A stretch of 22,724 bases of DNA, from assembly GCA_964534375.1 (NCBI GenBank), contig CAZHPN010000089.1:1-22724 (forward strand), given 5' to 3'. This DNA comes from an uncultured bacterium (GTDB taxonomy: Bacteria > Lernaellota > Lernaellaia > Lernaellales > Lernaellaceae). Shown piece after piece: positions 1 to 22,724 of this stretch. The position numbers and the translations under genes are program-made. Below the pieces are notes generated by a model that was given only the letters and a program-made list of their open reading frames with translations, was not told the DNA's origin and did no database searches. Positions within the stretch are counted from its first letter, which is position 1. Each line of letters begins with the position of its first letter.

Positions 1-1514
1 TACAATTCGTAGGGCCCCGTGCCGGCCGGGGCGGCCATGGCCATCCACCTGGCGTCGTCGCCGTGCAGGATGACCGGGAATTCCTTGTCCGCCTGCTCGC
101 CGCCGCCGCCCACCGCGAACACGTCCGACGCCGACGCGCCCCAGACGCCGCGCAAATCGTACGCCCCGCCCGGCGCGGCCGGCGCGTGCATCGCCAGCCA
201 CGCGGCGCCGCCGTCGTAGTGCAGAATCGTGCGCTTCGCGCCGACGGCGTAGACGTCGGTCGGCGACGCGCCCCAGACCGCCGCCAGGTCTTCGGCGACC
301 CCGCGGCTTTCCGGCGCCCACGCGCTGCCGTCGAAGTGCAGGGTCAGGCCCGCCGTGCCCACCACGCGCACCTCGGTCGCCGAGGCCCCGCCGATCGCGT
401 ACGGCAACGAGCCGCCCAGCGCTTTCGCCATGGGCAAGGCCAACCAGGCCGTTCCGTCGAAATGCAGCACGCGGCCGACCGCGACGCCGTCGTCGACCGC
501 GTAGCCGGTCGCGTACACATCCGACGATGAGGAGCCCCACACCGTTAGGAGCCGGCCGTTCTCGGCGCGGATGGACGCCGGCGCCCAGGCGGCGCCGTCG
601 TAATGGAGCAGCGCGCCGACCGGTTGGTGGTTGGCGTCGAGCTTCGTGCCGACCGCGTACACGTCGCCGCCGGAAACGCCCCAGATGCCGTCAAAGGCGT
701 AGTTGCCTTCCGGCAGCTTCATGGCCGACCACCGGTCGCCGTTGTAATGGAGAATCGTGCCCTGGTCGCCGACCGCGAAAATGTCCTTCGACGAATCGCC
801 CCAGACGCCGTACAGCGTGTAGGCGCCGAACGAGGTGTGCATGCCGGTCCACGTCTTGCCGTTGTAGCGCTCGACCGCCCCGACGGAGGCGCCGGTCTTC
901 GGGTCGAAGCACGTGCCGACCGCGTACACCTCGGTCGCCGAAACGCCCCACACGCCGTACACCGCGGAGCACCAGCCGACGCCGGTGATCGGCTTCCAGG
1001 CGTTGCCGTCGTACCGCATCGCCACGCCGTTCGGACCCGCCAGGTCGTACCCGACCGCGAACACGTTCGTCGCCGATGTGCCCCAGATGCCGGTCATCAC
1101 CAGCGTCGCTGCGCCGGTCGTGCCGAACCACGACGCGCCGTCATAGTGAATGATCGTGCCGCCCTCGCCGACCGCGACCACCATGGGCGACGTCGGGTCG
1201 TACCAGATCGCGTGCACTGCGTTGCCCTGCGGCTGCGCGTTTTCCCAGCACCAACCGTCGGCGCTGCAAACGCCGAGACCGCCGCCGTTGCCGTTGCCGT
1301 TGTCGTCGTCGCCGGCTTGATCGTCATCCGACGCGACGAAATCGGCGGCGGCGCCGAAGCCGCCATTGTTGATGTCGGGCGCCAGCGAATTCTCGTGGCG
1401 GTAGATGCGAGTCAGATCGGACGTGTCTTTGACGTGCGAGGCGTCGCAAGCGGCGGCAACCGCAATCGCGAAACCAGCGGCCAGCAGCGTCAAGGTAAAG
1501 CGTGCATTCTTCAT
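1..1514 (-). CDS. Secreted lipoprotein with short Asp-rich linker and tandem 'VWG-S--DV(Y/F)AVG...LH(Y/F)DG--W' beta-propeller-type repeats (3' partial, runs off the window)
   Basis: Translated by hand (not in the ORF track): GAGGG-N7-ATG at 1514, MKNARFTLTLLAAGFAIAVAAAC (lipobox-like), DDDQAGDDDN, then about 8-9 repeats such as IWGTSATNVFAVG, VWGVSATEVYAVG, VWGDSSKDIFAVG, VWGASPTDVYAVG. Frame stays open to the window edge. Confidence 0.85.
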   Translation of the reverse strand, partial: MKNARFTLTLLAAGFAIAVAAACDASHVKDTSDLTRIYRHENSLAPDINNGGFGAAADFVASDDDQAGDDDNGNGNGGGLGVCSADGWCWENAQPQGNAVHAIWYDPTSPMVVAVGEGGTIIHYDGASWFGTTGAATLVMTGIWGTSATNVFAVGYDLAGPNGVAMRYDGNAWKPITGVGWCSAVYGVWGVSATEVYAVGTCFDPKTGASVGAVERYNGKTWTGMHTSFGAYTLYGVWGDSSKDIFAVGDQGTILHYNGDRWSAMKLPEGNYAFDGIWGVSGGDVYAVGTKLDANHQPVGALLHYDGAAWAPASIRAENGRLLTVWGSSSSDVYATGYAVDDGVAVGRVLHFDGTAWLALPMAKALGGSLPYAIGGASATEVRVVGTAGLTLHFDGSAWAPESRGVAEDLAAVWGASPTDVYAVGAKRTILHYDGGAAWLAMHAPAAPGGAYDLRGVWGASASDVFAVGGGGEQADKEFPVILHGDDARWMAMAAPAGTGPYEL

Positions 1515-1848
1515 CGTCGTGCCCTCTGGACCTGAAATATCGCAAGGATGGCGCCAAGTCCGCCCGCGCGGCCGATTTCGCAAATTATTCGCTATTTATC
1601 AACAAGTTGCGGCGTTCGCCGCGGCGGAGGCGTCACATCGATCCAACGGCAAGAATTACCGCCCGGATTACGTTTTTACCGATGGTCGGGGATGATCTGC
1701 CCGTCCCAGGGAGACCATTGGAGCAAGGACTGCGTCGTGGCTGGGTCTCTCCGAGTTGAAGGCGCTTGAGGGCGTCACGGCTACTGGGCGGCGCCCTTTT
1801 GCCGTCGCGGCAAAGGTGTGCGCCTTGCTCTGCTGCTCTACGCCGACG

Positions 1849-2775
1849 TTATTGGATTTGACCCTTGTAGATCTTGACGATCGTGTCCAGCAAGGTCAGC
1901 GCGTCGTCCTCTTTCCGTTGGAAGCTGTTGCGGCCGATGATCGAGCCGAAGCCGCCGCCGTCGCGGATCGCGCGCGCCTCGTCGAAGAGGGCGTTGTCGT
2001 CGTCTTTCTTGGCCCCGCCCGAGAAAATGACGACGCGTTTGCCGTTGAACGCGCTCTGCACTACGTGCCGCACGCGTTCGGCCAGCGTCGCCCGCGGAAT
2101 GGCGTACTTCTCGTAGACCTTCTTCGCTTCCGGCTGTTCGAGATGATCCGTCGGCAGCTTGACCTTGATGATGTGCGCGCCGAGCTGCGCCGCGAGCTGC
2201 GCCGCGTAGGCCACCACATCCAGCGCCGTTTCGCCCTCTTTCGAAATGCCCGTGCCGCGCGGGTACGACCAGACGACGACCAGCAGGCCGGCGTCCTTCG
2301 CCTCCGCCCCGAGTTCCGCGAGTTGTTCGTACAACGTGACGCGCTCCGCCGTGCCAGGGTAAATGGTGTAGCCGATGCCGACGCAGCCCAGGCGCAGCGC
2401 CTGATCGACCGACGCCGTGAGCGCGCCGAGCGGGTCGGCCTCGTCCTGCAGCACGTCGTGGTTGTTCGCCTTGAGGATCAGCGGGATGTCGCCGGCGTGT
2501 TTCGCCGCGCCGGCCTCCAGGAACCCGAGCGGCGCCGCATAGGCCGAGAGGCCCGCCTTGATCGCCAGGTCGAAATGGTAATCCGGGTCGTACCCCGCCG
2601 GATTCGGCGCAAAACTGCGCGCCGGGCCGTGCTCGAAGCCCTGATCGACCGGCAAAATGACGAGCTTGCCCGTGCCGCCGAGGCGGCCGTGTTCCAGCAG
2701 ACGCGCGAGGTTGGTCAGCACGCCGGGGTTTTCGCCGGCGTAATTGCTCAAGATTTTCTTGGTGATGCGGCTCAT
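1849..2775 (-). CDS. fbaB: Class I fructose-bisphosphate aldolase (DhnA/FbaB family)
   Basis: Motifs GTGKLVILPVDQGFEHGP, VVWSYPRG, AHIIKVKLP (Schiff-base Lys), VIFSGG, GSIIGRNSFQR; GGAG RBS. Confidence 0.95.
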   Translation of the reverse strand: MSRITKKILSNYAGENPGVLTNLARLLEHGRLGGTGKLVILPVDQGFEHGPARSFAPNPAGYDPDYHFDLAIKAGLSAYAAPLGFLEAGAAKHAGDIPLILKANNHDVLQDEADPLGALTASVDQALRLGCVGIGYTIYPGTAERVTLYEQLAELGAEAKDAGLLVVVWSYPRGTGISKEGETALDVVAYAAQLAAQLGAHIIKVKLPTDHLEQPEAKKVYEKYAIPRATLAERVRHVVQSAFNGKRVVIFSGGAKKDDDNALFDEARAIRDGGGFGSIIGRNSFQRKEDDALTLLDTIVKIYKGQIQ

Positions 2776-2825
2776 GTTTGTCTCCCTATAATGCCGTTTG
2801 CCTGAAGATAACCACGAGGGGGAAG

Positions 2826-2881
2826 GAAGCCAGGAGCGAGGAGTCGGGAGCCAGGAGCCAGAAGCCCGAAGCTAGGAACCA
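2826..2881. repeat. Degenerate 7-bp tandem repeat (about 8 copies of G(G/A)AGCCA)
   Basis: gaagcca ggagcga ggagtcg ggagcca ggagcca gaagccc gaagcta ggaacca. Confidence 0.7.
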
Positions 2882-2923
2882 ATCGCCCTCGGCAAGAAAA
2901 TAACGAGGCGCGCTTGGTGGGCG

Positions 2924-3640
2924 TTAGCGGGCTTCGTTTCCGAGGTCGACAAACGCGACGCGCCGGTTAAGCTGGTAGCCCTCTTCGGTCGTTTCGGCGC
3001 TGAACTTCGTAGTCTTGCCCCCCGATTTTATTTCGAGCTGCGTGGCAGGGACGCCGCTTGCCGTCAGGAACTGGTACACCGCGTTCGCGCGGCGCTCGCC
3101 AAGGGCGAGGTTGTATTCGTCGTTTCCGCGCGTGTCGCACCAGCCCGTAAGTTGGAATTTGTGACCGACTAACCCTAACCCGTTCTTGAACTTGCTAGCG
3201 TCGGCCTTAGCGGTCCCAATCTGATCGGGCCGAATGTTGTACGTGTCGTAATCAAAGAAAATTGGGTCGAGCTTCGCCGGATGAGGTCCGCCTATCGGCC
3301 ACCAACCTGGCGGCGGCGGGGGCGGCGGCGGAAGGGTACACACGTCCCACGTCTTCTTGAACGCGCACCTCTTGGCCGTGTCGTACCAGTCTTTTGCCTG
3401 CTCGAACGACCGCTTCGCTGTGTTGTAATCCTTGTCCGCGTCCGCGCTCATGGCCTTCTTCATGTTCTGCTCGGCGGAAGTCCACAGATCTGGGCACAGT
3501 TCATCGGCGTGAATCGCTTTCGCTCCGTCCTGCGCGTCTAAAGCATTTTGCTTCGCAATGTCGTAGCCGGCCGGCGGGGCGCAACTCGCCAACAAGAAAG
3601 CCGCAGCGGCAACCACCAATAAGAAAAGACATGTCTTCAT
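2924..3640 (-). CDS. OmpA/Pal-family peptidoglycan-binding lipoprotein with N-terminal helical domain and polyproline linker
   Basis: Lipobox LLASC, a PPPPPPPP linker, and an OmpA-like C-terminal domain (IFFDYD, GWCDTRGNDEYNLALGERRANAV, LNRRV). Confidence 0.9.
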   Translation of the reverse strand: MKTCLFLLVVAAAAFLLASCAPPAGYDIAKQNALDAQDGAKAIHADELCPDLWTSAEQNMKKAMSADADKDYNTAKRSFEQAKDWYDTAKRCAFKKTWDVCTLPPPPPPPPGWWPIGGPHPAKLDPIFFDYDTYNIRPDQIGTAKADASKFKNGLGLVGHKFQLTGWCDTRGNDEYNLALGERRANAVYQFLTASGVPATQLEIKSGGKTTKFSAETTEEGYQLNRRVAFVDLGNEAR

Positions 3641-3922
3641 CGCGTCCTCTATTGCGCAGGCGCACGCATCCGGACGACCGCGTTATTCCGGTTGCAATAT
3701 AGCATCAACGGCGAAAAATCGCCGCCGGCTGCTTCCGTCGAAAACGTTGGCCGACGTCTGTGGCCAACCACGCGAGCGCAGGAAAAGCCCCGTCAGGGGC
3801 GCAGGCGCGTCAGGCCGGCGCCCACTTAATGGACGCCTCTAAAGCCCGCCCCTGCCGGGATTTTTTTGTGCGCCGAGCCAATCGGAAAAAATCACGTTCC
3901 GGCGGACGCCGGCGGTTCCAGG

Positions 3923-3940
3923 GCGGGTGGGGACACCCGC
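3923..3940. repeat. REP-like GC palindrome just downstream of the oxidoreductase operon
   Basis: GCGGGTG-GGGA-CACCCGC, a 7-bp perfect stem with no U-tract. Confidence 0.4.
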
Positions 3941-3949
3941 GCTCCCAGG

Positions 3950-4837
3950 TTAGTCGAACCGTTCCTGCATGGTTTTCGCCAGCAGAATCCGCCATTCGTA
4001 ATCGACGCGCTTTTGGATTTCGTCGACGTCTTCCTGGCTCAAATGGCGGAAGCGGCCTTGCAGTTTGAGGTATTCGAAAACCGGCAGGTCGCGCGGCTCG
4101 ATATTAATATGGTATTCCTCGCCGCGGAAGACCTCGTAGATGGGGAACACTTTGGTGTACGTCGCGAGGCGCGCGATCTCGATCGACTGTTCGCTCGAAA
4201 TCTTCCAGCCCGGCGGGCACGGCGAAAGAATATGGATAAACTTGGTGCCGCGGATATCCCGCGCCTTGCGCACCTTGGCGATCAGGTCTTCCGGAAAGGC
4301 GACATTCGCCGTCGCCGCGTACGGAATTTTGTGCCCGGCGAGAATCTGAATCATGTTCTTCTTCGGGCCGGTCTTGGGCGCGGAGGCGGGCGTCGTCGTC
4401 GTCCAGGCCTTATCGGGGGTGGCGCCGGAGCGCTGCACGCCGGTGTTCATGTAGGCCTCGTTGTCGTAGCAGAAATACATGACGTCTTCGTTGCGTTCGG
4501 CCGCGCCGGACAGGCTTTGCAGGCCGATGTCGAAGGTGCCGCCGTCGCCGGCGAAGGCCATGACCTGCGTGGTCGTGTCGCCTTTCATGTCGAGCGCCGC
4601 GCGGACGCCGGCGAGCGCGGCGCCGCTGGTCTCGAACGCCGTGTGCAAAATGGGCACTTTCAGAGCGCTGTACGGGAACTGGCCCGAGATGATCGTCCAG
4701 CAGCAGGCCGGCTGAACGACGATCGTGTCCGGCCCCATCGCCTTGAGCACGTGGCGCATCGCCGACGCGCCGCCGCAGCCCTGGCAGGCGAGGTGGCCGC
4801 TCATCATCAACTCTTCGCGCGGGTAGGCGTCCCTCAT
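3950..4837 (-). CDS. porB: 2-oxoacid:ferredoxin oxidoreductase beta subunit (TPP-binding)
   Basis: GHLACQGCG, ACCW, GDGGTFDIG...YDNEAYMNTG (TPP motif), ILSPCPPGW; overlaps the alpha gene (ATGA). Substrate is not determined. Confidence 0.92.
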   Translation of the reverse strand: MRDAYPREELMMSGHLACQGCGGASAMRHVLKAMGPDTIVVQPACCWTIISGQFPYSALKVPILHTAFETSGAALAGVRAALDMKGDTTTQVMAFAGDGGTFDIGLQSLSGAAERNEDVMYFCYDNEAYMNTGVQRSGATPDKAWTTTTPASAPKTGPKKNMIQILAGHKIPYAATANVAFPEDLIAKVRKARDIRGTKFIHILSPCPPGWKISSEQSIEIARLATYTKVFPIYEVFRGEEYHINIEPRDLPVFEYLKLQGRFRHLSQEDVDEIQKRVDYEWRILLAKTMQERFD

Positions 4838-5988
4838 TGGTTCACCCCCTTCCAGTACAGCAGGCGATCGGGCGTTTTGCGCGCCTCGGCGTCGGCGACG
4901 ATTTCCGCCAGCAGATTCGGCGTGATGTCGCGCCCGCCCAGGCCCGTGACGAAATCGTAGACCTGCGGCATGCCCGGCCGGCCGGCCAGCGCGCCGCGCA
5001 GTTCGTCGGCCCAGATGCCGCCCTTGCCAAAGCTGATATTGCGGTCGACGACGACCACGCGCTTCTTGCCCTTGAGCGCGCGCCGGACCTCATCGGTCGG
5101 GAACGGCCGGAAGAAGCGCAATTTCAGCACGCCGATTTTCTTGCCCTCGGCCCGCAGTTGCTTGATCAGCACGCGCGCGGGGCTCGTCGTCGTGCTCGAC
5201 GTGACCAGCACCGTTTCGGCGTCGTCGCACTCGATCGCCTCGACCATGTCGTAGCGCCGGCCGAAAATCGCCGCGAACTCGTCGGCGGCTTGCGCGGCCA
5301 CGGCGGGCACGCGCTCCATCGCCTGCTGCATTTTGTAGCGCATTTCCATGTACACGTCGGGCATGACGAGGCCGAAAAACGAGTGCGGGGCCTGCGGATC
5401 GAGGAAAATCTCGGGCTGATACGGGGGCAGATAGCGGTCGACCATGTCCGGCGACGGAATATCGACCGGCTCGTAAGTGTGCGAGAGGAAAAACGCGTCG
5501 TAGCAGACCATCACCGGCAGGCGCACGATTTCCGCGAGGCGGTAGGCCATCAGCACGGAGTCGAGCACTTCCTGGTTGTCTTCGGCGTAAATCTGTATCC
5601 AGCCGGTGTCGCGCTGCGAGAGCGAATCGGATTGATCGGCCCAGATGTTCCAGCCCGGCGCCATCGCGCGGTTGACGTTGACCATCACCACCGGCAGCCG
5701 CGCGCCGGCCGCCCAGTGCAGCAGCTCGTGCATCAGCGCCAGGCCGTTGGCCGACGTCGCGGTGAAGGCGCGCACGCCGGTCGCCGACGCCGCGATGACG
5801 CTGGCCATCGCCGAATGCTCGGATTCGACCTTGAGGAACTTGGCCGCCAGCCGGCCGTCGCCGCACATTTCGGAAAGCTCCTCGACGATCTGCGTCTGCG
5901 GCGTGATCGGGTACGCCGATATCACCTGCACGCGGGAGAGCATCACCGCCCACGAAGCCGCATGGTTGCCCATGATGACTTTTTTCAT
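4834..5988 (-). CDS. porA: 2-oxoacid:ferredoxin oxidoreductase alpha subunit
   Basis: MGNHAA, SAYPITPQT, VESEHSA, FTATSANGL, FRPFP, GLGGRD. Confidence 0.93.
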   Translation of the reverse strand: MKKVIMGNHAASWAVMLSRVQVISAYPITPQTQIVEELSEMCGDGRLAAKFLKVESEHSAMASVIAASATGVRAFTATSANGLALMHELLHWAAGARLPVVMVNVNRAMAPGWNIWADQSDSLSQRDTGWIQIYAEDNQEVLDSVLMAYRLAEIVRLPVMVCYDAFFLSHTYEPVDIPSPDMVDRYLPPYQPEIFLDPQAPHSFFGLVMPDVYMEMRYKMQQAMERVPAVAAQAADEFAAIFGRRYDMVEAIECDDAETVLVTSSTTTSPARVLIKQLRAEGKKIGVLKLRFFRPFPTDEVRRALKGKKRVVVVDRNISFGKGGIWADELRGALAGRPGMPQVYDFVTGLGGRDITPNLLAEIVADAEARKTPDRLLYWKGVNQ

Positions 5989-5991
5989 GGC

Positions 5992-7749
5992 CTACTCCTC
6001 CCCCAGCGACATGGCCGCGCGCGGGCATTCCTTAACGCAGATGCCGCAGCCTTTGCAGTAGTCCAACTCGATGTTGTAACCGTAGCCGCCGTCGGTCTTG
6101 TGCAGGATCGAGACGTCGGGGCAGAAGACGTAGCAGTTGTCGCACATCGTGCAGACGCCGCAATGAAAGCAGCGCTCCGCCGCGTGCGCCGCCTGCGCGT
6201 CGGTCAGGCCGAGGTTGATTTCCGCGAAGCCGGCCAGCCGTTCGGCCAGCGGCGCGCGCGCCATGCGGTCGCGCTCGGCCCGCGTGAAATGCCAAAGGTT
6301 GAGTTCCTCGTACGCCGCGACGTGTTGGGCGTCGATGATCTTCGCGTGGCTCGCGCCGCGCTTCGCGTACTGCGCCATCGAGGCGCAGCCGCGTTCGCCG
6401 ACGATGATCTTGCCGCCGATGTCAGCGATGGTCTCGCCGTGCAGAAAGCGGTCGATGGCGATCGCCGCGCGCTTGCCGTCGCCCAGCGCCTGCGCGACGT
6501 TCTGCTGCGGGTCGGCGATGTCGCCGCCGGCGAAGACGCCCGGGCGGCCGGTCAGGCCGAACGCGTCGATCACGATCTTGCCCCATTCCTGCTTGATTTC
6601 CGGCGGCAGGAACGAGAGGTCGGCCGCCTCGCCGATCGCCGCGACGACCATGTCGCAGGGCAAATCGAATTCGCTGCCCCGCACGGGAACCGGCCGGCGG
6701 CGGCCCGATTCATCCGGCTCGCCCAATTCCATGCGCTGCAATTCGACGCCGGTGACCGCGCCGCCGTCGCGGCGGATGCGCGTCGGGGCGACGAGCAGTT
6801 CGAGCCGCACGCCCTCTTCCTCGGCGTCGCGCACCTCTTCTTCGAAGGCCGGCATTTCGACTTTCGTCCGGCGATAGGCGATCGTCACGTTGGCGCCGAG
6901 CCGCCGCGCCACGCGGGCCGCGTCGACCGCGCTGTTGCCGCCGCCGATGACGACGACATCCCGGCCGCAGGCGAATTTTTCGCCGAGTGCGACTTTTGCG
7001 AGCAGGCCGAGGCCCGCCACGACGCCCGGGCCGTCTTCGCCCTCGACGCCCAGCTTGCGGTTGACGTGCACGCCCGCGGCGACGAACACCGCGTCGAATT
7101 CGGCGAGCTTCGCAAACGGCACGTCGACGCCGACGCGCACGCCCAGTTCGAACACGACGCCCATTTTTTCGATCGCCGCGATCTCGGCGTCGAGGATGTC
7201 GCGCGGCAGGCGGTACGCCGGAATGCCGATGCGCAGCAGGCCGCCGGCCTGCGGCAACGCGTCGTAGACGACCACGTCGTGGCCCAGACGCCGCGAATGG
7301 TACGCCGCGGCGAGGCCCGCCGGCCCGGCGCCGACGACGGCGATTTTTTTGCCGGTCGGCGCGCGCCACGCCCAATCGAGTTCGCCCGCGGCATGGTCGG
7401 CGGCGTAGCGTTCGAGCGCCTGAATCGAGGTCGGCGCGTCGAAATGCACGCGATTGCAGCCGTACTCGCAGGGGTGGAAGCAAACGCGGCCGGTCACCGC
7501 CGGCATCGGGTTTTCTTCCTTGAGCAGCCGCCACGCCTCGGCGGGCTGGCCCTCGCCGAGGAGGCGGATGAAGCCCTCGATGTCGTTGCCGGCGGGGCAG
7601 GCCTCGTTGCACGGCGGCACGCGGTCTTCGTAGCGCGGGCGCAGGTAGCGCCAACTGCCGGTTTTGTTCCACAGCATCGACGCGATCGACATCACCATTT
7701 CGGGCATGTCGTCCACGTGGGCGAAAACGATCGGTTTTTCTTCGGCCAT
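5992..7749 (-). CDS. Delta-subunit/GltD(NfnB)-like FAD/NAD(P) oxidoreductase fusion with C-terminal 2x[4Fe-4S] domain
   Basis: N-terminal TGSWRYLRP (PorD-type), PCNEACPAG and GRVCFHPCEYGCNR, VVGAGPAG, GIPAYRLP, VIGGGNSAVDAAR, FAGGD; C-terminal CFHCGVCTMCDNCYVFCPD and YCKGCGICVKECP. Confidence 0.88.
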   Translation of the reverse strand: MAEEKPIVFAHVDDMPEMVMSIASMLWNKTGSWRYLRPRYEDRVPPCNEACPAGNDIEGFIRLLGEGQPAEAWRLLKEENPMPAVTGRVCFHPCEYGCNRVHFDAPTSIQALERYAADHAAGELDWAWRAPTGKKIAVVGAGPAGLAAAYHSRRLGHDVVVYDALPQAGGLLRIGIPAYRLPRDILDAEIAAIEKMGVVFELGVRVGVDVPFAKLAEFDAVFVAAGVHVNRKLGVEGEDGPGVVAGLGLLAKVALGEKFACGRDVVVIGGGNSAVDAARVARRLGANVTIAYRRTKVEMPAFEEEVRDAEEEGVRLELLVAPTRIRRDGGAVTGVELQRMELGEPDESGRRRPVPVRGSEFDLPCDMVVAAIGEAADLSFLPPEIKQEWGKIVIDAFGLTGRPGVFAGGDIADPQQNVAQALGDGKRAAIAIDRFLHGETIADIGGKIIVGERGCASMAQYAKRGASHAKIIDAQHVAAYEELNLWHFTRAERDRMARAPLAERLAGFAEINLGLTDAQAAHAAERCFHCGVCTMCDNCYVFCPDVSILHKTDGGYGYNIELDYCKGCGICVKECPRAAMSLGEE

Positions 7750-7761
7750 CGTCGGTTCCTC

Positions 7762-8313
7762 TCAGGCAAACGCGACTTGCGCAAACGCTTCCCGGGCCGC
7801 CGCGGCGTTGGCTTCGGGTTTGATGGGGACTTCTTCCTTGATCGCCTCGCAGATCGAGTCGATGCCGACCAGGCCGCTGGCCTTGGCGATCGCGCCGAGG
7901 ATCGCCGTGTTGACGATCGGCTGCGACGGGCTGCCGAGCCGGTGGCGGATGGCGATCGCCGACGCGTCGACGCAGGCGACCTTGAAATCGGCGAGCTTCG
8001 GAAAATCGGCCGGCTTATGCGTGGTGTTGATCAGCACGACGCCGCCCGGGCGCAGGCCGGACGCGACGTCGATCGCCTCCATCAGCGTCGGGTCGAGCAC
8101 GACCACGTGATCCGGTTCGTAGACGTTGTTGCGCAGCAGGATTTTGTCTTTGTCGATGCGCAGGAACGCCTCGACGGGCGCGCCGCGCCGTTCGACGCCG
8201 AACTTGGGGAAACTCTGCACGTACTGCCCCTCGTGGAACACCGCGACCGCCATCACCTTGCTGGCGATGACGGCGCCCTGCCCGCCGCGGCCGTGAAATC
8301 GGATTTCAATCAT
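7762..8313 (-). CDS. porC: 2-oxoacid:ferredoxin oxidoreductase gamma subunit
   Basis: [35 protein letters not shown]. Confidence 0.93.
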
Positions 8314-8325
8314 CGCCCTCTCCCG

Positions 8326-8925
8326 CTAATGCGAGTACGGGTACATCACCACAATCGCCCTCGCGCTGCGCGCGCCGACGCCGCGAATCGCGTGCGGCAC
8401 GCCGGCGTAGAAATACAGCGCATCGCCGGCGTGCAACCGCACCGGATTGCCGCCGGCGATAAACTCGACCTCGCCTTCGAGCACGAACATGAATTCTTCG
8501 CCGTCGTGCGACAACGCCTCGGCGGTCGGCTTCTCGCTGTCGAAGACGACGAAGAACGGCTCCATGTGTTTGTGCGCCAGGCGAAAGGCCAGGCTCTCGT
8601 AGCTGTAGTTGAGCCCGCTTTCGCCGGCCGGCGCTTCGTCGTGATGCACGGCGAGGCGCTCGTCGGCGCGCGTGATCTCGATCTTGCCGGCGTCTTCCGC
8701 GTCGGTGAAGAAATGGTCGATTTCCACGCCCAGCAACTTGGCGATGTTCAGCAGCGTGGCGATCGTCGGCGGCACGACCTCGCCTTCGATCTGCGAGAGC
8801 AGCACTTTCGAGACGCGCAGTTTCGCCGCCAGGTCGTCGACGGACACGCCCTTCGCAGTCCGCAACGTGGCTATTTTTTTCCCGATGCCCAATTTTTTCA
8901 GTTCGTTCGCGATCACGGCCGGCAT
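8326..8925 (-). CDS. XRE-family HTH transcriptional regulator with C-terminal cupin domain
   Basis: IGKKIATLRTAKGVSVDDLA...LSQIEGEVVPPTIATL (HTH); MEPF, HDGEEFMFVLEG, GDALYF...PH (cupin). GGAG RBS; first gene of the oxidoreductase operon. Confidence 0.92.
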   Translation of the reverse strand: MPAVIANELKKLGIGKKIATLRTAKGVSVDDLAAKLRVSKVLLSQIEGEVVPPTIATLLNIAKLLGVEIDHFFTDAEDAGKIEITRADERLAVHHDEAPAGESGLNYSYESLAFRLAHKHMEPFFVVFDSEKPTAEALSHDGEEFMFVLEGEVEFIAGGNPVRLHAGDALYFYAGVPHAIRGVGARSARAIVVMYPYSH

Positions 8926-9294
8926 GATGCTTTCTCCTCCCGCGGAACAAAGGCGCTTCTATGTACCATCGCCAAGGCCGATATACAAGGGCGTGCGACG
9001 CGCGCGGCCCGGCCGGCCGCCGCTGAATTCTTCAATCATTTCGTTATGTTATGATTATTCGGTTCCGCGATTTCTTGCATGATTTCGCGCTCGATGAAGA
9101 CAACCCTGGCGCGTTTGAAAGGGGTGGCGCCCACGTTAAACGTGGAAGGACCGACCGCCAGAAATTTCAAAACCACGCCAATTTCGTCTTGCTGGCAACT
9201 GACGAGGCTCGCGCCCGTTCGAGAACGGTCACGCGGGCATGGTCTCCGCAATCGAATCGAGGCTGTAGACAGCGGCGTGTCCGGAAGGCGGCGC

Positions 9295-10041
9295 TTAGTT
9301 GTTTTTCATCCGTCCAAGGCCGAATGTCGCCATCAGGCGCAGGACCGGCGATTCCTTGAGGTACATGTCGAACGGACCGGTGGAATCCAGCAGGTGGATC
9401 TTGTCGGTGAGCAGCGGAAAATCGGCCCGCACTTCAAAGCCGACCACTTCGGCTTTCCACAAGTGCACGTAACCGAAGCCGGCGTTGGCCCGCCAGTTCG
9501 CGAACGAGCCCGAACTCGTGATCCCATTGCCGCCGGTGCTGGCCTGGAGGTTCCCGACGTTCCAGGAATATCCGAAACCGCCGAGCAGATAAATGCGATC
9601 GGCGTTGGGCAGAAAATAACGCACGTAATTGGCCGAAAAATTGATCATGTTCAGACCGAGCGTCGACCGGCCGGACGACGAAATTCCATTGATGGCCGCG
9701 TGTTGCTGCCAGTGGAGGCTCTGCAGATCGTACCCGACCTCGATGTCCAGGCCGTTGTCGGCCCACACCGGAATCAGACTTAGCTGCGCGGCGACGCCGG
9801 GAAACGACACCGTCTTGTTGAACGACTGGTAATACTGGCCGCCGCCGAGCGGCCGGGTGTTGAGGGTGAAGGTCGGCGGATAGCAAATGCCCAACGCCAC
9901 GGTGAAAAACCCGTACGCGTCCCAGGCCAGCGTCGGCTCTTCCTCGAAGGGCTGCGGCTCCTGGATGACCTGCGCCGCCGCGGGCCCCGCCGCCGCCGCG
10001 AACGCCGCCAACAAGAGCAACGCCGGCCAGATGCGTTTCAC
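9295..10041 (-). CDS. Exported protein, probable outer-membrane beta-barrel
   Basis: GGAG RBS and GTG start; Ala-rich signal peptide; alternating amphipathic strands (YLLGGFGYSW, RANAGFGY, VGFEVRADF). Confidence 0.7.
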   Translation of the reverse strand: MKRIWPALLLLAAFAAAAGPAAAQVIQEPQPFEEEPTLAWDAYGFFTVALGICYPPTFTLNTRPLGGGQYYQSFNKTVSFPGVAAQLSLIPVWADNGLDIEVGYDLQSLHWQQHAAINGISSSGRSTLGLNMINFSANYVRYFLPNADRIYLLGGFGYSWNVGNLQASTGGNGITSSGSFANWRANAGFGYVHLWKAEVVGFEVRADFPLLTDKIHLLDSTGPFDMYLKESPVLRLMATFGLGRMKNN

Positions 10042-10108
10042 ATCAGTCTCCGCGAGCGCCGCGCGGCGCCGCCGGGCGCTGGTCGTCCGGCCGCGCCGTT
10101 GGCCAAAA

Positions 10109-11749
10109 TCAGAAATTCACAATCGTCCGCATTTGCAGCGTGTAGACGTTTTTCACGCTGTCGTAGATATCGCGGAAATACTGGCCCGGCAGCATGTAGC
10201 CGAAGCGGGCGTCCATCGTGAATTGCTTGTAGAACGTGTACGAATAGTCGAGATCGCCTTCCCAGCCGAGGTCGTGCGAGGCCTGCGTGCCCCGCGTGCT
10301 CAGACCGGGTTGGTTGATATAGCTGTTGATGATGTCGAGCCGGACGTTCATGCCGTCGAGCGGGTGGATATTGCCGCCGACCTTGATGAACATGCCGTTT
10401 TCGAGCGCGCCGCCCATCAACTGGTCCCACGTGATCAAATCGACCTTGTACTCCGGGTTGAAGGAGTAGGTGTTGATCTTCCGGCCGAACGCCGACTGGT
10501 TGGCGACGACCGCGTTGGTGAAGTTGATCTTGTTGACGGGGTTGCCCGGGTCCGAATTCAGGGCGTTCTTGGCGACGGTGATCGCGGTCTGCGCGGTCGG
10601 GCTGTACTCGTCGTTCGGATCGCGGTTGGCCGGCGAGGAGAAGCCGTATTCGAGGCCCGTGCTCCAGCGGCCCGCGTCGTACTTGAAGCGGAACAGAGCG
10701 TTGTAGGCGTCCAGGCCGACGTGCCCGCCGCCGTTGCCGACCGGCAGGCCGTACGACGTCAGCAGGTTGACGTCCCGCTGCTTGAAGAACACCGCCTTGC
10801 CCTGGTAGGCGACGCCTTCGCCTTCCCACAGGAAGCCGGCGTATTGCAGGCGGGCCCACAGGTCGTAGAACCAATAATTGCCTTTGACCAGGTGCTGCGT
10901 CCGGCTTTGAATGAAGAAGCCGGCGTCGAACTGCCCCGTGTCGGCGAAGCGGATGTCGCGGAACTGGTTGGCGAACGTCAAGCCGTTGACGTCGCTGTCG
11001 CCGATCTTGAAGCCCTGGCCCGCGATGCGGTCGTAGTACAGCATCGGGTAATAAAAGCCGGCGATGCGCGAGGCGAACATCACCCGGTCGTAGAAGTCGC
11101 CGGTGTTGCTGTCGTACCCGGCATTGCGGTCGGTGACGTCGGTCGACGGCTTCTCCATGAACCGCGAGTACGGCGAACCGGAATTGTCGAACACGCCCAT
11201 GCCCCAGTTGGCACCCTGGCGGCCGATGCGGAAATAGCCGATCGGCAGCACCAGGCGGGCGTACAACTGCCGGATTTCAAACGGCTCGACGCGCACCAGG
11301 CCCGTGTTGTCGGTCGTGCTCATCGACCGCGAAAAGATCGTGCCGTTCGGGATGTAAATCGTGCCGTACGACACATTCTGGATCGCTTGCGCGTTGCCGA
11401 TCTGCCGCTGGACGTTGACGGTCGGAATGCGCATCGACGAATCCTGGCCCCAGGACACGTCATCCAACAGGTTGAACTCGCTGACGATCTGAATCGGATC
11501 GGCGATGATCAGCGTCGGCTGCAGATCGAGGCGCTGATCGAACCAACTCCACCAGTTGGTGTTGGTGCTGGGTGTGGCCGAGTACGGCCGCATGTCGAAG
11601 TAGTTGTAGTACCGGTCGCGGTAGTAGCCGTGCAGGTCGAAGCCCACGGTGGACAACTGGCCGCCGTCGGTATCCTCCGCCATAGCGACCACGGGGACGG
11701 CCGTCGCGCAAAGCGCCACGATGGTCAGCCAAAGCAGGGTCTTTTTCAT
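10109..11749 (-). CDS. Large outer-membrane beta-barrel/porin (alginate-export-like architecture)
   Basis: Start reassigned to ATG 11749 (GGAGG RBS, signal peptide MKKTLLWLTIVALCATAVPVVAMA). Motifs FDQRLDL, FRIGRQ-NWGMG, DLGWEGDLDYSY, FGYMLPG; C-terminal Phe. Confidence 0.8.
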   Translation of the reverse strand: MKKTLLWLTIVALCATAVPVVAMAEDTDGGQLSTVGFDLHGYYRDRYYNYFDMRPYSATPSTNTNWWSWFDQRLDLQPTLIIADPIQIVSEFNLLDDVSWGQDSSMRIPTVNVQRQIGNAQAIQNVSYGTIYIPNGTIFSRSMSTTDNTGLVRVEPFEIRQLYARLVLPIGYFRIGRQGANWGMGVFDNSGSPYSRFMEKPSTDVTDRNAGYDSNTGDFYDRVMFASRIAGFYYPMLYYDRIAGQGFKIGDSDVNGLTFANQFRDIRFADTGQFDAGFFIQSRTQHLVKGNYWFYDLWARLQYAGFLWEGEGVAYQGKAVFFKQRDVNLLTSYGLPVGNGGGHVGLDAYNALFRFKYDAGRWSTGLEYGFSSPANRDPNDEYSPTAQTAITVAKNALNSDPGNPVNKINFTNAVVANQSAFGRKINTYSFNPEYKVDLITWDQLMGGALENGMFIKVGGNIHPLDGMNVRLDIINSYINQPGLSTRGTQASHDLGWEGDLDYSYTFYKQFTMDARFGYMLPGQYFRDIYDSVKNVYTLQMRTIVNF

Positions 11750-11846
11750 CCGTCGCCTCCAACGCCGCACTGCGGCCGGGCGTCGGCTATTCGTAACGAA
11801 AAGCCGGTAAAAAAAGGAAAAACCTAGTCTGCCGCAAATCCGCGGC

Positions 11847-11876
11847 AAGCTAGCACGCGGGTTGCGAAAGTGTCAA
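11847..11876 (-). promoter_or_regulatory. Putative sigma70 promoter of the porin operon
   Basis: On the minus strand TTGACA-N18-TAGCTT with a TG extended -10, about 100 bp upstream of ATG 11749. Confidence 0.55.
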
Positions 11877-11877
11877 G
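11866..11877 (+). repeat. Putative attL core GAAAGTGTCAAG
   Basis: Identical 12-mer at 22089-22100; lies about 240 bp upstream of the integrase. Confidence 0.6.
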
Positions 11878-12115
11878 CGGGACTCCGGCGACCACGCCTC
11901 CGCCGCCAAGTCGGAAAACCGCATAATTTCAATAAGTTATAAGAAAATCATTCTTAAAAATAACAAAGCAAAATCGAACCGCGGACACAAAAAGTATTCA
12001 AGCGGTCTTTGCTGCGTCAAACCGCGGCCGGTTTGCGCGCGTTCTATTCTAAAAAACCGCGCCAGTCGGAATAGAACGCGACTCGTCTAAACTGACGCAA
12101 ACGAAAGGGGGCGCG

Positions 12116-13288
12116 ATGAAAAGCGCGCAAACCAAACGGCGGCGAGGCGGCGCGACGCCTTACAGGCACGAAGGCGGCTGGCGCGCTCCTTACGTTGACC
12201 TCGCGACCGGCCGCCGGCGGTTCAAGAAATTTGCGACCTATGATGAGGCGTTGGGGTTCATGGAGCGAGCGCGGGCGGCGCGGCGAGCGCAAAAAGACGG
12301 GATTTTGGCGGCTCCGCCCCCGCCGATGCCATTCCGCGAACTGTACGAGCAATGGCGCACGGCGCGGGGACAGCACAAGCGCTCCGCCGTGACCGACACG
12401 ATTCTTTTCGAGAAACACCTTCGGCCTTTCTTCGGCGAAATGGTCGTTACGCAAATCCAGACCGCGATGGTAGAGCGGTTCATGGGTCAACTGCGACGAA
12501 GGCGGCCGATCGTGCGGCCCGATGGTTCCGTTGACGACCGGCTTTCGCCGTCGAGTATCCGCGCCGTGCTGGCGCTGCTGCACACGGTCCTGCGCTACGG
12601 TCAGCGCACCGGGGCAGTCCAAACGCTGCCGCAACTCGACCGGCCGCGAGTGACCGTAAAAGAATATCCCTGCTTCACAACGGACGCCGAAGTTGCAACC
12701 TTCGTTCGCGCGGCCCGTGACGCCGGGCCGGACGTGCTCGCGATCTATGCCGGCGCGATCTACACAGGAGCTCGCCTGAGCGAATTGCGCGCCTTGCGAT
12801 GGGGGGACGTTGACTTCGATCGCGGACTCATTCGCATTGGCCGGAGCGGCGACGGGCCAACCAAAAGCGGCAAGGTGCGATTTGTCCCGCTCGCCGACGC
12901 GCTGGCGCCGATCCTCAAAGAACAAAAACTCCGGGTCGGCGACGGGTTCGCGTTATGCTTTCCCGGCCCGGATGGTCAGATGCTCCCGCGCATCAGCGCA
13001 ATTTTCTACCGGCGATTCAAGGCAATTTTGCGGGCCGCGAAGCTGCCGGACTTGCGATTTCACGATTTGCGACACAGTTTCGCGAGCCTGCTGGTTGCCA
13101 AAGGCGTGAACCTTTACACGGTCGGCAAGCTGTTGGGCCATTCCTCGCCGTTGATGACGGCGCGATATAGCCACCTGGCGCCGGACTCTTTCGCCGCCTT
13201 GCGCGGCATTTTCGGGCAATCGCCGCCGGCCGATGCGCCGGCGGATGTTGTGCAACTCAACCCCATCGAAAAAGGAAACGAAAAATGA
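12116..13288 (+). CDS. int: Phage-type tyrosine integrase
   Basis: Full catalytic set: TGARLSEL (R), PTKSG (K), FHDLRH (H-x-x-R), LGHS (H), TARYSH (Y). N-terminal arm-binding-like segment GWRAPYVDLATGRRRFKKFAT. Confidence 0.96.
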   Translation: MKSAQTKRRRGGATPYRHEGGWRAPYVDLATGRRRFKKFATYDEALGFMERARAARRAQKDGILAAPPPPMPFRELYEQWRTARGQHKRSAVTDTILFEKHLRPFFGEMVVTQIQTAMVERFMGQLRRRRPIVRPDGSVDDRLSPSSIRAVLALLHTVLRYGQRTGAVQTLPQLDRPRVTVKEYPCFTTDAEVATFVRAARDAGPDVLAIYAGAIYTGARLSELRALRWGDVDFDRGLIRIGRSGDGPTKSGKVRFVPLADALAPILKEQKLRVGDGFALCFPGPDGQMLPRISAIFYRRFKAILRAAKLPDLRFHDLRHSFASLLVAKGVNLYTVGKLLGHSSPLMTARYSHLAPDSFAALRGIFGQSPPADAPADVVQLNPIEKGNEK

Positions 13289-13494
13289 AGGAAACGAAGG
13301 CGAAAAAACTGTGGAACTACAGTGAAGCGGCGGAATTTCTCGGCTTGAAAAAGTCCACCTTGTACAGCATGGTTTCCCATCACCGCGTGCCGTGCTACCA
13401 CCTGAGTCAACGGTGCGTCCGCTTCGATCCGGCGAAGCTGGCGGAATGGTTGCGCGAGCGCGAGCAAATGCCCGCCGCCGCGGTCAACGGTTGA
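13285..13494 (+). CDS. Excisionase/AlpA-like HTH DNA-binding protein
   Basis: LWNYSEAAEFLGLKKSTLYSMV...VPCYHL...VRFDPAKLAEWL; start overlaps the integrase stop (ATGA). Confidence 0.88.
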   Translation: MKETKAKKLWNYSEAAEFLGLKKSTLYSMVSHHRVPCYHLSQRCVRFDPAKLAEWLREREQMPAAAVNG

Positions 13495-13503
13495 GGTGCG
13501 ACC

Positions 13504-14286
13504 ATGACCGCAAGACGCACACGCCGACCCGATCCGATCGACGACGACCCCAGCGACTTCGAAGGCGAGACCGAATGGGAGAATTACGCGTCGGCCCGCG
13601 AAACAGAACCGGCCGTCCGGCCGCCGTCGCTTTTCCTCGACGCCGGCGACGTTGACCTGCGCGAACTGCCGTATGACCAAGTTCCTGAAGTTGCAAGAAT
13701 GAACGGCCTCGCCTTTCATCAAGCGCTGGCGCGCGGCGACGTATTCGACGCGGCGGAATGGACCCACGACGCCGAACGCGGTGACCCCCGCGGCCGGCAC
13801 ACGTCGGCGTTTTGCGTGTTCCCGATTTTCGGCACGCACGCACGCGCCGTCGCCGATCGTTTGTGCGAGCGGCGCGGCGACGACTTGGCCCGCGGCGCCC
13901 GATGGCCGTACTGGGCGACTTTTTACACGTCGGTTCGACGCGATGGCGCCGGGCCTCAAATCGTCGCGCTCGTCCCGATGGCCGGCGAGTTCGCGAGCAA
14001 GCAGCACGCCGCGCTGTGGCGGTTCGTGCTGTCCGGTCTGCGCGAAACGGCACACCCGCACAAGATCATGACGCACTACGCCTTCGACGGCCGAATTGTT
14101 CCGTTGACGATCAACAGCCGCGCCTTCGTGCGCCAGCACGTCGGCAACTTGGCGCCCGCGGGCCGGTTTGCAACGCTGCCCGGGCGGCTTTTTCGGCCGT
14201 GCGACGACCTGGCGCCCGATGTTTTCAAGGCGATGGTTGCCGGGCGGCTGACGTTCGCGGCGTGGCGCACGTTGGTCGGCGTCTGA
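13504..14286 (+). CDS. Hypothetical protein, weak resemblance to a primase-polymerase (AEP-like) N-terminal domain
   Basis: GAGGTG RBS, operonic spacing. Segment ATFYTSVRRDGAGPQIVALVPMAGEFASKQHAALW resembles prim-pol motifs; function is uncertain. Confidence 0.6.
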   Translation: MTARRTRRPDPIDDDPSDFEGETEWENYASARETEPAVRPPSLFLDAGDVDLRELPYDQVPEVARMNGLAFHQALARGDVFDAAEWTHDAERGDPRGRHTSAFCVFPIFGTHARAVADRLCERRGDDLARGARWPYWATFYTSVRRDGAGPQIVALVPMAGEFASKQHAALWRFVLSGLRETAHPHKIMTHYAFDGRIVPLTINSRAFVRQHVGNLAPAGRFATLPGRLFRPCDDLAPDVFKAMVAGRLTFAAWRTLVGV

Positions 14287-14311
14287 CCCAACGCAGGCGG
14301 AGGGAGGATCC

Positions 14312-15121
14312 GTGTCAGCTACACGCCAGCCGCCCCCTTATCCCGGGGCACTGGTAAACAATTGGTTCAAGCGGCCCCGGTTCCCGCCGGGTGTGAAGGA
14401 ACGTCTCGGATACGCCGACCGGGCGGTTTTCGACGAACTTTGTGACCGCTGTTCGAACTCGCGTAAGCAGTACTATGAGACGAGCGTCCGCGACTTTGCC
14501 TCATCCGCAAATATCCCGAAAAGCACCATCGGCGACGCCCTCAAAAAATTCGAAGAAGCTGGCTTGGTTTTCATCTACCACGGCAACCGTAACGGGCTGC
14601 TCGACGGCCTGTTGATTATTCTGCTTACCGACATCGGCGGCGAGTGGCCACCCGACGACCACCCGATCATCATTGAGTCGTGCCAGCGGTTGGTCAATCG
14701 CCGGCGCCAGCCGTCCGCCGTGTCCGCCCCACCGGACACCGTGTCCGGCCCGGCGGACAACGTATGTCCGGCCCGCCGGACAAGCCCTCTCACTCCAACG
14801 CGCGCGCGAGAAGAGTTAATTCTCAAAGAGAAGAGTCTTAATTGCATTAACAGAGTAGTAAGAGAGAGATTGTCGCAATCCGCGGCCAAGCCAACCCTCG
14901 ATTTGATCGAAAGTTTCCTCGGAGAACTGTCGCCGAACTTCGTTGCAATCGGTCGCCTGCCTCGGTCCGAACAAGGCCCGGCCCTCGCCGCAACGCTTGC
15001 CGGACTGCCGGCCCGCGGCGCGACGTTGACGGCCGCGGAACTCGCCGGGCTGGCAAACGCGATCGCCGAACATTTCGGACTCTCCGCGCATGACGCCAAC
15101 GCGGCGGCTGGCGGGGCGTGA
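14312..15121 (+). CDS. Putative replication initiator (N-terminal winged HTH, internal iterons)
   Basis: GGAGG RBS and GTG start; SVRDFASSANIPKSTIGDALKKFEEAGLV is wHTH-like; dyad repeats and an A-rich tract in the mid-gene linker. Confidence 0.7.
   Translation: MSATRQPPPYPGALVNNWFKRPRFPPGVKERLGYADRAVFDELCDRCSNSRKQYYETSVRDFASSANIPKSTIGDALKKFEEAGLVFIYHGNRNGLLDGLLIILLTDIGGEWPPDDHPIIIESCQRLVNRRRQPSAVSAPPDTVSGPADNVCPARRTSPLTPTRAREELILKEKSLNCINRVVRERLSQSAAKPTLDLIESFLGELSPNFVAIGRLPRSEQGPALAATLAGLPARGATLTAAELAGLANAIAEHFGLSAHDANAAAGGA
14721..14870. other. Putative replication origin: three 18-bp dyad iterons plus A/T-rich tract
   Basis: TGTCCG-N6-CGGACA at 14721-14738, 14742-14759 and 14765-14782, followed by a purine-rich, AT-rich stretch at about 14810-14870. 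Confidence 0.65.
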
Positions 15122-15154
15122 GCGACTGGCCTATCTTCGAGAGGAGGACCTCAA

Positions 15155-15993
15155 ATGGCGATGCAGCGGAAAACACTGAAGCTGATCGAATATGCGATAC
15201 AAATCCTCGCCGATGGCTACCCGATGACGGTTCGCCAAGTGTTCTATCAACTCGTTTCCGAATAGTCGTAAGAAACAATCGAAACCGATACCAAGCGGTC
15301 AGCGACGCGCTTGCGAACGCTCGACAACAGGATATGATCCCGTGGGAATGGATTGAGGATCGCTTGCGGCGCCCGCGCCCGGTTCCCATGTGGTCCGGCC
15401 TGCCTGAGTTTGCCGAGACCTGCCGGACAGCCTACCGCCGCGATGTTTGGGCCGATCAACCGGGTTATGTGGAAGCGTGGCTTGAAAAAGACGCCTTGTC
15501 GGGAATTTTTGAAAACGAGCTTGAACCCTACGGCGTGACGTTGAACGTCGGGCGCGGTTATGATGGTTGGGATAGCCTTCACAAGGCCGCGGAACGATAC
15601 AAGGCCGTGTCCGAGGGCAAACACGTCACCGTGCTTTACTTCGGCGACTTTGACCCCAGCGGCGAGGATATGTACCGCAGTTTGGGGGACAGACTGGCGC
15701 GGCTGGGGACCGAGCCGGAAATTATCAAGTGCGCCCTCACAGCCGATGACATGCACCGTTACAACCTGCCGCCGAACCGCGCAAAGACAACCGACAGCCG
15801 AACGCGGAAATTCGTCGCCGAGAATGGCGGCGACGAAACCGCGGAACTCGACGCCTTGCCCGTGACCGTGCTACGCGACCGACTGCGACAAGAAGTCGAA
15901 AGCCGAATGGACCTCGACGCTTTGAACGCGACCAAAGAACGCGAAGAAGCAGAACGCGCCCTGCTGGTGGACTTCCTGAAAGACGCGAAATAA
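15155..15993 (+). pseudogene. Topoisomerase VI A-subunit/Spo11-like WHD-Toprim protein split by a frameshift near 15260
   Basis: GAGGAGG RBS and ATG 15155 give MAMQRKTLKLIEYAIQILADGYPMTVRQVFYQLVSE* (TAG 15263-15265). The protein continues in the -1 frame: VVRNNRNRYQAVS...IPWEWIEDR...EAWLEKDAL...GRGY...VLYFGDFDPSGEDM...ELDAL. Confidence 0.75.
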
Positions 15994-16401
15994 GGGGCCG
16001 GAGGGTGGGGCCAGGGCCAGCCGGCCAGCGGGGCGGGGCCGGGGCGGTCAGCGAATCCGGGGACAAACGGCGTCGGTATCGGTCAGTTGATACTTTTTTG
16101 ATACTTTATGTGTTTTGGCGTCCATAACGCCCTCTCAGTGAGACAAGGGCGTCGCCACTTGACTTTTTATCAATCAATCAATCAATTGCAATGGGCGAAG
16201 GCCATTGGAAACGGCAACCACGCCCCCCCGGGTCAAAAAAACGAGGTGCCTACCGTCGCGCGCGACCCCGAAAACCTCGCATCAGTCGCGCGCCAGACGG
16301 GCCCCCCCTGTTTTTCGGCAAATCCGACGCATTCTGAAAAATCGCGCCATTGTTGACAGGTTTTTCTTTTGGCTATCGTTGGGAAAACGGAGGAAGTCAC
16401 G

Positions 16402-16884
16402 ATGCTCCAAGCCCAAAGAACCAGCAACGACCCACGCACCCGCGGCTTTTGTCCGGCCTTCACGCGGCCCGGCGAGTTGGGGCGCTTCCGTTTCGCGGCG
16501 GCCGTTGCCGCGGCGCACGGTCAACCCGACAAGGCGGCGCTATACGATCTGGACGCGGGCCTGCAAATCTACCAACTCTCCGGGGCGGGTCACTCGATTC
16601 ACTATGCCGCGACGATCACGCGGCCGGGCGAAGTCAATCCGTGCGCCTTTTACGTTTTCACCGAAACCGCCCCGCCGGCGGCGCCGACGCGAGAGGCGAT
16701 TGCGGCGACAATCGCGGCGCGCAACCCGTCGGCGGGCGGTCAAGACAAGACGGCGCAACGAACGGCCTATGAAAAACTCATGGCCGTGAAAGTTCCGCAT
16801 GAGACACGGGCAGACCTCGCCCGCGCGACCTACGAAAAAATCCGCGCCGCCGGGCGGCGATCGCTTCAGGGAGACTCAAAATGA
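16402..16884 (+). CDS. Hypothetical protein
   Basis: GGAGG RBS 8 nt before ATG 16402 (start reassigned from 16369); stop overlaps the next start. Confidence 0.65.
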   Translation: MLQAQRTSNDPRTRGFCPAFTRPGELGRFRFAAAVAAAHGQPDKAALYDLDAGLQIYQLSGAGHSIHYAATITRPGEVNPCAFYVFTETAPPAAPTREAIAATIAARNPSAGGQDKTAQRTAYEKLMAVKVPHETRADLARATYEKIRAAGRRSLQGDSK

Positions 16885-17138
16885 GCAAAGACGCATTCGG
16901 GGAAATGAAAAGCTTTGACCGCGTTGCGGTAGACGATTCGGGCGAGATTTGGTTACCGGCGGACACGCCGGGCGAGGCCCTCGCGCAAGAGGCGTGCAAG
17001 GCGGCACGGGCCGCGTTTTGGGGCACAAACCGTCCGACTCCGGCCGTCTTCGAACTTCGCAAAAAAGGCCCGGACGCCGAAGTTTCGTTGCCCCCCGTGA
17101 AGTCCTACTACCCCCGCAAGGGCCGGGGCGGCGACTGA
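16881..17138 (+). CDS. Hypothetical protein
   Basis: GGGAG RBS; ATGA and TGATG overlaps on both sides. Confidence 0.65.
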   Translation: MSKDAFGEMKSFDRVAVDDSGEIWLPADTPGEALAQEACKAARAAFWGTNRPTPAVFELRKKGPDAEVSLPPVKSYYPRKGRGGD

Positions 17139-17860
17139 TGATCGACGACCCGACGACCGCCCCGCCGACCGAGAGTCCGCCCGTCGGAGAGGCGCCAGTG
17201 GAGTTCGTTACTCGGTTGGGTTTGCGAGTCAGGCGCTGTCGGGCGCATCGGCGCGACGGTAAACAATGCTCGGCGCCGGCGTGCGCCGGAAAATTAGTTT
17301 GTCGAATGCACGGCGCGCACGCCGGCAGACCGGACGCCGCACAATTTGCGCGCGACGTTTTGAACACTCCCCAGCGACGCAAGGCGTTGTCGGAAACGAT
17401 GCGCGGCAACCAACTACGCCGCAAAGCTCCTGCGCCTCTCACACCGGCCGAGCAAGCAGCGGCGGCCGAGTTGCGGGCGCGGTTCGCCGACGAATATTTT
17501 CTCGACGGCGGCGCCGATGCGCTCACACTCGATTCGATCGTTTTTGCCGAAATGCTGGCGCGGCGGGCGCGCCAAAGCTATCTCGACAATCCGACCAAAG
17601 GGAATTGCGCCGACGTTTTGGTCCGCGAACGTCATCTTAACGACCTGTTGAAAACGGCCGCGGTTCGTCGCGACGTGCGCCGAAAAAACTTCCCAGCCGA
17701 TGTGGAAACGCTGTTGCGTATTCAGGCCGGTGTCGATCGACTGCGGCAAGGCGAAGCGACCGACACGCCGCGACTGCCGGCGGCGACGGAAGTTTTTGAC
17801 CTGGTGGAAGTGGAAAACTTGCCAGCCGATTCGGGGCTGCTCCCGGGCAGTCAACGATGA
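17138..17860 (+). CDS. HGGxSTG-like zinc-motif protein, probable terminase small subunit
   Basis: Start reassigned to ATG 17138 (TGATG overlap). RCRAHRRDGKQCSAPACAGKLVCRMHGA matches the C-x-C-x-C-x-H pattern of HGGxSTG domains, followed by a helical region. Confidence 0.6.
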   Translation: MIDDPTTAPPTESPPVGEAPVEFVTRLGLRVRRCRAHRRDGKQCSAPACAGKLVCRMHGAHAGRPDAAQFARDVLNTPQRRKALSETMRGNQLRRKAPAPLTPAEQAAAAELRARFADEYFLDGGADALTLDSIVFAEMLARRARQSYLDNPTKGNCADVLVRERHLNDLLKTAAVRRDVRRKNFPADVETLLRIQAGVDRLRQGEATDTPRLPAATEVFDLVEVENLPADSGLLPGSQR

Positions 17861-18046
17861 TGAACCAAAAAACGGCGGCGTGCTTCTCCTCCGTCGCGCG
17901 TTGCCGTTCGGGAGCGGTTGGCCCCAGCCGCTCCCATTTTTCTCAAACCGAAAACGCGCCTCCTCCGTCGTCCTGCCGAGTCGCGTTGAAGGCGGGCGCC
18001 GTCCGGATGGTCGGCGCCCGCCCGTTCTATTTCGTGAGGTGACGCC

Positions 18047-18220
18047 ATGACAACGAAACGCGAAGAACTCACGGTCGACCCGTCGGCGACGAAACTTGAG
18101 GAACCCCTGACCGGCGATGACGCCAGCACCCCGGCCGCCGACGACCCGCCGCGGCGCCGCTGGGGTGACGGAAAATGGGGCCACGGCAAATGGGGCCGAA
18201 ACATCGGCAAGGGTGACTGA
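18047..18220 (+). CDS. Small 57-aa protein with WG-repeat C-terminus
   Basis: Below the ORF-track cutoff. GAGGTG RBS; MTTKREELTVDPSATKLEEPLTGDDASTPAADDPPRRRWGDGKWGHGKWGRNIGKGD*; ends 2 nt before the next ATG. Confidence 0.6.
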   Translation: MTTKREELTVDPSATKLEEPLTGDDASTPAADDPPRRRWGDGKWGHGKWGRNIGKGD

Positions 18221-18222
18221 CC

Positions 18223-20295
18223 ATGGCGCGCACGATTCGCACGACATTTATGGCCGATGCCGACCCGCACCAACTCGGCCTGCAACTCGCGGGCGTTCAA
18301 CAACGCGGCGTCAAGTCGGGCTGTGCGCTGTCGGCGGCCCCGTCGCCATTTTCAACGCCGACGCCGGCAGTACAGATCGGCGCGGGCGAATTTTGGACCG
18401 TTGACGGAATGCAGGTTCAAGAAGACGGTTTGGGCTCGAACGTCGCAACCCCAGCCGATCCCGCCGACCCGACGAATCCGCGCGTTGACGTGGTTTGCGC
18501 CGATTTTTGGTATGTCGATTCGCCGGAAAAGCTTCCGTTTTATGAAATCCTCGAAGGCACGCCGGCCGAGAATCCAATTCCGACCGACACGACGGGCAAC
18601 AACCAGATTGTCATCGGCTACGCGCTGCTGCCGGCGAACGCCGTGGTCTACTCGGCGTTCTATCCGGCCCCGATGGAATGGCGGTACAACTGCCTACTCC
18701 GCGACGGCCAAGAGCAGGTTATCAACGGCGCGTTCGCAGCGGCGAAGCTGGTTTTTTGCCGGAAAACCTTGCCCTTCGCGCCGCTCGGCAATCCGTTGGT
18801 CGGCGGCGGCGGGGGCTGTCTCGCCGGCTGGAATCTGTTTTATCTCCCGCCCGGCACGCTCGCCGACGGGGCCGCGATCAATACGAACGCTCCCTCGAGC
18901 CCGGGCGCTGGCAACGGCGGCTGGGGGCTGCCGGCGGCGTTTTTCAATCAACTCGGACTCGGACAAGCGACGACGCTGCAAGCGATCGTTTCCGGGCTCG
19001 TGACGCAAATCACGGCCGCGTCGGGAAGTTTCAACCCGCTGACCGATGCAACATCGCTCGCCGACCGGCTCGCCGTGACGATGGCGGCGAACGGGCAAAC
19101 CCTGGTCAACCATGCCGATCTTTTCGACGTTGACAGTTACACGGGCCTTTTGGGCGCGGCAAAGCGGGCGCCGGATGCCGATCGCGGTTTGTTTTTCACA
19201 GACCTTCTCGGCAACGTCGCGCCGACCTTGAACCTGCCCGGCATGAACGCGCCCGGCGCGCTGCTGCCCGGCGCGCAACTTCACTCGCCGTCGCTCGCGA
19301 AGGGCCTCACGGGCTACAGCGGCTCCTTGCCCTTCCAAATCAACTCTCAAATGAGCGGTTCGACGCCGCAGTTCCGCGCGCTGGGCGGCCCGTGGATTTC
19401 AATCGTTCGCGAGCCCGCGTCCGTGACGTTCCGCGAGTTCATCCTGTCGTCGGCCGACAATCTGGTCCGCATCGGCCTGACAATCAATTTCGTGACCTTC
19501 GCGCCGCAGCCGGGCGAGCCCGCGACCGACTATCCGTTCGGCTTCACCGTGGCGCGCTTCGGCGGCGCCGTGCTGTCGCACGATGCCCGGCACCTGAGCT
19601 ATGACGACCTCGACGACGGGACGATCTTCGGCGTGTGCGGCGCTCTTTGGCAATTCGTCGCGCGACGGCAAATCACCGACGACATTTCGATGTGGCAAGG
19701 CACGACGACCCCGCGCACGCCGGCGAATTACAACGTCAACCCGCTGGCGATCCCGACGGATACGACGTTGGCGGTCAACTCCAGCGGGCAAATCGGCGCG
19801 AAGCCGAGCAGCCGGCCAATGATGGCGCTGGCGTTATCGAACCAAGTTGTGATTGACAACACCGGACTCGTCACGGTGCTCCCCTGGAACGACCTGAGCG
19901 AGTTTCCGGCGCAAGGCAGCCTGTTCACCGTCGTCGGGGGATCAAGCCCGAACGGGCAGATTCAGGTCAATAAAGCGTGCAAGGTCCGTATTTCCGGACT
20001 CGTGACGTTCCAGACGACCTACTCCGGCACGCCGCCCGCGGATGACAACGTGGAATTATCCGTGCAACAATCGTCGGGAATGCAGCGGAATTGCGGGCAG
20101 AAATTCGTCAACGTCGGCGCGAAACAGTTTGAGCCAATTCAAATTCCAGGGATCGTCCTCAATCTCGCAGCGGGAGAAACTTTTTCGATCAATTGTATTT
20201 ACAACCGCGGCGGGTCGGATGGCGCCGTTTCGCTCGTCGGCGGGACCGAATACTATCAGGTCGTGTACTGCATCATCGAAGAATGCGACTACTGA
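18223..20295 (+). CDS. Putative virion tail/receptor-binding protein (690 aa)
   Basis: N-terminal GVKSGCALS...VQIGAG...ADPTNPRVDVV...ILEGTPAENP resembles phage minor tail proteins; G/P/T-rich body; C-terminal ~160 aa is beta-rich and C1q/TNF-like (GQIQVNKACKVRISGLVTF...LNLAAGETFSI). Confidence 0.6.
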   Translation: MARTIRTTFMADADPHQLGLQLAGVQQRGVKSGCALSAAPSPFSTPTPAVQIGAGEFWTVDGMQVQEDGLGSNVATPADPADPTNPRVDVVCADFWYVDSPEKLPFYEILEGTPAENPIPTDTTGNNQIVIGYALLPANAVVYSAFYPAPMEWRYNCLLRDGQEQVINGAFAAAKLVFCRKTLPFAPLGNPLVGGGGGCLAGWNLFYLPPGTLADGAAINTNAPSSPGAGNGGWGLPAAFFNQLGLGQATTLQAIVSGLVTQITAASGSFNPLTDATSLADRLAVTMAANGQTLVNHADLFDVDSYTGLLGAAKRAPDADRGLFFTDLLGNVAPTLNLPGMNAPGALLPGAQLHSPSLAKGLTGYSGSLPFQINSQMSGSTPQFRALGGPWISIVREPASVTFREFILSSADNLVRIGLTINFVTFAPQPGEPATDYPFGFTVARFGGAVLSHDARHLSYDDLDDGTIFGVCGALWQFVARRQITDDISMWQGTTTPRTPANYNVNPLAIPTDTTLAVNSSGQIGAKPSSRPMMALALSNQVVIDNTGLVTVLPWNDLSEFPAQGSLFTVVGGSSPNGQIQVNKACKVRISGLVTFQTTYSGTPPADDNVELSVQQSSGMQRNCGQKFVNVGAKQFEPIQIPGIVLNLAAGETFSINCIYNRGGSDGAVSLVGGTEYYQVVYCIIEECDY

Positions 20296-20681
20296 GGCAT
20301 CTCGCAAGCGTTCACGCACGTCGCCATGGCCGTACAGTTTTCGCGGTATTCGATAATGCAATTCGCGATGCAACCGCCAAGACCGAGACCATCAGCGCCG
20401 CCCTGACACGCCGCTTGCGCGCCATTTTCATCAAGTGGCGTACCGACGGCGTTTCTGAATTCTAGCTCGCACGTCCCGCAGGCGATCCCGTAAAGTTCCG
20501 AGCAATTCCACCCGCCCTCCGTGTCATCATCGGCGGCCGGGCTGGCGTCGTCATCGGCCGGCGAGGCGTCATCGTCAACCGGCACGTAGACGGTTTTGGT
20601 TTTCGTCGGCGAGGCGCAAGCGAACGCGATGAAAGCAGCGGCGAGGGCCAAGGCCAACGTCGCGAAAAATGTCTGCTTCAT
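20289..20681 (-). CDS. Small Cys-rich lipoprotein with DDDASPA linker
   Basis: Start reassigned to ATG 20681 (AAGGGG RBS): MKQTFFATLALALAAAFIAFAC, DDDASPADDDASPAADDD, then a Cys-rich domain. Confidence 0.8.
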   Translation of the reverse strand: MKQTFFATLALALAAAFIAFACASPTKTKTVYVPVDDDASPADDDASPAADDDTEGGWNCSELYGIACGTCELEFRNAVGTPLDENGAQAACQGGADGLGLGGCIANCIIEYRENCTAMATCVNACEMPQ

Positions 20682-20891
20682 GGCCAACCCCTTTTTGGAA
20701 AGATGCGCTTGCGAGACACTCATAGCGCAATCCGGTTTGAGCGTCAATTATGATTTTGAACTCGCCAACCACGCCAGGATGCCCTAGAATCGCGCCGCAG
20801 GGCGGGCGTTTATGCGTCCGCCCTGTGGCCGATCGCGCCTGGGGCGCTGGCCTGGCGCTGAAATCGGGCAGGAATTGAGGCAAGCCGGGTT

Positions 20892-21371
20892 TTACGGCCG
20901 GCAAGGCGAAAATACCTTCCATTCTTTGCCGCCGCCAATGTCGAACGCGCCGACTTCGCGGTATCCGTCGGGGCAGACCGACGGCCCGCAAAGCGTATTG
21001 CTCGGCAGCACGCGCGACGCGCGGGCCTCAACATCGCCAACGAGGGTCACGCCCAGCTTGTTCGGCATCGAATCGAGATGTTCGATCGCCTGATGCAACC
21101 GATGCTTCGCTCTCAGCACGGCGGATTCCGCCGCCAGCAAAGCGGCCGCGGCGCCGGGCGCGACCGACCGCGCCTCGCGAAGAAAGTCCAGAATTTCGAT
21201 CAGTTCACCTTCCGCGCCGGCCAATTCGCCGTCGATGCGGGCGCCGGTGTCCGCGATCGCCGCCAAGTCGGCCGCGAGCGCCGGCGCCGCCGCGTCGATC
21301 AACTTGCGGATCTGTTCGAGAGTCAGGAACCCCGGCCAACCTTTACGCGAATCTGCTTTGTGTGGGGACAT
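20892..21371 (-). CDS. Hypothetical protein starting with a tyrosine-recombinase box-I-like fragment
   Basis: AAGGAG RBS; PGFLTLEQIRKLIDAA...AIADTGARIDGEL; no HxxR, LGH or catalytic Tyr motif. Confidence 0.65.
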   Translation of the reverse strand: MSPHKADSRKGWPGFLTLEQIRKLIDAAAPALAADLAAIADTGARIDGELAGAEGELIEILDFLREARSVAPGAAAALLAAESAVLRAKHRLHQAIEHLDSMPNKLGVTLVGDVEARASRVLPSNTLCGPSVCPDGYREVGAFDIGGGKEWKVFSPCRP

Positions 21372-21400
21372 AGGAACTCCTTGTGTTTAAGCAAAGAAAA

Positions 21401-21462
21401 GTGCGAGAGCGCTTCCGGACACAAGGACCGGCGGGGGCCTCACGGCTTCCCAACTCTCGCAC
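21401..21462 (-). ncRNA. C4/CI-like antisense RNA (phage P1/P4 immunity type)
   Basis: Closing stem GUGCGAGAGU/GCUCUCGCAC, GCC-GUGA-GGC GNRA hairpin, CCGG-UCCUUGUGU-CCGG hairpin, AAGC junction; complementary targets upstream and downstream. Confidence 0.72.
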
Positions 21463-21529
21463 AGCCTGATTTCTCGTTCGAAGATCGCCATTTGTCGTCA
21501 TGGCCACGCCCTGTGTTATAAGCGATGCA

Positions 21530-21559
21530 ACCATGCCACAAACGGCGGGGGCGTGTCAA
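21530..21559 (-). promoter_or_regulatory. Putative promoter of the antisense-RNA operon
   Basis: On the minus strand TTGACA-N18-CATGGT with a TG extension; the -10 is weak. Confidence 0.45.
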
Positions 21560-21733
21560 CGGCAAAAAGCTAACGATGGTGCGGCGACGGTCGCCGCACC
21601 TGTGGCCGGCGCTTCTGTTTTCGCCACCGTGGCGAAATCTGTGGCGTTGGTGGCGAAACGGGCGCGCCACCATCGGGCCGCCGCTCCCGAGCCGCGACGG
21701 TCGCGCCTCGGGAATATCCTGACGCGCCCGGCG

Positions 21734-21962
21734 CGTTTAGATAAACGGCGTCATAGGTGCCGCAACGGTTGCGCCACCCGCGGGGCGCCGAGCCCCGAAC
21801 GGCGCCGGGCGCCGTTCGGGAAACGCCTGTGCGAACAAAGCGACACCGTGGCGTTTAGATAAGCGGCGTCATAGGTGCGGCCACGGTGTCCGCACCCGAA
21901 CAAACCGAACAAAACGAGCAAACGGCGCCCGGCGCCTTTAGAGAAACGGCGTCATAGGTTGC
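21734..21962 (-). repeat. Three direct 28-bp dif-like repeats
   Basis: Minus strand: GGCACCTATGA-CGCCGT-TTATCTAAACG (21734-21761), CGCACCTATGA-CGCCGC-TTATCTAAACG (21852-21879), GCAACCTATGA-CGCCGT-TTCTCTAAAGG (21935-21962). The repeat is certain; the dif identity is inferred. Confidence 0.75.
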
Positions 21963-22088
21963 CGACACCCTGAGTATTCAAAAAGTATCACATAATGCGT
22001 AAAAGTCGGCATGGACGGACACAGGTTGACAACCTACAAAATCTATAATAAACAAGTAGATATGACCTGGACAAAGACTAATCCTAGT

Positions 22089-22100
22089 GAAAGTGTCAAG
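22089..22100 (+). repeat. Putative attR core GAAAGTGTCAAG
   Basis: Identical to 11866-11877; marks the end of the AT-rich element terminus. Confidence 0.6.
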
Positions 22101-22117
22101 TTGTTGCGGTGGGCCAA

Positions 22118-22159
22118 CGGGATTCGGGATTCGGGATTCGGGGTTCGGGACGCGGGAAG
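22118..22159. repeat. 7-bp tandem repeat (CGGGATT x3 plus 3 degenerate copies)
   Basis: cgggatt cgggatt cgggatt cggggtt cgggacg cgggaag. Confidence 0.8.
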
Positions 22160-22398
22160 AAGGAAAAAGGAAAAAGGAGCCGGGCCGCGTCGGTTAGTTG
22201 CTGGTTGCGCGAACATCGGGCTCGTAGCTCTCCCATGTTTCGCGTTTTCTCCACGATTCCCATGCCTTCCACGCTTCAATGAGCCGCGGCGCGCGGCGGC
22301 GCGCCGGAAACCCGGCGCCACAGCTCGCTCGAGGCGTCGCCGGCCGGCCGCGGCGGCTGTCTCGTTTTTTGGTGAACTTGGTGAAAGTTGGAAAACGT

Positions 22399-22427
22399 TT
22401 GACAATGCCATCCAGCCGCGGGATCAT
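22399..22427 (+). promoter_or_regulatory. Putative sigma70 promoter
   Basis: TTGACA-N17-GATCAT, about 48 bp upstream of ATG 22475. Confidence 0.5.
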
Positions 22428-22474
22428 CGGGTGCAAGAGAGAGAACGAAGTGCGAACCCCTTGGGAGATGGGCG

Positions 22475-22724
22475 ATGAAATGGACTCTGCTCTGCCTGCT
22501 GGCGCTTTTGGCGGCGCTGGCGATCGCCTGCTCGCCGCCTGATCGAACGAACCACCAAATTCTTCACGACGACGTTTCGCCAGGCGGCGGCGATGATGAC
22601 GATTTCAGTCCAACGGTAGACGACGACTCGTCGCCGGCGGACGATGACGACAACGATGACGACGACAACGACGACTCGTCGCCGGCGGCCGATGACGACG
22701 ACAATGACGACTCGTCGCCGGCGG
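22475..22724 (+). CDS. Host lipoprotein with Asp-rich low-complexity linker (3' partial)
   Basis: Translated by hand: GGGAG RBS, MKWTLLCLLALLAALAIAC-SPPDRTNHQ...DDDSSPADDDDNDDDDNDDSSPAADDDDNDDSSPA, open to the window edge. Confidence 0.85.
   Translation, partial: MKWTLLCLLALLAALAIACSPPDRTNHQILHDDVSPGGGDDDDFSPTVDDDSSPADDDDNDDDDNDDSSPAADDDDNDDSSPA

Follow-up and report, generated by a model that had tools for sequence, protein, structure and literature searches.

Our analysis points to an antisense-RNA switch of the P1 C4 / P4 CI design in the 5' leader of ORF 21371, on the minus strand of the window (the whole 22,724-nucleotide stretch of DNA analysed here), and we give this reading a probability of about 60%. 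Our verdict is a genuine RNA switch, antisense or leader, operating in the manner of C4/CI. The analysis itself shows how the RNA folds, that its pairing elements are accessible, that it is complementary to two sites and with what statistical strength, and that its geometry is identical to that of known C4 RNAs. The gene downstream, ORF 21371 (P0001; 20892..21371), encodes 159 amino acids, shows coding-like composition (GC1/2/3 of 0.69/0.51/0.76) and has its ribosome-binding site (RBS) covered by one of the two sites. It fell into no Pfam, PHROG or NCBIfam family; the protein found only itself among 5.8 billion clusters and, against 1.84 billion representatives, itself plus one marginal coiled-coil match (E = 2e-4), and the Atlas model of P0001 (pLDDT 0.69, pTM 0.42) was without a match at a TM score by query of at least 0.5.

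In both the minimum free energy (MFE) and the centroid fold, the RNA (62 nt, 21401..21462, minus strand) is a three-way junction. A 10-bp outer stem pairs GUGCGAGAGU (21462-21453) with GCUCUCGCAC (21410-21401) and encloses hairpin 1 (21452-21432), which carries a GUGA loop, and hairpin 2 (21431-21415), whose CCGG/CCGG stem (21431-21428 with 21418-21415) presents the 9-nt loop UCCUUGUGU (b', 21427-21419). Hairpin 2 is followed by the junction AAGC(G) (a', 4 to 5 nt, 21414-21410). Loop and junction are the target-complementary elements, and both are accessible in the leader fold, with P(unpaired) of 0.83 and 0.81, respectively. The three-way junction is the MFE structure of the isolated RNA (-31.6 kcal/mol) and also of the RNA inside the 167-nt leader; its z-score is modest at -1.98, with 6 of 200 shuffles equally stable. 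Directly 3' of the outer stem follows the U-tract UUUUCUUU (21393..21400), which together with the G+C-rich 10-bp stem would form the intrinsic-terminator-like 3' end of a small RNA. The interior of this putative terminator is atypical, being branched and 42 nt long, and the terminator scan made no call at the U-tract because it takes only loops of 3 to 8 nt and the "loop" here is branched. In read-through RNA the U-tract may pair with the Shine-Dalgarno (SD) sequence (UUCUUUG:CAAGGAG), whose P(unpaired) in the leader fold is 0.09.

Loop and junction are complementary to sites of a-then-b order on both sides of the RNA, on the same strand. The upstream, a1b1-like site (21509..21524) reads CGCUU (21524-21520)-aua-ACACAGGG (21516-21509) and includes one G-U pair; in the leader fold a1 is unpaired with a probability of 0.97 and b1 with one of 0.60. 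The downstream, a2b2-like site (21378..21392) reads GCUU (21392-21389)-aa-ACACAAGGA (21386-21378), and its b2 part overlaps the SD AAGGAG (21382-21377) of ORF 21371, whose AUG lies at 21371, so that 5 of the 6 SD bases are covered, 6 nt 5' of the AUG. The original prediction had placed the three-way junction, its loop and junction, both sites and the RBS overlap on the minus strand from the sequence alone, and all of its coordinates for them were borne out.

Using only the unpaired loop and junction as the query, a duplex scan over 45,410 contig windows ranked the downstream site first (-17.0 kcal/mol) and the upstream site second (-15.8 kcal/mol), trivial self-antisense aside. When stem bases were added to the query, G+C-rich chance pairings dominated the output, and we discarded that version of the scan. 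After dinucleotide shuffling of the 150-nt flanks, the observed energy was reached upstream in 3 of 2000 shuffles, downstream in 0 of 2000 and at both sites in 0 of 2000. The pattern GCTT-N0-6-ACACARGG occurs four times on both strands of the 6.3-Mb genome (12.6 million positions), namely, at the two target sites, at the RNA gene's own antisense and at one unrelated place, C70:8606-8592; because this last occurrence lies antisense to an intergenic/gene-start region and is without an RNA-like fold, we took it as chance. As a further control, hairpins of the form GCCGG-UCCUNNNNN-CCGG-AAGC were collected as look-alikes, from at least 119 genome loci and 3 viral loci. Among those listed, a looser filter found one weak site at 12 of 119 genome loci and 1 of 3 viral loci, and an upstream and a downstream site together at none (0/122); for the RNA of the window, the runs are 8 and 9 pairs long and the gaps 3 and 2. 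By the same scan, all six Rfam C4 members that we used as positive controls (P4, P1, PY54, phiKO2, NAR688, and MStein-2023a) were positive, the two best matches in each being a-then-b sites, one of them upstream and the other immediately downstream (-10 to -21.8 kcal/mol), and loops and sites differ together among the known members. A search based on this logic, with loop plus junction set against both flanks, separates members (6/6) from the look-alikes listed (0/122).

The two-site complementarity is far beyond chance. This bears on the alternative that the RNA is an ordinary structured spacer, or the terminator of a unit lying upstream, and matches its flanks by coincidence; the low z-score and the many hairpins of G+C-rich genomes can be cited for it. 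The shuffle, look-alike and ranking statistics already make coincidence unlikely; in addition, one of the two sites lies exactly on the SD, and no coding-like ORF ends just upstream, the GC profiles of 21440-21673 and 21343-21534 being flat. We regard a spacer or terminator as very improbable.

The original prediction had likened the arrangement to a1b1/a'b'/a2b2 of P1 C4 and to seqA/seqB/seqC of P4 CI, and this layout agrees with the P1 annotation and with the same scan on P4 and four further members. The P1 record assigns a' to the junction and b' to the hairpin-2 loop; in it, a lies 5' of b both upstream and downstream, b2 abuts the icd start, and the annotated a1, b1, a2, and b2 agree with our scan. 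Our RNA has the C4 architecture of a hairpin 1 with a tetraloop, an adjoining hairpin 2 with a loop of 9 to 12 nt and a single-stranded junction of 4 to 8 nt; its hairpin order and outer-stem enclosure are those of the Rfam C4 consensus, and the hairpin-2 stem GCCGG/CCGG is common to both. With C4 of P1/P7 (RF01695; immI region c4-icd-ant) it thus shares the three-way junction, hairpin 1, hairpin 2 and single-stranded junction in equal order, the assignment of b' to the hairpin-2 loop and of a' to the junction, and a-then-b pairs upstream and just downstream on one transcript; in P1 as here, b2 adjoins the start of the first gene. The loop-target energies are -12.2 and -10.5 kcal/mol here and -11.7 and -8.7 kcal/mol in P1. 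However, the a'-a pairing is shorter and weaker (4 to 5 bp, -3.3 and -4.2 kcal/mol, versus -8.4 kcal/mol in P1), a' measures 4 to 5 nt instead of 7 nt, and the a-b spacers are 2 to 3 nt long as opposed to 7 and 22 nt.

The ends of the RNA also differ from those of P1 C4. The outer stem has 10 bp here and 17 bp in P1, and neither the AAUUAUGG 5' motif nor the CCACC 3' motif is present, the flanks being ..AGGCU and UUUUCUUU; a U-tract follows the stem here, whereas the 3' end of P1 C4 is processed. Of the 6 control alignments, 5 show the conserved C4 flanks, which are linked to RNase P processing; P4 reads GUCAAUGG/GCCAUC. Finally, the downstream gene is an orphan here and icd/ant in P1, the host is non-proteobacterial, and both RF01695 and our model R2 (see below) fail to see the RNA.

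Satellite phage P4 offers a second comparison. Junction and loop of its CI RNA pair with upstream (8667-8644) and downstream (8417-8370) regions of the P4 record, and the downstream loop target UUCACAGGAGG holds an SD-like AGGAGG. The GCCGG/CCGG stem of hairpin 2 is identical in the two RNAs, and the loops are related (UCCUGUGAA in P4 and UCCUUGUGU here). P4-like islands carry an integrase and an AlpA-type HTH protein, and both kinds of gene occur in the neighbourhood within the window. In contrast to P4, the a-b spacers are far shorter here, and the window yielded neither a P4 alpha-type primase nor cII nor an IsrK/seqA-like RNA. P4 CI is reported to cause premature transcription termination (works cited in PMC3632133). 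The N15-type linear plasmid prophages PY54 and phiKO2 (C4-icd-antA) resemble our locus in having a C4-type RNA directly 5' of a small first gene and a bipartite target 1 to 7 nt 3' of the RNA; unlike ours, their RNAs score 72 to 78 bits on RF01695 and have an IsrK-like RNA 5', and phiKO2 also has a c4-a1b1 match, none of which was found here.

At the level of family models, the C4-type assignment of the original prediction was not supported. Rfam gave no match in the window at gathering thresholds (45 bits for RF01695, clan CL00128); C4, c4-a1b1, and isrK had no match at E ≤ 10 on 21250-21700 (451 nt), and the best RF01695 score in the whole genome was 17.5 bits, on another contig, compared with 68.8 to 80.6 bits for the controls (P4, P1, and four other phages). 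Model R2, which we built from 5 P4-type C4 members, finds P1 c4, which lay outside the training set, at 49.2 bits (E = 1e-10); run on the window with filters off, it returned 38 matches (E ≤ 10), the best at 14.1 bits and none overlapping 21401-21462. The reciprocal model R1, made from the window RNA, did not find P4 CI.

Relatives of the RNA were sought at several levels, and no homologue turned up. A scaffold pattern whose loop was left free gave no match in viral contigs and one locus in metagenome contigs. The contig there is 45 kb long and matches the window at 99.9% identity; its 4 differences all fall in the Asp-rich repeat 22696-22705, the RNA region is identical, and this is the only other copy. 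The hairpin-2 pattern GCCGG-TCCT-N5-CCGG-AAGC matched at least 119 loci in genome contigs and 3 in viral contigs. Model R1, run on 80 of the at least 119 loci, gave 22 matches at E ≤ 1, the best at 23.8 bits versus 113.8 bits for the window itself, and all of these are centred on the pre-selected 22-mer. Across the phylum (17 genomes), R1 found the RNA's own genome only, plus a match of 18.5 bits (E = 0.3) in genome G009; at 15 viral loci with relatives of ORF 15118-15993 it found two plain hairpins of about 11 bits, and in the surroundings of lipoprotein-gene relatives (9 loci), terminator-like hairpins only. A DNA search of the family's 8 genomes likewise returned only the own genome. The Rfam C4 model exceeded its cut-off in none of the 17 phylum genomes (about 143 candidates scored per genome), and the highest score, 26.1 bits in G001, belongs to a plain terminator that follows a stop codon.

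In the table of Weinberg et al. 2010 (PMC2864571), C4-type RNAs are confined to Proteobacteria and their phages, and they are treated as textbook RNA-based phage immunity in another article (PMC12197685). Tentatively, and at clearly less than even odds, the RNA described here may be the first representative of a separate, non-proteobacterial lineage of bipartite antisense RNAs of the C4/CI type that either arose independently or has diverged extremely far. It would end at an intrinsic terminator and not by excision from a long tRNA-like stem, and it would control an orphan gene on an integrase-bearing island in the genome of an uncultured wetland bacterium. If such a lineage exists, the loop-plus-junction, two-target design would be of general use, for the immunity of mobile elements or for gene control, and would have escaped current covariance models. 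The RNA combines the working design of C4 with invisibility to Rfam, in a rarely sampled phylum from which 17 species-level genomes were examined. Should it function as proposed, it would widen the range of the C4/CI regulatory design, provide a compact module, fully defined within about 190 nt and open to tests in heterologous reporters, and serve as a seed for members hidden from models trained on enterobacterial phages.

A putative promoter for the leader can be read at 21530..21559 (minus strand), with TTGACA (21559-21554), an 18-nt spacer and TGG-CATGGT (21538-21530). The consensus scan did not call it because its -10 element matches at only 3 of 6 positions; a similar TTGACG-17-TATGCC, with GTTTTTGG before the -10, lies upstream of a paralogous lipoprotein gene on contig C91. 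Transcription from this promoter would start near 21523, which would put the a1b1-like site at the 5' end of the transcript, ahead of the three-way junction. The outer stem and UUUUCUUU would then stop part of the transcripts and release a small RNA. On the transcripts that read through, the hairpin-2 loop, an anti-Shine-Dalgarno sequence, and the junction AAGC would pair with GCUU-aa-ACACAAGGA, either within one molecule or in trans from another copy, and this pairing would hide the AAGGAG RBS and block translation of the 159-aa orphan protein. The upstream site would compete for loop and junction, serving as an internal decoy or competitor for as long as the leader is unprocessed; alternatively, it may provide a second contact, as in P4.

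The same leader might instead act purely in cis and yield no stable small RNA, its loop forming a pseudoknot with the 5' site (RBS free) or with the downstream site (RBS blocked), and the stem with the U-tract working as an attenuator. It fits this scheme that a single presumed transcript would hold the RNA and both sites within 150 nt, that the sites compete for one loop, that the U-tract can itself pair with the SD in the read-through form, and that a contig from an RNA library crosses the U-tract into the ORF. However, the geometry is that of known trans-acting RNAs, released small RNAs usually end in a stem with a U-tail, and a gene for Hfq is present in the host (74 bits); moreover, a'-a2 pairing in cis has to bridge an intact 10-bp outer stem, and no ligand- or signal-sensing element is evident in the leader. 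A cis-only leader is unlikely in our view, albeit the most serious competitor to the antisense-RNA switch, and the sequence as such is compatible with action in cis and in trans alike. The RNA-library contig, from metatranscriptome run X9, is 167 nt long and identical to the window over 21317..21483 (depth 3.1, 0 other letters); it is a single contig of low depth that shows neither strand nor ends, and DNA carry-over is possible. The three RNA libraries were available as contigs of runs selected with 20200-22200, so uncovered parts of 19500-22724 are uninformative.

The RNA is also traversed by a 52-codon ORF (21343..21501, minus strand), and the open frame is present as the original prediction had stated. 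It is probably not a gene, because its GC1/2/3 values are 0.49/0.60/0.51 versus 0.69/0.51/0.76 for ORF 21371; a 63-codon version of it had no family match. One could still suppose that a 52-residue leader peptide (21501-21343) is made and that its translation, running through the folded RNA and past the start of ORF 21371, couples or uncouples expression, the "upstream site" being its ribosome-binding region, since the frame is open and a GGG stands 7 nt before its AUG. We consider this highly improbable: its GC3 is 0.51 as opposed to 0.72 to 0.77 in genes of this genome, it matches no family, and a leader peptide would leave the second, better site and the junction complementarity unexplained.

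Upstream in the contig lie an integrase gene (12116-13288) and an HTH_17/AlpA-like ORF (13285-13494; E = 1.3e-9); ORF 14312-15121 has a weak winged-helix match (Rep-like), and three operator-like palindromes are found at 21728-21981. The RNA had been called the only recognizable regulator of the element, and the HTH_17/AlpA-like ORF, the weak winged-helix match and the palindromes show this to be incorrect. The proposal of an immunity switch of a mobile element was only partly supported: the integrase and the HTH proteins nearby support it, but the regulated gene has no relatives and the element borders were not found. A phrog_6247 protein encoded upstream in the contig has relatives on 15 viral contigs, and none of these 15 viral loci has any other gene in common with the window. 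We found no structural genes in the neighbourhood, and no att or direct repeats flanking 12000-22400, and the window holds no tRNA. The left-flank protein occurs in all 8 family genomes, and its 1.5-kb flanks are without shared neighbours; the right-flank protein was of no use for synteny because its family has 261 matches in the same genome. A single joint in a DNA run connects 20576 to 22118; one of its sides is only 21 letters long, and it lies next to a simple repeat of depth 138.

Re-reading of the minus strand found all coordinates of the original prediction correct. In this 22,724-bp window, which is an entire contig of a 6.3-Mb draft genome with about 63% G+C, a putative promoter (TTGACA 21559-21554, an 18-nt spacer and TGG-CATGGT to 21530) is followed on the minus strand by the upstream bipartite site CGCUU-aua-ACACAGGG (21524-21509), a 46-nt spacer, the 62-nt RNA element (21462-21401), the U-tract UUUUCUUU (21400-21393) and the downstream bipartite site GCUU-aa-ACACAAGGA (21392-21378), which overlaps the AAGGAG (21382-21377) of a 159-codon ORF running from an AUG at 21371 to 20892 (ORF 21371). 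The computed fold of the element is a three-way junction (-31.6 kcal/mol, z = -1.98), with a 10-bp outer stem, a hairpin 1 carrying a GUGA loop, a hairpin 2 immediately 3' of it (CCGG-UCCUUGUGU-CCGG) and a single-stranded junction, AAGC(G). This junction is retained when the full 167-nt leader is folded, leaving the hairpin-2 loop 83% and the junction 81% unpaired.

Four independent tests revealed that the complementarity of the loop and junction to both flanking sites exceeds chance. When all 45,410 20-nt windows of the contig, on both strands, were scanned for duplexes with the unpaired parts only (loop, masked stem, junction), the top match was, trivially, the RNA gene's own antisense, and the two proposed sites ranked second and third (-17.0 and -15.8 kcal/mol); a version of the scan with stem bases included was dominated by G+C-rich pairings and was discarded. 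The pattern GCTT-N0-6-ACACARGG occurs only four times in 12.6 million genome positions, namely at both sites, at the antisense of the RNA gene and at one unrelated place on another contig (C70) with no RNA-like context around it. Of 2000 dinucleotide-preserving shuffles of the 150-nt flanks, 3 matched the observed energy for the upstream site, and none did so for the downstream site or for the two together. As an empirical null, we collected GCCGG-UCCUNNNNN-CCGG-AAGC hairpins at no fewer than 119 loci of other genomes and at three viral-contig loci; under a much looser filter, a single weak site accompanied 12 of the 119 listed genome loci and one of the three viral loci, and an upstream plus a downstream site accompanied none of these 122. 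The arrangement originally observed is thus real and non-random.

By comparing the locus with the antisense RNAs C4 of phage P1 and CI of satellite phage P4, we found the same targeting logic. The P1 record annotates a1 at 48255-48261, b1 at 48269-48276, c4 at 48343-48419, a2 at 48423-48429, b2 at 48452-48459 and icd from 48470, and the P1 c4 fold places a' within the junction and b' within the hairpin-2 loop. In P4, the same scan returned GUGAGAA...UUCACAGG upstream of CI (8667-8644) and GUGAGAA...UUCACAGGAGG downstream of it (8417-8370). A blind scan of six RNAs scoring 69 to 81 bits on the Rfam C4 model recovered both targets in every case, the two best flank matches always being a pair of a-then-b sites, one upstream of the RNA and the other immediately downstream of it, with target energies of -10 to -21.8 kcal/mol; the C4 loops vary between phages, and their sites vary along with them. 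The geometry of the window RNA is identical to that of these known RNAs, in agreement with the targeting logic named in the original prediction. Because it shares with them the order of structural elements, the assignment of a' to the junction and b' to the hairpin-2 loop, the order of target halves with the downstream site on the ribosome-binding site, comparable loop-target energies (-12.2/-10.5 versus -11.7/-8.7 kcal/mol in P1) and, with the Rfam C4 consensus, the same GCCGG/CCGG hairpin-2 stem and UCCU-containing loop, there is good support for the conclusion that its mode of action is that of C4/CI.

However, covariance models did not bear out the predicted placement in the C4 family. No Rfam match was obtained on the window at gathering thresholds, and C4, c4-a1b1 and isrK gave none at E<=10 in the 451 nt around the locus; the Rfam search does report weak C4 matches, such as one of 26 bits in a relative that is a plain terminator. 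A model built from five P4-type members, which recognizes P1 c4 at 49 bits, gave 38 matches on the window with filters off and none at the RNA locus, and the reciprocal model built from the window RNA did not find P4 CI. There are also concrete differences: the window RNA has an outer stem of 10 bp versus 17 bp in C4, an a' of 4 to 5 nt versus 7 nt and a-b spacers of 2 to 3 nt versus 7 to 24 nt in C4/CI, it lacks the AAUUAUGG and CCACC flanks, and, unlike C4, it carries a U-tract directly after the stem. Therefore, we class it as C4/CI-like in its working; family membership is unproven and not demonstrable by model score, and the RNA could be a very diverged C4 homologue or a convergent design. 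Homologues were found in none of 8 family genomes, 17 phylum genomes, 15 viral loci and 9 loci around paralogues. Three collections were also scanned by pattern, which gave nothing beyond pattern-forced matches, for genome_contigs among the matches listed. The sole other copy found lies on a metagenome contig of 45 kb that matches the window at 99.9% identity; all 4 differences fall within a repeat well away from the RNA. A table in Weinberg et al. 2010 (PMC2864571) assigns c4 antisense RNA to "Proteobacteria, phages" and c4-a1b1 to gamma-Proteobacteria and phages, c4 is treated in a 2025 review (PMC12197685), and Barquist et al. 2013 (PMC3632133), which has Forti 2002 and Sabbattini 1995 among its references, presents P4 seqA and CI RNA as counterparts of IsrK and C4 homologues. 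Full-text literature searches brought up no report of a C4-type RNA from beyond the Proteobacteria, and one may still exist.

According to this likeness, transcripts from the putative promoter would yield a small RNA ending in the stem and a U-tail, which may also be an Hfq handle, since the host encodes Hfq. Acting in trans, its anti-SD loop and junction would bind the a2b2-like site and keep ribosomes from reaching ORF 21371, and the 5'-terminal a1b1-like copy would compete for the same loop. The main alternative is a leader acting purely in cis, and the sequence alone accommodates both readings. In the leader fold of a read-through RNA, the U-tract can also pair with the SD (UUCUUUG:CAAGGAG), an arrangement that would display a2 together with the beginning of b2 as a loop. 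Among ten public runs with parts of 20200-22200, three are metatranscriptome libraries: one holds a 167-nt contig identical to 21317-21483, a stretch that takes in the RNA together with its downstream site and the start of ORF 21371, and contigs of the other two lie at 20025-20675 and at 20869-21039 and 22217-22404. All are low-depth contigs (2.4 to 4.9, with no strand or ends and possible DNA carry-over) and give no more than a weak hint of transcription. We favor a C4/CI-like antisense switch on the ribosome-binding site as the best explanation, with a probability of roughly 60%.

The composition of ORF 21371 is coding-like, and two very large protein searches gave no relatives for it. A long G+C-rich hairpin without a U-run (20790-20833, GCCGCAGGGCGGGCG...CGTCCGCCCTGTGGC) lies between its stop and the promoter-like motif of a minus-strand lipoprotein-like gene (20747-20289; signal peptide ending in Cys, Asp-rich DDDxSPADDD linker, Cys-rich C-terminal domain), and it is likely the transcript end of the RNA-controlled unit. 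The lipoprotein gene appears to have its own promoter, and its 67% identical paralogue on another contig of the genome (C91:4184-4564, minus strand) is likewise preceded by the ATAATTGACG motif, with no RNA ahead of it; therefore, the RNA probably controls ORF 21371 alone. The signal-plus-linker module has 35 matches in the genome.

No att repeats, tRNA or syntenic empty site were found in the window or family genomes, and thus the idea that the RNA serves as "the element's immunity switch" is plausible by analogy but unproven. Nor is it the only recognizable regulator, as originally claimed, because HTH proteins and three palindrome-bearing repeats are also candidates. Downstream of a tyrosine integrase gene (12116-13288), and overlapping its stop, a plus-strand 69-aa ORF (13285-13494; HTH_17 E 1.3e-9, Phage_AlpA E 4e-4) likely encodes an excisionase or AlpA-type regulator. 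The direct repeats TTTAGA(T/G)AA(A/G)CGGCGTCATAGG (21728-21981, plus strand; 22-nt cores 21736-21757, 21854-21875 and 21937-21958, spaced 118 and 83 nt) lie 170 to 420 nt upstream of the proposed promoter, each with a CGTTTA-GA-TAAACG-type palindrome that is perfect in the first. They are unique to the locus, the motif being absent from the rest of the genome, 16 other phylum genomes and all viral contigs, and could be operator, iteron or recombinase arm sites.

The protein encoded at 14312-15121 has weak winged-helix and replication-initiator matches, and its gene contains three tandem 19-nt palindromic repeats of the TGTCCGGCCCGCCGGACAA type (14721-14783, plus strand; spacing 21 and 23 nt), whose iteron-like look suggests an origin within a rep gene. 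The following phrog_6247 protein (15118-15993) has relatives of 34 to 63% identity on 15 viral contigs, which have no other genes in common with the window; several further ORFs had no matches in family searches. Just upstream of one such relative, viral contig IMGVR_UViG_3300035336_000091 (8487-9697, plus strand) carries three type II hammerhead ribozymes within 1.2 kb (40 to 47 bits, above the gathering score). Positions 22475-22724, continuing in record L002 (4066-6037), and also 18-1232 on the minus strand encode a secreted protein that combines a long Asp-rich repeat with repeats of about 40 residues (ILHYDG..W...G.WG.S.SDVFAVG); with 261 matches in the genome versus 0 to 45 in relatives, its family is a very large lineage-specific expansion. 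The simple repeat at 22118-22148 (GGGATTC type) has a depth of 138 in one DNA run, with neighbors at 5 to 7, and several loose ends; it is common to many other molecules of that metagenome.
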